Source of the DNA: Candidatus Colivivens caballi
Lineage (GTDB): Bacteria > Bacteroidota > Bacteroidia > Bacteroidales > Bacteroidaceae
DNA: 64,000 bases
Reading direction: 5' to 3'
Assembly: GCA_018065565.1 (NCBI GenBank)
Contig: JAGHSZ010000015.1
Coordinates: 1,162-65,161 of the forward strand
Shown here: positions 1 to 64,000 of the stretch, piece by piece
How the letters are laid out: every line of letters begins with the position of its first letter
How positions within the stretch are numbered: position 1 is the first letter of the stretch
The notes under the pieces: model-generated
Told to the model about the DNA's origin: nothing
The model's input: only the letters and a program-made list of their open reading frames with translations
The model's database searches: none
Program-made: the position numbers and the translations under genes

Positions 1-23
1 TATTAGAATACTATATCTCGCAT

Positions 24-1523
24 TTGATTTATGTCCAAACCAATGATACCTCAATGAAAGGATATAACAAATACTTAGATAGAATAGTAAATACTAATAA
101 ATTTAAAGCTAGTGGACAGGGATATGCTGGCGATGCTATTCAAAATCAGATTTCACAATGGGAACGTTACGGTGATTATGTAATCTGTATCAACATCCAG
201 TGTAGCTATGGCAATTATAATACAAAAAAATGTTATCTAAATTGGAAAGATACAGGTATTAATATTTTTGCAAAATGGAGTGGCAATACCATCGAATCTC
301 TTGCCATTGGATATTGTTTTTGGTGGGAAAAAAATTATTATAACAAATATAAAGAAATCTATAACAAGACATTATCTGACTTGGGGCTTTATGAGGATAG
401 AATAACAGAAAGCCTTGAACAATTTTTTAATTATTTTCTTAACAAAATACATGAATATGACAACTCATGTGGAGAATACTATTTGGAAGAAAATAAATAT
501 GAGCAAAAACAAAAACAAATCAAAATTATGGAAGAGAACAAACAATATATTAACCTGTTGACGAATAATCATAACATTATTCTTACTGGTGCCCCGGGCA
601 CAGGTAAAACATATCTTGCAAAGCAGATTGCTGCTCAAATGATTTTGGGTTGTGAGTATGACGAGAAAAACGAAGATCATAAGAAGAAAATGGACGAACA
701 ATTTGATTTCGTGCAGTTCCATCCTTCATACGACTATACCGATTTCATCGAAGGACTACGACCTTGGCAGGATGAGCATTGGCAGGATGAGCATATTGGT
801 TTCAAGCGAGAGGACGGTGTTTTCATGGCATTCTGCCGAAAAGCACTGAAAGCCTACAATGCTGTTGAGAACAAAGAAGATGCCCCGAAGTACGTCTTCG
901 TCATTGACGAGATAAATAGAGGGGAACTTTCCAAGATTTTTGGCGAACTGTTCTTTAGTATTGACCCTGGATACAGAGGTTCTAAAGGAAAGGTCAAAAC
1001 ACAATATGTTAACCTATGGAAGTCGGATTTGGATATGTTTGACGGAGGTAAAAGTTTCTTTATTCCCGAGAATGTATATATTATAGGAACGATGAATGAC
1101 ATTGATCGCAGCGTTGAAAGCATGGACTTTGCTATGCGTCGTCGTTTCGCATTCAAGGAAGTCTTTGCCTCCGAAAGATTTTCTATGATTGAAGAGAATT
1201 CAAAATTGTCAAATTATGCTGCCATGATTAAAAAGCGAATGGAAAATCTCAACGACTGCATTCTCACGATACAAGGTTTAAGCACTGCTTATCAAATAGG
1301 AGCATCTTATTTTCTCAAGCTTGAAAATTATCTGGACAACGGTCAATTAACTGATAGTTCATGGGAATCATTATGGGACAATCATCTTAAAGGATTATTG
1401 TTTGAGTATCTAAGAGGGCTTCCAAATGCAGACTCTGACTTGAAGAAATTAGAAGATGCTTATAATCTTGAACCGAAGGAAGCCAACGAGGAAATAATCA
1501 GTGATAACAACAATAATGAATAA
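24..1523 (+). CDS. mcrB: McrB-like AAA+ GTPase subunit of a type IV (modification-dependent) restriction system; possibly 5'-truncated by the window edge
   Basis: 499-aa ORF with Walker A LTGAPGTGKTY, McrB-type Walker B FVIDEINRGELSKIFGELF, and MNDIDRS and RRRFAF motifs. The frame stays open upstream of the TTG at 24 to the window edge. Confidence 0.85.
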   Translation: MIYVQTNDTSMKGYNKYLDRIVNTNKFKASGQGYAGDAIQNQISQWERYGDYVICINIQCSYGNYNTKKCYLNWKDTGINIFAKWSGNTIESLAIGYCFWWEKNYYNKYKEIYNKTLSDLGLYEDRITESLEQFFNYFLNKIHEYDNSCGEYYLEENKYEQKQKQIKIMEENKQYINLLTNNHNIILTGAPGTGKTYLAKQIAAQMILGCEYDEKNEDHKKKMDEQFDFVQFHPSYDYTDFIEGLRPWQDEHWQDEHIGFKREDGVFMAFCRKALKAYNAVENKEDAPKYVFVIDEINRGELSKIFGELFFSIDPGYRGSKGKVKTQYVNLWKSDLDMFDGGKSFFIPENVYIIGTMNDIDRSVESMDFAMRRRFAFKEVFASERFSMIEENSKLSNYAAMIKKRMENLNDCILTIQGLSTAYQIGASYFLKLENYLDNGQLTDSSWESLWDNHLKGLLFEYLRGLPNADSDLKKLEDAYNLEPKEANEEIISDNNNNE

Positions 1524-2877
1524 AATTATTCACCTTACGGATAATTATTACGAAGGGAAAACAATACAGCCAGAGAACCTTTCCGATGTGATACGTATCG
1601 CAAATATCGGGAAGTTACGCAACGCTCCTGAATTGTTGGTGTTCCCCCATTCTTTTTCTGAACTTGAAGATGGAATAGAAGACCTATCAATTCTTTCATT
1701 AAAAGACTGCGAATACGAGAATGGAATATGCATGTCAGCAAAAGCTTGCACAGGCAATTTAATGGGCTTCGTAGGAATTAATGAAACATCAATTAGTATT
1801 CACTCGCGCTTCACCCACGGAAAGCACAATGGTATTGTTGATGCAGATGGAAAGGACTATTTCCTATATTACATGCTCCAGAAAGTATTCTCTATTAATG
1901 TCTTCAACTTAGAACACACATCTAATCAAGAAGACAAGATACTTGACTTCCTACTCTACTTATTTCCATACATGCTAAACAAAGCCCTTCAGCAAGGGAT
2001 ATACAAAGAATACCAATGTCACCATTATGATAATCCTCGTGTAAAAGGGACAATAGAGGTCGGTAAGTACATTCGAAATGATATTCCTTTCCGAGGCAAT
2101 ATCAGTTACCGTATGCGTGAATTTTGTTTTGATAATCCAATGACTCAACTCATTCGGCATACTATAGAACACATTAAACACAATCCAATTGGAGCATCAA
2201 TTTTGTGTTCAGGTCAAGAGACAAGAGATAATGTAAGTAAAATCATTCAAGTTACATCTTCTTTCGATAAAAGGGATTTGGTAAAAATTATAAATGCAAA
2301 CAGAAAACCTAAAATACACCCTTATTTTACAGCTTACAAAGATCTTCAACTGCTATGCATGCGTATTCTTTGCCATGATTCTCTAAAATATGGAGAAAAC
2401 AAGGACAAGGTGTATGGCATTCTGTTTGAAGGTGCGTGGTTATGGGAAGAATATCTTTATACAATTCTAAAGGAACATGGTTTCAAACATCCAAAAAACA
2501 AAGCCAGCAAAGGTGGCATAAGGATGTTTGAGAAAACTAATGATGAAGATTATTTTGACAACAATAGCAGACGAATGTATCCTGACTTTTGGAAGGAAAA
2601 CTATATCCTTGATGCCAAATATAAACATCTGAATGGAAAAGTCGGACGAGAGGATTTATACCAAGTAGTTAGCTACATGCATTGCATGAAAGCCGAAAAT
2701 GGAGGCTATATTTACCCAAATGAAGGGGAATATAAAACAAGTAAATATCAATTGGGAGGGTATGGTGGCTTGTTAAAAGTTATTCCGTTTGAAGTCCCAC
2801 AAGATGCTGATGAATGGGCTGTATTTATTGAAAAAATAAAACATAGTCAAGAAAAACTCATTTCGAACATAAAATGA
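1516..2877 (+). CDS. mcrC: McrC-like nuclease subunit (PD-(D/E)xK)
   Basis: The ATG at 1516 overlaps the mcrB stop (ATGAATAA); the track ORF starts at a GTG at 1501. C-terminal motif YPDF...ILDAKYK. Size and position directly after mcrB fit McrC. Confidence 0.8.
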   Translation: MNKIIHLTDNYYEGKTIQPENLSDVIRIANIGKLRNAPELLVFPHSFSELEDGIEDLSILSLKDCEYENGICMSAKACTGNLMGFVGINETSISIHSRFTHGKHNGIVDADGKDYFLYYMLQKVFSINVFNLEHTSNQEDKILDFLLYLFPYMLNKALQQGIYKEYQCHHYDNPRVKGTIEVGKYIRNDIPFRGNISYRMREFCFDNPMTQLIRHTIEHIKHNPIGASILCSGQETRDNVSKIIQVTSSFDKRDLVKIINANRKPKIHPYFTAYKDLQLLCMRILCHDSLKYGENKDKVYGILFEGAWLWEEYLYTILKEHGFKHPKNKASKGGIRMFEKTNDEDYFDNNSRRMYPDFWKENYILDAKYKHLNGKVGREDLYQVVSYMHCMKAENGGYIYPNEGEYKTSKYQLGGYGGLLKVIPFEVPQDADEWAVFIEKIKHSQEKLISNIK

Positions 2878-3386
2878 CACTGTTTATCTCTGATTCTATG
2901 CACTATTCCGAAGTCCTTGAACTTGCAATGAAAGCAAAAAAAACACTTTGGATAGGTACTGCCGACATCAAGGACTTGTATATCTCCAATGGAAAGGCCG
3001 AAAAGCCCTTCCTTGGAGTGTTGTCAGACCTGATTGGTAAGGGAGTGAATGTCCGTTTGATTCATGCGAAAGAACCAGGACAAGCATTCCGGGAAGACTT
3101 TGACAAATTCAAGCATCTGGCTATTGGATTGGAAAGAGTTCTCTGTCCTCGTGTCCATTTCAAAATCATTGTAATCGACTGCAAGACCGCATACATCGGT
3201 AGTGCCAACCTTACAGGTGCTGGGATGGGAATGAAGTCACCCAATCGAAGGAATTTTGAGGCAGGTATTCTAACTGATGATCCAGAACTTGTTGAAGCTG
3301 CGATGGAAGAGTTTGACAAAGTCTGGCGTGAAGAGATGTGCAAGAAGTGTCAGCGTAAGCAATATTGCGGAGATCCAATAAAGTGA
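2874..3386 (+). CDS. Small phospholipase D-family (single HKD) nuclease, Nuc/BfiI-like
   Basis: 170 aa with a complete HxK(x4)D(x6)GSxN motif, HFKIIVIDCKTAYIGSANLT. The ATGA overlap with the mcrC stop (2874-2877) indicates translational coupling. Cys-rich C-terminus CKKCQRKQYC. Confidence 0.85.
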   Translation: MTLFISDSMHYSEVLELAMKAKKTLWIGTADIKDLYISNGKAEKPFLGVLSDLIGKGVNVRLIHAKEPGQAFREDFDKFKHLAIGLERVLCPRVHFKIIVIDCKTAYIGSANLTGAGMGMKSPNRRNFEAGILTDDPELVEAAMEEFDKVWREEMCKKCQRKQYCGDPIK

Positions 3387-3410
3387 TTTTTGACGAAATA
3401 TAATGATTTT

Positions 3411-3452
3411 AGCGACCTATGTCTTGTATGTGCACAGGTCGCTTTTAATTTT
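3411..3452 (+). terminator. Rho-independent terminator after the mcrBC-PLD operon
   Basis: AGCGACCT (3411-3418) pairs with AGGTCGCT (3436-3443), followed by TTTTAATTTT. Confidence 0.65.
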
Positions 3453-3481
3453 GTTGCCGAAATCATAATAAAGATTGGATT

Positions 3482-5170
3482 ATGGCACGAATAAATGAAG
3501 AAAAGGGGATTGTCCCATGCGTTGAGAAAGAGAACGCAACAATGGCTGATGATACGATTATTGCTCATATTGAGCAGATAGTAAACATCGCCGTAAGTGA
3601 GAAATTAGGTGATGATGTTTTTCAAAAAGCCAGTGAGAGTTTGGAGTTTGTAGGAGATAAACTTGGCATAACTCATCGGCAGGCATTGCTCCTGTCACTG
3701 CTTGTGGAACTAAGCGACAGCCGAAGAATAGATACCAGTGACATTGCGAAGCTTACGAACTGTCGAAGGGTGCGTGTATTGTCACTGCTTTCAGACGACA
3801 AAGTGCTCATCGAGAAAGGGTTGGTTGTCAGAAAAAAGAACAATGGCAATATTGAGTATTGTGTCCCGAATGATGTTGTAAATGCCATCAAGAACAATGA
3901 ACCATACGAGTTTCATCGGAAGCAACTCAATATAGATGATTTCTTTGCAGCCGTTGATGCAGTCTGTGAAAATGCAGAGGAAAACAATGATGGATTCCAA
4001 GAAAATGTTGACGATTTGGTAAACACCAACATTCATCTTGACTTTTGTAAGACATTCAGAAAGTATTTTGGAGAGAATGACTCTGACGGTGCTTTATTTA
4101 TGATATTTGCTCATCGACTGATAAACAAAGACGACGATTGCATTGGCGAACATGATTGGGAGGACTATTTTTGTAAAGGAGTTGTGAGAAGATACCGAAG
4201 TAGATTCACCAGACACCAATCATCGTTGTTTGACAGACATCTGCTTGAAGAAGCAGGTTCGGATGGCATTCGTGACAATTATTACCATCGCATCACCAAT
4301 CAGGCGAAAGAGGAATTCTTTGCGGGTATGGAAGGACTGAAACATGAAACAAAGAAACTGAAAAATACAAGGGAGCACACTTCGATTGCTGAAAAGACAT
4401 TGTATTATAATGACAATGAGGGGCGACAGATGGTGCAGCTTACTTCTTTATTGACGGCACAGAATTTCAGGGATGTCCAGCAGCGTCTGGCTGACTGCGG
4501 AATGCGAAAGGGATTTGCTTGTCTTTTCTATGGGACACCTGGTACTGGCAAGACAGAATCAGTCTATCAGATAGCAAGAAAGACAGAGCGCGACTTGATT
4601 GTCATTGATGTGGCAAACATCAAGAGTTGCTGGGTGGGAGAGAGCGAGAAGAACATAACCGAAACTTTCTCTAAATACCGACAGTGTGTCGAGACATGCA
4701 GGGCAGAGGGACGAAATGAACCAATACTGCTGTTCAACGAGGCAGATGCCATACTTGGCATACGCATGGAAAATGCTCAGAGGGCAGTGGATAAATCGGA
4801 GAATTCTATCCAGAACATTATCCTTCAAGGCATGGAAAACCTGGATGGCATCATGATAGCGACAACCAACCTTACTACCAATCTTGACAAGGCGTTTGAG
4901 CGTCGTTTTATCTACAAGATTGAGTTCTGCAAACCAAACATAGATGTAAAGTGTGCAATCTGGAAATCGATGATGCCGAACCTGACCGAAGAAATGGCAA
5001 TACAATTAGCAGAACAGTATGATTTCAGTGGTGGTCAGATTGAAAATGTAGCAAGGAAACAAGCTGTTGAGCATGTGTTGACTGGCAAAGAATCAACTGC
5101 TGAACAACTCAATGACTACTGCCGGCAAGAAATGCTCAACAATAAGAAATGTAACAAGATAGGTTTTTGA
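3482..5170 (+). CDS. AAA+ ATPase (classic-clade, SpoVK/FtsH-like module) with an N-terminal winged-helix-like region
   Basis: Walker A LFYGTPGTGKT, Walker B-like ILLFNEADAIL (Asn in place of the usual Asp), sensor-1 region IATTN, and Arg-finger region FERRF. The N-terminal part (ITHRQALLLSLLVEL...VLIEKGLVVRKK) looks like a wHTH. The start could instead be the ATG at 3542. Confidence 0.85.
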   Translation: MARINEEKGIVPCVEKENATMADDTIIAHIEQIVNIAVSEKLGDDVFQKASESLEFVGDKLGITHRQALLLSLLVELSDSRRIDTSDIAKLTNCRRVRVLSLLSDDKVLIEKGLVVRKKNNGNIEYCVPNDVVNAIKNNEPYEFHRKQLNIDDFFAAVDAVCENAEENNDGFQENVDDLVNTNIHLDFCKTFRKYFGENDSDGALFMIFAHRLINKDDDCIGEHDWEDYFCKGVVRRYRSRFTRHQSSLFDRHLLEEAGSDGIRDNYYHRITNQAKEEFFAGMEGLKHETKKLKNTREHTSIAEKTLYYNDNEGRQMVQLTSLLTAQNFRDVQQRLADCGMRKGFACLFYGTPGTGKTESVYQIARKTERDLIVIDVANIKSCWVGESEKNITETFSKYRQCVETCRAEGRNEPILLFNEADAILGIRMENAQRAVDKSENSIQNIILQGMENLDGIMIATTNLTTNLDKAFERRFIYKIEFCKPNIDVKCAIWKSMMPNLTEEMAIQLAEQYDFSGGQIENVARKQAVEHVLTGKESTAEQLNDYCRQEMLNNKKCNKIGF

Positions 5171-5212
5171 CAGTGAGGCCTGACACTGGCGAAATGAAGT
5201 TCCACAGATACC

Positions 5213-6151
5213 TCACTTGCCGAGGTACTCTTTCAACTGACTGGCAAAATGCCTTGTGAAGACCTCTGCACCGTTGATATTGATGTGATAGTTGTCGAAG
5301 GCATATTCCTTGTTGTGGGTGAACCCTTCAAGGTGGCTGTCGTCGATGAATGTGATGCCGAGTTCCTGGCACAGCTGACTTGTTTCCCTTGTGTAGAAAT
5401 TGTCCTGATTGTATTCGTCGTACATCGGTGAAATGACGATGAACAGTTTGCAGCCAGCATGCTTGATGCGACGGACTGTTGCCTTGAACTCACGGACAAT
5501 GTCGGGGTCGAGTTCGCCATCCGTGATTTTGAAATCCTTTGGTGTCAGTGTTATGCGACGGTTGACAGGTCGGCCGCCAAATCCCAGTGTACTGCTCTGT
5601 GCTGCCGTTTGTGATGCAAAGACAGAACGGAGGATTCTGCCTGCCGTGGCATTGTACCGGTAGGTGTTGAGGTGCATGATGTATTTGAACGAAGAACCCT
5701 CGTGCCTGTCCAGCACTTGTCGTATGTATGAATTCGTCCAATAGTAAGGATATATCAGACTGAGGTTCTCTTTGGGAGGGATGCCCAGCTGGCGTTCCTT
5801 GAAGTCCCATACGATGACCTGTGGGGTGTAACGGTCGAGAATACAGTTGATGAGCGTGTTGCAGTAGTAGAATTCCTGACCGTCGCCACCGCAGTTGTAC
5901 ACACTCAGCCTTGGGAGCGAGTCCATGAGGATGCGGCTGTCGTATGCTGTCTCGGCTCGTGACGAACCGATGATGAGCATGTCGGCATTGACACGGTGCA
6001 GGGCAAAATATGACTTTGCCACTCGTTCACCATCGGGGGGCATGTGGCTGATTATCGTATCGAAGAACTTCCCAATGCCGAAGTCCAGCAGCCAGAAGGC
6101 TATGATTGTCGCAGTGATTGTCACTGCGATTTTTTGTATTTCTCTTTTCAT
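5213..6151 (-). CDS. DltD-like / SGNH-like acyltransfer partner protein of the adjacent MBOAT
   Basis: N-terminal TM anchor, IIGSSRA (block I-like GSS) and a C-terminal DNYHININGAE (DxxH block). It lies 13 nt downstream of the MBOAT gene. Confidence 0.55.
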   Translation of the reverse strand: MKREIQKIAVTITATIIAFWLLDFGIGKFFDTIISHMPPDGERVAKSYFALHRVNADMLIIGSSRAETAYDSRILMDSLPRLSVYNCGGDGQEFYYCNTLINCILDRYTPQVIVWDFKERQLGIPPKENLSLIYPYYWTNSYIRQVLDRHEGSSFKYIMHLNTYRYNATAGRILRSVFASQTAAQSSTLGFGGRPVNRRITLTPKDFKITDGELDPDIVREFKATVRRIKHAGCKLFIVISPMYDEYNQDNFYTRETSQLCQELGITFIDDSHLEGFTHNKEYAFDNYHININGAEVFTRHFASQLKEYLGK

Positions 6152-6163
6152 GCTTGCTTGAAT

Positions 6164-7582
6164 TTAGAACTGGAAATAAATGAACTGACTGCTGTCGAGA
6201 ACTCCAAACAGGAGGATGTATGTGATGAGCACTGCTGTGGTAAGAACCGACACCACCTGATTGTCGGCATTTAGCATCTTCCAGCTTGGATGAAATTCAT
6301 CTGCAAAGTCTTTGGCAAACAGTATGGCAAGTGAAAGACATCCCAACAGCATTGGCATAGCCTGAATGAACGGAGCCCCTGGTTGTGTGAGAATTTTTGT
6401 GACGATTGTGAATCCGTCTTGTATTGTTTCTGCTCGGAAAAATATCCATGCAATGCTAACTAACAAGAACACAATCATAATACTGATGAACCGTGGCATA
6501 CTGTTGGTTGTGCTGGCGCCTCCTGTAAGTTTCCTTTTCACTGCTTCGACAATCTGATACAATCCATGAAGTGCTCCCCAGAACACAAATGTCCATGCCG
6601 CACCATGCCAAAGACCACTGACAAGGAACACAATCATGAGGTTGAGCAGATAATGCCAGTACTTCACACGGTTGCCACCAAGTGGAATGTAAAGGTAGTC
6701 GCCAAACCATGATGACAGCCCGATGTGCCACCTTTTCCAGAATTCTTTGATTGTAGTGGAAAAATAAGGGCGTAGGAAGTTGTCTGGCAAGCGAAAGCCC
6801 ATCATTCTGGCACAACCCAGTGCCACAAGTGAGTAGCCTGCAAAGTCGCCGTAAATCTGTATGGAATAGAAGACTGATGCAATAGCAAGTGAAACACCAT
6901 TGTGCTGCGGGATGTGGTCGAATACAGAATCGACATATGTCCCCAGGCGGTCAGCAACACAGAGTTTCATGAAATATCCCCAAAGCATCATCCTGAGTCC
7001 GGTAATGACATTGTCATATAAGATAGGATGTTGTGCTTTCAACTGTGGTATCAAATTCTTTGCTCGCTGAATTGGACCGGCAAGAATCACAGGGAAGAAT
7101 GACACAAACAATGCATAGGTAAGAAAGTTTCGTTCGGCAGGAACTGTTTTACGATAGACATCAATAATGTAGCCGGCTGACTGAAATGTGAAAAATGATA
7201 TGCCTACTGGCAATAGAACATCAAGATAGGGTACATCCCAGCGTATGCCCGCCAATGATAGCAGTGATTCCACTGAACCATTGATGAAATTATAGTATTT
7301 AAATATAAACAAAATACTGAAATTGAGAACTAAACAAACTGAGAGTGCGACTTTTTTTAGTTTCGTGTCCTCATGATATGTTTCAAGCAACCTTCCGCAA
7401 AAATAAGTGATTAGTGTTGATGCGATAAGGATTAGTGCATATGCAGGTTTGAGATTCATATAAAAATAGTAGCTGGCAATAAGGAGCCACAAATTGTTGA
7501 GGCGATTGTGATTTCTCAACAAATAGTAGATGAGGGCTACTATTGGGAAGAACACTATGAAATCGAGCGAATTGAACAGCAT
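6164..7582 (-). CDS. MBOAT-family membrane O-acyltransferase (AlgI/DltB-like)
   Basis: 472-aa polytopic protein with FWKRWHIGLSSWFGDYLYIPLGGNR and the conserved His region SGLWHGAAW. Confidence 0.9.
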   Translation of the reverse strand: MLFNSLDFIVFFPIVALIYYLLRNHNRLNNLWLLIASYYFYMNLKPAYALILIASTLITYFCGRLLETYHEDTKLKKVALSVCLVLNFSILFIFKYYNFINGSVESLLSLAGIRWDVPYLDVLLPVGISFFTFQSAGYIIDVYRKTVPAERNFLTYALFVSFFPVILAGPIQRAKNLIPQLKAQHPILYDNVITGLRMMLWGYFMKLCVADRLGTYVDSVFDHIPQHNGVSLAIASVFYSIQIYGDFAGYSLVALGCARMMGFRLPDNFLRPYFSTTIKEFWKRWHIGLSSWFGDYLYIPLGGNRVKYWHYLLNLMIVFLVSGLWHGAAWTFVFWGALHGLYQIVEAVKRKLTGGASTTNSMPRFISIMIVFLLVSIAWIFFRAETIQDGFTIVTKILTQPGAPFIQAMPMLLGCLSLAILFAKDFADEFHPSWKMLNADNQVVSVLTTAVLITYILLFGVLDSSQFIYFQF

Positions 7583-7630
7583 TGAATGGTTGTATTAATT
7601 GTTATCGATGGAAATAGTTCTATTGTTGTG

Positions 7631-7638
7631 CAAAGTTA
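7631..7638 (-). promoter_or_regulatory. Bacteroidetes -7 promoter element (TAACTTTG) for the MBOAT operon
   Basis: Minus-strand TAACTTTG lies 49 nt upstream of the MBOAT ATG and matches the TAnnTTTG consensus. Confidence 0.55.
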
Positions 7639-7791
7639 TACAAAATAAATGAATCGTACAAATGTTTGAACCCATAAACACTGATTCTTCGTAATAACAC
7701 AGAGGAACGAGACTGTCCTTTCTATATGCGTCATAGCACAATCGTATATTCGTCATGGTGCTATCAACTGCACACTGCAAATGCATCACAG

Positions 7792-7854
7792 CATGAAATG
7801 ATGGTTTCATGGCATGAAATGACGATATTGTGCCTTGAAATGACGATTTCATGG
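7792..7854. repeat. Three tandem 21-bp units CATGAAATGAyGrTTTCATGG (dyad CATGAAA/TTTCATG) in the divergent control region
   Basis: Units at 7792-7812, 7813-7833 and 7834-7854 were read directly. Units 1 and 3 are internally palindromic. Confidence 0.8.
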
Positions 7855-8017
7855 CTCAATACCATGAATTTTCTTTAAGGAATCGTCGTTTTCATTACAT
7901 ACCGATGGACTAAGCTTTATCCGCACACATTCTTGTAGAACCCTTGTTTTTATATGCATGTGTTTGCTTGAAAGTTAAATAAATTCATGATTATTTTGCT
8001 GTATCAACAAAAAAGTG

Positions 8018-8025
8018 TACCTTTG
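8018..8025 (+). promoter_or_regulatory. -7 promoter element (TACCTTTG) for the GT2-GH16 pair
   Basis: TACCTTTG lies 31 nt upstream of the ATG at 8056. Confidence 0.55.
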
Positions 8026-8055
8026 CATTTGCTTTTTGCATTTTTTATCGTAAAT

Positions 8056-8871
8056 ATGGATCAGGATTTAGTTTCAGTCATAATGCCAACATACAACTCC
8101 AGCAAGTTTCTTGCTGAGAGCATTGACTGTGTTTTGGCTCAGACCTATAAGAATTTGGAACTAATCATAACTGATGACTGCTCAACAGACGGTAAGACAC
8201 AGGAAATCATCCGTTCCTATGCCGAAAAAGATAGTCGTGTAAAAGCATATTTCTTTAAGGAGAACCAGGGGCCAGGTTGTAGCCGAAACAAGTGTATTGA
8301 AATGGCAGCTGGGCGTTACATCGCATTCTGCGACAGTGATGACCGATGGCTGAAAGATAAACTTGAACGGCAGATAAAGTTCCTGAACGAAAAGGACGGT
8401 TGCCTCACATTTTCATCATATTGGGAGTGTAATGAGCAGAACGAAAAAATTGGCATAGTAGTTGCTCCTGAGAAACTGACACTGACAGACTTGAAGCATG
8501 ATAATAAGATTGGCTGCTTGACTGCGCTTTATGACACAACAAAGTTTGGTAAGTATTATATGCCAACAATCCGCAAGCGCCAGGACTGGGCTCTTTTCCT
8601 GACAATCATGAAAGACTGCAAGGTGGCATATGCCATTACCGAACCTCTCGCATATTATCGGTTGACACCAGGTTCTGTTTCTCGCAGCAAATTCAAGTTG
8701 GTGAAATACAATGCCAAAGTATATCAGCAGGTCTTTGGCTATTCTACATTAACCTCTTATGCGTATCTGTTTTTCATGTTTATGCCGTCATACACATATA
8801 AGGTCGTTTCGAATAAAATGAAATTCAGGGAAATCGCATCATCGTTAACGAAAAAGTTTAAGCAAGTTTAA
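8056..8871 (+). CDS. Family 2 glycosyltransferase
   Basis: VSVIMPTYNSSKFLAESIDCVLAQTY...LIITDDCSTD and the DxD motif FCDSDD. The ATG at 8056 is preferred over the longer track ORF (7987). Confidence 0.9.
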   Translation: MDQDLVSVIMPTYNSSKFLAESIDCVLAQTYKNLELIITDDCSTDGKTQEIIRSYAEKDSRVKAYFFKENQGPGCSRNKCIEMAAGRYIAFCDSDDRWLKDKLERQIKFLNEKDGCLTFSSYWECNEQNEKIGIVVAPEKLTLTDLKHDNKIGCLTALYDTTKFGKYYMPTIRKRQDWALFLTIMKDCKVAYAITEPLAYYRLTPGSVSRSKFKLVKYNAKVYQQVFGYSTLTSYAYLFFMFMPSYTYKVVSNKMKFREIASSLTKKFKQV

Positions 8872-9728
8872 TGAATTTGTGCAGATATCAGCATATTAAT
8901 CGCTTTGCGATTGCTGCAGCAGTTTTGTTTGTATTGCTGCTTAGTTGTCTTGTTCTTTTTGCTTATGACAATATAAGCAATCAGTTACCAGACTCTCCGA
9001 AACAGAAATATAGGTTAATATTTAGGGAAGACTTTAATGGCGACACACTCGACCTAAAACATTGGCGCAAGATTCCAAGAAATGTCAAGGTTGCATGGAG
9101 CGCATGTCTTTCTGACCATTCCTCGTTATATGATATTTCTGATGGCCGTTTAAGACTTTATGCTCGTGAGAATACTGGCGTGAATAGTGGGGACACTGCT
9201 AAATATCTGCTTGGTGGGGTAGAGACTAAGAATATGGTTGGGTTTACCTATGGAAAGGTGGAAGTCCGTGCCCGCATGACGGGAGCACAGGGTGTTGTAT
9301 CAGCCATTTGGCTGGTTGCGACTAAGCCTAAACCTTATCCCGACTATATGGAACTTGACATCCTTGAACATATAAATGAAAGAATGACTGCGGATCAGAC
9401 TGTTCATAATAATTACATTGATAAATTGGGATTTAAGGACAAACCACTATATCAGGTAAAGCCTCAGGTCAATTATTTGAAATATAATACATATGCTGTG
9501 GAAGTGCTGCCTGACAGAGTAATATTCAGCATCAATGGTCGTAACACTTTGGTTTATCCTCGCATTGAAACACAGCACGCGGGTCAATTTCCGTTTGGTT
9601 CGGGAGAATTGTTCCTAAGACTTAATATGGAGGCAGGGTACAATAAGTGGCTGCGTGATGTTGATTTGAGCAAGTTCCCCGTGTATATGGACATTGACTG
9701 GGTCAAATTTTATGATGTTGCCCTTTAA
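8871..9728 (+). CDS. Membrane-anchored glycoside hydrolase family 16 (beta-glucanase-like)
   Basis: N-terminal TM helix (FAIAAAVLFVLLLSCLVLFAY) and the GH16 catalytic motif ExDxxE as MELDILEH. The start overlaps the GT2 stop (TAATG). Confidence 0.8.
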   Translation: MNLCRYQHINRFAIAAAVLFVLLLSCLVLFAYDNISNQLPDSPKQKYRLIFREDFNGDTLDLKHWRKIPRNVKVAWSACLSDHSSLYDISDGRLRLYARENTGVNSGDTAKYLLGGVETKNMVGFTYGKVEVRARMTGAQGVVSAIWLVATKPKPYPDYMELDILEHINERMTADQTVHNNYIDKLGFKDKPLYQVKPQVNYLKYNTYAVEVLPDRVIFSINGRNTLVYPRIETQHAGQFPFGSGELFLRLNMEAGYNKWLRDVDLSKFPVYMDIDWVKFYDVAL

Positions 9729-9780
9729 GTCTGTTATTCACATCATTAATGCCAACGAATGATTGATGGGTTGATTGCTG

Positions 9781-10830
9781 TTAAAGGTATTTGGATAACA
9801 CAGCCCATGCAGCATCGTCAGAGTATTTTTTTGCTTCTTCTTGCGCATTGTTTTTCATAAGTTGCAGTGTGTCACGATGCTGATTGATATATTCGATTTT
9901 TTGAGCAAGAGGCTCTGTACAGTTCTCGAATGGCACAATATATCCAGTTATTCCATCATTTACAAATTCATGTGAATATTTCCATTCTGTCACTATAACT
10001 GGAATTCCAGAAATGTATGCATCAAGTATGGTGCCAGGAAACCCTTCCGTATAGTATTGTGTCGGTAGCAGCATGACATCATAGTGACGGAGCCGCTCGT
10101 TAATATGTTTGGGGTCAATTGCTTCACAATAATGTGCATTGTCTTTGTGGCTTGAAATAAGTGACATGAAATCCTTTTTGTCTCGATCATATATCTGCCC
10201 ATAAAAGTCGATGCTTACATCGATGTTTTTGGCTTTTAATATGTCCAGTGCTTTAAATATTGATGCATAGCCTTTCTCTGTGCGTATTCGTGCAAGATAG
10301 ACCAATCGTAAAGTGCCAGAGTTTTCTGTGACTGGTGCTTGATAAAAGAACCGAAAATTCGGAAATACTTCTGAATTTCTGAACCCATAGTGGGTCGTAA
10401 GTTCGTTGTGTACACTAAGCATCTCGGGCAGGTGTGCTTTTATGTTCTTGCAACATTGCATTGCCAATTTGTGTGCTCGATAACCTTGTTTACCTGTGAA
10501 ATACTCAATTTGCCATCCACCAACACAAATGACAATAATCTCGTATCTAAATAGTTTTGAGAGGCAGTATGCCACTGGCAAGAAATAGGCGAGATTGCCT
10601 CGGCATGGAACAAGTAAAAGTGTGTGACAATGGATTAGTCCTGAGAACAATTTAAAGATACCGAGTGGGTGCTTGCGAGTGGACAACGTGTCAAAAAACG
10701 ACACCGTGCCTTGATACTTTACTTGCATCAATTTTAAAATGTTCCGAGTCTTGATTGTCTGTCCGTCGAGCTGATTGTTGCAATAGCCAAATGCGCCGAC
10801 AATAAACACACTTTTCTTTTCGTTTATCAT
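9781..10830 (-). CDS. Glycosyltransferase (GT-B fold, GT4-like)
   Basis: 349 aa with a C-terminal TEGFPGTILDAYISGIPVIVTE motif, in a CPS locus context. Confidence 0.7.
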   Translation of the reverse strand: MINEKKSVFIVGAFGYCNNQLDGQTIKTRNILKLMQVKYQGTVSFFDTLSTRKHPLGIFKLFSGLIHCHTLLLVPCRGNLAYFLPVAYCLSKLFRYEIIVICVGGWQIEYFTGKQGYRAHKLAMQCCKNIKAHLPEMLSVHNELTTHYGFRNSEVFPNFRFFYQAPVTENSGTLRLVYLARIRTEKGYASIFKALDILKAKNIDVSIDFYGQIYDRDKKDFMSLISSHKDNAHYCEAIDPKHINERLRHYDVMLLPTQYYTEGFPGTILDAYISGIPVIVTEWKYSHEFVNDGITGYIVPFENCTEPLAQKIEYINQHRDTLQLMKNNAQEEAKKYSDDAAWAVLSKYL

Positions 10831-10848
10831 GTCAATAGTTCTGATTTT

Positions 10849-12000
10849 TTAGACTGACTTGTTCTCAATCGCTTTTCTGATGGCCTGAATATAGCCGTGA
10901 CCAAACTTTTGGTCTGGTTCAACATAATTGCCTTCTCCCCATTCGTTCCATGCCTTGAGGAACAGAATTTGGTGCTCTGGTTGCTTGTTCTTTAATAAGT
11001 CAATAGCTTCCTCTATTGTTTTTTGGAATTTTTCAGGGGTGCTGTTTACCAATGGGTCTGTATTAACACCAGCTCGAGGCGTACGGTCCCATTGTGGCAT
11101 AAGTGTTGGATAAACATTTTCCCATGCATCTTCTGGAACATAATAATGTTTCATCGCTTGTTCGTAGTCTGTCAGTTGCAGTGTTGGGGCGATGGATTTG
11201 CTGCGTAGGTAGTAGTACAGCATCTTGAATTTGTTGCTGCATAGAATCTTTGCTCGGCTCATACCTGATGAGATTACAGCATCAAAACCTTTGTTGATTA
11301 ACGACTGGTAGATTGTCGCTGCTTGATTTGTTTCCCACAATGAGATTTTACCGTTGGTTCTGTTCTGCCCTGTGCAATTCTGCGTATAGCCAACGAAATG
11401 TATTCCTTCTAACCCATTTTCCTTTGCCATTTTTTGCCATAGTTCAATGAATTGCTCAATATCTGGAAAGTCGAACGGTGCCCATATTCCGAACAAAGGT
11501 TTTCCATCTACCTTTATGTACCGGCTGTCACGGAAGGCGGGAAGCAAATGATTGAAATGCTTGATGTGATCTTCTGTTGAATAGTGCATTTGCATAATTA
11601 TGCCGTCACTCTTCATGCTGTTTCCTTTTTTCCATGTTTTGTTGGTCCAGTTGTGATTTGCCCAGCATAGACAGAAAGGGAGCGTTGGTTTTCCACTTGC
11701 GAGTACTTCGTCGAAAGGTCGTTCAAGCAATTGTTTACCATTGCCGAACCAGTAATGATAATAGCAAAAACCTTCAACTCCTGCTTCGCGAGCCAGTTCT
11801 GCCTGCTGCTCTCTAACTTCGGGCAAACGCAAGTCGTAGAAACCTAAGTCAGCAGGAATATGTGGCTGGTAGTGGCCTTTGAATAATGGCTGCGCTTTGG
11901 CTACATTAATCCATTCGGTGAATCCTTTGCCCCACCATTCGTCGTTTTCCGGAATTGGATGGTATTGTGGCAGATATAATGCTATAACTCTTGTTTTCAT
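10849..12000 (-). CDS. WbsX-like glycosyltransferase / GH99-like domain protein
   Basis: N-terminus VIALYLPQYHPIPENDEWWGKGFTEWINV is characteristic of the Glyco_tran_WbsX family. Confidence 0.7.
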   Translation of the reverse strand: MKTRVIALYLPQYHPIPENDEWWGKGFTEWINVAKAQPLFKGHYQPHIPADLGFYDLRLPEVREQQAELAREAGVEGFCYYHYWFGNGKQLLERPFDEVLASGKPTLPFCLCWANHNWTNKTWKKGNSMKSDGIIMQMHYSTEDHIKHFNHLLPAFRDSRYIKVDGKPLFGIWAPFDFPDIEQFIELWQKMAKENGLEGIHFVGYTQNCTGQNRTNGKISLWETNQAATIYQSLINKGFDAVISSGMSRAKILCSNKFKMLYYYLRSKSIAPTLQLTDYEQAMKHYYVPEDAWENVYPTLMPQWDRTPRAGVNTDPLVNSTPEKFQKTIEEAIDLLKNKQPEHQILFLKAWNEWGEGNYVEPDQKFGHGYIQAIRKAIENKSV

Positions 12001-13154
12001 TATATTTTTGTTTTATATAGATTATATACTGAATTGATATATGATTCATTAGAATATAAATGCGTTACAGCCGAATATGCATCTTTTCGCATTTGCTCGT
12101 AATAATCATTACCATTTTGGTGTACTTCAATCAAATGTTTTGCAAGGCCAGGGATGTTACTGTATCTTAAACCGATTTCTCGTCCGCAATATTCATTCCC
12201 ATTGGTGAATTGCTCGTGCGTTCCACCTGTGTCGTTCCCAATAACTAAGCATTTGTTCCACATGGCTTCTGCCATGCATCTACCAAAACCTTCAAAGTGT
12301 GATGGGATAATTATGGCAGCAGCGTTTGCCATGAGAGACTCAATGTCACTGCGGAGACCTAACATTTTAATCTCGTTTGTGAGTTTGTTTGCCGTGATAT
12401 ATTGCTGTATAGTATCAAAATACTCTTGGCTACCGATGTTTCCAGCAACTAACAGAGGCAGACTGTTTGTTATGCTGTCATGATAGAGCTTATATGCTTG
12501 GACTAATTCCAGTAGTCCTTTCGTCGGTTCTATACGACCTGCGAAGAGATAATAGTCTCGGCTTGTGGATTGAATCAGAGGTTTGGATATGTCGTTAATA
12601 CCATTGTAAACAACCATAGACTTAGGGTCGGATTCCAATCCATAATATCTTTGCAGGTCTTTAGTTATGCAAATGGTATATGATTCTGCCACCTTTTTTA
12701 ATGCGATTTTTCGTGTTGGGAACAAATGTATGTTGAAATCTTTGTCGCCATATTCACGAATGTGAAAAATGTGAGGTAAACTGTTGCGTTTTGCCACATG
12801 ATAGCCTACATTCACCACACTGACATTAGAGTGAACTATGTTGATGTTTTTATTCTTTATCCATCTATCAACTTTGAAGATTGCAAGATGAATAGTGACA
12901 AGCCGTGCTATTAAACGAGGTATAAATAGGATGCGGTTTTTGAGATTGTCAAAATGTGGATACGCATTTGCCCTATAATTCGTGACAAGTACCTCGCATC
13001 CCATGTCTTCAAGTTCATTGCGGAGCGGACCGTCTTCTGGCATGACAATGTAGGGCTTCACTTCCCTTGCAATCAAACCTTGAAGTAATATCTTCAATGA
13101 CTTAGATGCACCACTGAACTGGGCATTGGAATTGAGAATGTAAAGTATATTCAT
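12000..13154 (-). CDS. Family 4 (GT-B) glycosyltransferase
   Basis: E-x7-E motif EGFGRCMAEAM. There is a 1-nt overlap with the downstream gene and a 4-nt overlap with the upstream gene. Confidence 0.85.
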   Translation of the reverse strand: MNILYILNSNAQFSGASKSLKILLQGLIAREVKPYIVMPEDGPLRNELEDMGCEVLVTNYRANAYPHFDNLKNRILFIPRLIARLVTIHLAIFKVDRWIKNKNINIVHSNVSVVNVGYHVAKRNSLPHIFHIREYGDKDFNIHLFPTRKIALKKVAESYTICITKDLQRYYGLESDPKSMVVYNGINDISKPLIQSTSRDYYLFAGRIEPTKGLLELVQAYKLYHDSITNSLPLLVAGNIGSQEYFDTIQQYITANKLTNEIKMLGLRSDIESLMANAAAIIIPSHFEGFGRCMAEAMWNKCLVIGNDTGGTHEQFTNGNEYCGREIGLRYSNIPGLAKHLIEVHQNGNDYYEQMRKDAYSAVTHLYSNESYINSVYNLYKTKI

Positions 13155-14335
13155 GATAGCCCCTCCTTGACTTTTATGTTTTGTTTAGAATAGTCGTTAT
13201 AATAGTAAACAAGCATAAACATATATATAACATAGAAGTATGGATAAACTTCCATCGTCATCATTAGTGACATGATTACAATGCCAAATACGATGGTTGA
13301 TAACTCATTGCTCATGTTCTTGCGAATGTCTTTCAAACTCATATAGCAGAATATGGCAAAAAGGATCAATAGTACAACTCCTCCGTTGATCAAGACCTGA
13401 AGCAAAAAGTTGTGAGGACCAACGGCACTTGATTCCATGCGTGTTACATACCAATCGGTGTCAACATATCCCCACCCAATGAGTGGTGAATCAGAAAACG
13501 CCCTAAGTGATGCATCCCACATTGATGTTCGATTTGTGAAAGTGAGGTCTTTTTCGAAGACATCTTGTACAATATATACAATTACAGGATTGTTCTCGAC
13601 TCCTTTGCCACTGAACACAACGAACACTTGGAATATAAGAACAAAGATGCTGATGCAAACGGATGCGAGGACTTTGAGCGCTGATGATGGAATGCATGCA
13701 AGTACAATAAACAGTATGATACAGGCTAATGATGTTGTTGATGACACAAGAGATACACTTGTGACAGAAATGATTGTTAAAGGAATCAGGTTTATCAACC
13801 ATAGTTTAGAATATCTGACACACACTATTCCTGTAACTATTGCACATAACATTCTGCCACCCATCTGGTTGTAATTTCCTCCAAGTAAGTAGCCGGAAAC
13901 TTCTTTCTCTGTTTCAACCAGCCATGTAGGGTTCATGAGCATATATGCAAAATTCAGATAAATGGCAAATGACAATGCTATGAATGCCACCGTGATGACC
14001 ATCTTGCAGTTTTGCCGATAATATCGAAACATCATCATTAATAGCAATGACTCAGTTGACTTATAGAATGCGTCTTTAACGGATGTGCTATTGATGAAGG
14101 TGGAACCAATGATAGATAAAAAAAACAAGATAATCACACCGTCGTACCATGTAACTTCATTGTTGCGAAAGTATAAATTGATAATCAATATAAGACTTAA
14201 TATCTCTATGCCAAGGCATGCATATGATACCATTTGAAAACTGCTTACCGCTGAAAATGTAATAGCAGTGTTGACAAATAGTATAAACAATATGATTGCC
14301 GGAAGAAGAGTCGATTTTTTTAAGTCTATTAGCAT
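13151..14335 (-). CDS. wzy: O-antigen/CPS repeat-unit polymerase (Wzy-like, O-antigen ligase family)
   Basis: 394-aa protein with about 10 TM segments and a periplasmic loop TNRTSMWDASLRAFSDSPLIGWGY. It sits between the GT genes and wzx. Confidence 0.7.
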   Translation of the reverse strand: MLIDLKKSTLLPAIILFILFVNTAITFSAVSSFQMVSYACLGIEILSLILIINLYFRNNEVTWYDGVIILFFLSIIGSTFINSTSVKDAFYKSTESLLLMMMFRYYRQNCKMVITVAFIALSFAIYLNFAYMLMNPTWLVETEKEVSGYLLGGNYNQMGGRMLCAIVTGIVCVRYSKLWLINLIPLTIISVTSVSLVSSTTSLACIILFIVLACIPSSALKVLASVCISIFVLIFQVFVVFSGKGVENNPVIVYIVQDVFEKDLTFTNRTSMWDASLRAFSDSPLIGWGYVDTDWYVTRMESSAVGPHNFLLQVLINGGVVLLILFAIFCYMSLKDIRKNMSNELSTIVFGIVIMSLMMTMEVYPYFYVIYMFMLVYYYNDYSKQNIKVKEGLS

Positions 14336-14399
14336 GATTCATCCATTGTTTACTAAATTGTAGTTTTACTTTAATAACATTTGTTGTGACGAAATCACA

Positions 14400-14525
14400 C
14401 TACACCCCTGCGTAAGAAAGCAACTGCATGCCATCCATTGCTGATAGTATTTGTGATGAATAGACAAACAGTACGAATGTAAGGCATGCTGGTAAGAATG
14501 AAAAGTTCTTTACTTCTATCAACAT
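14400..14525 (-). pseudogene. Remnant of the 5' end of a second wzy-like gene (41 codons, then a stop)
   Basis: MLIEVKNFSFLPACLTFVLFVYSSQILSAMDGMQLLSYAGV aligns with the N-terminus of the adjacent Wzy (MLIDLKKSTLLPAIILFILFVNTAITFSAVSSFQMVSYACLG). Confidence 0.4.
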
Positions 14526-14537
14526 ATTTGTGTTTCG

Positions 14538-15431
14538 TTATTTGTTCAGTATGACTAAATTGCCCAATTGATTGAGAAAATCATCAGTATAGCTGGTCAT
14601 AAATCCCGCAGCAGAGGTAAAGGTCATTTCTCCGAAATACGGTTTGCCATCTACTTCATAAAAGTCAATGCGTACTTGCGGGAAACCTTGGGACAGGGCA
14701 GAAGCCGCTTGTAGCATTTGTGACAATGAGGCAGGTCGTGGCATGTTGGGAATGTTCGTTGACTGGAATTCTTTTTTCATAAATTCTGGGTGATACTGCC
14801 AGCTGCTGTCGAATATTCCCTTCTCTGTACCTGATGATGACCTGTTAGCACATACCAGAATATATGATGTCTGCCCATTGAAACACCATATTTTGTAATC
14901 AATAAGCGATGACGACTTTGTACTTTGTCTTGACGCATCAAGCAATTGTTCTGCAATGAGACATGGCTTGATTTTATTGTAGTGTGGTTCTGCCAACTTA
15001 TTCCCGAACTTTTTCTTTAATACCTGGTTGTATTTCTGAGTCAGCGTGGGGATGTCCAACTTTGATTTGTCATTGCACAGAAGGATGTCACCACTGCCGT
15101 TGTTGGCTTTTAACACAAATTGTTCTGGAAGTTCGTCCCATTTGATGTCATCTGCTGAATCCCATTTGCCATAAAGTGGTACAAGCATGTCGCCGTATCC
15201 ACATGACTTGATGTATTCGCGAACTTGGTATTTGTCAGATAGCTCGGTCCATTGAGTAGTGTCAGAGTAGAACTTTAACCAGTTGATCTTTTCGTTAATG
15301 CTCTTGGGATTTTTCCAGTTGATTGGTTTGTGAAATTTCTGGCGATATAGGCGAGCAGCAAACAATCGCATTGAGATGATTCTCAATGTGGCGTTTATTA
15401 TATCGTTTATGTTGGAAGTAATGTTTGACAC
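14538..15431 (-). CDS. TupA-like ATP-grasp protein (polysaccharide amino-acid/acid decoration)
   Basis: The N-terminal pattern PKSINEKINWLKFYSDTTQWTELSDKYQVREYI and the ~300-aa size fit the ATPgrasp_TupA family common in CPS loci. Confidence 0.65.
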   Translation of the reverse strand: MSNITSNINDIINATLRIISMRLFAARLYRQKFHKPINWKNPKSINEKINWLKFYSDTTQWTELSDKYQVREYIKSCGYGDMLVPLYGKWDSADDIKWDELPEQFVLKANNGSGDILLCNDKSKLDIPTLTQKYNQVLKKKFGNKLAEPHYNKIKPCLIAEQLLDASRQSTKSSSLIDYKIWCFNGQTSYILVCANRSSSGTEKGIFDSSWQYHPEFMKKEFQSTNIPNMPRPASLSQMLQAASALSQGFPQVRIDFYEVDGKPYFGEMTFTSAAGFMTSYTDDFLNQLGNLVILNK

Positions 15432-15437
15432 AATCGG

Positions 15438-16964
15438 TTATTTGTTTTTATGTAAGAACTTGTTAATTATTCCCATTGCAAATTCTTGCTCTGACTTGGT
15501 GAATGTTGCATACCATATGACAATTGCTGATATGATGATTGATATGGGTATTGACACAAGGAACCGGCAAGGCATTTGTATGAAATGGGTGAATAACAGT
15601 CCTGTGACGATTAATGAAATTGCAGGCAGAGCAAGTGGTTTATGTACGCTGTTGATGAAATGCATGATGGAGAGCCCTGCGGTGTACTTGAGCATTGGCA
15701 GACGGATGATGGCGCAAAGTGCCTCCATTGACACATAGCAAGTCATTACGACCAATAGTGGATAGTGGCTGTGAAGGCAGAACCAGATGATTGGCAACGA
15801 CAGTACTTTTGTTGTATTGACGATAAGTGAATAGTTGCGAATCTTTCCAATGGCTTGATTAGCTGAACCGAGTCCGATGGTGCTTTGGTCCACGATGGCA
15901 CTGATGAGTATTGCCCGGCAGAACAGCACCGAATTCTCAGGCACTTCCTTTAGCCACCATTCCATGATTCCTGGGATTTCGATGATTAGTGGAATGGCTA
16001 TCATCATCAGCAACATGGTTGCAAATTTGCTGGTAACCTCTGACAGACGAAGCATTTCCTGACGCTCGTTGCGCCCTTCTGCCTTTACTATTTGTGGATT
16101 CATGGCATTGAGCACAGCCTGAGCCAGGAACTTGATTTGTCCAGATACTTGCATCGCAATGCCATATGCCGAATTGATGACTGTTCCGAATGAAAGGTTC
16201 AGCAGAACTTGCATGCCTTGGTCGCGTCCAATAATGCAGCCTGCACTGTATATTGTCCAACCGGCAAAACCTGTAAGTTGCTTTAAACTGTCACGGTTAA
16301 TATCTCCTTTTTGGATGTGTATTGAGCATTCTGGAAAACGAATCAGTGCATACAGTGCATATGCAAGTAAATCCATCACTTGCAAGGTAATCATCAGTGA
16401 TGCATAGAAGTAGAGTTTGTCGTTTTCGGTGCAAACAAGCATCAGTGCAATGATCAACTTGAGGATTGCATTGCATACTTCGATGATTGAAATGTAAACT
16501 ATGTTTTCTCTTGCAATGAACAGTGCCTTGAAGGGGGAGGTGATAATGGATACAAACAACATGGCAATGGCCATCACATAGACATGTAATGCAACTTCAT
16601 GGCGTTCTGGTGCAATTTCCAGTCCGTTGATGATTGGCTCGCGGAATAAAATCAGCACGACTGCAACCAGCAGTCCCATCACAATGTGTAAGAACATGCT
16701 GTTCTTGAAAATCAGTGTTACTTGTGAACTGATGCCTTTGCCAAAATAGTATGAGATGTATCTTTGTGTGGTAACAACCATTGCGTTGGTAAGAAACCCG
16801 AGCATAGCTATTACGCCGGCAACCAATGAGTAGATGCCATAGTCTGACTGACCAAGGGCATCAAGAACCAAGCGGGTCGAGTACAGGGTGATGCATACGC
16901 TGATAATAGCCCTTATGTGCTGGGCCATTGTATTAATCATCGCTCTTTTTGCTTGTGTACTCAT
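15438..16964 (-). CDS. wzx: Polysaccharide flippase (Wzx, MOP superfamily)
   Basis: 508-aa protein with about 12-14 TM segments, next to wzz and wzy. Confidence 0.8.
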   Translation of the reverse strand: MSTQAKRAMINTMAQHIRAIISVCITLYSTRLVLDALGQSDYGIYSLVAGVIAMLGFLTNAMVVTTQRYISYYFGKGISSQVTLIFKNSMFLHIVMGLLVAVVLILFREPIINGLEIAPERHEVALHVYVMAIAMLFVSIITSPFKALFIARENIVYISIIEVCNAILKLIIALMLVCTENDKLYFYASLMITLQVMDLLAYALYALIRFPECSIHIQKGDINRDSLKQLTGFAGWTIYSAGCIIGRDQGMQVLLNLSFGTVINSAYGIAMQVSGQIKFLAQAVLNAMNPQIVKAEGRNERQEMLRLSEVTSKFATMLLMMIAIPLIIEIPGIMEWWLKEVPENSVLFCRAILISAIVDQSTIGLGSANQAIGKIRNYSLIVNTTKVLSLPIIWFCLHSHYPLLVVMTCYVSMEALCAIIRLPMLKYTAGLSIMHFINSVHKPLALPAISLIVTGLLFTHFIQMPCRFLVSIPISIIISAIVIWYATFTKSEQEFAMGIINKFLHKNK

Positions 16965-17010
16965 TGATGGAATGCGTTTATGGTATTAATGCAAAACTGT
17001 GGGCAGGAGA

Positions 17011-18090
17011 TTATTGCTCACGGTCATTTGGGACAGAGACAAAAATGTCTTTTCTTATGTAAATGGCAGATATGATGATGAATGCCATGAACATCATACC
17101 AATTACAAATATCATACGCTTTGGACCTGCCGCTTTGATTGGCACAGATGCGCTTTGCAGTGTGGTGAATGCAGGTGTAGATTCTTGTATCTTGGCCTTT
17201 GCCGCTTGTAATTGTGTGTTAAGGGCATTGTAGGTGTTGAATTTCACCTGCATGTCGTTTTCCAGATTGTCGCGTTCTGAAATATAGGCTTGCAGTATGA
17301 TGTCGCGGTGATTGTCGCAGTAACGAGAATAAATTTCAGATGCTTTTTCGTAGTCAGTTAATGCATTTTCTGTTAGCTTCTTGTAGTATTCGTAGTCGCA
17401 ACGAGTCTTGCTTGTACGGTATTCTGTAATGAATTCCTGCAAGCGCTGGCGAACTGAATCGGCGAGAGTAGCGCAAATCAGTGGGTCTTGGTCTTTAACT
17501 GATATGGTGATGACCTCGGTCTTCTTATCAATGGAACATTGAATGTTGCTCTTGACCGATGACACCAGTGCTGTTTGAGTTTCTGTCAACATGAATGGGT
17601 CGATGCCATTTCCAGATTTTCCAGTAGCGCCGGGTCTTGATGGTGCTTTCTGCTTAAACAGACGCTTAAACCATCTGATGGCCGGTTGCCATGGAGCAGA
17701 CTTCTGATGTTTTGCAAGATAATCGTAGTAATTTGTCTTGACAGAACCATCGATAGTCTCAACCTCTATGTTAAAGAGTTTGACAATGAAGTCATTTGAC
17801 TCAAACAAATCAGGGTACAACATTGGATAAATTGCATCAGATGTTTCCTGCTCTCCGATATTGACTCCAAACGAAGAGGCTATTGATGCCAATGCTCCAT
17901 TAGTGGAACCGCTGACTTCTGGCGCAAGCATTACTTCGCTTTTATAGTAGCGTGGAACTTGCACAATGATGATTGCCGAAAGAATGCCTACACCAATGGT
18001 ATAAAGAAGAATGTTTCTTTTCTTTTGAAGCAGTTTCTTGACGATGCGTGACAGGTCAATGAGGTCATGCCTATTTTGTTCATTTGTCAT
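17011..18090 (-). CDS. wzz: Chain-length determinant protein (Wzz family)
   Basis: N-terminal TM followed by a Wzz-like segment (IDLSRIVKKLL...VPRYYKSEVMLAPE), a coiled-coil middle region and a C-terminal TM. Confidence 0.75.
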   Translation of the reverse strand: MTNEQNRHDLIDLSRIVKKLLQKKRNILLYTIGVGILSAIIIVQVPRYYKSEVMLAPEVSGSTNGALASIASSFGVNIGEQETSDAIYPMLYPDLFESNDFIVKLFNIEVETIDGSVKTNYYDYLAKHQKSAPWQPAIRWFKRLFKQKAPSRPGATGKSGNGIDPFMLTETQTALVSSVKSNIQCSIDKKTEVITISVKDQDPLICATLADSVRQRLQEFITEYRTSKTRCDYEYYKKLTENALTDYEKASEIYSRYCDNHRDIILQAYISERDNLENDMQVKFNTYNALNTQLQAAKAKIQESTPAFTTLQSASVPIKAAGPKRMIFVIGMMFMAFIIISAIYIRKDIFVSVPNDREQ

Positions 18091-18099
18091 AAATGTGCA

Positions 18100-20616
18100 T
18101 TATTTAAGTATGTTGGCGATTGAAACCATCATTGTTGCGATGGAACTTGCTGATGTGCCAAGTGCCATTATTTCGGCAGTGGTCATCTTGCTCTTTTTCT
18201 GCTTTGATGGAATTACAATTTCACATCCAGGTTGAATTGCCTTTGATGAATGCTTTTTGATGCGTTCTACTGAACCGTTCATATAGATGACATATACCCT
18301 GGATTTGCGTGCATTGCTGTTGTATCCACCTGCATGGTCAATATAGAATTTGAGTGTTTCTCCCTTCTGATAATTCATTGAGTTTGGATACATCACTTCG
18401 CCACTGACTTTGACTGTGCTTGAATACTGAGGAATAATCAAGTGGTCTCCTTCGCGAAGAATTACATCTTCTTCTTTGCCTGGATTAGCTAAGGCTTTGT
18501 CAAGGTTGATGGCTACTGGGTAAGTGTTGCCGAGATCGAGCTTAATGCTGAGCAATGAGTCTGCAAGGTCAAGGTTGAAGTTCTTGTCTTCATCGAGGCT
18601 TGCTTCATACAGTGCAATCTGCTGACTGCGCATACTGGTCTCTCGTTGCATTCGTTCCTCTTCTGTCATGGTACGTTCGAGGCGAGCCCCTTTTGCGTAT
18701 GCTTCAGCTGACAATCCACCTGCTGACTTTATCAGGTCGCTCAGACGATAGTGCTTGTTTGAAGCTGAATATGTTCCAGCAAAATGCACTGCTCCTGAGA
18801 CTTGGACATTTTTTGCAGTAGTGTAAGATGGACTCTTGCGAACAACTACCTTGTCGAATGGTTTAAGGATGAATCCTTGCTCTCCGTCAATTACAAATCC
18901 ATCTTTCAATGCAAACGAAAATGTCTCGGTGATTTGCTCTGATGATTCTACTGCTGCTGGGTCGTAGATTCGGCGGAAGATGTCAACTTTTGATGTTGAC
19001 GCCGTGTTTGTCAAACCACCAGCCTGCACAACGATGTCTTCAAGTGTGGTGTTTGCTGCGTATTGGTATATGCCTGGGTACATTACCTCTCCTGCTATTT
19101 CGATTGTCTGGTCGGTGATGTTGTCCTGGCGGCTTGCAATGAAGAGTACATCGTTCTTTTGCAGTGGTATGTCTGGGGTGGTGCCATTGAGAATGCCGAT
19201 GACATCAACTGGTACTACTTCGAGGGTTTTGTCTTCGCGCTGACGATGCATGACTGCACGATTTGAAAACGCGTCTTCGCTGAGACCATCTGCTGCATTG
19301 AGTAGTTCTCTAACAGTGCTGATGTCACCTCCAAGCTGGAACATACCAGGATGCATTACTGCTCCACGAACTTCTACCATGTTGGAGTAGCGAGCCGGGA
19401 TGGTGCTGACAAATATGGAGTCTCCATCATTGAGGGTAAATCCCTTCATGTCGAACTCCCCAATTGTGTGTACCGAGTATTCAGCTCCATTCTTGCGTAT
19501 GAGTCTCAAGTTCTTGCGATATGCATCGCCAGTGAATCCACCTGCATAATCGATGAGGGTTGCTACACTCTCGCTTGGTTTCATTTCGTAGAACATAGGT
19601 CGTTTTACACGGCCTTTAACGCGGACAAGGCTTTCATATGGACCAACAACAATGATGTCATTGTCTTGTAACCGGATGTCACCTGCTGAGTTTCCGTTGA
19701 GGAGATAGTCATAAACATCGATTGTTGCAATTTGCCGTCCTGAACGGTAAACTTTAATGTTACGCAGAGTACCGATTTCGTTAATGCCTCCTGCTGAATA
19801 TAATGCGTTGAACGCTGTTGACAGTGAATTGAGGGTATATGTGCCTGGGACTTTGACTTCTCCCATGACTTGTACCATGATGGAACGTGTGTCGCCAACG
19901 CTAAGACTGAAATTGCAGTCTTCGTAATAGCGGCCGAGGCGTGACTTGATTGTGCCTGTGGCTTGTGACACACTTTGTCCTCCAAGTTTGATTGGACCGA
20001 TACCTTCAATCGTTACTGTTCCGTCAGGAGAAATTGTTCCTTGAAATGTTTCCTGTGATGCACCCCATACATCAATAATCACAACATCGCCGGCACCTAA
20101 TCGATAATTTGCTGGTGTGGCGATATTCATTGCAGGCTGAAAGGTCAGCTCACTGTTGTTGAAGAGATTGCGTCCGAAAACTTGTTCTTCGGTGTTCTCC
20201 ATGGTTTTGTCAACAGGGTCTTGGGTAATAAAACCCAGTTCACTGTTGAGTGACTCTGTTTGTTCGTCCTGCAGATAGCTGTCGGTATGCTGTATGCGCG
20301 TCATGACATTCGACGATTTAGCAACTTCTTGCTTGTTTGTACGAAGTCGGCTGTTCTCGTCCTTCTTGTTTGTGACGCTGACTGCTCCTAAGTTTTGGTG
20401 ACCATTTTCCAGTTTGCGCCTGATGTTCTGCACTTGTTGCACTGTAACACCTCGCTTTTGCAACTTTTGGATGATTTGTGCTTGACTGTCACCTTTTTCT
20501 TGGCTTGTCCGTACAAATTCGATTACTTGTTCGTCGCTCATTGTCTGTGCCATTGCAGTATTGCATTGGCATGCAATGAGAACCATAAATGTAATGACAA
20601 AAAGTTTTTTTATCAT
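18100..20616 (-). CDS. Outer-membrane polysaccharide export protein (Wza/BexD-like, multiple SLBB domains)
   Basis: Signal peptide, a Poly_export-like segment (FGRNLF...YRLGAGDVVIIDVWGAS), repeated SLBB-like modules and a C-terminal helix. Confidence 0.85.
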   Translation of the reverse strand: MIKKLFVITFMVLIACQCNTAMAQTMSDEQVIEFVRTSQEKGDSQAQIIQKLQKRGVTVQQVQNIRRKLENGHQNLGAVSVTNKKDENSRLRTNKQEVAKSSNVMTRIQHTDSYLQDEQTESLNSELGFITQDPVDKTMENTEEQVFGRNLFNNSELTFQPAMNIATPANYRLGAGDVVIIDVWGASQETFQGTISPDGTVTIEGIGPIKLGGQSVSQATGTIKSRLGRYYEDCNFSLSVGDTRSIMVQVMGEVKVPGTYTLNSLSTAFNALYSAGGINEIGTLRNIKVYRSGRQIATIDVYDYLLNGNSAGDIRLQDNDIIVVGPYESLVRVKGRVKRPMFYEMKPSESVATLIDYAGGFTGDAYRKNLRLIRKNGAEYSVHTIGEFDMKGFTLNDGDSIFVSTIPARYSNMVEVRGAVMHPGMFQLGGDISTVRELLNAADGLSEDAFSNRAVMHRQREDKTLEVVPVDVIGILNGTTPDIPLQKNDVLFIASRQDNITDQTIEIAGEVMYPGIYQYAANTTLEDIVVQAGGLTNTASTSKVDIFRRIYDPAAVESSEQITETFSFALKDGFVIDGEQGFILKPFDKVVVRKSPSYTTAKNVQVSGAVHFAGTYSASNKHYRLSDLIKSAGGLSAEAYAKGARLERTMTEEERMQRETSMRSQQIALYEASLDEDKNFNLDLADSLLSIKLDLGNTYPVAINLDKALANPGKEEDVILREGDHLIIPQYSSTVKVSGEVMYPNSMNYQKGETLKFYIDHAGGYNSNARKSRVYVIYMNGSVERIKKHSSKAIQPGCEIVIPSKQKKSKMTTAEIMALGTSASSIATMMVSIANILK

Positions 20617-20652
20617 AGGATAGTCGGGTATTTCGTTCGATTAATAATAATG

Positions 20653-21279
20653 CTAAAATTTCTGGCCGCAAATAACTTTAGCTAATGTTTCTCCAATTAT
20701 TTTGCAATCGATGGCGATGCTGCGTGTGTGAAGATAGTTTAAGTCCATGTCAAGACGCATAATCATCTTTTCCATGGTGTTGGTATAACCATTGTGCAGG
20801 GTCGCATCAGAAGTAACACCTGGACGACTGATATATAGTTCTGTATAGTCAGGCCTCTGCTGAATAATCTGGTCAATAAAATACTGTCGTTCTGGACGGT
20901 ATCCAACGAATGACATATCACCGATGAATACATTCCACAATTGAGGTAATTCGTCAATGTGATGTAATCTTAGAAACTTTCCTACCTTTGTTAGACGGTC
21001 GTCGCATTCTTGTGCCAGTTGTGGTCCATCGTTCTCAGCTGTGGTTTTCATTGTACGGAATTTCAAGATGTTGAATGTTTTTCCGTCTTTGCCGACTCGT
21101 TCTTGCCTAAAGAGGACTGGACCCTCTCCTTCGATTTTCTGGGCAATAGCAATGGCGAGAAATATGGGACTGGTCAAGATCAATCCGATGCATGAGCCGC
21201 AAATGTCGAAAGAACGCTTACAAAAGCGTCCGCCAATTCCCATTCCGTCATTTATATGTTTCTTTGCTTCTTTGGTCAT
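20653..21279 (-). CDS. Initiating undecaprenyl-phosphate sugar-phosphate transferase (bacterial sugar transferase family)
   Basis: KRSFDI..., ILKFRTM, and DELPQLWNVFIGDMSFVGYRPER. Confidence 0.9.
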   Translation of the reverse strand: MTKEAKKHINDGMGIGGRFCKRSFDICGSCIGLILTSPIFLAIAIAQKIEGEGPVLFRQERVGKDGKTFNILKFRTMKTTAENDGPQLAQECDDRLTKVGKFLRLHHIDELPQLWNVFIGDMSFVGYRPERQYFIDQIIQQRPDYTELYISRPGVTSDATLHNGYTNTMEKMIMRLDMDLNYLHTRSIAIDCKIIGETLAKVICGQKF

Positions 21280-21469
21280 AGAATTTGTTACTCATTAAAT
21301 CGATGTAGACATCTGTGCTTCTGAAATATGTGCATTCTACAATAATTAACGATAATTAACGATTATTATTGTGAAGCAGAGCACTTTTTTCCACATGGTT
21401 CAACTTTTAGTGTAATGGTTCATGCGTTTCATGCAAAATGTGTTGCGATATGCAATCCCCAAAACCATG

Positions 21470-21477
21470 CAAAGGTA
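21470..21477 (-). promoter_or_regulatory. Candidate -7 promoter element (TACCTTTG) for the CPS operon
   Basis: This is the only TAnnTTTG match on the minus strand upstream of the sugar transferase. It implies a 191-nt leader. Confidence 0.4.
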
Positions 21478-21613
21478 CGAAAAAAATACGAGACTAACGG
21501 TGCCATATTGAAAAAAACACATGCGTATGCCTTTTTTGCATGCGTTTTATTTGAAATATGGCAATTGTTTTGGAATTTGTGTGTTTACAGTTGTGTTTTG
21601 CGATTATTTTTCA

Positions 21614-21621
21614 TACCTTTG
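21614..21621 (+). promoter_or_regulatory. -7 promoter element (TACCTTTG) for the DUF3237 gene
   Basis: Lies 47 nt upstream of the ATG at 21668. Confidence 0.5.
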
Positions 21622-21667
21622 CGCTCGCAATTATATCGCTATACTTAAACAATTATTTCAACACATC

Positions 21668-22180
21668 ATGATTATGAAAAAACTATTGACTTTTGTTGTG
21701 GCACTGATGCTCACAGCATTTGCAAGTGCTCAGAATGCAGCACCTTCTGCACCCGACATTACACCAAAACTGGAGTATGTTCTTGAACTAAAAGTGAAAA
21801 TCGATGGCGCTTTTTCTGTTGGGAAGACACCGCATGGCGGCCGCACAATCATCCCAATAACTGGCGGAACTTTTGAGGGACCAAACATAAAGGGAACAAT
21901 CATTCCAGGAGGCGCTGACTATCAAATGGGTGGCGAAGTGCAGGGACGGACTGAAGTGGAAGCAATTTACTGTATCAAGACTGATGACGGTGTAAATATC
22001 CATGTTCGCAACTGCGGACTTATCTGCTCTGGTCAGGGAGGCTTCTATTTCGTTACTTCTCCTAAATTTGAAGCACCAATCGACAGCAAATATGCTTGGC
22101 TGAACAATGCTGTATATGTCTGCAAGCCAGACTTTGGACAGCATGACTATCTGTCTCTTAAGGTTTGGAAGGTTAATTGA
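21668..22180 (+). CDS. Secreted DUF3237 (UPF0311) family protein
   Basis: Signal peptide MIMKKLLTFVVALMLTAFASAQ and family-like segments GGRTIIPITGGTFEGPNIKGTIIPGGADYQ and IKTDDGVNIHVRN. The ATG at 21668 is preferred over the track start at 21521. Confidence 0.7.
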   Translation: MIMKKLLTFVVALMLTAFASAQNAAPSAPDITPKLEYVLELKVKIDGAFSVGKTPHGGRTIIPITGGTFEGPNIKGTIIPGGADYQMGGEVQGRTEVEAIYCIKTDDGVNIHVRNCGLICSGQGGFYFVTSPKFEAPIDSKYAWLNNAVYVCKPDFGQHDYLSLKVWKVN

Positions 22181-22212
22181 TAGAATCAGTTCTTGGAACT
22201 GCATAAATTGAT

Positions 22213-22256
22213 AAATGTGTACACTCATCTTGTATTGGGTGTACACATTTTTTATA
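22213..22256 (+). terminator. Rho-independent terminator after the DUF3237 gene
   Basis: AAATGTGTACAC (22213-22224) pairs with GTGTACACATTT (22239-22250), followed by a T-run. Confidence 0.7.
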
Positions 22257-22293
22257 CTTTATGTTCTATCGCAATGATGTGAACATCGCCGTC

Positions 22294-22491
22294 TTAACAT
22301 GTACAGGTTAGGGCGTTAATCTGCATAGGTTAAGGGGTTAACATGCACAGGTTAGGGGGTTAACATGCACAGGTTAGGGGGTTAACATGCATAGGTTAGA
22401 GCGTTAACATGCATAGGTTAAGGCATGAATCTGCGGACATTATAGCATTAATCTGTGGGTGTGACAGTTCTAATTGGCAGAGGGGACTATT
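22294..22491. repeat. Tandem array of 22-bp units (consensus TTAACATGCAyAGGTTAGGGGG): 6 well-conserved copies and 3 decayed copies
   Basis: Units start at 22294, 22316, 22338, 22360, 22382, 22404, 22426, 22448 and 22470. Units 3 and 4 are identical. The last three are about half-conserved and reach the 3' end of the transporter gene. Confidence 0.85.
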
Positions 22492-23911
22492 CGCTGAATG
22501 CAGGCCAGTATTCCATAAGTGCCCATGCGGTTATAGTCATGAATACAATCACCAGAAGCGTGATTTTCCAGCCTTCCTTAAACATGTATTTAGGTGATAA
22601 TCCATAACCTACCGGAATGGCACGGATGGATGTTGGCAACATATATGACAGGTTAACGCCGATCGATGCTATGTAGATGTAAGGTATTGGGTTCTGCCCA
22701 AGTCCCTGCACGATAGAAATAACAATAGGGATGGCTACGGCTGCTGTTGCGGTGTTTGATGTAACATCAGATAGCAACAGTGGAACGGTAATGAATATGC
22801 ATACCGCTGCGATTCCACCAGTTATGCCCATGCTTGCAACTGCTGTACCAATAGACTCTGCGGCTCCAGAACCGTTTATGAGTGTTCCGGCAGCCATACC
22901 TCCTGCAAAAATGTAGATGAGGCCCCATACCACTTTCTTGGCTACATGGTTCCAATGAAGCAACTTCTCTCCATTTTCCTTTCGTGTGATGAAGAAAGCG
23001 ATAATGGCACAGATAATAAATGAATAGGCGGGTTTGAGCCCTGGAAGTATGTCACTGTAGCACTGACGGGTAAATGCCATGATTGTGGCGACGCAGAACA
23101 ACAGAAGTGAAATCAATTCTTCGCGTGTCATTTTAGGCATTTTCTCATATTCCTGTTGAAAATACTCTTTTGAACCTCCGAGACATTCGTTCTTCTTAAT
23201 GTCACGAACCATGAAGATGAGGTTGATAATGAGCAAAACAACCATTATAGGGAAGAACTTGACTACCCAGTCAATGTACATATATTCTTCACCCGTGAGC
23301 TGCTGAATGTAATCGACAGTGACCAGGTTCATTGCACCTCCAAGTGGTGATGCCAGTCCGCCAAGTCCTGCTGCATAGGCAATTGCAAGAAGAATTTTGC
23401 TGCCAACACGGCTTTTCTCGATGTCACCTTCACCAATATATCTGAGCATACTAACGGCAATCGGAGTGATGGTGGCACATACCACAGCGTTCGGCAAGAC
23501 GGCAGAGAGTAGGGTAGAGAGAACGAACCAGAAGATGACTTGCTTGCGCAGACTGTTGCCGATCAGGTTGAGAAACTTTGCTGCAATTCGTCTGTCAAGG
23601 CCTGTTTCCTCCCAGGACACAGTAATGATGCTTGCACCGAGTAGTAACAATATGGTTTCGCTTGCGTAATTGGCGATGACCTCATCCATGTCACAAATTT
23701 GGAACAGTGCGTTGAGAGCGATTGGTAGAAATGCCGTAACTGCATAGTCAATAGGTGCGGTGAGCCACCAGTATGCCATCCATGCAACTGCGCCTACAGC
23801 AGCTCTGCTTGCTGCCGTCTCAAACAAAGTTGATGGCAACAAGTAATAACACAATGCAAAAAGTACTGGCCCTAATATCAGGTGAAGTTTTCTAACAGAA
23901 AATGTTTGCAT
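22487..23911 (-). CDS. SLC13/DASS-family anion (di/tricarboxylate or sulfate):cation symporter
   Basis: Polytopic permease of about 475 aa with DASS-like architecture. The ATG at 23911 lies 1 nt after the upstream stop and is preferred over the track start at 23956. Confidence 0.8.
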   Translation of the reverse strand: MQTFSVRKLHLILGPVLFALCYYLLPSTLFETAASRAAVGAVAWMAYWWLTAPIDYAVTAFLPIALNALFQICDMDEVIANYASETILLLLGASIITVSWEETGLDRRIAAKFLNLIGNSLRKQVIFWFVLSTLLSAVLPNAVVCATITPIAVSMLRYIGEGDIEKSRVGSKILLAIAYAAGLGGLASPLGGAMNLVTVDYIQQLTGEEYMYIDWVVKFFPIMVVLLIINLIFMVRDIKKNECLGGSKEYFQQEYEKMPKMTREELISLLLFCVATIMAFTRQCYSDILPGLKPAYSFIICAIIAFFITRKENGEKLLHWNHVAKKVVWGLIYIFAGGMAAGTLINGSGAAESIGTAVASMGITGGIAAVCIFITVPLLLSDVTSNTATAAVAIPIVISIVQGLGQNPIPYIYIASIGVNLSYMLPTSIRAIPVGYGLSPKYMFKEGWKITLLVIVFMTITAWALMEYWPAFSE

Positions 23912-23912
23912 A

Positions 23913-25223
23913 TCAACGAAGTTGTTTATACCACTTGTCAAGTATTGTCCTGTCAAATGGCGAAATGATTTGGTTGTTGCCTTCTACATCTAATATCCGA
24001 AGGTTGGATTGAATGAAATCAATGATCTCCTTCATTTTCTCGTATGAGCGTTCGCATAATACTGATATTTCTCCGGCTCTATGACGAATGTCGCCAGTTG
24101 CTTCAATCGTTTCACCGACAAAGTGCTTCTGTGTCACATCGACAATGTTGGGGTGCTTTGCAATAACATCAAGACCTTGGTATGTCCCGATGACACCAGG
24201 ACCAACATTTATCATGTACTGCATGCATACTTTTCCGTTTAGGTCGTAGCATCCTTTTGCCTCTTCGTAACCTTCAATTTCACCACCGACACAGTATGGG
24301 ATAATGTCTTTCATCAGGTTGACCCCTGTTGCAACATTCAGTATTCTCTCATACTCGTTTCCTGGGTATCTCAATCCTGGGTCATAGAGGCGTACGGTGT
24401 TGCCGTCCCAATATCCCTGGAAGAAGACCGGACCGTTTTGGATGCCGAGGTGCTTTATCATCTTCTTGATGCGCTCATCTGCAACAGCCATGTATTCATT
24501 GACAAATCGAGATGGCTGAATGGTGCAGACAAGTTGACGGTCGAGGTTGTCTTCCTTTCGTCCCGAGTGCCTGTCGCCAAGGCTGACCAGTGTTGGTTCA
24601 CCGTCTTTAACAAGATAGGATATAGTCAAGTCCTGATTGACATCAGGAGTCATGTATTTTTCGATGACGCATCCACCGTTTGATGATTCTTTCTTGGCGT
24701 TCGGAATTGCTTCCATGAGTTCGTCTTTTGTAAAGCATTCTTTAACTCCTCGACTGCCACGGCTATCTACTGGTTTCACTAATACAGGGTATTCAATTTT
24801 CCCATCTACCATGATATCGTCTTCGGTATATGAGTAGATGGTGTCAACACCTGTGTCTTTGCAAAGTTTCTTGAAAACGGTCTTGTCTGTCAAGGCCATC
24901 ACTTGCTCCCATGTCCCGAAGCATGGGACTCCAGCCTTCTCGGCAATCTGCTGAGCGGGTCGTTGGGTGGGGTCAATGCAAAAACCTAACACTCCATCAA
25001 CATTATTGTCCTTGATATATTGGACAAGTTCGTCGATGTCAAATATGTTGTTCATCAGATACTCGTCTGCTATAAGTTTTGCTGGTGAAGACTCTGGTTT
25101 AAGATAGTCGGCAACGATTGTGTAAATGCCTAACTCTTTTGCAGCTTCGACTACTTTGCAATGAACTGCTGCTCCTGCGAGTATTAAAAGTTTCTTTTTG
25201 CCGTTGCTATTGTTGCTATTCAT
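23913..25223 (-). CDS. ATP-grasp carboxylate-amine ligase-like enzyme
   Basis: A pre-ATP-grasp Rossmann N-terminus (KKLLILAGAAVHCKVVEAAKELG), then KTVFKKLC...YPVLVKPVDSRGSRGV and C-terminal grasp motifs. Confidence 0.8.
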   Translation of the reverse strand: MNSNNSNGKKKLLILAGAAVHCKVVEAAKELGIYTIVADYLKPESSPAKLIADEYLMNNIFDIDELVQYIKDNNVDGVLGFCIDPTQRPAQQIAEKAGVPCFGTWEQVMALTDKTVFKKLCKDTGVDTIYSYTEDDIMVDGKIEYPVLVKPVDSRGSRGVKECFTKDELMEAIPNAKKESSNGGCVIEKYMTPDVNQDLTISYLVKDGEPTLVSLGDRHSGRKEDNLDRQLVCTIQPSRFVNEYMAVADERIKKMIKHLGIQNGPVFFQGYWDGNTVRLYDPGLRYPGNEYERILNVATGVNLMKDIIPYCVGGEIEGYEEAKGCYDLNGKVCMQYMINVGPGVIGTYQGLDVIAKHPNIVDVTQKHFVGETIEATGDIRHRAGEISVLCERSYEKMKEIIDFIQSNLRILDVEGNNQIISPFDRTILDKWYKQLR

Positions 25224-25320
25224 TTGACTTTGTTAGAATTCGTGTTAATTTGACATTATTGAAGTCAACTGTTATTGTGGGTCCCTGTGGTTTTTGTGAA
25301 CAGGTTGTACACAAACTTTG

Positions 25321-25328
25321 CAAAGATA
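25321..25328 (-). promoter_or_regulatory. -7 promoter element (TATCTTTG) for the ATP-grasp/DASS operon
   Basis: Lies 98 nt upstream of the ATG at 25223. Confidence 0.45.
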
Positions 25329-25515
25329 CGAAAAATGTTTTATATCCTCCGACATTTAATACATTTTTGGCATAGTTGGCTTATAATTCGTGTTATAGTT
25401 ATGCTGTTTGGCTGAGTTTTGTTGGTTTTGATGCAACAAATTCGTTTCTCGTTCCGTCAATATAGATAGTTAGGTAATTGCAATATTACAGATTGATTGA
25501 TGAATACTTCGAAGT

Positions 25516-25556
25516 AAAAGTGAAGGGCAACTCGTGAGAGCCGCCCTTCACCTTTT
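25516..25556 (-). terminator. Hairpin terminator downstream of the NfnAB-like gene
   Basis: GTGAAGGGC (25520-25528) pairs with GCCCTTCAC (25543-25551) and is flanked by A/T runs on both sides. Confidence 0.6.
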
Positions 25557-25629
25557 AATATATTACGGGATATAAACAATTCGTGGAACTTACCCTTATG
25601 TAATGACGAAGGGTAGGGACTCTGGTGCG

Positions 25630-27978
25630 TTACATGAGTTTTTCACTCATATACTTTGCAGCACGGCGACCGTCTCCCATAGCAAGGATTACAGTTGCGC
25701 CACCTCGTACAATGTCTCCACCAGCAAAAATAGTTGGTATTGATGACTGCATTTCGTCGTTTACAGCAATAGTGTTCTTGCGGCCAAGTTCAAGTCCCTT
25801 GATAGACTTTGGAACAATTGGGTTTGGACTTACACCAACTGCCACGATTGCCATATCGATGTCGATGGTCTCAATGGCGCCTTCAACAGGGATTGGGCTG
25901 CGACGACCAGAGGCATCAGGCTCACCCAGTTCCATCTTTTGCAGCTTGACTTGCTTGACAGCACCTTTTTCGTCAGCAATGTATTCAATTGGGTTGTGGA
26001 GTGTCATAAATTCAATGCCTTCCTCTTTTGCGTGCTTAACTTCTTCAAGACGGGCTGGCATTTCCTCTTCGCTTCGGCGATAAGCAATGAATACTCGTTC
26101 TGCACCGAGTCGTTTAGCTGTACGGCATGAGTCCATGGCGGTGTTGCCTCCACCGACAACCATCACATTCTTTGCTTTGTTGATTGGTGTGTCGCTTTCT
26201 GGGTTGGATGCATCCATGAGATTAACTCGTGTGAGATATTCGTTGGACGACATGATGCCAGTGCTGTTTTCGCCAGGGATATTCATGAAGTTTGGCAGAC
26301 CTGCGCCTGATGCAACGAATATGCCTTTGAAACCTTCTGCTTCGAGTTCTTCTGTACTGATGGTTTTGCCGACAATGCAATCCTTAATGAATTTCACTCC
26401 AATCTTTTCGAGGTTGTTGATTTCAACATCAACAATGGCATTTGGCAAACGGAACTCAGGAATACCATATTTCAAGACGCCTCCGATTTCATGAAGAGCT
26501 TCAAATACGGTCACATCAAAACCATTCTTTGCCATGTCGCCAGCAAAGCTGAGTCCCGCAGGACCTGAACCAACGACAGCCACCTTTATACCATTTGATG
26601 GTTTGCATTGTGGTAATGACATCTGACCGCTTTCACGCTCGTAGTCGGCTGCAAATCTTTCGAGATATCCAATAGCAACAGCTGGTTTACCCATTTTCAG
26701 ATGGATACATTTGCTCTCACATTGCTTCTCCTGAGGACAAACTCGGCCACAAACAGCAGGAAGTGATGAAGTCGATTTGAGGACTTTCGCTGCATCGAGG
26801 AATTCACCTCGTTCAATACTCTTAATAAATGACGGAATGTTGATGCTTACTGGACATCCTTCCATACATGTAGGCTTAGGACAGTCGAGACATCGTTTCG
26901 CTTCAAGAAGTGCCTGTTCAGCAGTGAGTCCTTTATTGACTTCTTCTGTACGAGTGGTAGCACGATATACAGGGTCGAGTTCTGGCATCTTGCAGCGTTC
27001 GATGGCTGTACGGTCCTTTGGCTTCATTGTCTTGCGAAGTTCATCGCGCCATGGCTGATTTCTGTCAGTGAGTAAGTCAAGAGGTGTGCATTTGCCCTCT
27101 GATTTGGCACTGTTGTCACTGGATTCTGCGGCCTTGCTTTCTTGCTGTGGTGCGCAAACATGCATTTCCAGCTTCTTCATTTCTTCAATTTCAGCAGCCT
27201 TGAATGCTCCCATACGCTTGAACATCTCATCGAAATCGACTTCATGTCCGTCAAATTCAGGACCATCAACACATACGAATCTTGTTTTGCCACCTACAGA
27301 AATACGGCAGGCACCACACATGCCTGTTCCGTCAACCATGATGGTGTTGAGGCTTACATCAGTTGGTACATTGTATTTCTTTGTGAGCAGACAGCAGAAT
27401 TTCATCATGATAGCAGGACCAATTGCAAAGCATTTGTCAACTTTCTCACGAAGAATGACCTGTTCGATTCCGACGGTTACCACACCTTTTTGTCCGTAAC
27501 TGCCATCGTCTGTCATAATGATAACTTCGTCTGAGTGCTTGCGGACTTCATCTTCGAGGATGATAAGTTCCTTGGTGCGTCCAGCCAATACACTGATAAC
27601 TCGGTTTCCTGCGGCCTTGAGTGCCTTGATAATTGGCAACATTGGAGCTACTCCTACGCCACCACCTGCACACACAACAGTTCCAAAGTTCTCGATGTGA
27701 GTTGCTTGTCCGAGTGGACCGACAACATCAGTGATATAGTCGCCTTCATTGAGATTGCAGAGCTTTGTTGATGTGTAACCAACTGTCTGTACGACGAGTG
27801 TTATTGTACCTTTGACAGGGTCGCTGTCGGCAATTGTGAGTGGCATTCGTTCACCTTTATCACCGATACGGACAATCACGAAATGTCCTGCCTTGCGCGC
27901 TTTTGCGATGAGTGGTGCTTCCACTTCCAAGCGAAATACTTTCTCGGAGAATTGAGTCTTGCTTACAATCTTATTCAT
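25630..27978 (-). CDS. Fused PyrK/NfnA-like FAD/[2Fe-2S] subunit plus GltD/NfnB-like NADPH-dependent oxidoreductase
   Basis: The N-terminal half has CGACRISVGGKTRFVCVDGPEF. The C-terminal half has two 4Fe-4S Cys clusters (CLDCPKPTCMEGCP, CGRVCPQEKQCESKC), FAD motif VAVVGSGPAGL and NADPH motif VMVVGGGNTAMD. Confidence 0.9.
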   Translation of the reverse strand: MNKIVSKTQFSEKVFRLEVEAPLIAKARKAGHFVIVRIGDKGERMPLTIADSDPVKGTITLVVQTVGYTSTKLCNLNEGDYITDVVGPLGQATHIENFGTVVCAGGGVGVAPMLPIIKALKAAGNRVISVLAGRTKELIILEDEVRKHSDEVIIMTDDGSYGQKGVVTVGIEQVILREKVDKCFAIGPAIMMKFCCLLTKKYNVPTDVSLNTIMVDGTGMCGACRISVGGKTRFVCVDGPEFDGHEVDFDEMFKRMGAFKAAEIEEMKKLEMHVCAPQQESKAAESSDNSAKSEGKCTPLDLLTDRNQPWRDELRKTMKPKDRTAIERCKMPELDPVYRATTRTEEVNKGLTAEQALLEAKRCLDCPKPTCMEGCPVSINIPSFIKSIERGEFLDAAKVLKSTSSLPAVCGRVCPQEKQCESKCIHLKMGKPAVAIGYLERFAADYERESGQMSLPQCKPSNGIKVAVVGSGPAGLSFAGDMAKNGFDVTVFEALHEIGGVLKYGIPEFRLPNAIVDVEINNLEKIGVKFIKDCIVGKTISTEELEAEGFKGIFVASGAGLPNFMNIPGENSTGIMSSNEYLTRVNLMDASNPESDTPINKAKNVMVVGGGNTAMDSCRTAKRLGAERVFIAYRRSEEEMPARLEEVKHAKEEGIEFMTLHNPIEYIADEKGAVKQVKLQKMELGEPDASGRRSPIPVEGAIETIDIDMAIVAVGVSPNPIVPKSIKGLELGRKNTIAVNDEMQSSIPTIFAGGDIVRGGATVILAMGDGRRAAKYMSEKLM

Positions 27979-28001
27979 ACTGTTAATATTGTGTTTATGT
28001 G

Positions 28002-28136
28002 TTATTCGTCCTTGTTGGTTTCTTTATGGTCAGGATCGGGAATGAATTTGTCGCCATTAGCAACGGATTCATCCCAAGGTTTTACTGTGCGTAATTCCTC
28101 GTCCTTGTCATCTTTTCGAACCCAATATGATGCCAT
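28002..28136 (-). CDS. Possible 44-aa acidic small protein (not in the ORF track)
   Basis: ATG...TAA ORF MASYWVRKDDKDEELRTVKPWDESVANGDKFIPDPDHKETNKDE. It fills the gap between serS and the NfnAB-like gene on the same strand. Confidence 0.25.
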   Translation of the reverse strand: MASYWVRKDDKDEELRTVKPWDESVANGDKFIPDPDHKETNKDE

Positions 28137-28148
28137 TGTTGTCGTTTT

Positions 28149-29465
28149 TTAGTTAATCATTTCGCAACCCATGTATGGAATCAGAACTTTTGGCACTCTG
28201 ATGCCTTCTTCAGTCTGGTTGTTTTCGAGAATTGAGGCAACGATGCGTGGCAGTGCCAGTGCTGAACCATTGAGCGTGTGGCAGAGTTCTGTCTTCTTGT
28301 CTGCGGCATGACGATAGCGGCACTTGAGACGGTTTGCCTGATATGTGTCAAAATTGCTTACTGATGAAACTTCGAGCCAGCGTTGCTGTGCTTCTGAATA
28401 AACCTCAAAGTCGTAGCATATTGCTGATGTGAAGCTCTGGTCGCCGCCGCAAAGTCGAAGAATGCGGTATGGAAGTTCCAACTTTTGGAGCAAGCCTTCC
28501 ACATGGGCGAGCATTTCCTGATGACTTTGTTCGGAATGTTCAGGCGTGTCAATGCGTACAATCTCAATCTTTGAGAATTCATGCAAGCGGTTCAGACCAC
28601 GGACATCCTTGCCATAGCTGCCTGCTTCACGGCGGAAACACTGAGTGTAGGCGCAGTTCTTGATAGGGAGGTCCTTCTCGTCCAGAATTACATCACGATA
28701 AATGTTTGTTACTGGTACTTCTGCGGTAGGAATGAGGTAGAGGTCATCGACTTCGCAGTGGTACATTTGACCCTCCTTGTCAGGTAACTGGCCTGTTCCA
28801 TAGCCTGATGCCTGATTGACAACAGTTGGTGGCATGATTTCGGTGTATCCGGAATTTCTTGCTTCGTCGAGGAAGAAATTGATGAGTGCGCGTTGCAGAC
28901 GTGCACCTTTACCTATATATACAGGGAAACCAGCCCCGGAAATCTTCACTCCAAGGTCAAAGTCGATAAGGTTGTATTTCTTGGCGAGTTCCCAGTGTGG
29001 CAGTTTTGCTTCACAGTTTGTTGGCACAGTGTCCCAGTTGCCGACTGTGTCACCTTCTTTGCATTCACGAAGTGAGGACTTGACAACAACATTGTCTTCT
29101 GCGCATGAACCTTCTGGCACAATGTCGTATGGGATGTTTGGAATTGTGCAGAGATGTGCGGTGAGTTCCTGCTCCACCTCGTTCATTTTTTGTTGCAGTG
29201 CCTGTGATTCTTCCTTGAGTTCTGCAACTTTTGCTTTGGCAGATTCTGCTTCTTCGCGCTTACCCTGTTTCATGAGTCCGCCGATTTCAGCCGCGCATTT
29301 CTTCTGCTCGGCAAGACATGCATCTAACTTTTGCTGTGTTTCACGGCGTGATTTGTCGAGGGCGATGGCCTTATCGACTGCTTCCTTAGCACCATCAAAG
29401 TGCTTTTTTTGCAAACCGCTGATTACGCGGTCGGTCTGCTCGGTTATGAGTTTAAGTGTTAACAT
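28149..29465 (-). CDS. serS: Seryl-tRNA synthetase
   Basis: N-terminal coiled-coil arm (MLTLKLI...) and a class II core (FRREAGSYGKDVRGLNRLHEF..., GSALALPR). Confidence 0.97.
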   Translation of the reverse strand: MLTLKLITEQTDRVISGLQKKHFDGAKEAVDKAIALDKSRRETQQKLDACLAEQKKCAAEIGGLMKQGKREEAESAKAKVAELKEESQALQQKMNEVEQELTAHLCTIPNIPYDIVPEGSCAEDNVVVKSSLRECKEGDTVGNWDTVPTNCEAKLPHWELAKKYNLIDFDLGVKISGAGFPVYIGKGARLQRALINFFLDEARNSGYTEIMPPTVVNQASGYGTGQLPDKEGQMYHCEVDDLYLIPTAEVPVTNIYRDVILDEKDLPIKNCAYTQCFRREAGSYGKDVRGLNRLHEFSKIEIVRIDTPEHSEQSHQEMLAHVEGLLQKLELPYRILRLCGGDQSFTSAICYDFEVYSEAQQRWLEVSSVSNFDTYQANRLKCRYRHAADKKTELCHTLNGSALALPRIVASILENNQTEEGIRVPKVLIPYMGCEMIN

Positions 29466-29499
29466 TGAAATGTATATTTTTGTAACTTAATCATATTTA

Positions 29500-29700
29500 T
29501 TAGTGCCGCTGAGATGAACGGCTCTTAACTCTCTGTCGGATTTCTGCTTTATGTTTTGCAGCACCCGATCCGTGTGCTCCGGTCTTGTAGCCTTTGCCTC
29601 TTGCCTTCGTCTTAAACTTTTTGTTGTCAGAATCACTTTTTTTGCTTCCAAAGTTGATTCCTACGGTCATTGCCTGGAAAATCTCGTTGTCGCTTGCCAT
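29500..29700 (-). CDS. Hypothetical small, very basic protein
   Basis: 66-aa ORF rich in Lys/Arg/Gly, co-directional between the purH-like gene and serS. No family was recognised. Confidence 0.3.
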   Translation of the reverse strand: MASDNEIFQAMTVGINFGSKKSDSDNKKFKTKARGKGYKTGAHGSGAAKHKAEIRQRVKSRSSQRH

Positions 29701-29763
29701 GTGGTTCAGTATTTTTGTTGATGGTAGTGCTTGTCTAAGTTTAGCAGGAACAAAAATGAATTA

Positions 29764-30945
29764 TCAATGATGGAACAGACGGATGCCTGTGAATGCCATT
29801 GTGATACCATACTTGTCGCAGGTCTCGATGACATTGTCGTCACGAACTGAGCCACCAGCTTGTGCTATGTATTTCACGCCGCTCTTGTGAGCACGCTCGA
29901 TGTTGTCACCAAATGGGAAGAAGGCGTCGCTGCCAAGGCTTACTTCAGTGTTTTGTGCAAGCCATTCTTTCTTTTCTTCACGGGTGAGTGGCTGTGGGCA
30001 TTCTGTAAAGAACTGTTGCCATGCTCCGTCTTTAAGGACATCTTCGTATTCATCGCCCATGTAAATGTCGATGGTGTTGTCACGGTCGGCACGACGGATG
30101 TCTGCCTTGAAAGGAAGTTCCATTACTTTTGGACATTGTCTCAACCACCATAAGTCGGCTTTGTTGCCGGCAAGACGTGTACAGTGGATGCGGCTTTGCT
30201 GTCCTGCACCGATTCCGATGGCTTGTCCGTCTTTAACATAACAAACAGAATTTGACTGTGTGTATTTCAGTGTGATGAGAGCAATCTTCAAATCGCGTTT
30301 AGCGGCTTCTGAAAGTTCCTTGTTCTGCGTAGGGATGTTTTCAAAAAGGTTGTCACCCGTAAGGTCGATTTCGTTTCTCCCTTGTTCGAAGGTGATGCCG
30401 AACACTTGTTTGCGTTCAATCGGTTCAGGACGATAGTCGGTTGACATTTTAAGTACGCAATATGTGCCTTTTCGCTTTTCACGCAGAATTTCGAGTGCTT
30501 CAGGTGTGTAATCAGGGGCAATGATTCCGTCTGAAACTTCGCGCTTGATAAGCAGTGCTGCTGATTCGTCGCAGGTGTCACTTAAAGCAATGAAATCGCC
30601 GAAAGATGACATTCGGTCTGCACCACGAGCGCGTGCATAAGCAGTGGCGATTGGTGAAAGCGGCATCTTGCAATCATCTACGAAATAAATCTTTTTGAGT
30701 GTGTCACTCATTGGGATTGCAACTGCGGCACCAGCGGGACTGACATGCTTGAATGAAGCTGCTGCTGCAAGACCGGTAGCAGCCTTGAGTTCGCGTACCA
30801 GTTGCCAACTATTGAATGCGTCTAAAAGGTTGATATAACCTGGCCGTCCACACAGCACTTCAAAAGGAAGTTCTCCTTCATTCATAAACACACGCGATGG
30901 CTTCTGGTTTGGATTGCAGCCATATTTGAGTTCCAGTTCTTTCAT
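29764..30945 (-). CDS. purH: AICAR formyltransferase-domain protein (PurH-like, transformylase only)
   Basis: The MKELELKYGCNPNQKP start and the ~390-aa length are typical of stand-alone AICARFT proteins of Bacteroidales/Clostridia. Confidence 0.8.
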   Translation of the reverse strand: MKELELKYGCNPNQKPSRVFMNEGELPFEVLCGRPGYINLLDAFNSWQLVRELKAATGLAAAASFKHVSPAGAAVAIPMSDTLKKIYFVDDCKMPLSPIATAYARARGADRMSSFGDFIALSDTCDESAALLIKREVSDGIIAPDYTPEALEILREKRKGTYCVLKMSTDYRPEPIERKQVFGITFEQGRNEIDLTGDNLFENIPTQNKELSEAAKRDLKIALITLKYTQSNSVCYVKDGQAIGIGAGQQSRIHCTRLAGNKADLWWLRQCPKVMELPFKADIRRADRDNTIDIYMGDEYEDVLKDGAWQQFFTECPQPLTREEKKEWLAQNTEVSLGSDAFFPFGDNIERAHKSGVKYIAQAGGSVRDDNVIETCDKYGITMAFTGIRLFHH

Positions 30946-30999
30946 TTCTTTCTTCTATGTTTTATTTATTGTAGTGTTTTGTTACGATATTTTGCCGTG

Positions 31000-31007
31000 C
31001 AAAGTTA
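31000..31007 (-). promoter_or_regulatory. -7 promoter element (TAACTTTG) for the purH-like operon
   Basis: Lies 55 nt upstream of the ATG at 30945. Confidence 0.5.
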
Positions 31008-31122
31008 ATAAAATATTGATAATTGACATTGATAATTTGCAAATACTTGACTGTATGCTATAAAATTGTGCTGTTTGTTTAATGATTTATACATTTTCAA
31101 TTGTCAATTGTTATTTATTTAG

Positions 31123-31130
31123 TAACTTTG
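31123..31130 (+). promoter_or_regulatory. -7 promoter element (TAACTTTG) for the 31158 gene
   Basis: Lies 28 nt upstream of the ATG. Confidence 0.5.
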
Positions 31131-31157
31131 CAGTCAAATTAGAAAATAAGACGAAAT

Positions 31158-31994
31158 ATGGCAAGAGAAAGAAACAGGCGTGACCGGAACGAAAAAGAAA
31201 CCGCAGAAGTTGTGCGCTCGTATGCTATTGACGAGATGACAAAGGGTAATATTTGGACTTATGAGCCAGAGGACATTCATCGCATGCTCATTGATGTGAT
31301 GATGACTAATAAATATAAAGAAAACAAGGCTCATTATCACAATATTATTCGTCCTGTCTTTGATGTTCATTTTATCAATCGTGACGATGAAGAGAAGGTT
31401 GCGAATTTGTTGGCTCAGGATTATCAAGTGCTTTCATCCCCTGACTATGATGGGACTAACGCCATTGCTATCAGAAAACATAAAATCAAGAAAATCACAG
31501 ACCTCACTCTTGAAAATATCTTCCATATGACACCTCAGGAAGTTCTCAACCTGATTGATGATAATATGGGAACAGGATGGAAGGGACTGCCACTTGCTAT
31601 TCAGGACATTATTCAGGCTGCGTTCACAGTTGACTGCTGCGAAATGCCTGCATCTGCAATGCATCGTGTTGGCGGCATAATTGACCGTAGAAAAGCAGAT
31701 GGATATGATGTGCTTGAAATTCTCCGTGGTTCTTGGGTTGAAGGCGTCTTCTTGAAGGAAAAACCTAAAATGGAGAAACCTCGTTTTGAGGTTCTTGTTG
31801 ATGGAAAACGCCAGAGCCGTGATGAGGACGATGACATTGACGATGAAGACGATGATATTGACGACGGCGGCATTGACGCAGATGATCCTGATGATGATGA
31901 CGACGATGAGATGGATGAGGAACCAAACGAAGCTGAGGCAACATTGGAAGACATTGATGCTATTGAAAATGCTGCTGATGACGATGACGAATAA
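31158..31994 (+). CDS. Hypothetical protein with a basic N-terminus and an extreme poly-Asp/Glu C-terminal tail
   Basis: 278-aa ORF with its own promoter and a strong terminator. N-terminus MARERNRRDRNEKE. The last ~65 residues are almost entirely D/E. Confidence 0.7.
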   Translation: MARERNRRDRNEKETAEVVRSYAIDEMTKGNIWTYEPEDIHRMLIDVMMTNKYKENKAHYHNIIRPVFDVHFINRDDEEKVANLLAQDYQVLSSPDYDGTNAIAIRKHKIKKITDLTLENIFHMTPQEVLNLIDDNMGTGWKGLPLAIQDIIQAAFTVDCCEMPASAMHRVGGIIDRRKADGYDVLEILRGSWVEGVFLKEKPKMEKPRFEVLVDGKRQSRDEDDDIDDEDDDIDDGGIDADDPDDDDDDEMDEEPNEAEATLEDIDAIENAADDDDE

Positions 31995-32017
31995 CAGACT
32001 ATGATATAATAAAAATG

Positions 32018-32058
32018 AATGGCGTTGCAATCAATGTTGCAGCGCCATTATATTTTTA
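32018..32058 (+). terminator. Strong rho-independent terminator
   Basis: A 13-bp stem: AATGGCGTTGCAA (32018-32030) pairs with TTGCAGCGCCATT (32037-32049), followed by ATATTTTTAT. Confidence 0.8.
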
Positions 32059-32117
32059 TAAGTTCCTCTTTGTTTGGATTGTTGGTATCTTGTATATTGC
32101 CAAATACTATCGTGTGC

Positions 32118-32315
32118 TTGTGGATACTTTGTCTTGCGGTTGTGGATGCTTCATCTTGCGGTTGTGGATGCTTCATCTTGCGGTTGTGGATGCTTCATCT
32201 TGCGGTTGTAGATACTTTGTCTTGCGGTTGTGGATGCTTCATCTTGCGGTTGTAGATACTTTGTCTTGCGGTTGTAAATGTCTTATCGTGCGCTTGTAAA
32301 TGTCTTATCGTGCGG
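32118..32315. repeat. Array A: nine tandem 22-bp units in three variants (TTGTGGATACTTTGTCTTGCGG / TTGTGGATGCTTCATCTTGCGG / TTGTAAATGTCTTATCGTGCGG)
   Basis: Unit starts are 32118, 32140, 32162, 32184, 32206, 32228, 32250, 32272 and 32294. Units 2-4 and unit 6 are identical. Confidence 0.9.
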
Positions 32316-32352
32316 TGATGTTTTCTTTTATGTGCATACGATAATATAAAAA

Positions 32353-32440
32353 GGTGTACACCTTCTTGAATTTTGGTGTACACCTTTCTGGTGCTTGCTG
32401 TACACCTTTTTCAGATAAGGTGTACACCTTTTTTCATTAT
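32353..32440. repeat. Array B: four 22-bp units, each starting with the palindrome GGTGTACACC followed by T-rich sequence
   Basis: Palindromes start at 32353, 32375, 32397 (GCTGTACACC) and 32419, spaced exactly 22 bp apart. Confidence 0.85.
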
Positions 32441-32445
32441 CCTCT

Positions 32446-32533
32446 GCTCGATAGACAATTTATGAGCGGTCGATAGACAATTCATTAACGGTCGATAGGC
32501 AATTCATGAACGGTCGTGCGAACATTTGCCTGT
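32446..32533. repeat. Array C: four 22-bp units GGTCGATAGACAATTCATGAAC (the last one decayed)
   Basis: Units start at 32446, 32468, 32490 and 32512. Unit 3 contains the palindrome TTCATGAA. Confidence 0.8.
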
Positions 32534-32613
32534 TAGTCGCATCTGTCATGTGACTTGACTCTTTTGAACGACAATGCTAACTTCGCTTTATTCCTGTTGT
32601 CAGATCAGAGGTA

Positions 32614-33774
32614 TTATTCTTCGTATTCGAAATCTTCAAGATCTTCGATGTCATCGGTGTCTTGGTCTGATTCGATGAAATCGAAGTCGTCAAAATCCTC
32701 ATATTCGTCTTGCATGTGTGAGAAATCTTTTGAATGATGTACGATGCTTTCTTGTGTTTGAATTGCTGCGATTTTGTTGCTTTCACTATTCATCTCAGTC
32801 CATAGCAGGTCTTTAAGCTCGTCGAGTCCAAATCCTGTAACTGCTGATATGAACACCACAGGGACATCTTCGGGGAGTGTACTGCGAAGCATGTCCATGA
32901 GTTCATCATCGAGCAAATCGCATTTTGTTATGGCAAGTACTCTACCTTTGTCAAGAAGCTCTGGGTTGAATGTGGTCAACTCGTTCAGCAAAATGTCGTA
33001 TTCGCGCTTTATGTCATCGGTGTCACCTGGTACCATGAACAACAGCAATGAGTTGCGTTCGATGTGACGAAGGAAACGGAGACCAAGACCTTTACCTTGA
33101 CTTGCACCCTCGATAATACCTGGAATGTCAGCCATTACGAATGAACGGTTGTTGCGATAGGAGACAATGCCAAGTGATGGTTCGAGAGTGGTGAATGGAT
33201 AGTTCGCGATTTTTGGTTTTGCTGAAGACAGCGAACTGACAAGTGTTGACTTGCCTGCGTTTGGGAATCCCACAAGTCCAACATCTGCAAGTAACTTCAA
33301 CTCGAGGATTACCATCATCTCTTGCATTGGCTCACCTGGCTGGGCATATCGGGGTGCCTGATTGGTTGGCGTTGCAAAATTGAAGTTGCCTAATCCGCCA
33401 CGGCCGCCTTTCAACAATACTACTTGCTGTCCATCGTCGGTGACATCGCAGAGATATTCTCCGGTTTCGGCATTGTATGCCACTGTGCCAAGTGGAACGT
33501 CAATGATTTTGTCGGCGCCTTGTTTGCCAGTGCTTTTTGATTTTGAACCATTGCCACCGTGCTCGGCATATACATGTCGGTCATAGCGTAGGTGGAGCAG
33601 TGTCCAGTAGTTGCGGTTTCCTCTTAAAATAACGCTTCCGCCATTTCCACCATTACCACCGTCGGGACCACCTTTGGGCAGATATTTTGCCCTGTGCATG
33701 TGACATGAACCGCGTCCGCCTTTGCCTGAACGACAGTAAATTTTTACATAATCGATGAAATTGGTTTCTGCCAT
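32614..33774 (-). CDS. obg: GTPase Obg/CgtA
   Basis: Obg fold N-terminus ([43 protein letters not shown]), G1 GFPNAGKST and an acidic C-terminal tail. Confidence 0.97.
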
Positions 33775-33837
33775 TATTGAAATGTTGACTTCTTGTTTGG
33801 TTGTTAATGTGTGGACTATTTGCTGCTTGCTGGGTGA

Positions 33838-34407
33838 TTATTGCTTGTCAAGAAATGCAAAGATTTCGCTGAGCATCTGCTCCTTCGAACCCTTCCATGT
33901 GAAGGTGTTGCGCATACCTTCTTTTTCGAACCATTCTGCAAGGGGTGCGGTCTGGTTGTGGTAAACTGCAAAACGCTTCTTGATGGTTTCTTCGTTGTCG
34001 TCAGCGCGTCCTTGTTCTTTTGCTCTGTTGAGCAAGCGTGCCAACAGTGTCTCTTCGTCAACCACGAGTTCAATCATGACACCCATGTCGTGCTTGCGTT
34101 CAGCAAGCATCTGCTTGAGTGCTTCTGCTTGTGCGATTGTGCGAGGGAAACCGTCAAAGATAACCCCTTTGCCAGCAGGCATTGCGTCGTATGTCTTTGC
34201 AAGGATGTTGATCATCAGTTCGTCAGGGATGAGCTGACCGTTCTGGATGTAACCATCTGCAATTTTACCAAGTTCTGTACCGTTTTTGATTTCGCCACGG
34301 AGCACATCGCCTGTTGAGATATGTCCCATGTTGTAACGACTTACGATTTCGTCGCTGTAAGTGCCTTTACCTGAACCAGGAGCACCAAAGATGATAATGT
34401 TCTTCAT
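33838..34407 (-). CDS. adk: Adenylate kinase
   Basis: P-loop IIFGAPGSGKGT, plus GDVLR and LIPDE motifs. Confidence 0.97.
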   Translation of the reverse strand: MKNIIIFGAPGSGKGTYSDEIVSRYNMGHISTGDVLRGEIKNGTELGKIADGYIQNGQLIPDELMINILAKTYDAMPAGKGVIFDGFPRTIAQAEALKQMLAERKHDMGVMIELVVDEETLLARLLNRAKEQGRADDNEETIKKRFAVYHNQTAPLAEWFEKEGMRNTFTWKGSKEQMLSEIFAFLDKQ

Positions 34408-34512
34408 TTTGTGTTGTTTTGATGATTATCTGAATATGCTTTAACTGTAATAATTCCAAACTGTTAGCTCTCCCGGGAGGGGGAACTTCTTGAAAGATGT
34501 AGTTTTTGCCCG

Positions 34513-35052
34513 TTATGGCCTAAAAACATAAATGTCGGGATAATTGCGTCCATAGCCATCATAGTCGAGTCCGTAGCCTACGATGAAATCGTTTGGAATC
34601 TGCATTGCGCAGTAGTCAACTGTCAAATCGACTTGCAACTTTTCAGGTTTCTGGAGCAGGCAGGCAATCTTGACTGATGCGGCACCTCGCTCATGGAATT
34701 TCGGCAGGATGCTTTTCAATGTTATCCCTGTGTCAACGATGTCTTCAACTATAATGACATCGCGTCCTTTTACATTTTCATTTACTCCGAGAATTTCTGT
34801 CACTTCTCCTGTGCTTTGCATGCCGTCGTATGACGAGAATTTTGCAAACTGAATTTCTGGCTGGAATGTCAGTTCCCTGACAAGGTCGGCTGCAAAAACA
34901 AACGCCCCGTTAAGGATGCATACTACGATAGGGCATTTGCCATTGTAGTCTTTGTTCAATTTCTCAGCCAATGCCTTGACACTCTCTTGAATTTTTTCTT
35001 TGGTAATTGAAATCTCGAAGTTCTTGTCTAAAATGCGTATCATGATTATCAA
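34513..35052 (-). CDS. hpt: Hypoxanthine(-guanine) phosphoribosyltransferase
   Basis: PRPP-binding motif VIIVEDIVDTGITL and C-terminal DFIVGYGLDY. Confidence 0.93.
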   Translation of the reverse strand: MIIMIRILDKNFEISITKEKIQESVKALAEKLNKDYNGKCPIVVCILNGAFVFAADLVRELTFQPEIQFAKFSSYDGMQSTGEVTEILGVNENVKGRDVIIVEDIVDTGITLKSILPKFHERGAASVKIACLLQKPEKLQVDLTVDYCAMQIPNDFIVGYGLDYDGYGRNYPDIYVFRP

Positions 35053-35071
35053 ATATGCATGAATTTGAGTG

Positions 35072-35079
35072 CAAAGGTA
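35072..35079 (-). promoter_or_regulatory. -7 promoter element (TACCTTTG) for hpt-adk-obg
   Basis: Lies 20-29 nt upstream of the candidate hpt starts. Confidence 0.5.
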
Positions 35080-35184
35080 CGAAAATATTCATAATGTGTA
35101 TTCACAATTCATAATTATTTATAAAAATGTTGATTTTTTCATAAATTCTTTCTTAACCCCATATAAACTCTCCATATTTTTTTG

Positions 35185-35192
35185 TAACTTTG
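35185..35192 (+). promoter_or_regulatory. -7 promoter element (TAACTTTG) for bamD
   Basis: Lies 24 nt upstream of the ATG at 35216. Confidence 0.55.
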
Positions 35193-35215
35193 CACCCAGT
35201 TTTGGCTTAATTTAT

Positions 35216-36043
35216 ATGAAGAAGAATATTGTTTTAATCGCATTGGGGTGCAGTTTGCTGTTGCAGATATCTTGTAACAGTTACAATACTGTGCTTAAGG
35301 CACAAGATTATGACTATAGATACGAAGCGGCAAAAGAGTATTATGCTGCTGGTCAGTATAACAGATGCTATCAGCTGCTCGAGGACATGTTGCTCTTGAT
35401 GAAGGGCACCGACCGTGGCGAAGAATGCATGATTATGCTGGCAATGTGCTATTACAACATGCGCGACTATGAAACTTCTGGTAGTTATTTTGAACGCTAT
35501 TACAAGTCGTATCCAAAAGGTGACTATGCAGAACTTGCAAGATATTATTCAGGGCGTGCGGCGTACTTGATGTCGCCAGACCCTCGACTTGACCAGACTT
35601 CAACTTACTCTGCAATAACTCGTCTCCAGGATTATTTGGAGTATTATCCTTATTCTGAACGCCGAGAGATGGTCAGTGATATGATTTACCAGTTGCAGAA
35701 CCGTCTGGTGGAAAAGGACCTTGAGAATGTCAAGTTGTACTACAATCTTGGTAATTATATCGGTAATTGCATTTATGGTGGTAGCAACTATGAGGCATGT
35801 ATCCTTTCAGCAGAAAACACATTGAAGACATACCCTTACACTACTTATCGTGAGGAACTCTACCTGTATATTCTGCGTGCTCGCTACAAACTGGCTGTAA
35901 ACAGTGTGGCAGAAAAAGCCGAAGAGCGTTATCGTCAGACGGTTGATGAGTACTATGGATTTAAGAATGAGTTTCCAGAAAGCAAACATATAAAGGAGGC
36001 TGAACAGATTTTCCGTCATTGTAGTGATGTGCTGAAACTGTAA
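35216..36043 (+). CDS. bamD: Outer membrane protein assembly factor BamD (TPR lipoprotein)
   Basis: Lipoprotein signal MKKNIVLIALGCSLLLQISC and TPR-like repeats. It is followed by rpoZ, as in other Bacteroidetes. The ATG at 35216 is preferred over the track start at 35069. Confidence 0.8.
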   Translation: MKKNIVLIALGCSLLLQISCNSYNTVLKAQDYDYRYEAAKEYYAAGQYNRCYQLLEDMLLLMKGTDRGEECMIMLAMCYYNMRDYETSGSYFERYYKSYPKGDYAELARYYSGRAAYLMSPDPRLDQTSTYSAITRLQDYLEYYPYSERREMVSDMIYQLQNRLVEKDLENVKLYYNLGNYIGNCIYGGSNYEACILSAENTLKTYPYTTYREELYLYILRARYKLAVNSVAEKAEERYRQTVDEYYGFKNEFPESKHIKEAEQIFRHCSDVLKL

Positions 36044-36117
36044 GCTATGCAATAGGAACAGTAATCATATTGTAAGTCAATTCAATAGAAACAATCAATA
36101 GTTAAACAAAAAATACA

Positions 36118-36453
36118 ATGGATTTAAAGAAAACAAATGCACCAACCACAACGGTTACTCGCAACCTTATGGATCTTTGTCAGGACACTGGTAACATCTA
36201 CGAAAGTGTGGCAATTATTGGTAAACGTGCCAATCAAATTTCAGCATCGTTGAAAGAGGAACTGAACAAGAAACTTCAAGAGTTCGGTACTGCTGCTGAG
36301 GGTATTGAGGAGGAATTCCACAATGAGGAGCAGATTACAGTTTCAAAGCATTATGAGCGTCTTCCAAAACCTTCATTGATTGCTACTCAAGAGTTCATCG
36401 AAGATAAAATATACTATCGCAATCCTTCAAAGGATTCACAGGAATTGTTTTAA
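36118..36453 (+). CDS. rpoZ: DNA-directed RNA polymerase omega subunit-like protein
   Basis: 111 aa with the core NIYESVAIIGKRANQI, in the conserved position after bamD. Confidence 0.65.
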   Translation: MDLKKTNAPTTTVTRNLMDLCQDTGNIYESVAIIGKRANQISASLKEELNKKLQEFGTAAEGIEEEFHNEEQITVSKHYERLPKPSLIATQEFIEDKIYYRNPSKDSQELF

Positions 36454-36914
36454 TGATACAGCGAATTCAGTCAGTTTACTTAGCCTTAGTAGTCATATTG
36501 TCTCTGCTAGGGCTTTGTTTGCCTATGGCACAATACTTTGATGGGGTGGACATGGTCTCATCATTTAACAACTTCCGATATGTTTCAGAGGCAAAAGGAG
36601 CAACTGCGGACTTTGGCCCATGTGCATTGGGAATACTTCAGATAATTGTCGCATTGATAACGATTGTGGCTATTCTCTTGTTCCATTTTCGTATGCGTCA
36701 GTTGCGTCTGATCATATTCAGTACAATACTGCTTGTGGGCGTGGTTGGCTACTATGCATTGCTGGCATGGAAATTTCAGCAGATGACAGATGCTACATTC
36801 CATCTTTGCACTGCTGCCATATTTCCTGTGCTCAACATCATTTTGAACTGTATGGCGATTCATGGCATCCGTAAGGATGAAGCGCTTGTGCGCTCACTTG
36901 ATAGACTTCGTTAA
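36453..36914 (+). CDS. DUF4293-like small membrane protein
   Basis: MIQRIQSVYLALVV start and 4 TM segments. It overlaps the rpoZ stop. Confidence 0.6.
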   Translation: MIQRIQSVYLALVVILSLLGLCLPMAQYFDGVDMVSSFNNFRYVSEAKGATADFGPCALGILQIIVALITIVAILLFHFRMRQLRLIIFSTILLVGVVGYYALLAWKFQQMTDATFHLCTAAIFPVLNIILNCMAIHGIRKDEALVRSLDRLR

Positions 36915-36938
36915 CAACATATTATTAAAATTTCGATT

Positions 36939-37451
36939 ATGGATTTTAAGGACATAGTACAGCGCCGTCGCAGCATTCGCCAGTTTACTGATGAACCTGT
37001 GACTGACGACCAACTGAAAACCATACTTCGTGCTGCTTTGATGGCTCCCACTGGGCACAGCAAAAGGGCATGGCAATTTTTTGTTGTGAAAGATAAGGAA
37101 CAACTGGGCATACTCTCACAATGCAAAGAAGCAGGAGGTGAATTCCTTTCAAAAGCAGCCGTTGCTGTTGTTGTCGCTTATGATGCAGAGGCTTCTGATG
37201 TGTGGATTGAAGATGCAGCCATTGCTGCTGTAACAATGCAGTATCAGGCAACAGAACTTGGATTGGGCAGTTGCTGGAGCCAGATTCGCTGCCGCAAGGA
37301 TAATCAGGGAGTTGATGCTACTGAGAACATCCGTAAACAACTTGGACTGGAACCTCAGCTTCAGGTCTTGTGCATCATTGGCTTCGGACATCCTGCAATT
37401 GAACGGAAACTGCAAGATGAGAGCCGTCTGTCTTGGAATGCAGTAAGATAA
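36939..37451 (+). CDS. Nitroreductase-family flavoprotein
   Basis: RRSIRQFTDEPVTDDQLKTILRAALMAPTGHSKRAWQF. Confidence 0.85.
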   Translation: MDFKDIVQRRRSIRQFTDEPVTDDQLKTILRAALMAPTGHSKRAWQFFVVKDKEQLGILSQCKEAGGEFLSKAAVAVVVAYDAEASDVWIEDAAIAAVTMQYQATELGLGSCWSQIRCRKDNQGVDATENIRKQLGLEPQLQVLCIIGFGHPAIERKLQDESRLSWNAVR

Positions 37452-37460
37452 TTATACAAG

Positions 37461-38225
37461 ATGAACATAGTAATGATTGGTGCAGGAAACTTGGCTACAA
37501 ATCTGGCCAATGCACTGCATCATGCTGGACATACAATTGAGCAGGTGTACAGCCGAACAGAAGAGTCGGCTTGTATGCTTGCTCAATGTTTTAATTGTGC
37601 CTACACTAATAATATAAAAGGTGTGGTCATGTCGTCCGACTTGTATATATGCAGCCTGGCAGACAGCGCCCTTGAACAGGTCGCCAACCAACTTCAAGAA
37701 GACCGGCCTGGCCAGTTGTTTGTTCATACGGCTGGCAGCATGTCAATTGATACCCTGAAATCAGCGCGCCGTGGGGTTTTCTACCCGATGCAGACATTCA
37801 GTAAATTCCGTTTGGTTGAATTTACTGATATCCCTATCTTTATTGAGGCGTCAGAAAGTGCTGATATCAACATGCTGCATCAACTTGCATCGCAGTTGAG
37901 CCACAATGTATATGAACTATCTTCTGAAGACCGTCAGTACCTTCACCTTGCAGCTGTATTTGCATGCAATTTCAGCAATCATTGCTATCGCTTGAGCGAA
38001 AAACTCCTTCAGAAGCATGGCATACCATTCAATGTGATGCTGCCCCTTATTGATGAGGCATCAAAAAAAGTTCATTTGGTCAGTCCAAAAGATGCTCAGA
38101 CAGGACCCGCAAAACGCAATGATATGAATGTCATTGCAAAACACATAGATATGTTATCGGATGAACCCGAATTTCAACAGATGTACGAACTAATAACAAA
38201 GAGTATAATAGATGATCAATTATGA
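37461..38225 (+). CDS. Rossmann-like / DUF2520 domain protein (putative NADP oxidoreductase)
   Basis: [27 protein letters not shown]-terminus and a DUF2520-like C-terminal half. Confidence 0.75.
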
Positions 38226-38730
38226 TTTAACAAAAATTCGTGCCATATTCCTTGATGTTGATGGTGTACTTAGTCGGCAGACTATTACTATGCATCCATC
38301 GGGTGAACCTATGCGCACTGTGAACATCAAGGATGGCTATGCGATGCAGCACGCCGTTAAGGTAGGACTGTTGCTTGCCATCATTACTGGTGGAAGAACG
38401 CTGGCAGCAGAGAAACGATATTCTGGACTCGGTTTGACTGAAATTCATCAGGGCGCATCTGTTAAAATTGATGTATATGAGCAGTTGCTCAAAAAATATG
38501 GTCTGAAGGACAGTGAAGTGATGTACATGGGTGATGACATTCCTGACTATGACCTAATGCAACGATGCGGATGTCCTGTGTGTCCAAACGATGCTTGCCC
38601 AGAAATAAAGGAAGTATCAGTATATATCTCGCCACGAAATGGAGGCGAGGGTTGTGTTCGTGATGTGGTAGAACAAGTGCTGAAATCTCAAAATAAATGG
38701 ATGAATAATGATGAAGCTTTTGGATGGTAA
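38212..38730 (+). CDS. kdsC: KDO-8-phosphate phosphatase (HAD-IIIA)
   Basis: [10 protein letters not shown] motif [21 protein letters not shown], and YMGDDIPD. Confidence 0.85.
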
Positions 38731-39289
38731 ACGGTTAATACTTGCCAGTAATTCGCCGCGAAGAAAAGAGTTGTTAGGCGGTCTTGATGTAGATTTTGAT
38801 GTCCGCGTTCTGAATGGTATTGACGAATCTTTTCCTGAAACTCTGGCAGGGGAAGACATCCCCAAATACATTTCGCAGCAGAAGGCCAAAGCGTATATGC
38901 CTTCCCTCGCTGCTGACGAGGTGCTTGTGACGAGTGACACCATCGTGTATTTGGATAGAGAGGTGCTTGGCAAACCCAAAGATGCAGACGATGCTCGCCG
39001 CATGTTGCGTCTCATTTCTGGCAGAAGCCACGATGTCATTACAGGAGTAACAATTGTTTCAGGCATTAAGATTAACTCTTTCTCTGTTACAACCAAAGTA
39101 ACATTTAAGCAGTTATCAGATGATGAGATTGATTATTACATCGAAAATTACCGTCCGTTTGACAAGGCCGGTGCCTATGGCATCCAAGAATGGATTGGAT
39201 ATATTGGAGTCACATCAATAGAGGGCAGTTACTTCAATGTCATGGGATTACCTGTACAGCGCCTTTATCAAGAACTGGTAAAGATGTGA
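38708..39289 (+). CDS. maf: Maf-like nucleoside triphosphate pyrophosphatase
   Basis: [18 protein letters not shown], and AGAYGIQE. Confidence 0.9.
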
Positions 39290-39342
39290 ATTTTGTTTGA
39301 TTATTAGTATATTAGATTAATCCTTTATACAATGTTTTTATT

Positions 39343-41916
39343 ATGAAAAAATTACTAACTATTTCACTAATTATTACAGCCTCGATTACTTCTTGTGCAC
39401 AGACATTGATGCCGTTTCAGAACACAAATCTAACGCCAGAACAGCGTGCTGACGATTTGCTGGGTCGATTAACTCTGAAAGAGAAAGTTGATTTGATGAT
39501 GGACACATCTCCTGCGATTCCTCGATTGGGTATTCCACAGTTCCAATGGTGGAATGAGGCCCTGCATGGAGTTGCTAGAAACGGTAAGGCTACAGTTTTT
39601 CCGAATACCACATCGATGGCTGCATCATGGGATGACGATTTGTTACTGAAAGTATATACTGCGGTAAGTGACGAAGCGCGTGCGAAGGCTCAGATTGCAA
39701 AGAAAACTGATAACATCCGACGCTATCAGAGCCTTTCGTTCTGGACTCCAAACATCAATATCTTCCGCGATCCGCGTTGGGGGCGTGGTCAGGAGACCTA
39801 TGGCGAAGATCCTTATCTGACTGCACGAATGGGAATTGCCGTAGTTCGTGGATTGCAAGGACCAGATGACGCTAAGTATCGTAAAACATTAGCTTGTGCG
39901 AAGCATTTTGCTGTTCATTCAGGCCCAGAGTGGAACCGTCACAGTTTTAATGTGGAGAATTTGCCTGCTCGTGACTTGTGGGAAACCTATCTGCCTGCAT
40001 TCAAGGCTCTTGTGCAAGACGCAAATGTTGAAGAAGTGATGTGTGCATACCAGAGTATAGATGGTGATCCTTGCTGTGGAAACAATCGTATCCTTCGTCA
40101 GATTCTTCGTGACGACTGGGGGTTCAATGGGTTGGTCACCAGTGACTGTTGGGCATTGAGCGATTTCTTTAGTCCAAATGGTCATCATGTAGTCGATACA
40201 GAACATGAGGCCTCTGCGATGGCTCTTCGTGCCGGAACTGATTTGGAATGTGGACAGAGTTATGCATCGTTGACTGAAGCTGTTGAGAAGGGGGAAGTGA
40301 CAGAGGCCGAAATTGATGAAAGTCTGAGGCGTTTGCTCATTGCCCGTTTCAAACTTGGAGATTTTGATCCTGATGAAATGGTGGAATGGACAAAGATTCC
40401 TGAGTCGGTCATTTCATCAGAAGCACATAGTCAGTTGGCACTCCAGATGGCTCGTGAAGGTGTTGTTTTGTTACAGAATCGTAATGACATATTGCCTCTC
40501 AACAAGTCTGGACAAAAAATATTGGTTATTGGCCAGAATGCAAATGATTCGACTATGCAATGGGGCAACTACAATGGAACTCCAGCACATACGGAAACCA
40601 TTTTGAATGGTATGAAATCAAAGTCTGGTCAAATCACATACATGCCAGGATTGGGATTGACATCAAATACTATGACATCAAGTCTTTTTAATCGCATCAT
40701 TTCACCTGATGGCAGAGCTGGACTTCGGGCAACCTTTTATAATAATGAAGATTTGAGTGGTGCATCTGTCTCTACACAATACTATTCCACTGCTGTCCGT
40801 TTGTCAAATGGTGGTGCCACGGTATTTGCGCCAGGAGTCAATCTGGAACATTTCTCCGCTACATTTGAAGGAACTGTTACAAGTGAGCAGGATGGTACTG
40901 TTACTTTTAATGTGAACGTAGATGAAGCTGTCAGACTGATTGTTGATGGTGATACCGTTCTAAATGTATGGAACCAACCTGCTACAAATCGTGGCATTCG
41001 CCGCCGAGTTCCAGTTCAGACGACTGCTGGTAAGGCTGCCGCATTCAAAATGGATTATCGCCAGGGTACTGGCAATGCAATGTGCTCACTCGACATAAAT
41101 GCTCCGATAAATATTTCTGTTGACGATGTTATGCGTAAAGCGGCAGATGCTGATGTGGTTGTATATGTCGGTGGTATTTCTCCAAGATTGGAAGGCGAGG
41201 AAATGCGTGTGGAGATTGATGGTTTCAAAGGTGGTGACAGAACTCATATTGAATTACCGCAGTCACAGCGTGATATGCTGAATGCAATTCATAAATTAGG
41301 CAAACCTGTGGTTTTTGTAAACTGTTCGGGTGGTGCAATGGGACTTGTCCCTGAAACAGAGAGTTGTGACGCCATTGTACAGGCATGGTACGGAGGAGAA
41401 CAGGGCGGGGCTGCACTTGCTGATGTATTGTTTGGAGATGTCAATCCTTCTGGCCACTTGCCATTAACATTCTATCGTAATGTTGAACAACTTCCAGACT
41501 TCTTGGATTATACAATGAAGGGACGTACATATCGTTATATGACAGAAAAACCTTTGTTCCCATTTGGATTTGGACTGAGTTACACCACTTTCGACATTTC
41601 CAATGTTAAGTATAAAAAAGGCAATGTGATTTGTCGTGTCACAAATACTGGAAAGGTTGCTGGTGATGAAGTCGTACAGGTTTATCTTCACAGACAGGGC
41701 GATGCTGATGGCCCGGTAAAGACACTGCGTGCATTTACCCGTGTGCCTGATTTGCAGCCTGGAGAATCACGCAAGGTAATTATTCCTCTCTCATCTTCTG
41801 CATTTGAATGGTGGGATGACAATACAAACACAGTTCATTACTTGCCTGGCAAGTATGATTTGATGGTTGGGGACAGTAGCGATGCTGAAACTGTAAAAGT
41901 GATTAAGGCAAAATGA
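39343..41916 (+). CDS. Glycoside hydrolase family 3 (beta-glucosidase/xylosidase) with an inserted PA14-like domain
   Basis: Signal peptide, GH3 segments (WNEALHGV, NIFRDPRWGRGQETYGEDP, VTSDCWAL), a PA14-like insert (ATFYNNEDLSG...) and a C-terminal FnIII-like domain. Confidence 0.92.
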   Translation: MKKLLTISLIITASITSCAQTLMPFQNTNLTPEQRADDLLGRLTLKEKVDLMMDTSPAIPRLGIPQFQWWNEALHGVARNGKATVFPNTTSMAASWDDDLLLKVYTAVSDEARAKAQIAKKTDNIRRYQSLSFWTPNINIFRDPRWGRGQETYGEDPYLTARMGIAVVRGLQGPDDAKYRKTLACAKHFAVHSGPEWNRHSFNVENLPARDLWETYLPAFKALVQDANVEEVMCAYQSIDGDPCCGNNRILRQILRDDWGFNGLVTSDCWALSDFFSPNGHHVVDTEHEASAMALRAGTDLECGQSYASLTEAVEKGEVTEAEIDESLRRLLIARFKLGDFDPDEMVEWTKIPESVISSEAHSQLALQMAREGVVLLQNRNDILPLNKSGQKILVIGQNANDSTMQWGNYNGTPAHTETILNGMKSKSGQITYMPGLGLTSNTMTSSLFNRIISPDGRAGLRATFYNNEDLSGASVSTQYYSTAVRLSNGGATVFAPGVNLEHFSATFEGTVTSEQDGTVTFNVNVDEAVRLIVDGDTVLNVWNQPATNRGIRRRVPVQTTAGKAAAFKMDYRQGTGNAMCSLDINAPINISVDDVMRKAADADVVVYVGGISPRLEGEEMRVEIDGFKGGDRTHIELPQSQRDMLNAIHKLGKPVVFVNCSGGAMGLVPETESCDAIVQAWYGGEQGGAALADVLFGDVNPSGHLPLTFYRNVEQLPDFLDYTMKGRTYRYMTEKPLFPFGFGLSYTTFDISNVKYKKGNVICRVTNTGKVAGDEVVQVYLHRQGDADGPVKTLRAFTRVPDLQPGESRKVIIPLSSSAFEWWDDNTNTVHYLPGKYDLMVGDSSDAETVKVIKAK

Positions 41917-42061
41917 ATGGGACTTGTGTATATAGGTCTTCTCAATGGCCTATTTACCTAAAAATAAGTCAAATACATAAGGTTGATTGAACTATACTAC
42001 ACAGCATCAATGGTGTAATATTCTTTCCAGATAGTGTGTGGCAGTTCACATGTAAGAGGGT

Positions 42062-42094
42062 AGTGTCGGATAAGTTTTCCATTATCCGACACTT
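42062..42094. terminator. Perfect 12-bp-stem hairpin between convergent genes (possible bidirectional terminator)
   Basis: AGTGTCGGATAA (42062-42073) pairs with TTATCCGACACT (42083-42094). There is no clear T-run. Confidence 0.4.
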
Positions 42095-42235
42095 CTGCTA
42101 CATGCAGATGAAAGGTTTCACCGTTGATTACCATGGTGTGTGCTGCTATGCGCATATTCCTGCTTTACTTGAAAAAGGCTGAGTGGATTGAGGAGATCAC
42201 TTTTGTTGTAATATTGTTGTAACAAATCAGCCTGC

Positions 42236-43240
42236 TTATTTTGCTCGCTTGATTTTTCTGCGTGGTCCAATTGAATTTGGTGTCCTGCGGTCAGGTGCAG
42301 TTTTGATATTCGCTGATTTATTTGATGAAGAACTGCTTTGGTGCAGTTGTTCAGGAGTGAGATGCTCTCTGTGCTGTCGTGGCTGAGGTTGCACATCTTT
42401 CTTTACAGAATCAATTGCAGAACTATCAGCTGACAACGAGTCTGCTGTTATGGAGTCAGGAGCAGCTGTTGTTGATTCTTCTTTTTTCTGTGTATGTATG
42501 CGTATGAGTTTTATGCCACTGATAACAGCGAGGCTTCGTGTATGGCTGGTACTGTTGCTATAGAAAAATCCACTGACTTGCTTGATGTTTCGTGATGGGT
42601 CTGCCGTTATTTGTAGTTGCTGGGTACCAGGACCGTATATTGTTCGGGTATCAGCAATGGTCTTTCCGTCTTCATATCGAAGACTGATGCAGAGAATGAC
42701 ATTCGCTTCTCTGTCTTCGTCGTTTTCGCGGATGAAGTCGGCATTGGCCATCATCATTAAGCGGTCGCCGTGATAGAATGAGGTATCAGCCTTGATTGTG
42801 AATGTATGCTTGTTTTGTAATTCGTTTGACCGTAGGATAACTAATGGTGAACCTCCCCATATGTCGGTCGTATCAAGACTTCCGTTGAGTGCAGCAGTCA
42901 TTTCGTTGCTTCCGCTTTGAAGTCGTATTGACTTTTCTTGTTCTTCGAGCCGTTCCTTTAGATGACTGTAGATGTCCATAAGGTCCTTGTGTCTTGTGTT
43001 GTAGTACACAAGTGATGAGTCAAATTCCTCCTCTGTGATTCCATGCTTGTTGAATACAGATTCAATAAGGTGACTGTTTTCCGGTGAATTAAGATTCATC
43101 ATACCCTGTGCCAAATGGTAGTCGTAGAGAACATCCTCCATTTTCCCTTTGGACAGAATGTGGACTTCATCGTTGCCACATGCGGTAAAACATGGGGCAA
43201 CACAAATTATTGTCAGTATGTAAATCAGCAGATGCTTCAT
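42236..43240 (-). CDS. DUF4296-like lipoprotein with a low-complexity basic C-terminus
   Basis: Lipobox FTAC and KGKMEDVLYDYHLAQGM (DUF4296-like). It is adjacent to lspA, as in other Bacteroidales. Confidence 0.55.
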   Translation of the reverse strand: MKHLLIYILTIICVAPCFTACGNDEVHILSKGKMEDVLYDYHLAQGMMNLNSPENSHLIESVFNKHGITEEEFDSSLVYYNTRHKDLMDIYSHLKERLEEQEKSIRLQSGSNEMTAALNGSLDTTDIWGGSPLVILRSNELQNKHTFTIKADTSFYHGDRLMMMANADFIRENDEDREANVILCISLRYEDGKTIADTRTIYGPGTQQLQITADPSRNIKQVSGFFYSNSTSHTRSLAVISGIKLIRIHTQKKEESTTAAPDSITADSLSADSSAIDSVKKDVQPQPRQHREHLTPEQLHQSSSSSNKSANIKTAPDRRTPNSIGPRRKIKRAK

Positions 43241-43355
43241 TATTAGACAGTAGATTTAGTTCTTCTGAGTGAACGAAATGATGCTTAAATACTTTGTACT
43301 ATTCTTGAACAATTTGTTGTGTTGCTCTTGAATAATAACTTGGACAGTTCTTCGA

Positions 43356-43994
43356 TTATTTCTTGAGTGCAATTGAAAGTTCCTTATGGTAGAACAGGAT
43401 GAGTGCCACAACTCCTACGCTGATGCATGCGTCTGCAAAGTTAAACACAGGTGAGAAGAACACACAATGTTCGTAGGCGTTTGGCAGAAGTGGAACATCA
43501 TAGAGCCATGCCCATCCTGGCATGTCCCATTCTATTAGTGGAAAATAAAACATATCAACTACCCGCCCTTGTAAAAATTCTCCATATCCTTGTCCCCAAC
43601 TGACTTGCTGCGCAATGTCAATAGCCGTTGACTGGGTGAAAATCTTTCCATAGAACAGGCAGTCAATGATATTTCCAACTGCTCCTGCCATGATCAGCGA
43701 CAGGCAGATGATGTAACCCATTGAGGCCAATTGCTTTATTTGGCGTATGATAAACCAGCCAATAACTGAAACTGCAACTATGCGGAACAGTGTAAGAAAA
43801 ATCTTTCCTCCAAGTTGACAACCAAAGGCGAAGCCATTGTTCTCAACAAATGCAATTTTGAACCAGCTTGTGATGTCAATATGCTCACCCAATGTCATGT
43901 TTGTCTTTACCCAGTATTTGATTATCTGGTCAATGGCAACAACTGCTATGAGGATTGATGATGCTGTGATGTATTTCTTAGTAGTTGAACTCAT
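43356..43994 (-). CDS. lspA: Lipoprotein signal peptidase II
   Basis: DQIIKYWV, FVENNGFAFG, NIIDCLFYG and FNFADACIS motifs. The ATG at 43994 is preferred over the track start at 44036. Confidence 0.9.
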   Translation of the reverse strand: MSSTTKKYITASSILIAVVAIDQIIKYWVKTNMTLGEHIDITSWFKIAFVENNGFAFGCQLGGKIFLTLFRIVAVSVIGWFIIRQIKQLASMGYIICLSLIMAGAVGNIIDCLFYGKIFTQSTAIDIAQQVSWGQGYGEFLQGRVVDMFYFPLIEWDMPGWAWLYDVPLLPNAYEHCVFFSPVFNFADACISVGVVALILFYHKELSIALKK

Positions 43995-44052
43995 GTTGTG
44001 AGGTGAAGGTAGTGAGGGATATTGCCTATCCCTCACAATCCTTTAATTGTTA

Positions 44053-47000
44053 TTAGATTTTCTCGACTATGACAACAGCATTAAAGTCGTCGAAGTTCAC
44101 CACTTCTCCTTCTGGGTTGCCAAGGTCGATGCTTGTAGCAAGTACCTGTGATGCAATGTTGTCCTTGAACTTATCGAGTACTGCAATCGTTTCAGGCGTT
44201 TCAGTGATTTGTACCTTGATGCGGTCTGTAATTTCAAATCCTTGTGACTTACGGAGTCCCTGAATCTGCTTTATGAGTTTGCGGGCATTGCCTTCAATTT
44301 TAAGTTCTGGCGTAACGGTGATGTCGAGTGCGACAGTTACAGTGCCTTCGTTTGCAACGCTCCATCCCGGGATGTCTTGTGACATGATATCTACATCCGA
44401 GAGCTCGATGAGTGCATCTTCGCCTGCTGCATTGAGAGTCACTTGTCCGTTGGTTTCGAGTTCGGCTATCTGTGTCTGTGACATTGCGGCAACGGCATCG
44501 GCGACAGCCTTCATCATCTTTCCGAACTTCTTGCCCATAACGCGGAAGTTGCACTTAACTGTCTTTACGAGCATCTTGCCGTCCATCAGCTGCAGTTCCT
44601 TTACATTCACTTCTTTTGTAATAATATACTTCATTCGCTCAATGCGGGCACTGAACATTGGGTCGGTATCAGGGATTGCAATGGCTTGGAGTGCCTGAAT
44701 TACAGGGATCTTCACCTTCTTGCGGATGCTGAGACCCATTGATGTCACCGCCATTGCTGCATCCATCGCAGTTTCAAGTTCTGTGTCAATTTCAATCTCG
44801 TTGAAAGTAGGGAACTTGGCGAGATGAACACTCTGGGCGCTGTCTTTACCTGTAACTGCGTTGAGGTCGCGGAAGAGTTGGTCGGCATAGAATGGTGCGA
44901 TCGGAGCAATGAGACGGCTGAGTGTATCGAGACATGTGTAGAGTGTCTGATATGCAGAGAGCTTGTCCTGAGTCATTTCGCCACCCCAGAAACGAGGTTT
45001 GTTGAGACGGATGTACCAGTTGGACAGGTAGTCGATTACGAACTTCTGTATGAGACGGGCTGCTGGGGTAGGGTCGTAGTCGTCGAGATATGTCTGAACA
45101 TTCTTGACGAGTGTGTTGAGACCTGAGAGCAACCAGCGGTCGAAGTCAGGACGTTCGTTGTATGGGACTTCTGCTTCTTTGTATTCGAAACCATCTACAT
45201 TGGCATACATCGTGAAGAATGAGTATGCCTGATGGAGTTTGATGAAGAATGCAGATGTGATTTCCTTAACGCCTTCGGGGTCGAACGAGAGGTTATCCCA
45301 AGGGCTTGAGTTGGTAATCATGTACCAGCGTACGGCATCGGCACCGAACTGACCGATGCAGTCGAACGGATTGATTACATTACCCAAACGCTTCGACATC
45401 TTGATACCGTTTTTGTCGAGTACAAGTCCGTTGGAGATAACGGCCTTGAACGCAACAGAGTCGAATGCCATTGTCGCGATTGCATGGAGTGTGAAGAACC
45501 AACCACGGGTTTGGTCAACGCCTTCTGCGATGAAGTTTGCAGGGTAAGCTTTGCGGTCGTCAATGAGTTCGCGGTTCTCGAATGGATAGTGAATCTGTGC
45601 GTAAGGCATGGCACCTGAATCGAACCACACATCGATGAGGTCAAGTTCGCGTGTCAGTATGTTGCCGTCCTTGCCTGCGAGTTTGATGTCGTCAACATAA
45701 GGGCGGTGAAGGTCGATCTTGTCGTAGTTCTCCTGTGAGTAGTCGCCAGGAACGAAGCCTTTCTCCTTGAATGGATTGCTCTGCATCACTCCTGCGGCAA
45801 CGGCTTTCTCGATTTCGTTATAGAGTTCTTCGACCGAACCGATGCAGATTTCTTCCTTGGTGTCGCGGTTACGCCAGATAGGAAGTGGAGTTCCCCAGTA
45901 GCGTGAACGGCTGAGATTCCAGTCGTTGAGGTTTTCGAGCCATTTGCCGAAACGACCTGTACCAGTAGATTCAGGCTTCCACTGAATGGTCTTGTTGAGT
46001 TCAAACATGCGGTCTTTCTTCGCTGTTGAACGGATGAACCATGAATCGAGAGGATAGTAGAGTACTGGTTTGTCGGTTCTCCAACAGTGAGGATAGTTGT
46101 GGACATGCTTCTCAATTTTGAAAGCGCTGCCTTCTTCCTTCATTTCGAGACAAAGGATGACATTGAGGTCCATGTCCTTTGATGCAGACTTTTCGTCGTA
46201 CTTGCCACCAACATTGTATTTAGGGTCGTAAGCGTTCTTGACGAATGCACCTGAGTGCTTCCAGTAACTGTCGTTGACACAGAGTGCTTCGAAGTTGGCA
46301 TCCATGTCGTCCTTGAGGAAATATTTACCTGTGAAGTCCACCATTGGACGGGTGTCGCCAGCCTTGTCGATGATGAACAGCGATGGGATGCCTGCGTCCT
46401 TTGCCACCTTTGCGTCATCGGCACCGAATGTAGGAGCGATATGAACTATACCGGTACCGTCTTCTGTTGTGACATAGTCGCCAGGGATGACGCGGAATGC
46501 TTCTGCACTCTTGTCGATGACTTTGTCGCCATCGAGTGCGCATGGCTTTACCCAAGGCATCAGCTGTTGGTAGTGAAGACCAACAAGGTCGGTACCTTTG
46601 CCGCGCCAGATGATGTTGAGTGGCTGTTCGTTGCCGTCTTCATCCTTTTGTGCCTGGAAATATGCTGGCAGACGAGACTCGGCAAGAATGTATATTGCTT
46701 CTTCGCCTGTGTATGGATTGTTGCCCTTGAGTGCTACATAGTCAATCTTTGGCCCTACACAGAGCGCTGTGTTTGAAGGGAGAGTCCAAGGAGTAGTTGT
46801 CCATGCAAGGAAGTAAACCTTCTTGCCTTCTGTAAGTTCTGCTGCGAATGGAGTTGCATCTTTGAGTAGGAACTGAGCCGTTACGGTTGTGTCTTTGACA
46901 TCGCGGTAGCAGCCAGGCTGGTTGAGCTCGTGGCTGGAAAGTCCTGTACCTGCTGCTGGCGAATATGGCTGAATGGTGTATCCCTTATAGAGCAGGTCCT

Positions 47001-47505
47001 TGTTGTAGAGTTGTTTCAGGAGATACCACAGTGTTTCGATGTACTTGTTGTCGTAAGTGATGTATGGGTGTTCGAGGTCAACCCAATAACCCATCTTGTC
47101 GGTGAGTTGAGTCCATTCGTCGGTGTACATCATGACATTCTTGCGACAGGCATCGTTATAGTCATCGACCGAAATCTTCTTGCCGATGTCCTCCTTGGTG
47201 ATGCCGAGGCTCTTTTCAACAGAGAGTTCTACTGGTAATCCGTGGGTGTCCCATCCTGCCTTGCGCTTTACCTGGAAACCCTGCATGGTCTTGTAGCGGA
47301 GGAATGTGTCCTTGATGGTTCGACCCATAACATGGTGGATTCCTGGGTGTCCGTTTGCCGATGGAGGTCCTTCAAAGAATATAAAAGAAGGGCAGCCTTC
47401 GCGTTCGTCGATGCTCTTGTGGAACAAGTCTTCTGAATTCCACTGTGAGAGTATGTCTTTGTTGACCTGTGAGAGGTCGAGTTTGTTTCGTTCAGTAAAT
47501 TTCAT
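44053..47505 (-). CDS. ileS: Isoleucyl-tRNA synthetase (type 2, long form)
   Basis: 1150 aa with a HIGH-type motif (PSANGHPGIHHVMG) and a KMSKS motif (KMSKRLGN). Confidence 0.98.
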   Translation of the reverse strand: MKFTERNKLDLSQVNKDILSQWNSEDLFHKSIDEREGCPSFIFFEGPPSANGHPGIHHVMGRTIKDTFLRYKTMQGFQVKRKAGWDTHGLPVELSVEKSLGITKEDIGKKISVDDYNDACRKNVMMYTDEWTQLTDKMGYWVDLEHPYITYDNKYIETLWYLLKQLYNKDLLYKGYTIQPYSPAAGTGLSSHELNQPGCYRDVKDTTVTAQFLLKDATPFAAELTEGKKVYFLAWTTTPWTLPSNTALCVGPKIDYVALKGNNPYTGEEAIYILAESRLPAYFQAQKDEDGNEQPLNIIWRGKGTDLVGLHYQQLMPWVKPCALDGDKVIDKSAEAFRVIPGDYVTTEDGTGIVHIAPTFGADDAKVAKDAGIPSLFIIDKAGDTRPMVDFTGKYFLKDDMDANFEALCVNDSYWKHSGAFVKNAYDPKYNVGGKYDEKSASKDMDLNVILCLEMKEEGSAFKIEKHVHNYPHCWRTDKPVLYYPLDSWFIRSTAKKDRMFELNKTIQWKPESTGTGRFGKWLENLNDWNLSRSRYWGTPLPIWRNRDTKEEICIGSVEELYNEIEKAVAAGVMQSNPFKEKGFVPGDYSQENYDKIDLHRPYVDDIKLAGKDGNILTRELDLIDVWFDSGAMPYAQIHYPFENRELIDDRKAYPANFIAEGVDQTRGWFFTLHAIATMAFDSVAFKAVISNGLVLDKNGIKMSKRLGNVINPFDCIGQFGADAVRWYMITNSSPWDNLSFDPEGVKEITSAFFIKLHQAYSFFTMYANVDGFEYKEAEVPYNERPDFDRWLLSGLNTLVKNVQTYLDDYDPTPAARLIQKFVIDYLSNWYIRLNKPRFWGGEMTQDKLSAYQTLYTCLDTLSRLIAPIAPFYADQLFRDLNAVTGKDSAQSVHLAKFPTFNEIEIDTELETAMDAAMAVTSMGLSIRKKVKIPVIQALQAIAIPDTDPMFSARIERMKYIITKEVNVKELQLMDGKMLVKTVKCNFRVMGKKFGKMMKAVADAVAAMSQTQIAELETNGQVTLNAAGEDALIELSDVDIMSQDIPGWSVANEGTVTVALDITVTPELKIEGNARKLIKQIQGLRKSQGFEITDRIKVQITETPETIAVLDKFKDNIASQVLATSIDLGNPEGEVVNFDDFNAVVIVEKI

Positions 47506-47509
47506 GATG

Positions 47510-47962
47510 TTATTTCAGTTTGATGTTTCCTATTGTCTGTGTCTTTCCGCAGTAGTGGCACTTCACTACTCCTTGTTCTTTATCTACGTTGAATATGGTG
47601 TGCATCGGCTCGTTGTTGGTGATACATACCGGGTTGGCACATTTCACTACGTCGGTCAGTGTTTCGGGCAATACTATGTCGCGCTTCTCGACTACTTCAT
47701 AATCGCGAATGACTGCGAGCTTCATGTCGGGACAAACTACTGCCAGTCGGCTGAGCTCGTCGTCTGTAAAGAACTTGCCAGAAACTTTGATGATGCCTTT
47801 CTTGCTGCACTTGTGGCTTTCGAGGTTGTTGCCGATGGTTACAGGCTCGGTGAATTTGTCGAGTTGAAGCATCTGCACCAGTGTAAAGAGCTTGTCAACA
47901 GGTATGTGGTCAATGACCGAACCGTTTTCAAGTGCTGCTACTTGTAAGTCTTTATTCTTCAT
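47510..47962 (-). CDS. pyrI: Aspartate carbamoyltransferase regulatory subunit
   Basis: LQVAALENGSVIDHI and a C-terminal Zn-binding pair of Cys motifs (CANPVC, CHYC). Confidence 0.95.
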   Translation of the reverse strand: MKNKDLQVAALENGSVIDHIPVDKLFTLVQMLQLDKFTEPVTIGNNLESHKCSKKGIIKVSGKFFTDDELSRLAVVCPDMKLAVIRDYEVVEKRDIVLPETLTDVVKCANPVCITNNEPMHTIFNVDKEQGVVKCHYCGKTQTIGNIKLK

Positions 47963-47991
47963 GTCTTATATGCTGTTATCAAGCTTTTTTC

Positions 47992-48921
47992 TTATTCGGT
48001 AATATCTTCGAGTTTGAATCCCAGTACATGGCAGATAAGTGCCTGACGGGCATAGAGTCCGTTTTGTGCCTGCTGGAAATAGTAAGCATGTGATGAATCG
48101 TCAACATCGTATGCAATTTCATTGACGCGAGGCAGCGGATGGAGTATTTTCATGTTATCGCGGCATTTACCAAGCATGTCGACACGCAGGATGTAGGCAT
48201 CTTTTACTCGTTCATATTCCATAAGGTCGGTGAATCGCTCACGCTGAACTCGTGTCATATATAATATGTCAGCGTCGGCGATGGTCTCGGCTGTGAAGTC
48301 CTGCTGCTCGATGTAGTTAATGCCTTTTTCCTTGCAGAAACGCTTGTATTCCTCTGGCATCTCCAGCTCTTTTGGTGAGATGAAGTGGAATGTAGGATTA
48401 TATGGCTGCATTGACATCAGGAGCGAGTGGACTGTTCGTCCGTATTTGAGATCACCCACCATATAAATGTTCAGATTCTCCAGTGTGCCTTGTGTCTTGT
48501 ATATGGAGTAGAGGTCGAGCATGGTCTGTGAAGGGTGGAGGTTGCTTCCGTCACCGGCGTTGATGATTGGCACATTGGTCACTTCGCTGGCATAGAGTGC
48601 TGCACCTTCGAGCTTGTGGCGCATGACAATGACATCGGCATAATTGCTCACCATCTTGATAGTGTCCTTCAGGGTCTCACCTTTTGATGAACTTGTTACT
48701 TTCGGGTCGGTGAAACCGATGACACGGGCACCCAGTCGGTTTGCTGCGGTTTCAAACGATAGGCGTGTTCGTGTTGATGGTTCAAAGAACAGGGTTGCTA
48801 CCACTTTGCCTTCAAGTATTCGGCGGTTAGGGTTCTTTTCAAACTCTGCTGCCATATCGAGCAGCTGCTTAATCTGCTCTTTTGAATAATTGGCAATTGA
48901 TACAATGCTTTTATTTTCCAT
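47992..48921 (-). CDS. pyrB: Aspartate carbamoyltransferase catalytic subunit
   Basis: [17 protein letters not shown] and HPLPR motifs. Confidence 0.97.
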
Positions 48922-48944
48922 TTGAGTTGTTTGATATAATTGTG

Positions 48945-48952
48945 CAAAGATA
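48945..48952 (-). promoter_or_regulatory. -7 promoter element (TATCTTTG) for pyrB-pyrI-ileS
   Basis: Lies 24 nt upstream of the pyrB ATG. Confidence 0.55.
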
Positions 48953-49178
48953 CATAAAAAACGGGAATTGCATGGTGGAAAACTGAAATTATGTGTTGTG
49001 GAATCTTGAATTTGCTCAAATAAGGGCTGTGATGGCTGACTTTTGAAAGATGTGCTTGCCTACGGAGCGGCTATTTCTTGACTGGGGCAGTGCCGCTGCC
49101 GATGATTTCTTCCGCATTCTCAGCAGGATAAATTAGTCAAAAAAGTGGTGGAATGTTTGGCGTGTAAATTATTTTTCG

Positions 49179-49186
49179 TACCTTTG
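49179..49186 (+). promoter_or_regulatory. -7 promoter element (TACCTTTG) for pfp
   Basis: Lies 113 nt upstream of the pfp ATG. Confidence 0.5.
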
Positions 49187-49298
49187 TACTTGAAAATGTG
49201 CTCAAACATGACAGACGGCATTCGCTAATGCTTTCGTCTGCAAAGAGATAAGTGCAGAAACAAAAACTCATTACATTATTTATAAACACAAAAGCATT

Positions 49299-50936
49299 AT
49301 GGAAAAAAGCAATTTACAGATTGCACGCGCTGCGTACCAGCCAAAACTCCCTAAGGCTCTGCTCGGAAGCGTAGTAGCAAAGGAAGGTCAGCCAACTCAG
49401 TCAGTGGGTGACCAGGCAGACATCAAGAAACTGTTCCCTAACACTTATGGCATGCCAGTCATTGAGTTCGAATCAGGCGAACAGAAGGCTCTCGAACCAT
49501 TCAATGTCGGTGTAATCCTCTCTGGTGGCCAGGCTCCTGGTGGTCACAATGTGATTAGCGGTATCTTCGACGGCATCAAGTCGCTCAACCCTGCCAACAA
49601 ACTCTACGGATTCATTCTCGGTCCTGGTGGCTTGGTTGACCACAAGTATATGGAACTCACTGCTGAAATCATTGACGAATACCGTAACACTGGTGGTTTT
49701 GACATCATCGGTTCTGGTCGTACAAAGCTCGAGGAAGAGTGGCAGTTCGAGAAGGGTATCAAGATTCTGAAGGAACTTGGCATCAAGGCTCTTGTCATCA
49801 TCGGCGGTGACGACTCAAACACTAATGCCTGCGTACTTGCTGAGTACTATGCAGCAAAGCAGTATGGCGTACAGGTAATCGGATGTCCTAAGACTATCGA
49901 CGGTGACTTGAAGAACGCTCAGATTGAAACTTCATTCGGCTTCGACACAGCATGTAAGACTTATTCTGAACTTATCGGTAACATCCAGCGTGACTGTAAC
50001 TCTGCTCGCAAGTACTGGCACTTCATCAAACTGATGGGTCGTTCTGCATCTCACATCGCGCTCGAATGTGCTCTTCAGTGCCAGCCAAATATTTGTCTCG
50101 TCAGTGAAGAGGTTGAGGCAAAGGCAATGAGTCTTGATGATGTTGTTAAGTATATTGCTGATGCTGTGGCACTCCGTGCTGCCGATGGCAACAACTTCGG
50201 TACTGTCCTCATTCCAGAAGGTTTGATCGAGTTCATCCCTGCAATTAAGGCTCTTATCGCAGAACTTAATGATGTTCTTGCAACCGATGAGGCAAAGGCA
50301 GTAAGCCGTAATAAGCAGCTCGACTATGTACGCGACCACATCTCAGAAGAGAACCTCAAGGTGTTCAACTCACTTCCTGTTGATGTTGCTACTCAACTCG
50401 CCCTCGACCGCGACCCTCACGGAAATGTACAGGTAAGCCTTATCGAGACAGAAAAACTTCTCTCTCACATGGTAGAGGCTAAGCTCGAGAAGATGAAGAA
50501 GGCTGGCAAGTTCGATGGCAAGTTTGCTACTCAGCACCACTTCTTCGGTTATGAAGGTCGCTGTGCAGCTCCATCTAACTATGATGCTGACTACTGCTAC
50601 AGCCTTGGTTTCAATGCTACTCGTCTGATTGCTAACGGCAAGACTGGTTACATGTCAATCATTAAGAACACTACTGCTCCTGCTGCTGAATGGATTGCTG
50701 GTGGTGTGCCTATCACCATGATGATGAACATGGAGAAGCGTAACGGTAAGATGAAACCAGTTATCCGTAAGGCTCTCGTTGAGCTCGACGGTGCACCATT
50801 CAAGTACTTTGCTTCAAAGCGTGCTAACTGGGCTCGTTACACATCTTATGTCTATCCAGGTCCTATCCAGTACTTTGGCCCAACAGAAGTTTGCGACCAG
50901 AGCACAATCACTCTGAAACTTGAACAAGGCAAGTAA
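49299..50936 (+). CDS. pfp: Diphosphate--fructose-6-phosphate 1-phosphotransferase (PPi-PFK)
   Basis: [11 protein letters not shown] (Asp variant typical of PPi-dependent enzymes), PKTIDGDLK and MGRSASH. Confidence 0.95.
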
Positions 50937-50978
50937 AAATAAACCTGCTAAAACTGCGCATCGCAGCAAGGCTAAATC

Positions 50979-51014
50979 AAAGGGGAAGAACGCTTCTGTT
51001 TCTTCCCCTTTTAC
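50979..51014 (+). terminator. Rho-independent terminator of pfp
   Basis: AAGGGGAAGAA (50980-50990) pairs with TTCTTCCCCTT (51000-51010), followed by a T-run. Confidence 0.75.
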
Positions 51015-51030
51015 TCATGTCCGTTCTAAT

Positions 51031-51777
51031 TTGTTCTGGACATTGGTTGCACTGGTCACCGTCGTACTGCTGATCTTTATCGGAAAGGTGGTCATCGACC
51101 ATCCTTTCAGCATTCTGCCGAGATTTGGCGAGGTGAAATATCCTGCTGGCGACATCCGCGGCATAGATGTGAGTCATTATCAGGAAGATATTGACTGGCA
51201 ACGACTAACAAGCGCACAGCTCAATGGCGTGCCTGTCCGTTTCGTTTTCATCAAGGCTACGGAAGGCTCGGACATGCTTGACAGCTATTTCAACCGAAAC
51301 TTTGCACAGGCACACAAGCAGGGAATCATCTGCGGAGCCTATCACTTCTTTTCAACTAAAAGTTCTGCCAAGGCACAGGCACGATGGTTCTGCCGTGAAG
51401 TCTGGCTCGACGATATCGACTTGCCACCGGTCCTGGACATTGAGCAAACGGGTGGGCTTGCCACTCCCGAACTCCGCTCACAGGTGTTGCAGTGGCTCAA
51501 TCATGTAGAAAGTCATTACGGAGTTACTCCTATATTATATACATCATACAGTTTCAAGAAGCGTTATCTAAACACGCCTGAGTTTGACCGCTATCCTTAT
51601 TGGATTGCTCACTACTATGTGGATAAACTCAAATATACTGGTAAGTGGCATTTCTGGCAGCATTCCGACCGGGGCGAGGTTGATGGCATTGACCACGATG
51701 TCGATGTGAATGTGTTCAATGGCAATTATGAGGACTTGCTAAACATGACTATTGGACGCCAGAAAAAAGATGACTGA
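51031..51777 (+). CDS. GH25 muramidase (lysozyme) with an N-terminal membrane anchor; start uncertain
   Basis: GIDVSHYQEDIDW and FVFIKATEG...GAYHF motifs. The track ORF starts at a TTG at 50920, inside pfp and upstream of the pfp terminator. The in-frame TTG at 51031 would start directly at the TM helix. Confidence 0.8.
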   Translation: MFWTLVALVTVVLLIFIGKVVIDHPFSILPRFGEVKYPAGDIRGIDVSHYQEDIDWQRLTSAQLNGVPVRFVFIKATEGSDMLDSYFNRNFAQAHKQGIICGAYHFFSTKSSAKAQARWFCREVWLDDIDLPPVLDIEQTGGLATPELRSQVLQWLNHVESHYGVTPILYTSYSFKKRYLNTPEFDRYPYWIAHYYVDKLKYTGKWHFWQHSDRGEVDGIDHDVDVNVFNGNYEDLLNMTIGRQKKDD

Positions 51778-51915
51778 CGCTGTGCTTGCCTGTACTGTCT
51801 TATTTTTATGGCTATATTGTGTGACATACTGAACTGCATCGCCGCTTTCATTGATTCCGTTCATAAACGGGTTGCACGATGCTCTGTTCATTCTTTTGAG
51901 AATGAATATAGTGGT

Positions 51916-52956
51916 ATGTTGCTGCTTATGCTCACATCATTCTCGTTTTCTTTTGTCGCTTGCAAGGAACAGCCGCAGAAGGACCTTGGAGTGTTTCACA
52001 CAACTTCTTCCTCGGGGCTTGACCTTGATGTCATCCAGCAGAATGGTGAACTCATTGCTGTCGCTATGTATGGGCAGGACACTTATTTTGAACATCTGGG
52101 TGAAGGTTTCGGTGCGCAGTATATGATTGCAAGGGAGTTTGCACGGAGCATAGGCTGCACAATCCGTCTGGATGTCATGCCCGACAGTGCATCGATGATT
52201 CATCGGCTCGATGATGGCGAGGCTGATGTGGCGTTGTTTCCTAACACGGAGAAATGGGTGACGCGTGCTGATGCGCCACAACTCAAACAGACTCTGCACC
52301 AGTGGGTCAAGGATAATCGTGAGAACTTCGTGGCAATGACTACGATCCGTGTGTATGATGAGCGTGGCCGTGTTTATGCGCCGCGTCGCCATGTGTACAG
52401 TCCGGTGCTCAATGCCTCTCTCGGTCAGATCAGTCAGTACGACAATCTTTTCCGGAAATATGCCGCACAGTGTGGCTGGGACTGGCGCTTGCTGGCTGCC
52501 CAGTCGTATCAGGAAAGTGCGTTCGATGCCAATGCTGTCAGCTCAATGGGGGCACTCGGGCTTATGCAACTCATGCCACGCACTGCGGCGAGTCTTGGCA
52601 TATCGGTCAGCCAGGCATTTAATCCTGAAACCAATCTGCGTGGAGCCGCCCGCTATATTACCCGGCTCAATCAGTATTATTCTGGTATTGCTGACCCGAA
52701 TGAGCGTATCTGCTTTGTCCTTGCTGCTTATAATGGTGGAGAGGGGCATATTGACGATGCCCGTCGTCTTGCAAAAAAGATGGGGCGCGATGCTGACCGG
52801 TGGAGTGGGGGTGTTGACCTGTGTGTTTTGCATCTTTCGGAGTCACGCTACTACAATGACCCGGATGTGCGTCATGGATATATGCGTGGCAGTGAGACTT
52901 ATAATTATGTTGCTGACATCCTGAGCCGATGGCGGCAGTATCAGGGCATCAGGTGA
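51916..52956 (+). CDS. MltF-like lytic murein transglycosylase (solute-binding-like plus SLT domain) lipoprotein
   Basis: Lipoprotein signal MLLLMLTSFSFSFVAC and the SLT motif AQSYQESAFDANAVSSMGALGLMQLMP. Confidence 0.85.
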   Translation: MLLLMLTSFSFSFVACKEQPQKDLGVFHTTSSSGLDLDVIQQNGELIAVAMYGQDTYFEHLGEGFGAQYMIAREFARSIGCTIRLDVMPDSASMIHRLDDGEADVALFPNTEKWVTRADAPQLKQTLHQWVKDNRENFVAMTTIRVYDERGRVYAPRRHVYSPVLNASLGQISQYDNLFRKYAAQCGWDWRLLAAQSYQESAFDANAVSSMGALGLMQLMPRTAASLGISVSQAFNPETNLRGAARYITRLNQYYSGIADPNERICFVLAAYNGGEGHIDDARRLAKKMGRDADRWSGGVDLCVLHLSESRYYNDPDVRHGYMRGSETYNYVADILSRWRQYQGIR

Positions 52957-52991
52957 TGATATTAATTAATCAAATAAAAAAATACAGAACT

Positions 52992-53642
52992 ATGAGAAGA
53001 ATCTTATTGACTTTTGCTCTTGTGCTTTCTGCTGTGATGCTTTCTGCACAGGAGGGGCGCGTCCGTGTGGCGTGCGTCGGCAACAGCATTACTTGGGGAC
53101 ATGGCATTAAAGACCGTGACCACGACACTTATCCCGCTGTTCTTGGCCGCCTGCTTGGTGATGGCTATGAAGTGGGCAATTTTGGCATCTGTGGCTGCAC
53201 CATGATGAACAAGGGCGACCAGCCTTATATGAAGGAACAGGCCTACCGTGATGCGCTTGCGTTCAATCCTGACATCGTGATTATCAAGCTGGGTACAAAC
53301 GATTCGAAGCCGCAGAACTGGAAATACAAGGATACATTCATGGATGATATGCGTACGCTCGTGACCAGTTTCCAGAACTTGCCGACTAAACCTAAGATTT
53401 ACATCTGCTATCCTATCCCGAGCACATATACTCGCTGGGATATCAACGACAGTGTCACCCGTCATGGTGTCATTCCTTGCATCAAGAGGGTTGCAAAGAA
53501 GATGCATCTGCCTGTTATCGACCTTTATACTGCATTTACTCCTTATGTCCACCTGCTTCCTGACAATGTGCATCCTAATGAAGATGGTGCGGCACTTATC
53601 GCGCAGTGGCTCTCACTGCGAATTCTCGAGGACAGGAAATAA
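52992..53642 (+). CDS. Secreted SGNH/GDSL-family hydrolase (acetylesterase-like)
   Basis: Signal peptide, block I VACVGNSITWG, block III KLGTNDS and block V DNVHPNEDG. Confidence 0.8.
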   Translation: MRRILLTFALVLSAVMLSAQEGRVRVACVGNSITWGHGIKDRDHDTYPAVLGRLLGDGYEVGNFGICGCTMMNKGDQPYMKEQAYRDALAFNPDIVIIKLGTNDSKPQNWKYKDTFMDDMRTLVTSFQNLPTKPKIYICYPIPSTYTRWDINDSVTRHGVIPCIKRVAKKMHLPVIDLYTAFTPYVHLLPDNVHPNEDGAALIAQWLSLRILEDRK

Positions 53643-53662
53643 CTGTGACTTATACGATAGTG

Positions 53663-53716
53663 AAAACCCTCATCAGCATTGAAGGCGGTGCTTCTTTGTT
53701 GATGAGGGTTTTTTCG
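53663..53716. terminator. Bidirectional hairpin terminator
   Basis: AAAACCCTCATCA (53663-53675) pairs with TGATGAGGGTTTT (53700-53712), followed by a T-run. It lies between the SGNH gene (+) and the tRNA (-). Confidence 0.75.
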
Positions 53717-53740
53717 GTTGGTGTGGCTTTTTCTTTCGTG

Positions 53741-53814
53741 TGACCTCGATGGGATTCAAACCCATGACCTTCAGAACCGGAATCTGACGCTCTATTCAGC
53801 TAAGCTACGAGGCC
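53741..53814 (-). tRNA. tRNA-Arg (anticodon CCG)
   Basis: A manual cloverleaf fits: acceptor GGCCTCG/CGAGGTC plus discriminator A, D arm GCTT..GAGC, anticodon stem TCAGA/TCTGA with loop TTCCGGT, and T arm ATGGG-TTTGAAT-CCCAT. CCA is not encoded. Confidence 0.9.
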
Positions 53815-53858
53815 GTTGCCTGCAAAACAAAGCTTGCAGGTCACCTGATATGCACAAT

Positions 53859-55601
53859 TTATACTCCGAGGCTCTTGAGGATGTCGGTGCACTTCTTGTC
53901 TGCCGTTTCGCAGAGTGCGTTGTATTCTGCCACATTTGCCATTGGAGCAAATACTTCGATGTAGAACTTGATCTTTGGTTCTGTTCCTGATGGACGGACG
54001 CTGACTTTTGTTCCATCTTCAGCGTAGAACTGTAGGACATTGCTTGTGTCAGGCATCTGTATGTCGCATACTTTTCCGCATGAGCATGTTGATTTCAGCA
54101 GCTTGAAGTCCTTGATTATTTTGACTGGGGAGCCTGCAAGTTCTTTTGGTGGGTTGCTGCGGTAGTTCTCCATCATCTGCTTGATTTCGTCGGCTCCAGT
54201 CTTGCCTGGGCGTACGACATTCACTGCCTTGTTGTATGAGAAGCCGTATTCGAGGTAGATGTCCATCAGCACATCGTAGAGTGTTTTGCCCTGGTCCTTT
54301 GCCCATGCGCATATCTCGGCGAGGAGTGAGCAGGCGCTGACTGAGTCTTTGTCGCGTGTGAAGTCTTCGGCAAGGAATCCGAATGACTCTTCGCCACCTC
54401 CGATATACTTTTTCTTGCCTTCTTCAACAAGGATTTCGCGTGCTATCCACTTGAAGCCTGTGTAGCAGTCCTTCATTTCGATGCCGTACTTGTCGGCGAT
54501 TTTCTTGACGAGTTCTGTGGTGACGATGGTCTTGACGATGAAGTCGCTCTTCTGGAGCATGCCTTTGGCGCTGCGGTTTTTGATGATGTAGTAGAGGAAT
54601 ATCATCAGTGTCTGGTTGCCATTGACAATCTGCCACTCTCCCTTGTCGTCCTTGCATGCCATGGCAATGCGGTCGGCATCGGGGTCGGAAGCCATGACGA
54701 TGTCGGCATTGATCTTCTTTGCCAGGTTGACTGCGAGCGTGAGTGCTTCTGCGTTTTCTGGGTTTGGTGAGACCACGGTTGGGAAGTTGCCGTCCTTTAT
54801 CATCTGTTCTGGCACGCAGTTAACATTCTGGAATCCCCATGCCTTGATTGAGCGGGGTATCATGTTCATGCCGGCTCCGTGGAGTGGTGTATAGACGATG
54901 CTGAGGTCCTTCTGGCGCTCAATCACTGCTGGGTCGATCGACAGGGTCTTCACAGCTTCAATGTATGCCTTGTCAACATCCTCACCGATGATTGTTATGT
55001 ATTTTGCATCGCCGCCTGTCTTCACGTCTTCGTAGCGTACCTTGTTCACTTCTTCGATGATGCCCTTGTCGTGTGGAGCGAGCACCTGTGCACCGTCGTC
55101 CCAGTATGCCTTGTAGCCGTTGTATTCCTTTGGGTTGTGGCTTGCTGTGATGTTCACACCGCTCTGGCATTTCAGGTGGCGGATGGCGAAGCTGACTTCT
55201 GGGGTAGGGCGCATGTCTTCAAACATGTAAACATAAATGCCGTTGGCTGCAAATATGTCGGCAACTCGCTTTGCATACACATCTGAGTTGTTGCGGCAGT
55301 CAACGCCGATGACAACGCTGATTTTGTCGCGGTCGGCAAAGTTGCGGTTGAGGTAGTTGGCCAAGCCCTGTGTGGCAGCCCCCACTGTGTAGATGTTCAT
55401 GCGGTTGGTTCCTGCGCCCATGATGCCGCGCAGTCCACCTGTGCCAAATTCCAGTGTCTGATAGAATGAATCAATCAGTGCCGACTTGTCGTCATTGCTG
55501 AGCATTGCCTTCACTTCGTTCTTTGTATTGTCGTCGAATACTTCGCTTGTGGCCCATACCTGTGCCACTTGTTCACATTGTTTCAGTAATTCGTTGTCCA
55601 T
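53859..55601 (-). CDS. pgm: Phosphoglucomutase/phosphomannomutase-family phospho-sugar mutase
   Basis: Active-site loop GVNITASHNPKEYNGYK and metal loop MASDPDADR. Confidence 0.93.
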   Translation of the reverse strand: MDNELLKQCEQVAQVWATSEVFDDNTKNEVKAMLSNDDKSALIDSFYQTLEFGTGGLRGIMGAGTNRMNIYTVGAATQGLANYLNRNFADRDKISVVIGVDCRNNSDVYAKRVADIFAANGIYVYMFEDMRPTPEVSFAIRHLKCQSGVNITASHNPKEYNGYKAYWDDGAQVLAPHDKGIIEEVNKVRYEDVKTGGDAKYITIIGEDVDKAYIEAVKTLSIDPAVIERQKDLSIVYTPLHGAGMNMIPRSIKAWGFQNVNCVPEQMIKDGNFPTVVSPNPENAEALTLAVNLAKKINADIVMASDPDADRIAMACKDDKGEWQIVNGNQTLMIFLYYIIKNRSAKGMLQKSDFIVKTIVTTELVKKIADKYGIEMKDCYTGFKWIAREILVEEGKKKYIGGGEESFGFLAEDFTRDKDSVSACSLLAEICAWAKDQGKTLYDVLMDIYLEYGFSYNKAVNVVRPGKTGADEIKQMMENYRSNPPKELAGSPVKIIKDFKLLKSTCSCGKVCDIQMPDTSNVLQFYAEDGTKVSVRPSGTEPKIKFYIEVFAPMANVAEYNALCETADKKCTDILKSLGV

Positions 55602-55630
55602 AGTTTGTTCCGTTTATTTGTTTCTGACTG

Positions 55631-55638
55631 CAAAGATA
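55631..55638 (-). promoter_or_regulatory. -7 promoter element (TATCTTTG) for pgm
   Basis: Lies 30 nt upstream of the ATG at 55601. Confidence 0.55.
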
Positions 55639-55998
55639 AGAAAATTTTTTCATAATTCGGCAATTTTGCAAGTTAATAATTATGAAAAAATGCGTTAAGG
55701 CATCTTGGTGCCTGTCATAGTTCGGAATCATCCTCATGTGAATACTCGGGCATCATCGTATCAAAGTGTCCTGTGGCGAAGTTTTTAACCCAAATCGGTC
55801 ATTAGGCTATTACGCGCTGACAAGCCTTCTTTTCGTCATCTGTAATGTCGCTTCTCGGTTACAATGGAACCCCATTGCGCCCTCAAACCGACAATACATC
55901 TGTTCAAAAACTAAGTCTGTTATCATCATAACGCTAATGAATGATTTGGGCTTAATGACTTGATATGTAGGTTTGTAGGCTCTTGACTGACACGGAAA

Positions 55999-56064
55999 TA
56001 TGCCGAAATCGCATCAAAAAACGCCTGAAATCGGCATAAGTTATATGCGAAATCAGGCATTTTC
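55999..56064. repeat. Three degenerate 22-bp units built around the dyad ATGCC-GAAATC-GGCAT
   Basis: The GAAATC cores start at 56005, 56027 and 56049, spaced exactly 22 bp apart. Confidence 0.6.
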
Positions 56065-56170
56065 TGTATAACTCTCAGTGTTTCAGTGTGAAATGGTACC
56101 TAAATGTTTCTTTGATTTTTCGGAAGATTACTATACTACCGAGCCACCAAACCACTAAACCACCAACTTG

Positions 56171-56872
56171 CTATTTCTTCATTTTTTTCTGTTCGGCCTT
56201 GACAAACGAAGTGAGCTGGTTGGCAATGGCTGCCATGCCTTTCTTGTTGGGGTGTCCCATCTGCTTGTCGATGTCTTTCAGTGTCAGCATAGGCACATTG
56301 TAGTGCTTGCAGATGGTGGCGGCAGTCTCGTTGAACACCTCGTCGAGCTCGCTGTTGAGCATGAAGTAAATCTCGACATTGGGGTAGCGCTTTGTGATGA
56401 AGTCGAGCATATATGCCATGGCTGGGCGGACATTGTAGAGGTCGGCTGCGGTCCAGTCGCTGTACTTATATTCACCTTCTGGCGATTTTGCCCAGCTGTC
56501 GTTGGTGCCACCGAATATCAGTATGATGTCGGGGTTACCCAGGTTGTCCATGCGGCGGATGAACGAGAGGTTGCGCACATCTTGGCGGTTGTAGCCCGTG
56601 TTGCAGATGGTGGAACCCGACAGTGAGTTGTTGCGGCACAGTTTGTAGCCGTTGGCTGTGATGAACTGGTGCCACCATGTTTCTGTCACATCCGACACAT
56701 CGGTCTGGTTGAGGCGTGTCTTCTGGAAGTACCAGATGTAGTTGGTGTCGGGTTCGAGATAACCTTCGTAGGTGGAGTAGGAGTCACCGAGGATTGATAC
56801 ACTCTTGTGTTGGGCAAACGCTGTGATGGTCATTGCCAGCAGGGTCATTGCCAGCAGGGCTGTTCGTTTCAT
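56171..56872 (-). CDS. Secreted SGNH/GDSL-family hydrolase
   Basis: Signal peptide, block I SILGDSYST, block III FGGTNDSW and a C-terminal GHPNKKG (block V-like). Confidence 0.8.
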   Translation of the reverse strand: MKRTALLAMTLLAMTITAFAQHKSVSILGDSYSTYEGYLEPDTNYIWYFQKTRLNQTDVSDVTETWWHQFITANGYKLCRNNSLSGSTICNTGYNRQDVRNLSFIRRMDNLGNPDIILIFGGTNDSWAKSPEGEYKYSDWTAADLYNVRPAMAYMLDFITKRYPNVEIYFMLNSELDEVFNETAATICKHYNVPMLTLKDIDKQMGHPNKKGMAAIANQLTSFVKAEQKKMKK

Positions 56873-56953
56873 GTCGAAAAATGTTTTTTATTTTTTTTCA
56901 GTATCTGTGTTTCGTTTCTTGTTCTTGTCAAATAGTGTGGGAGCGGCTCACTG

Positions 56954-57550
56954 CTAAGCATCGTCTTCACCGGGATCGACGCACATGCCTTCGCTGATTG
57001 GGGCTGTGTCGATGTTGTCGATCTTGTGCATGGAGATGGTCTTGTCCCTGGAGATGTCGATGGCGATGGAATAGGTGATGCCGAGGGGCTCGTCGGGGTC
57101 GCCCACTGCCGCGATGAAGTGGAAGCGGTCGTGGTGGCCCTGCTCCATGTAGTTGAAGTTGACGCCAGCCAGTGTGAACTGCTTGTACTGGTTTTCGGGC
57201 AGATATCTGCGGAAGGAGTCCTTGGTGAATGTGTGTGTAAAGAACACCTCGTCGCTATTGCCACGATAGATGGTGAGGGTGACATCGTTATCGTAGTAGC
57301 GGATGCCCTCGGTGTTTCGTATGACCTCAGCCGACTTGTCGTTCTGGAAACTGATGGAATAGGTGTAGAGCGACCCCTGTACGGTCAGTGTGTCCTCGAG
57401 CCTGTATTCGGGTATGTTCTGCACGATGTTGGTGTCGATGACGCCAACAGAGTCGGTCTGTGCTTTGGTCTCTGTACTGTTGCCGCTGCATGCACACATG
57501 GCGGCACACACTGCTACGGCTGAGCAGATGGCTATGGTGTGGCTTCTCAT
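56954..57550 (-). CDS. Hypothetical lipoprotein
   Basis: Lipobox AAMCACSG. The ATGA overlap with the upstream gene's stop (57547-57550) indicates coupling. No family was recognised. Confidence 0.6.
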   Translation of the reverse strand: MRSHTIAICSAVAVCAAMCACSGNSTETKAQTDSVGVIDTNIVQNIPEYRLEDTLTVQGSLYTYSISFQNDKSAEVIRNTEGIRYYDNDVTLTIYRGNSDEVFFTHTFTKDSFRRYLPENQYKQFTLAGVNFNYMEQGHHDRFHFIAAVGDPDEPLGITYSIAIDISRDKTISMHKIDNIDTAPISEGMCVDPGEDDA

Positions 57551-59205
57551 GGTCGTGCGGCATTGTTTGCTGGCGCTGTGCCGGTTGGTGAATCAGTGGC
57601 TGGTGTTGCCTCGCCGTTTTCAGCCTCGTCGGTCACGGGCTCGGTCAGCATTGGCTGTATGCCCATGCCCTTGCCGTTTGGCTTGTATGTGGTCTTGACT
57701 GCCTCGGCTTTTGCTGTTGAGGCAAACTGCTGCGGACTGAGGCTGACTGGCTCTGTCATAAACTCTGGCACATTGTAACTGCGCATGAAGTATGTGTAGA
57801 AGTTAGGGTCGCGCTGTGGCAGTTCGAATGCCTTGTGGGCGTGTCCGTTCTTGTCGATGTATGCAAAGTAGAGGCGGGAGAAGTTGCCGTCGTCGCGTCG
57901 GCTGATGAACATGATCCAACGGCTGTTGCTTGACCATGAGTGGTAGCTTTCGGCACGGTCGCTGTTCACATTCTCGAGTTTGCGCATCTGCTTCGACTTC
58001 ATGTCCATGAGGTAGAGGTCGGCATCTGGGTGCCATACATGGAAACAGCCGAATTCGCCCACTCCGACGAGCATGTACTTGCCGTCAGGACTGATGCGTG
58101 GGAATGTGGCACTGAGGTTTTCGGCAGCAGCGTCATACACCAGTTCGGTCTCGCCGAATGTGCGTGTCTTCTGGTCGAATGGCTTGCGGTAGATGTTGTA
58201 GTGTACTTCGCGGTAGCGATGGATGAGTTCGGTCTCGTGAGGGACGGTGTCTTTATAGACGAAATGGGCAGAACCGAAATAGAGCATGTCGCCCGATGGT
58301 GCCCATGTAGGGAATGACTCCATTTCGTCGGCAAGGCCGGAAATGGTCTGAATCTCGTGCTTGTCGGTGTCGTAGATGATCAGGTCGCTCTCAGTGTCCT
58401 GCACTTCAATCTTTGCCTTGTCGCGGGTGTGGAACGACTGTCCGGTGTGGTTGGTTGAATATGCAATCAGCGGCAAGGTAGGGTGCCATGCAGGATATAC
58501 TCCGGCGCTGATGGTGGAGTCGTTCTTCATGTCAATCTTTTCGGCACGGTTGTCGCGCACAATCATTGTACCGCCGTTGCCCTGGCGCATGTGGAACTGC
58601 ATGTTGCTGGTCTTGTAGTTCTGATATGAGTGGCAGTTTATGCACTGGCCATTGTCTTCGGTCGAGACGAGCATGTTGTTGTAGATGTCCTTCTCCTCAA
58701 ATGAGGTGAGGTCGCGCTGGCTGATGCTGAGCATCTCATAGGCTACATATGAAGGGAAAATCAGACGATAGGAGATGTACTGGTCGATTTCCTCCTCGGC
58801 AACACTGATGCTGAATGGCTTGAAACTGGTCCATGAACCATCCTTCTGTGCAAACACTTCGACCTTGATGTCCTTGCCTTTTGCCTGAGATAGCAGGTCC
58901 TTCCATTCGTCCTCGTCGATGAGGATGCTTGTCTGTTCACCATAAACCAGTGTTGTGCTGCCAAAGGTGAAGCGCGCTACGGCGGCATCGGCGTTCCTGA
59001 CCGCGAAGTTCAGAGGCGCGATGTTTGGCGGAATGGTCACATTCTTGTAGTCTGGATAGATTTCAGGCTCCTGGTTCGACTGGTTGAATGAAGTCGGTAC
59101 GGATGGGTGTGATGTGCAACTTGCGAGAATGAATACGAGTACGGCACACAGTGCGCTCGCTGTCTTAAATATATTATGTGAGAAGTTCATAATCCGTTTT
59201 TTCAA
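57547..59205 (-). CDS. Periplasmic/lipoprotein TolB-like beta-propeller protein with a single CxxCH motif
   Basis: Signal/lipobox FILASC, CINCH at residues 188-192 (58630-58644), PD40/WD40-like repeats in the C-terminal two thirds and a Pro/Thr/Ala-rich tail. Confidence 0.7.
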   Translation of the reverse strand: MKKRIMNFSHNIFKTASALCAVLVFILASCTSHPSVPTSFNQSNQEPEIYPDYKNVTIPPNIAPLNFAVRNADAAVARFTFGSTTLVYGEQTSILIDEDEWKDLLSQAKGKDIKVEVFAQKDGSWTSFKPFSISVAEEEIDQYISYRLIFPSYVAYEMLSISQRDLTSFEEKDIYNNMLVSTEDNGQCINCHSYQNYKTSNMQFHMRQGNGGTMIVRDNRAEKIDMKNDSTISAGVYPAWHPTLPLIAYSTNHTGQSFHTRDKAKIEVQDTESDLIIYDTDKHEIQTISGLADEMESFPTWAPSGDMLYFGSAHFVYKDTVPHETELIHRYREVHYNIYRKPFDQKTRTFGETELVYDAAAENLSATFPRISPDGKYMLVGVGEFGCFHVWHPDADLYLMDMKSKQMRKLENVNSDRAESYHSWSSNSRWIMFISRRDDGNFSRLYFAYIDKNGHAHKAFELPQRDPNFYTYFMRSYNVPEFMTEPVSLSPQQFASTAKAEAVKTTYKPNGKGMGIQPMLTEPVTDEAENGEATPATDSPTGTAPANNAARP

Positions 59206-59229
59206 TATGTTTTATGGGTTCAGATGTGA

Positions 59230-61185
59230 TTAATATGACCTCTGGTTGCGTGCAAAGAAGTAGAACCACCAGAATGTGTCACCAAATGTTGACTGCATGG
59301 CATCGCCGACTTCTTCAACCTGCATGCCTTGACGGAGGTACGACTGTGAAACCTCCTGGAAGCGGCGGTAGCGGTCGATAATGAGCGACTGGTCGAAAGG
59401 CATGTTGCTGATGTCAACACCCTGTTCCAGATTGCCATAGAGGTAAGCTGCCTCCTGATAGTGGATTGGCATCATCTCGTCCTCGTGGAGAGTGGCATAG
59501 AGGAAGAACTTAGGCCAGAACAGCTGGATGTCCTTGCTTATGAGGGCAAATGCCAGTGTGAGCTCGTTGAGGAACTTGCTGTTCTTGTTCTGCGTGTTGG
59601 AGAAGTAGTTGAGCAGGTACATCTCCAGCAGACCTTCGTCACCATCAAGGATGCTTTTGAAGTTGTTGTGAAGTTCACAGATGTTCTTCATTTCAGGTAG
59701 TTCGGCAATCTTTACGCTGTCACCGTTCACAGCCTCATAACGCTCTGCCCATGCGCGGTAGTTCTTTGTGTGCTTGAGTATGTTGATGTATTTCTGTGCA
59801 AGGTCGTATTCGCCGCTGACGAGGGCACTTCGGATAAGCACCTTGTAGCCGTCATTGCAGAAACCATATTCCACTCCGTTCTCGATGCACCAGCGAGTGG
59901 CAAAATTGGTTCGTGCATAGTTCATGTAAGTGAGTGGGCCGTTCGTCTGAACCATGTGGACATGGAGCGAATCGTAAACGACAGGAGGGATGCTCTTGTT
60001 GTCGTAGTGGAACATTGATGAACCAAACTTGCCGAGGTTCATCAGCGCAATGTTGCGAAGCATCACCTGCTCACGGGTAGGGTGAACAGGGGCAACGGCT
60101 GCCTCATCGAGCACATCCTGCCATCGTGCTTCGTCAATGGCACGGTACATGCGCATTTCTGAATGGAAATTAAAGTCATCGATGTTTGCCTGGAAGGTTC
60201 CGTATGCCATGCCGATGCAGGAAACAAGGACGAGGGCACAGACGAGAAGCCCGTTGCGCGACTTCTTTGTGAAGTCTGTCCATTTACTTGAAACAGGGGC
60301 AACGCTCAATGCCAGGGCGGTAACTGCCAAGCCAGCAAACATCCAGATGATGCGTGTGTTGGTGATGATGTCATTCTGGAAGAGAGGGAATGCCGCAATC
60401 CAGCTGTGGCTGAGAACCATCTTTGTGCAGCAGTTATATGCCACGAGCGGAATCACGATGATGCAGGCAGCGGCCACAGCCCAGTGCATCCATGATTTGA
60501 GGTTGAGTAGGGCAATGCACAGAGTGGCAAGCAATGCATACCATCCGAATGCAATATAACCCAGAATGCTCCATACGACCATCCATCCGATGCAGAACCA
60601 GCGGTTCTTTACTGCGGAACCCGCCCATATAGCGCTGACCATCATGAGTGTACCGATGGTTTCAGCAAAGGCATATCCAGTGACCTTACTGTAATAAATC
60701 CAGTAACCCAGACCTACAACCGAACATAAAAGAATTGTTGGGATGATAAGTGCCAGCGGATGGAACGGACTGCCGATGCGGAATGCCTTGGTCGAAATGA
60801 AGTATATGGCAAGCCACATCAGAACCATGATGAGCGCTCCGACCCATGGAGTGTTGAAGTATTGGATGAAATAACATCCAAGCCATCCTAACAGCCCACC
60901 TGGAAGCGTTGTGTGCATGTCGAAGAACGAACTGTCGGTGACGAACAGCGAACGCTCTTGATAGCAATACAGAACTTCTGAATTCAGTGCTACAAGTACA
61001 TAGAATGCGAATGCAGCGAATGCCAGTGGAATGAGAACTGAGGTCAGCCAGAACATGCCTTTCGGGAAAGTCTTCTGACTGTTAGGACTGCTTGAAACAG
61101 CTACTTGTTGCTTGGTCTTTTGTTGTGTAGGGATATCCGTCCCTTGGTTTTTAGGGTAAAATGTACCTTTCTTTTTCTTGTTCAT
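59230..61185 (-). CDS. Large polytopic membrane protein with a soluble C-terminal domain (recalled as DUF6057-like, unverified)
   Basis: 651 aa with a basic N-terminus, about 9-10 TM helices in the first ~330 residues and a helical soluble domain. It is the first gene of the cluster. Confidence 0.65.
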   Translation of the reverse strand: MNKKKKGTFYPKNQGTDIPTQQKTKQQVAVSSSPNSQKTFPKGMFWLTSVLIPLAFAAFAFYVLVALNSEVLYCYQERSLFVTDSSFFDMHTTLPGGLLGWLGCYFIQYFNTPWVGALIMVLMWLAIYFISTKAFRIGSPFHPLALIIPTILLCSVVGLGYWIYYSKVTGYAFAETIGTLMMVSAIWAGSAVKNRWFCIGWMVVWSILGYIAFGWYALLATLCIALLNLKSWMHWAVAAACIIVIPLVAYNCCTKMVLSHSWIAAFPLFQNDIITNTRIIWMFAGLAVTALALSVAPVSSKWTDFTKKSRNGLLVCALVLVSCIGMAYGTFQANIDDFNFHSEMRMYRAIDEARWQDVLDEAAVAPVHPTREQVMLRNIALMNLGKFGSSMFHYDNKSIPPVVYDSLHVHMVQTNGPLTYMNYARTNFATRWCIENGVEYGFCNDGYKVLIRSALVSGEYDLAQKYINILKHTKNYRAWAERYEAVNGDSVKIAELPEMKNICELHNNFKSILDGDEGLLEMYLLNYFSNTQNKNSKFLNELTLAFALISKDIQLFWPKFFLYATLHEDEMMPIHYQEAAYLYGNLEQGVDISNMPFDQSLIIDRYRRFQEVSQSYLRQGMQVEEVGDAMQSTFGDTFWWFYFFARNQRSY

Positions 61186-61207
61186 TGCCGTTAGTAATAA
61201 ATTTTCG

Positions 61208-61215
61208 CAAAATTA
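61208..61215 (-). promoter_or_regulatory. -7 promoter element (TAATTTTG) for the 61185-56171 cluster
   Basis: Lies 23 nt upstream of the ATG at 61185. Confidence 0.5.
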
Positions 61216-61373
61216 CGAATAATTATTGTAATCGCAAGCAATGAACTGCAAAAAAAGAAACTTTATTAGAGGAAATCCTCTGCATATAGTCCATTTGGCA
61301 CTGCATGACAGTACTGTGCGATGATTCTATCCGCTGGTAATGATAATGGCTGTGATAATGTCTATTCGCAAAC

Positions 61374-62060
61374 CTATTCGCAAATTATGATAATGGCAAG
61401 GGTGATGAGTATCATTGCCATTGAAAGGTTGAGCCATCTCTGAATGGACTCCATGCACATCTGCACCCGCTCAATCTGCTTTCGGCTCTTTTCCAGAATC
61501 AGACCGAAAAGAAGTACCGGAATGCTTGCTCCCACTGTGAAAAGCAATCCTGACATAACGAGCCAGTTCAGGTGCTGCGCTGACGAAGTGGGCTGCCCTG
61601 TTGAAGAAAAAACTGATAGGAACATGATGATGCTCTCAGGACAAAATGCAACAGCCAGCAACAACCCAAGAACAAATGGGGGAAACCGCCTTGGATTGTG
61701 TATGATGCTGCCAGAATGGTGGCATGAGTCGCCATGGTCGTGATGCGGACGGAGTGCTCTGAATGTAAGGTATATTCCGATGACAATAAGGATGTATGGC
61801 AGAACGGTCTCGACCATCTCGGTAAAGGCGTTGCTGCCGTTATCTGCATTGATGAAAACTGCGGCTGACGGAACCGTTACCAACACAAGACTGATGCACA
61901 CACTAAGCAGAATGTACATAATGCTGCGTCCGAGCGTATAGACATAGACATGCCTGCCACCCATGAATGTAATGGCTGACAGGTTTATGGCTATCTGGCA
62001 TGGATTCAGTGACACAAGCAAACCCATGAGCAGACTGAATAATATGTGCAATATGTGCAT
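61374..62060 (-). CDS. DsbD_2/CcdA-superfamily-like membrane protein with a His-rich loop (thiol-reductant or metal/arsenical transporter-like)
   Basis: 6 TM segments, an N-terminal LNPCQIAINLSAITF motif (Cys in TM1) and a central loop RPHHDHGDSCHHSGS. Confidence 0.5.
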   Translation of the reverse strand: MHILHILFSLLMGLLVSLNPCQIAINLSAITFMGGRHVYVYTLGRSIMYILLSVCISLVLVTVPSAAVFINADNGSNAFTEMVETVLPYILIVIGIYLTFRALRPHHDHGDSCHHSGSIIHNPRRFPPFVLGLLLAVAFCPESIIMFLSVFSSTGQPTSSAQHLNWLVMSGLLFTVGASIPVLLFGLILEKSRKQIERVQMCMESIQRWLNLSMAMILITLAIIIICE

Positions 62061-62096
62061 TGTGGTAACTTTAATGTTGTTGAGACCTGACTGCTG

Positions 62097-63803
62097 TTAT
62101 GAACACAGCATCAGAATGATTACCTGGGCTGTTACTATTCGAAGGAACATCGACAGCGGATAAACGGTTGAATAGCCGATTGATGGAATGTCATTGCCTG
62201 ATGCCATAGTGGAGTAGGCGAGCGCAGGCGGATCAGTGCTTGCCCCGGCCATGATACCCATCAGTAGCAAATAGTTCTCTTTGTAGTAGAAGCGTGCTAT
62301 GCACCCCATGACAATGAGAGGTATTGTCGTGATGATAAATCCATAGAGCACATACATCAGACCTCCATCGAGCACCGTGTCAACGAATGTGCCACCAGCC
62401 TTGATACCGACTGACGCAAGGAAGAGCACAAGGCCAATGTCTCGAATCATCAATGAGGCGGAGTTGGTCGTGTAGGCAACGAGTTTCAACTTGAAGCCAA
62501 ATCGTCCCAGCAGAATTGCTATGATGAGAGGACCACCAGCCAGACCGAGTTTCACTGGCATTGACATTCCTGGTATGCTGAATGGAAGACTTCCAAAGAT
62601 GATACCGATGAATATACCTACGAATATGGTGAGAAGGTTTGGTTTGTCAAGGCGTTCTTTGTGGTTGCCAAGCTTGTGAGAGAAACGGCGGATGGCATCT
62701 TCTGGACCGACAACGACCAGTTTGTCACCAACTTGAAGCGTCACATTGGGGTGAGCAAACAGTTCAATACCTGAACGGAACATACGAGTCACATTGACAC
62801 CGTACATGCTGCGTGGATGCAGCGAACCGAGAGTCTTGCCGTTTACCTTGTCCTTGGAGATGACGAGCGTCCTTGTTGCCATTGGAACATCTTGCTCGTC
62901 CCAGTTGACGTTGATGCTTTTGCCGATGAACGCAGTCAGTGCATCTGTGTCTTCTTCTGCACAGACCACAAAAAGCTGGTCGCCTACATGGAGCAGGGTG
63001 TCCTTGTCAGGCATTGTGACATGCCCTTCGTGGAGGCAGCGTGAAATCACAAACTCACGCCCTGAGTAGTGGCGTATTTTCAGAATGCTTTTACCTTCGA
63101 GGGCAGGGTTGCACACTTCAAGGTGCATCAGGTGCGGCTTCATTGCTGCTTGATTTGCCTGATTTGCCTCAAAGTCTTCGTGCTCTTTCTTGAAGTTGAT
63201 TTTGAAGATGAACCGAATGAGCATGATGCTACCGATGATGCCGATGACACCAAGTGGATAAGCACAGGCGTATCCGTTGGCAATGTTTGGTATGCTCCCT
63301 CCGAGATTGTCGGCTCCTATCTGTTCAAGTGCGGCGTTGGCAGCACCCAGACCTGGGGTGTTGGTCACTGCTCCACACAGTACTCCGACCATCATCGGCA
63401 GACTCTTTGGGTCTGTTCTGTCGCAGAAACAATAATAGAGGGTGAGCATCACGGCTATGTTGAGCATGATGACTCCAAGCGCGATGGAGTTCATTTTGAT
63501 TCCTCCTTGTTTGAATGAAGTGAAGAAGGATGGTCCAACTTGAAGTCCGATGCTGTAAACGAAAAGTATGAGCCCGAAATCTTGAATGAAATTCAGAACC
63601 ATTGCGTTTTCCTCAATGCCTTGTAAGTGCAGAATGTGTCCTGCTACGATACCGACAAAGAGCACGAAAGTGACGCCCAGCGACACTCCGCCAATCTTGA
63701 TTTTGCCGAGGAGCACACCACATGAAATGATGATGGCATAAAGCATGATGATGTGAGCAATGGAACTGCTGTTGATAAATAAATCCGTTAACCAGTCAAT
63801 CAT
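62097..63803 (-). CDS. YidE/YbjL (AAE) family transporter with two central RCK_C/TrkA-C domains
   Basis: 568 aa with duplicated 5-6 TM halves flanking two TrkA-C-like segments ([20 protein letters not shown]..., [20 protein letters not shown]...). Confidence 0.85.
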
Positions 63804-63880
63804 AGTCTTGCCTGTTTCTTTTTGTGTCCTAAAATAATGTATTACCTTTTTACCTTAATAGTCTCGTGAATTCTGGGGCG

Positions 63881-63888
63881 CAAAGTTA
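63881..63888 (-). promoter_or_regulatory. -7 promoter element (TAACTTTG) for the YidE-like gene
   Basis: Lies 78 nt upstream of the ATG at 63803. Confidence 0.45.
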
Positions 63889-64000
63889 CGAATTAATATG
63901 GAAAATAGAGTCCTCATAAGGGAAATATATGCATGTTTTATGCAATAATGTCTATTTGCTTATGAGTTTGCGAAGTGTAAAATACAAATATTCAGTTATA

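What the first reader, a model, noticed from the sequence alone, without database searches (positions are those of the whole stretch)
24..3386. McrB-McrC plus a translationally coupled single-HKD (PLD) nuclease: a three-gene type IV-like module
Seen: three co-directional ORFs have overlapping stop/start signals (ATGAATAA at 1516-1523, ATGA at 2874-2877). They are followed by a hairpin+T-run terminator (3411-3452), so they form one operon. ORF1 has McrB GTPase motifs (GAPGTGKTY, VIDEINRGELSKIFGELF, MNDIDRS, RRRF). ORF2 keeps a PD-(D/E)xK motif (YPDF..ILDAKYK). ORF3 (170 aa) has one complete HKD motif (HFKIIVIDCKTAYIGSANLT) and a Cys-rich tail. Established: canonical McrBC is a two-protein machine in which McrC is the only nuclease. 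Single-HKD proteins of the Nuc/BfiI type dimerise to make a DNA-cleaving site, and PLD nucleases recur as effectors of NTP-driven restriction and defence systems. Inference: this is a McrBC derivative with a second, mechanistically different nuclease in the same operon, either a dual-nuclease effector or a back-up arm. I cannot tell from the sequence whether this architecture is already catalogued.
Basis: partly seen in the sequence, partly recalled or inferred. Interest (0 to 1): 0.7.

Follow-up and report, generated by a model that had tools for sequence, protein, structure and literature searches.

The report
McrBC cassette upstream of shared PLD nuclease
An ordinary McrBC restriction enzyme lies directly in front of a small, very conserved PLD-type nuclease gene, but in hundreds of Bacteroidales species that same nuclease gene follows dozens of unrelated defence genes, so this is a neighbour arrangement inside a variable defence island and not a dedicated three-protein machine.

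Summary
Three co-directional ORFs with ATGAATAA and ATGA overlaps encode a McrB-type AAA+ GTPase, a McrC with an intact PD-(D/E)xK site, and a 170-aa single-HKD PLD protein with a Nuc/NucT/Zucchini-like predicted fold.

The interpretation, a McrBC derivative with its own second nuclease, is not supported by comparison.
- The PLD gene has relatives in at least 561 species genomes; the 79 best loci, which I inspected, are all Bacteroidales (64-91% aa identity, dN/dS about 0.1).
- In 85 loci its upstream gene is co-directional in 84% (median gap 9 nt) but belongs to 42 different protein families. These include GmrSD pairs, a MoxR-VWA-metallopeptidase trio, RtcB, Fic and unknowns.
- McrC is the upstream gene in only 4.
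- PLD copies 90-98% identical usually sit behind different cargo.
- McrBC relatives at 80%, 60% and 58% identity lack the PLD gene.
- PLD also occurs alone, with its own Bacteroides-type promoter motif.

About half of the loci share the frame WYL regulator, DEDDh exonuclease, variable cargo, PLD. Several relatives have exactly WYL-exonuclease-McrB-McrC-PLD, which probably continues left of the window edge. PLD fragments separate cassettes in related loci.

Best reading: a canonical type IV McrBC cassette co-transcribed with an autonomous nuclease gene that anchors the island. The frame itself appears undescribed.

The parts
24..1523 (+). McrB-like AAA+ GTPase. The N-terminal ~170 aa form an unassigned putative DNA-recognition domain. 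The start is TTG 24 or, more likely, ATG 51.
   Evidence: AAA_5 3.9e-14; NCBIfam McrB 1.1e-39 over residues 175-447. Walker A GAPGTGKT, Walker B VIDEINRG, NxxD signature MNDID and RRRF are all present. The N-terminal domain has no Pfam match and is unrelated to that of the closest McrB relatives.
1516..2877 (+). McrC, with a DUF2357-type N-terminal part and a PD-(D/E)xK nuclease. Its start overlaps the McrB stop.
   Evidence: PF10117 9.2e-54 over residues 79-401. P356-D357...D366-A-K368 are invariant in 14 homologues of 52-80% identity.
2874..3386 (+). A 170-aa single-HKD PLD-family nuclease with four conserved Cys (C91, C156, C159, C165). Its start overlaps the McrC stop (ATGA). It is the conserved 'anchor' gene of the island.
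   Evidence: PLDc_2 9.6e-16. H95-x-K97-x4-D102-x6-G109-S110-x-N112 are invariant in 19 homologues. AF2 pLDDT 75.5. Foldseek: Zucchini 4ggk E 2.6e-8, NucT 6ehi and Nuc 1byr, TM 0.55-0.65. dN/dS about 0.1. Neighbourhood survey.
3411..3453 (+). Hairpin (8-bp stem, 17-nt loop) plus a T-rich run. It is a possible terminator of the McrB-McrC-PLD unit.
   Evidence: Fold of 3387-3481: -19.6 kcal/mol, z -1.94. Not called by the consensus terminator scan.
3446..3453 (+). TAATTTTG, which matches the Bacteroides -7 promoter consensus TAnnTTTG, 28 nt upstream of ORF4.
   Evidence: Read from the sequence. The same motif precedes uncoupled PLD copies in 19 of 36 related loci. Its function was not tested.
3482..5170 (+). 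A 562-aa classic-clade AAA+ ATPase, IetA-like, with no protease partner. It is a recurrent but not fixed member of the same islands.
   Evidence: PF00004 1.6e-20; PADLOC IetA 7.5e-26; NCBIfam IteA 87 bits against a 510-bit cut-off. Homologues occur in 17 of 87 PLD loci at varying positions, and downstream of PLD in 8 of 54 loci with at least 6 kb of downstream sequence.

Best explanation
The window holds the right-hand part of a variable Bacteroidales defence island. McrB-McrC is a canonical, self-sufficient type IV restriction enzyme. An N-terminal reader domain on a GTP-driven McrB ring recruits the McrC PD-(D/E)xK nuclease to cut modified DNA (mechanism inferred from family membership). Here McrBC is one interchangeable cargo cassette. 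The 170-aa PLD gene behind it is not part of McrBC. It is an autonomous, strongly conserved single-HKD nuclease gene, presumably a homodimer forming one active site as in Nuc, NucT and Zucchini (inferred). It closes the transcription unit in front of which many different defence cassettes are found. In about half of related loci the unit starts with a WYL/WCX regulator and a DEDDh 3'-5' exonuclease, so the full frame is WYL, exonuclease, [cargo], PLD. By analogy with L010 and L102-L104, the window most likely continues leftwards into the exonuclease and WYL genes. The ATGA overlap means PLD is co-translated with whatever lies upstream. That gives co-expression, and perhaps loose cooperation such as further degradation of cut DNA, but no specific complex. 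Cargo turns over by recombination in and around the conserved flank genes.
For: (1) The PLD family is large and compact. At least 561 species genomes hold a relative, and the 79 best loci are all Bacteroidales at 64-91% identity. Mean column identity is 81% and dN/dS is 0.05-0.17. (2) Upstream neighbours vary. Of 89 full-length copies with an upstream neighbour called (88), 75 have a co-directional upstream gene, with median gap 9 nt and 19 overlapping, drawn from 42 protein clusters; McrC accounts for 4. Annotated cargo includes several GmrSD types, MoxR-VWA-YgjP peptidase, a KaiC-like ATPase plus an unknown protein, RtcB, RhuM-Fic, PDC-S01 and FtsZ-like proteins. (3) Only 23 of 89 PLD copies share the upstream family with their nearest PLD relative. 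Pairs at 92-98% identity differ in cargo. Window-to-L004 DNA homology (90.5%) spans exactly 2874-3379. (4) PLD is autonomous. Thirteen copies have an opposite-strand upstream gene. The TAnnTTTG motif lies within 70 nt upstream in 19 of 36 uncoupled copies against 6 of 53 coupled ones. (5) McrBC is autonomous. L092 (McrC 80% identical) is a plain McrB-McrC pair between a GH31 gene and cysS. L094 and L088 also lack PLD. (6) The frame recurs. The exonuclease is upstream and co-directional in 25 of 53 loci with at least 8 kb of upstream sequence, with 0-6 genes in between, all co-directional in 27 of 31. Seven loci are 'empty', with PLD directly after the exonuclease (six of them also with WYL upstream). 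L010 and L102-L104 are WYL-exonuclease-McrB-McrC-PLD with gaps of 6 nt or less. (7) Recombination occurs in PLD. Extra copies and 5' or 3' fragments of PLD lie between cassettes. (8) The upstream junction is tighter than for other co-directional pairs in the same loci (median 14 against 49 nt, p = 0.003), while the downstream junction is looser (median 95 nt).
Against: McrC-PLD with the same 4-nt overlap persists in one lineage while McrC diverges strongly (dN 0.33 against 0.07 for PLD), so some selective benefit of the pairing is not excluded. The consistently tight, co-directional coupling to cargo is more than a passive hotspot flank would need. My gene calls are simple longest-ORF calls and the clustering is BLAST-based. 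The loci were sampled from the PLD side, with only about 10 independent loci from the McrC or exonuclease side. No expression, interaction or activity data exist. The part of the island left of the window is inferred, not seen.
Confidence: 0.65

Rival explanations
1. Generic helper nuclease. PLD is a shared, non-specific second-line nuclease that cooperates functionally with whichever defence cassette is upstream, for example by degrading nicked or cleaved invader nucleic acid together with the DEDDh exonuclease. Cassettes are then selected to sit in its operon.
For: Upstream genes are 84% co-directional, with a median gap of 9 nt and 19 start/stop overlaps spread over unrelated cargo families. 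The junction is tighter than background. PLD nucleases are accessory parts of other defence systems; the best PADLOC and NCBIfam matches are DrmC, MkoB and DpdK, all below cut-offs. Seven 'empty' loci with PLD directly after the exonuclease, six of them with WYL upstream, suggest a nuclease pair under one regulator.
Against: PLD also occurs alone between unrelated or opposite-strand genes with its own promoter motif. Cargo families such as McrBC and GmrSD work without it elsewhere (and established knowledge of McrBC and GmrSD). No experimental data exist.
Confidence: 0.2
2. One reading: a dedicated three-component type IV system in which McrBC recruits or activates the PLD dimer as a second, mechanistically distinct nuclease.
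For: Translational coupling in the window. The same McrC-PLD overlap occurs in L009, L010, L102-L104 and L107. McrC relatives at 58% identity are also followed by PLD, with a 6-nt gap.
Against: McrC is the neighbour in only 4 of 89 PLD copies, and 42 families take its place. PLD is 92% identical behind non-McrBC cargo, with homology bounded by the ORF. McrBC at 80%, 60% and 58% identity lacks PLD. L101 keeps WYL-exonuclease-McrBC while its PLD has decayed to a 24-codon remnant. The variable PLD N-terminus does not track cargo, since the window's is closest to L004's.
Confidence: 0.06
3. Housekeeping nuclease next to a hotspot. PLD and the DEDDh exonuclease are core nucleic-acid repair or turnover genes with no role in defence, and the DNA between them merely tolerates insertions.
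For: Strong purifying selection and wide distribution. The exonuclease is found alone between purH and clpB. PLD sits in non-defence surroundings in L007, L032 and L036.
Against: The chromosomal position of the block is not conserved; its neighbours are trmE, secDF, polA or an OMP gene in different loci. The gene is present in only a fraction of Bacteroidales. Multiple copies and decayed fragments occur within one locus. There is an almost constant association with defence-type genes and a WYL regulator.
Confidence: 0.09

Closest known systems
McrBC of E. coli K-12 (type IV, modification-dependent, GTP-driven restriction)
   Same: An adjacent mcrB-mcrC pair with overlapping stop and start. AAA+ GTPase with Walker A/B, the NxxD signature and RRRF. 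McrC with PF10117 and an invariant PD...D-x-K.
   Different: The N-terminal reader domain of McrB is unrelated and unassigned. Both proteins fall below the NCBIfam equivalog cut-offs (136 against 637 bits and 40 against 338 bits). The pair is embedded in a WYL/exonuclease/PLD-framed island.
Nuc (pKM101/Salmonella), NucT (H. pylori) and Zucchini/MitoPLD: small single-HKD nucleases that dimerise
   Same: Size (about 150-200 aa), a single complete HKD motif and the predicted fold (Foldseek probability 1.0, TM 0.55-0.65). Zucchini also carries a Zn-binding element; here four conserved Cys are present.
   Different: Sequence identity is only 14-19%. No signal peptide is evident by eye, whereas Nuc and NucT are exported. 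The C-terminal CxxC...C tail is specific to this family. Substrate is unknown.
DISARM DrmC, Dpd DpdK and Mokosh MkoB (PLD nucleases as accessory parts of defence systems)
   Same: These are the best profile matches in defence libraries (DrmC 7.7e-10, MkoB 5.3e-9; NCBIfam DrmC_I 3.7e-12). Each is an accessory nuclease at the end of a defence operon.
   Different: Scores are far below the family cut-offs (46 against 133 bits; DpdK 17 against 100). No DrmA/B/D/E/M, Dpd or MkoA genes occur in the window or in related loci.
CoCoNuT type III-C (McrBC-type systems with PLD domains; Bell et al. 2024, PMC11090510)
   Same: It combines a McrB/McrC-type pair with PLD nuclease domains.
   Different: There, two PLD domains are fused to a wHTH protein (CnuE) next to a UPF1-like helicase, and CnuB has an NxD motif and coiled coils. 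Here the motif is NxxD, with no helicase, no coiled-coil protein, and a free-standing 170-aa PLD.
Defence-island hotspots flanked by conserved genes (P2/P4 hotspots, PMC9122126) and WYL (BrxR/CapW-type) regulated defence operons
   Same: Conserved frame genes with rapidly exchanged defence cargo between them. A WYL/WCX regulator heads the unit in about half of the loci.
   Different: The frame genes here are themselves nucleases. The cargo lies inside one tightly packed co-directional unit. Fragments of the 3' frame gene separate the cassettes. No mobile-element backbone or integrase was seen.

Membership tests
McrBC type IV restriction system | McrB: AAA+ GTPase domain with Walker A, Walker B, the Nx(xx)D signature and arginine fingers | tested here: met
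   AAA_5 53 bits (cut-off 22). NCBIfam McrB aligned over residues 175-447. GAPGTGKT, VIDEINRG, MNDID (NxxD) and RRRF are read in the translation and conserved in relatives.
McrBC type IV restriction system | McrC: McrBC/DUF2357 region plus a PD-(D/E)xK catalytic triad | tested here: met
   PF10117 183 bits (cut-off 23.9). D357, D366 and K368 are invariant in 14 homologues.
McrBC type IV restriction system | N-terminal modified-base reader domain on McrB | tested here: inconclusive
   A ~170-aa N-terminal region is present but has no Pfam match at E up to 10. It differs from that of close relatives, as expected for a swappable specificity domain.
McrBC type IV restriction system | GTP-dependent cleavage of modified DNA | not testable with these tools
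   Needs biochemistry or phage challenge.
Nuc/NucT/Zucchini-type single-HKD PLD nucleases | One complete HxK(x)4D(x)6GSxN motif in a protein of about 150-200 aa | tested here: met
   H95, K97, D102, G109, S110 and N112 are invariant in 19 homologues. PLDc_2 58 bits (cut-off 27).
Nuc/NucT/Zucchini-type single-HKD PLD nucleases | PLD fold resembling the solved nucleases | tested here: met
   Foldseek E 2.6e-8 to 1.3e-7 and TM 0.55-0.65 to 4ggk, 6ehi and 1byr. The model pLDDT is 75.5, with the tail and the 112-125 loop at low confidence.
Nuc/NucT/Zucchini-type single-HKD PLD nucleases | Homodimer forming one active site; nuclease activity | not testable with these tools
   No multimer prediction or assay was available.
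DISARM (DrmC) | Passes the DrmC family model and sits next to DrmA/DrmB (helicase plus DUF1998) and a methyltransferase | tested here: not met
   NCBIfam DISARM_DrmC_I 46 bits against a cut-off of 133. No such neighbours in the window or in related loci.
CoCoNuT (type III-C) | CnuB with an NxD motif, coiled coils, a CnuH helicase and a CnuE with tandem PLD domains | tested here: not met
   The motif is NxxD (MNDID). No helicase or coiled-coil gene is adjacent. PLD is a free 170-aa protein (definition from PMC11090510).
IetAS (for ORF4) | IetA ATPase paired with the IetS S8 protease | tested here: not met
   IetA-like match 89 bits in PADLOC, but NCBIfam IteA 87 bits against 510. The next genes are on the opposite strand and no protease is present.
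WYL-exonuclease-cargo-PLD island frame (defined here) | A WYL/WCX regulator and a DEDDh exonuclease co-directional upstream of the cargo | not testable with these tools
   The window starts at the McrB gene, and there is no WYL or exonuclease homologue elsewhere in the 64 kb. Both are present in the homologous loci L010 and L102-L104.

The most novel reading that the evidence does not exclude
WYL-DEDDh exonuclease-[cargo]-PLD is a previously undescribed cassette platform of Bacteroidales. It would be a regulated operon into which defence genes are captured and exchanged, with the PLD gene serving as the recombination target. The PLD enzyme might itself take part in the exchange, since it uses phosphohistidine chemistry, as do the nicking-joining PLD enzyme of poxviruses and the transesterifying BfiI. 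This would be loosely analogous to an integron without a tyrosine recombinase.
Probability: 0.1. Interest if true: 0.8.

Novelty: new variant of a known kind. Interest (0 to 1): 0.45.

Why it matters
The result bears on three things.
- **Annotation.** Tight operon packing, even start/stop overlap, does not by itself define a defence 'system'. A McrBC+PLD three-gene type should not be entered in catalogues on this evidence.
- **Discovery.** The conserved PLD gene, together with the exonuclease and WYL genes, is a cheap and very specific marker for a defence-gene hotspot in gut and rumen Bacteroidales. In 85 loci it already points to 42 upstream families. Many have no assigned function, such as a 356-aa protein paired with a KaiC-like ATPase, a MoxR-VWA-YgjP trio, and RtcB.
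- **Mechanism.** A frame made of two nucleases and a WYL regulator, with fragments of the anchor gene between cassettes, raises a testable question about how defence cargo is exchanged and co-regulated in a phylum where such hotspots have hardly been described.

Tried and rejected
- **DISARM, Dpd and Mokosh membership of the PLD.** The profile matches are real but far below the cut-offs, and the partner genes are absent.
- **CoCoNuT III-C.** The motif class and the architecture are wrong.
- **Site-specific att site inside PLD.** Fragment break points differ (aa 37, 89, 92, 132 and 106-139), so a single site is unlikely.
- **DNA-level constraint on PLD.** dS is 0.4-1.1, so conservation is at the protein level.
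- **Phage origin.** There is no PLD match in 50,697 phage records, and only one in plasmids (a 317-kb Segatella replicon, in a similar island).
- **Fixed right-hand anchor.** The AAA ATPase lies downstream of PLD in only 8 of 54 loci.
- **McrB N-terminal domain.** No Pfam assignment was obtained.
- **McrC-side scan of metagenome contigs.** It returned only 4 loci, of which 1 is fully informative.
- **Literature.** Searches for McrBC plus phospholipase D, Bacteroidales hotspot/WYL, DUF6140 and PLD/WYL/DEDDh found no description of this arrangement. The library lacks most subscription journals, so this is absence of evidence only.
- **Recovering the sequence left of the window.** The exact proteins are not in the indexed collection (best PLD match 93%).


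Full report
**1. The observation.**
The three ORFs exist as described.
- ORF1 runs 24..1523. The first ATG is at 51, and there is no in-frame stop between base 3 and 24, so the true start is uncertain by a few codons.
- ORF2 runs 1516..2877 and ORF3 runs 2874..3386.
- The overlaps are ATGAATAA at 1516-1523 and ATGA at 2874-2877.

Profile searches place the three proteins as follows.
- ORF1 is a McrB-type AAA+ GTPase: AAA_5 3.9e-14, and NCBIfam McrB 1.1e-39 over residues 175-447.
- ORF2 is a McrC: PF10117 9.2e-54.
- ORF3 is a PLD-like protein: PLDc_2 9.6e-16.

The McrB signature is of the NxxD class (MNDID). McrC D357, D366 and K368 are invariant among 14 homologues of 52-80% identity. In ORF3 the HxK-x4-D-x6-GSxN motif and four cysteines (C91, C156, C159, C165) are conserved in 19 homologues.

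The AlphaFold2 model of ORF3 (pLDDT 75.5) matches the small dimeric PLD nucleases best. These are Zucchini/MitoPLD, NucT and Nuc, at E about 1e-7 to 1e-8 and TM 0.55-0.65.

The hairpin after ORF3 is real but weak as a terminator. It has a 17-nt loop, was not called, and folds with z = -1.94. Its T-run contains TAATTTTG (3446-3453), a Bacteroides-type -7 promoter motif placed 28 nt before ORF4.

**2. Where the evidence led: the PLD gene is not specific to McrBC.**
The first neighbourhood look-ups already showed other genes in front of PLD.
- A copy 83% identical follows a GmrSD pair.
- A copy 75% identical follows three unknown ORFs.
- A copy 93% identical follows a GmrSD pair plus a DUF2441-like gene.
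- Others follow RhuM/Fic or a DNA-alkylation-repair gene.

The 79 best loci are all Bacteroidales: Muribaculaceae, Prevotellaceae, Bacteroidaceae, Salinivirgaceae, Paludibacteraceae, Alistipes and Coprobacter. Their PLD is 64-91% identical to the window's.

I called ORFs in all loci and clustered the products.
- There are 89 full-length PLD copies in 85 loci.
- The upstream gene is co-directional in 75 of 88, with a median gap of 9 nt. Sixty gaps are 50 nt or less and 19 are overlaps.
- These upstream genes fall into 42 clusters.
- McrC is the neighbour in four loci: the window, L009, L010 and L039.

Annotated cargo includes several distinct GmrSD types, a MoxR-VWA-YgjP metallopeptidase trio, and a KaiC/RecA-like ATPase with an unknown 356-aa protein. 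It also includes RtcB, RhuM-Fic, the PADLOC candidate PDC-S01 and FtsZ-like proteins.

**3. PLD and cargo have separate histories.**
Only 23 of 89 PLD copies share the upstream family with their nearest PLD relative. Pairs at 92-98% identity differ in cargo.

At the DNA level the window matches L004 at 90.5% over exactly 2874-3379. That is the PLD ORF alone, with unrelated sequence on both sides.

PLD evolves under strong purifying selection, with dN/dS 0.05-0.17 and dS 0.4-1.1. Between the window and L009 or L010, PLD dN is 0.07-0.08 while McrC dN is 0.33.

PLD can stand alone. Thirteen copies have an opposite-strand upstream gene. The Bacteroides -7 motif TAnnTTTG lies within 70 nt upstream in 19 of 36 uncoupled copies, against 6 of 53 coupled ones.

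From the McrC side the picture is mixed.
- The relative at 83% identity has PLD with the same 4-nt overlap (L107).
- The relative at 80% is a plain McrB-McrC pair between a glycoside hydrolase and cysS (L092).
- Relatives at 60% and 58% lack PLD (L094, L088).
- Another at 58% has DUF6140-McrB-McrC-PLD.

So both modules occur with and without each other.

**4. The frame.**
In 25 of 53 loci with at least 8 kb of upstream sequence, a DEDDh (RNase_T family) exonuclease lies upstream on the same strand, usually preceded by a WYL/WCX regulator.
- Between the exonuclease and PLD there are 0-6 genes, all co-directional in 27 of 31 cases.
- Seven loci are 'empty', with PLD directly after the exonuclease; six of them also have WYL upstream.
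- L010 and L102-L104 read WYL-exonuclease-McrB-McrC-PLD with gaps of 6 nt or less. In L102-L104 an AAA ATPase like the window's ORF4 follows a few genes later.

This is the window's architecture, so the window most probably begins just after the exonuclease gene. An in-frame TAG at bases 4-6 is compatible with this but proves nothing.

The frame is not obligatory.
- L101 has WYL-exonuclease-McrBC with only a 24-codon PLD remnant.
- The exonuclease also occurs alone between purH and clpB.

The junction in front of PLD is tighter than other co-directional junctions in the same loci (median 14 against 49 nt, p = 0.003). The junction behind it is looser (median 95 nt). PLD therefore tends to close a transcription unit.

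**5. Recombination in the anchor.**
Several loci carry two full PLD copies separated by cargo, with 58-96% identity between the copies. Many carry PLD fragments.
- In L095-L100, a 5' fragment (aa 1-37) lies between a GmrSD cassette and DUF6140-McrB-McrC-PLD. It also shows up as a 116-nt direct repeat.
- 5' fragments occur in L022 and L031.
- 3' fragments lie after cargo in L004, L044, L054, L058 (two), L086 and L101.

The break points differ, and no integrase was seen. This looks like homologous or illegitimate recombination within the conserved gene followed by decay, not a site-specific system.

**6. Mechanism.**
- *Shown:* gene content, motifs, packing, distribution and independence of the modules.
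- *Inferred from family knowledge:* McrB hexamers read a modified base through the N-terminal domain, which is unassigned here. They hydrolyse GTP and activate McrC to cut DNA. The PLD protein dimerises to form one metal-independent active site that cuts nucleic acid through a phosphohistidine intermediate.
- *Inferred from context:* the cargo is co-transcribed with PLD, probably from a WYL-controlled promoter. PLD acts on its own or as a generic second nuclease with the DEDDh exonuclease.

I put 0.65 on autonomous modules in a framed island, 0.2 on a generic helper nuclease, 0.06 on the dedicated three-component model and 0.09 on pure housekeeping.

**7. Comparison with known systems.**
- McrB and McrC meet the tested defining features of McrBC.
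- The PLD protein meets the motif and fold features of Nuc/NucT/Zucchini-type nucleases, but it is a separate, uncharacterised family.
- It fails the DrmC and DpdK family cut-offs, and their partner genes are absent.
- CoCoNuT III-C, the one described McrBC-type system with PLD domains, has a different motif class and architecture.
- ORF4 resembles IetA but has no IetS partner.

In function the locus resembles defence hotspots with conserved flanks and WYL-regulated defence operons. I found no paper describing a small PLD gene behind McrC or this WYL-exonuclease-PLD frame. The searchable library is incomplete.

**8. Verdict.**

The McrBC itself is an ordinary new member of a known kind. The PLD-anchored, nuclease-framed cassette island is a new variant of the defence-hotspot theme and a useful handle for finding defence genes in Bacteroidales. 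Interest is 0.45.

Noticed in passing
window 3482-5170 (+): A 562-aa AAA+ ATPase with an IetA-like C-terminal half (PADLOC 7.5e-26) and an unassigned 330-aa N-terminal half. It has no IetS protease partner. Homologues recur at varying positions in 17 of 87 PLD loci.
   Followed up: partly
window 3446-3453 (+): TAATTTTG (the Bacteroides -7 promoter consensus TAnnTTTG) lies inside the T-run of the putative terminator, 28 nt before ORF4. The hairpin region may therefore serve as both terminator and promoter.
   Followed up: partly
window 24-560 (+), McrB residues 1-170: The N-terminal domain of McrB has no Pfam match. It is unrelated to the N-terminal domains of the closest McrB relatives (L010, L039), although the GTPase domains align well. 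This looks like a swapped specificity domain of unknown target.
   Followed up: partly
L095 858-1080 and 4281-4503; also L001, L027, L035, L042: Small DUF6140 genes (about 75 aa; 92% identical direct repeat within L095) sit at the 5' end of successive cassettes, for example DUF6140-x-GmrSD and DUF6140-McrB-McrC-PLD. No paper in the library mentions DUF6140.
   Followed up: partly
L095-L100 4109-4219; L101 14085-14156; L058 11173-11308 and 13890-14078; L022 8378-8647; L031 5089-5355 and 9847-10236; L004 18971-19090: 5' and 3' fragments of the PLD gene lie between or after cargo cassettes, with differing break points. None is present in the window itself.
   Followed up: yes
L013, L026, L028, L038, L047, L080, L084: 'Empty' versions of the frame: the PLD gene directly follows the DEDDh exonuclease (gap 0-88 nt). 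Six of the seven also have a WYL regulator upstream (not L013), giving a possible minimal WYL-controlled two-nuclease operon.
   Followed up: partly
L015, L018, L019, L021, L034, L040, L043, L049, L054, L070: The commonest cargo directly upstream of PLD (10 loci) is an unannotated protein of about 355 aa, usually preceded by a KaiC/RecA-like ATPase of about 286 aa. It has no Pfam or PADLOC match and is a candidate new defence pair.
   Followed up: partly
L048, L055, L060, L071, L076, L079: A MoxR ATPase, VWA protein and YgjP-like metallopeptidase trio recurs as cargo upstream of PLD.
   Followed up: partly
L087 (Segatella hominis NZ_CP137560.1, 317-kb replicon): This is the only annotated record with the PLD gene (58% identity). 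It sits in an island with a WYL protein, AAA ATPases, a PD-(D/E)xK protein, a metallophosphoesterase and an ATP-binding protein plus S8 peptidase pair (IetAS-like).
   Followed up: partly
window 5213-7582 (-) and 7987-9728 (+): To the right of the island the genes change strand and look like polysaccharide-modification genes. Judged by eye from the translations, they are an MBOAT-like 472-aa membrane protein and glycosyltransferase-like ORFs. This marks the right border of the defence island at about 5.2 kb.
   Followed up: no
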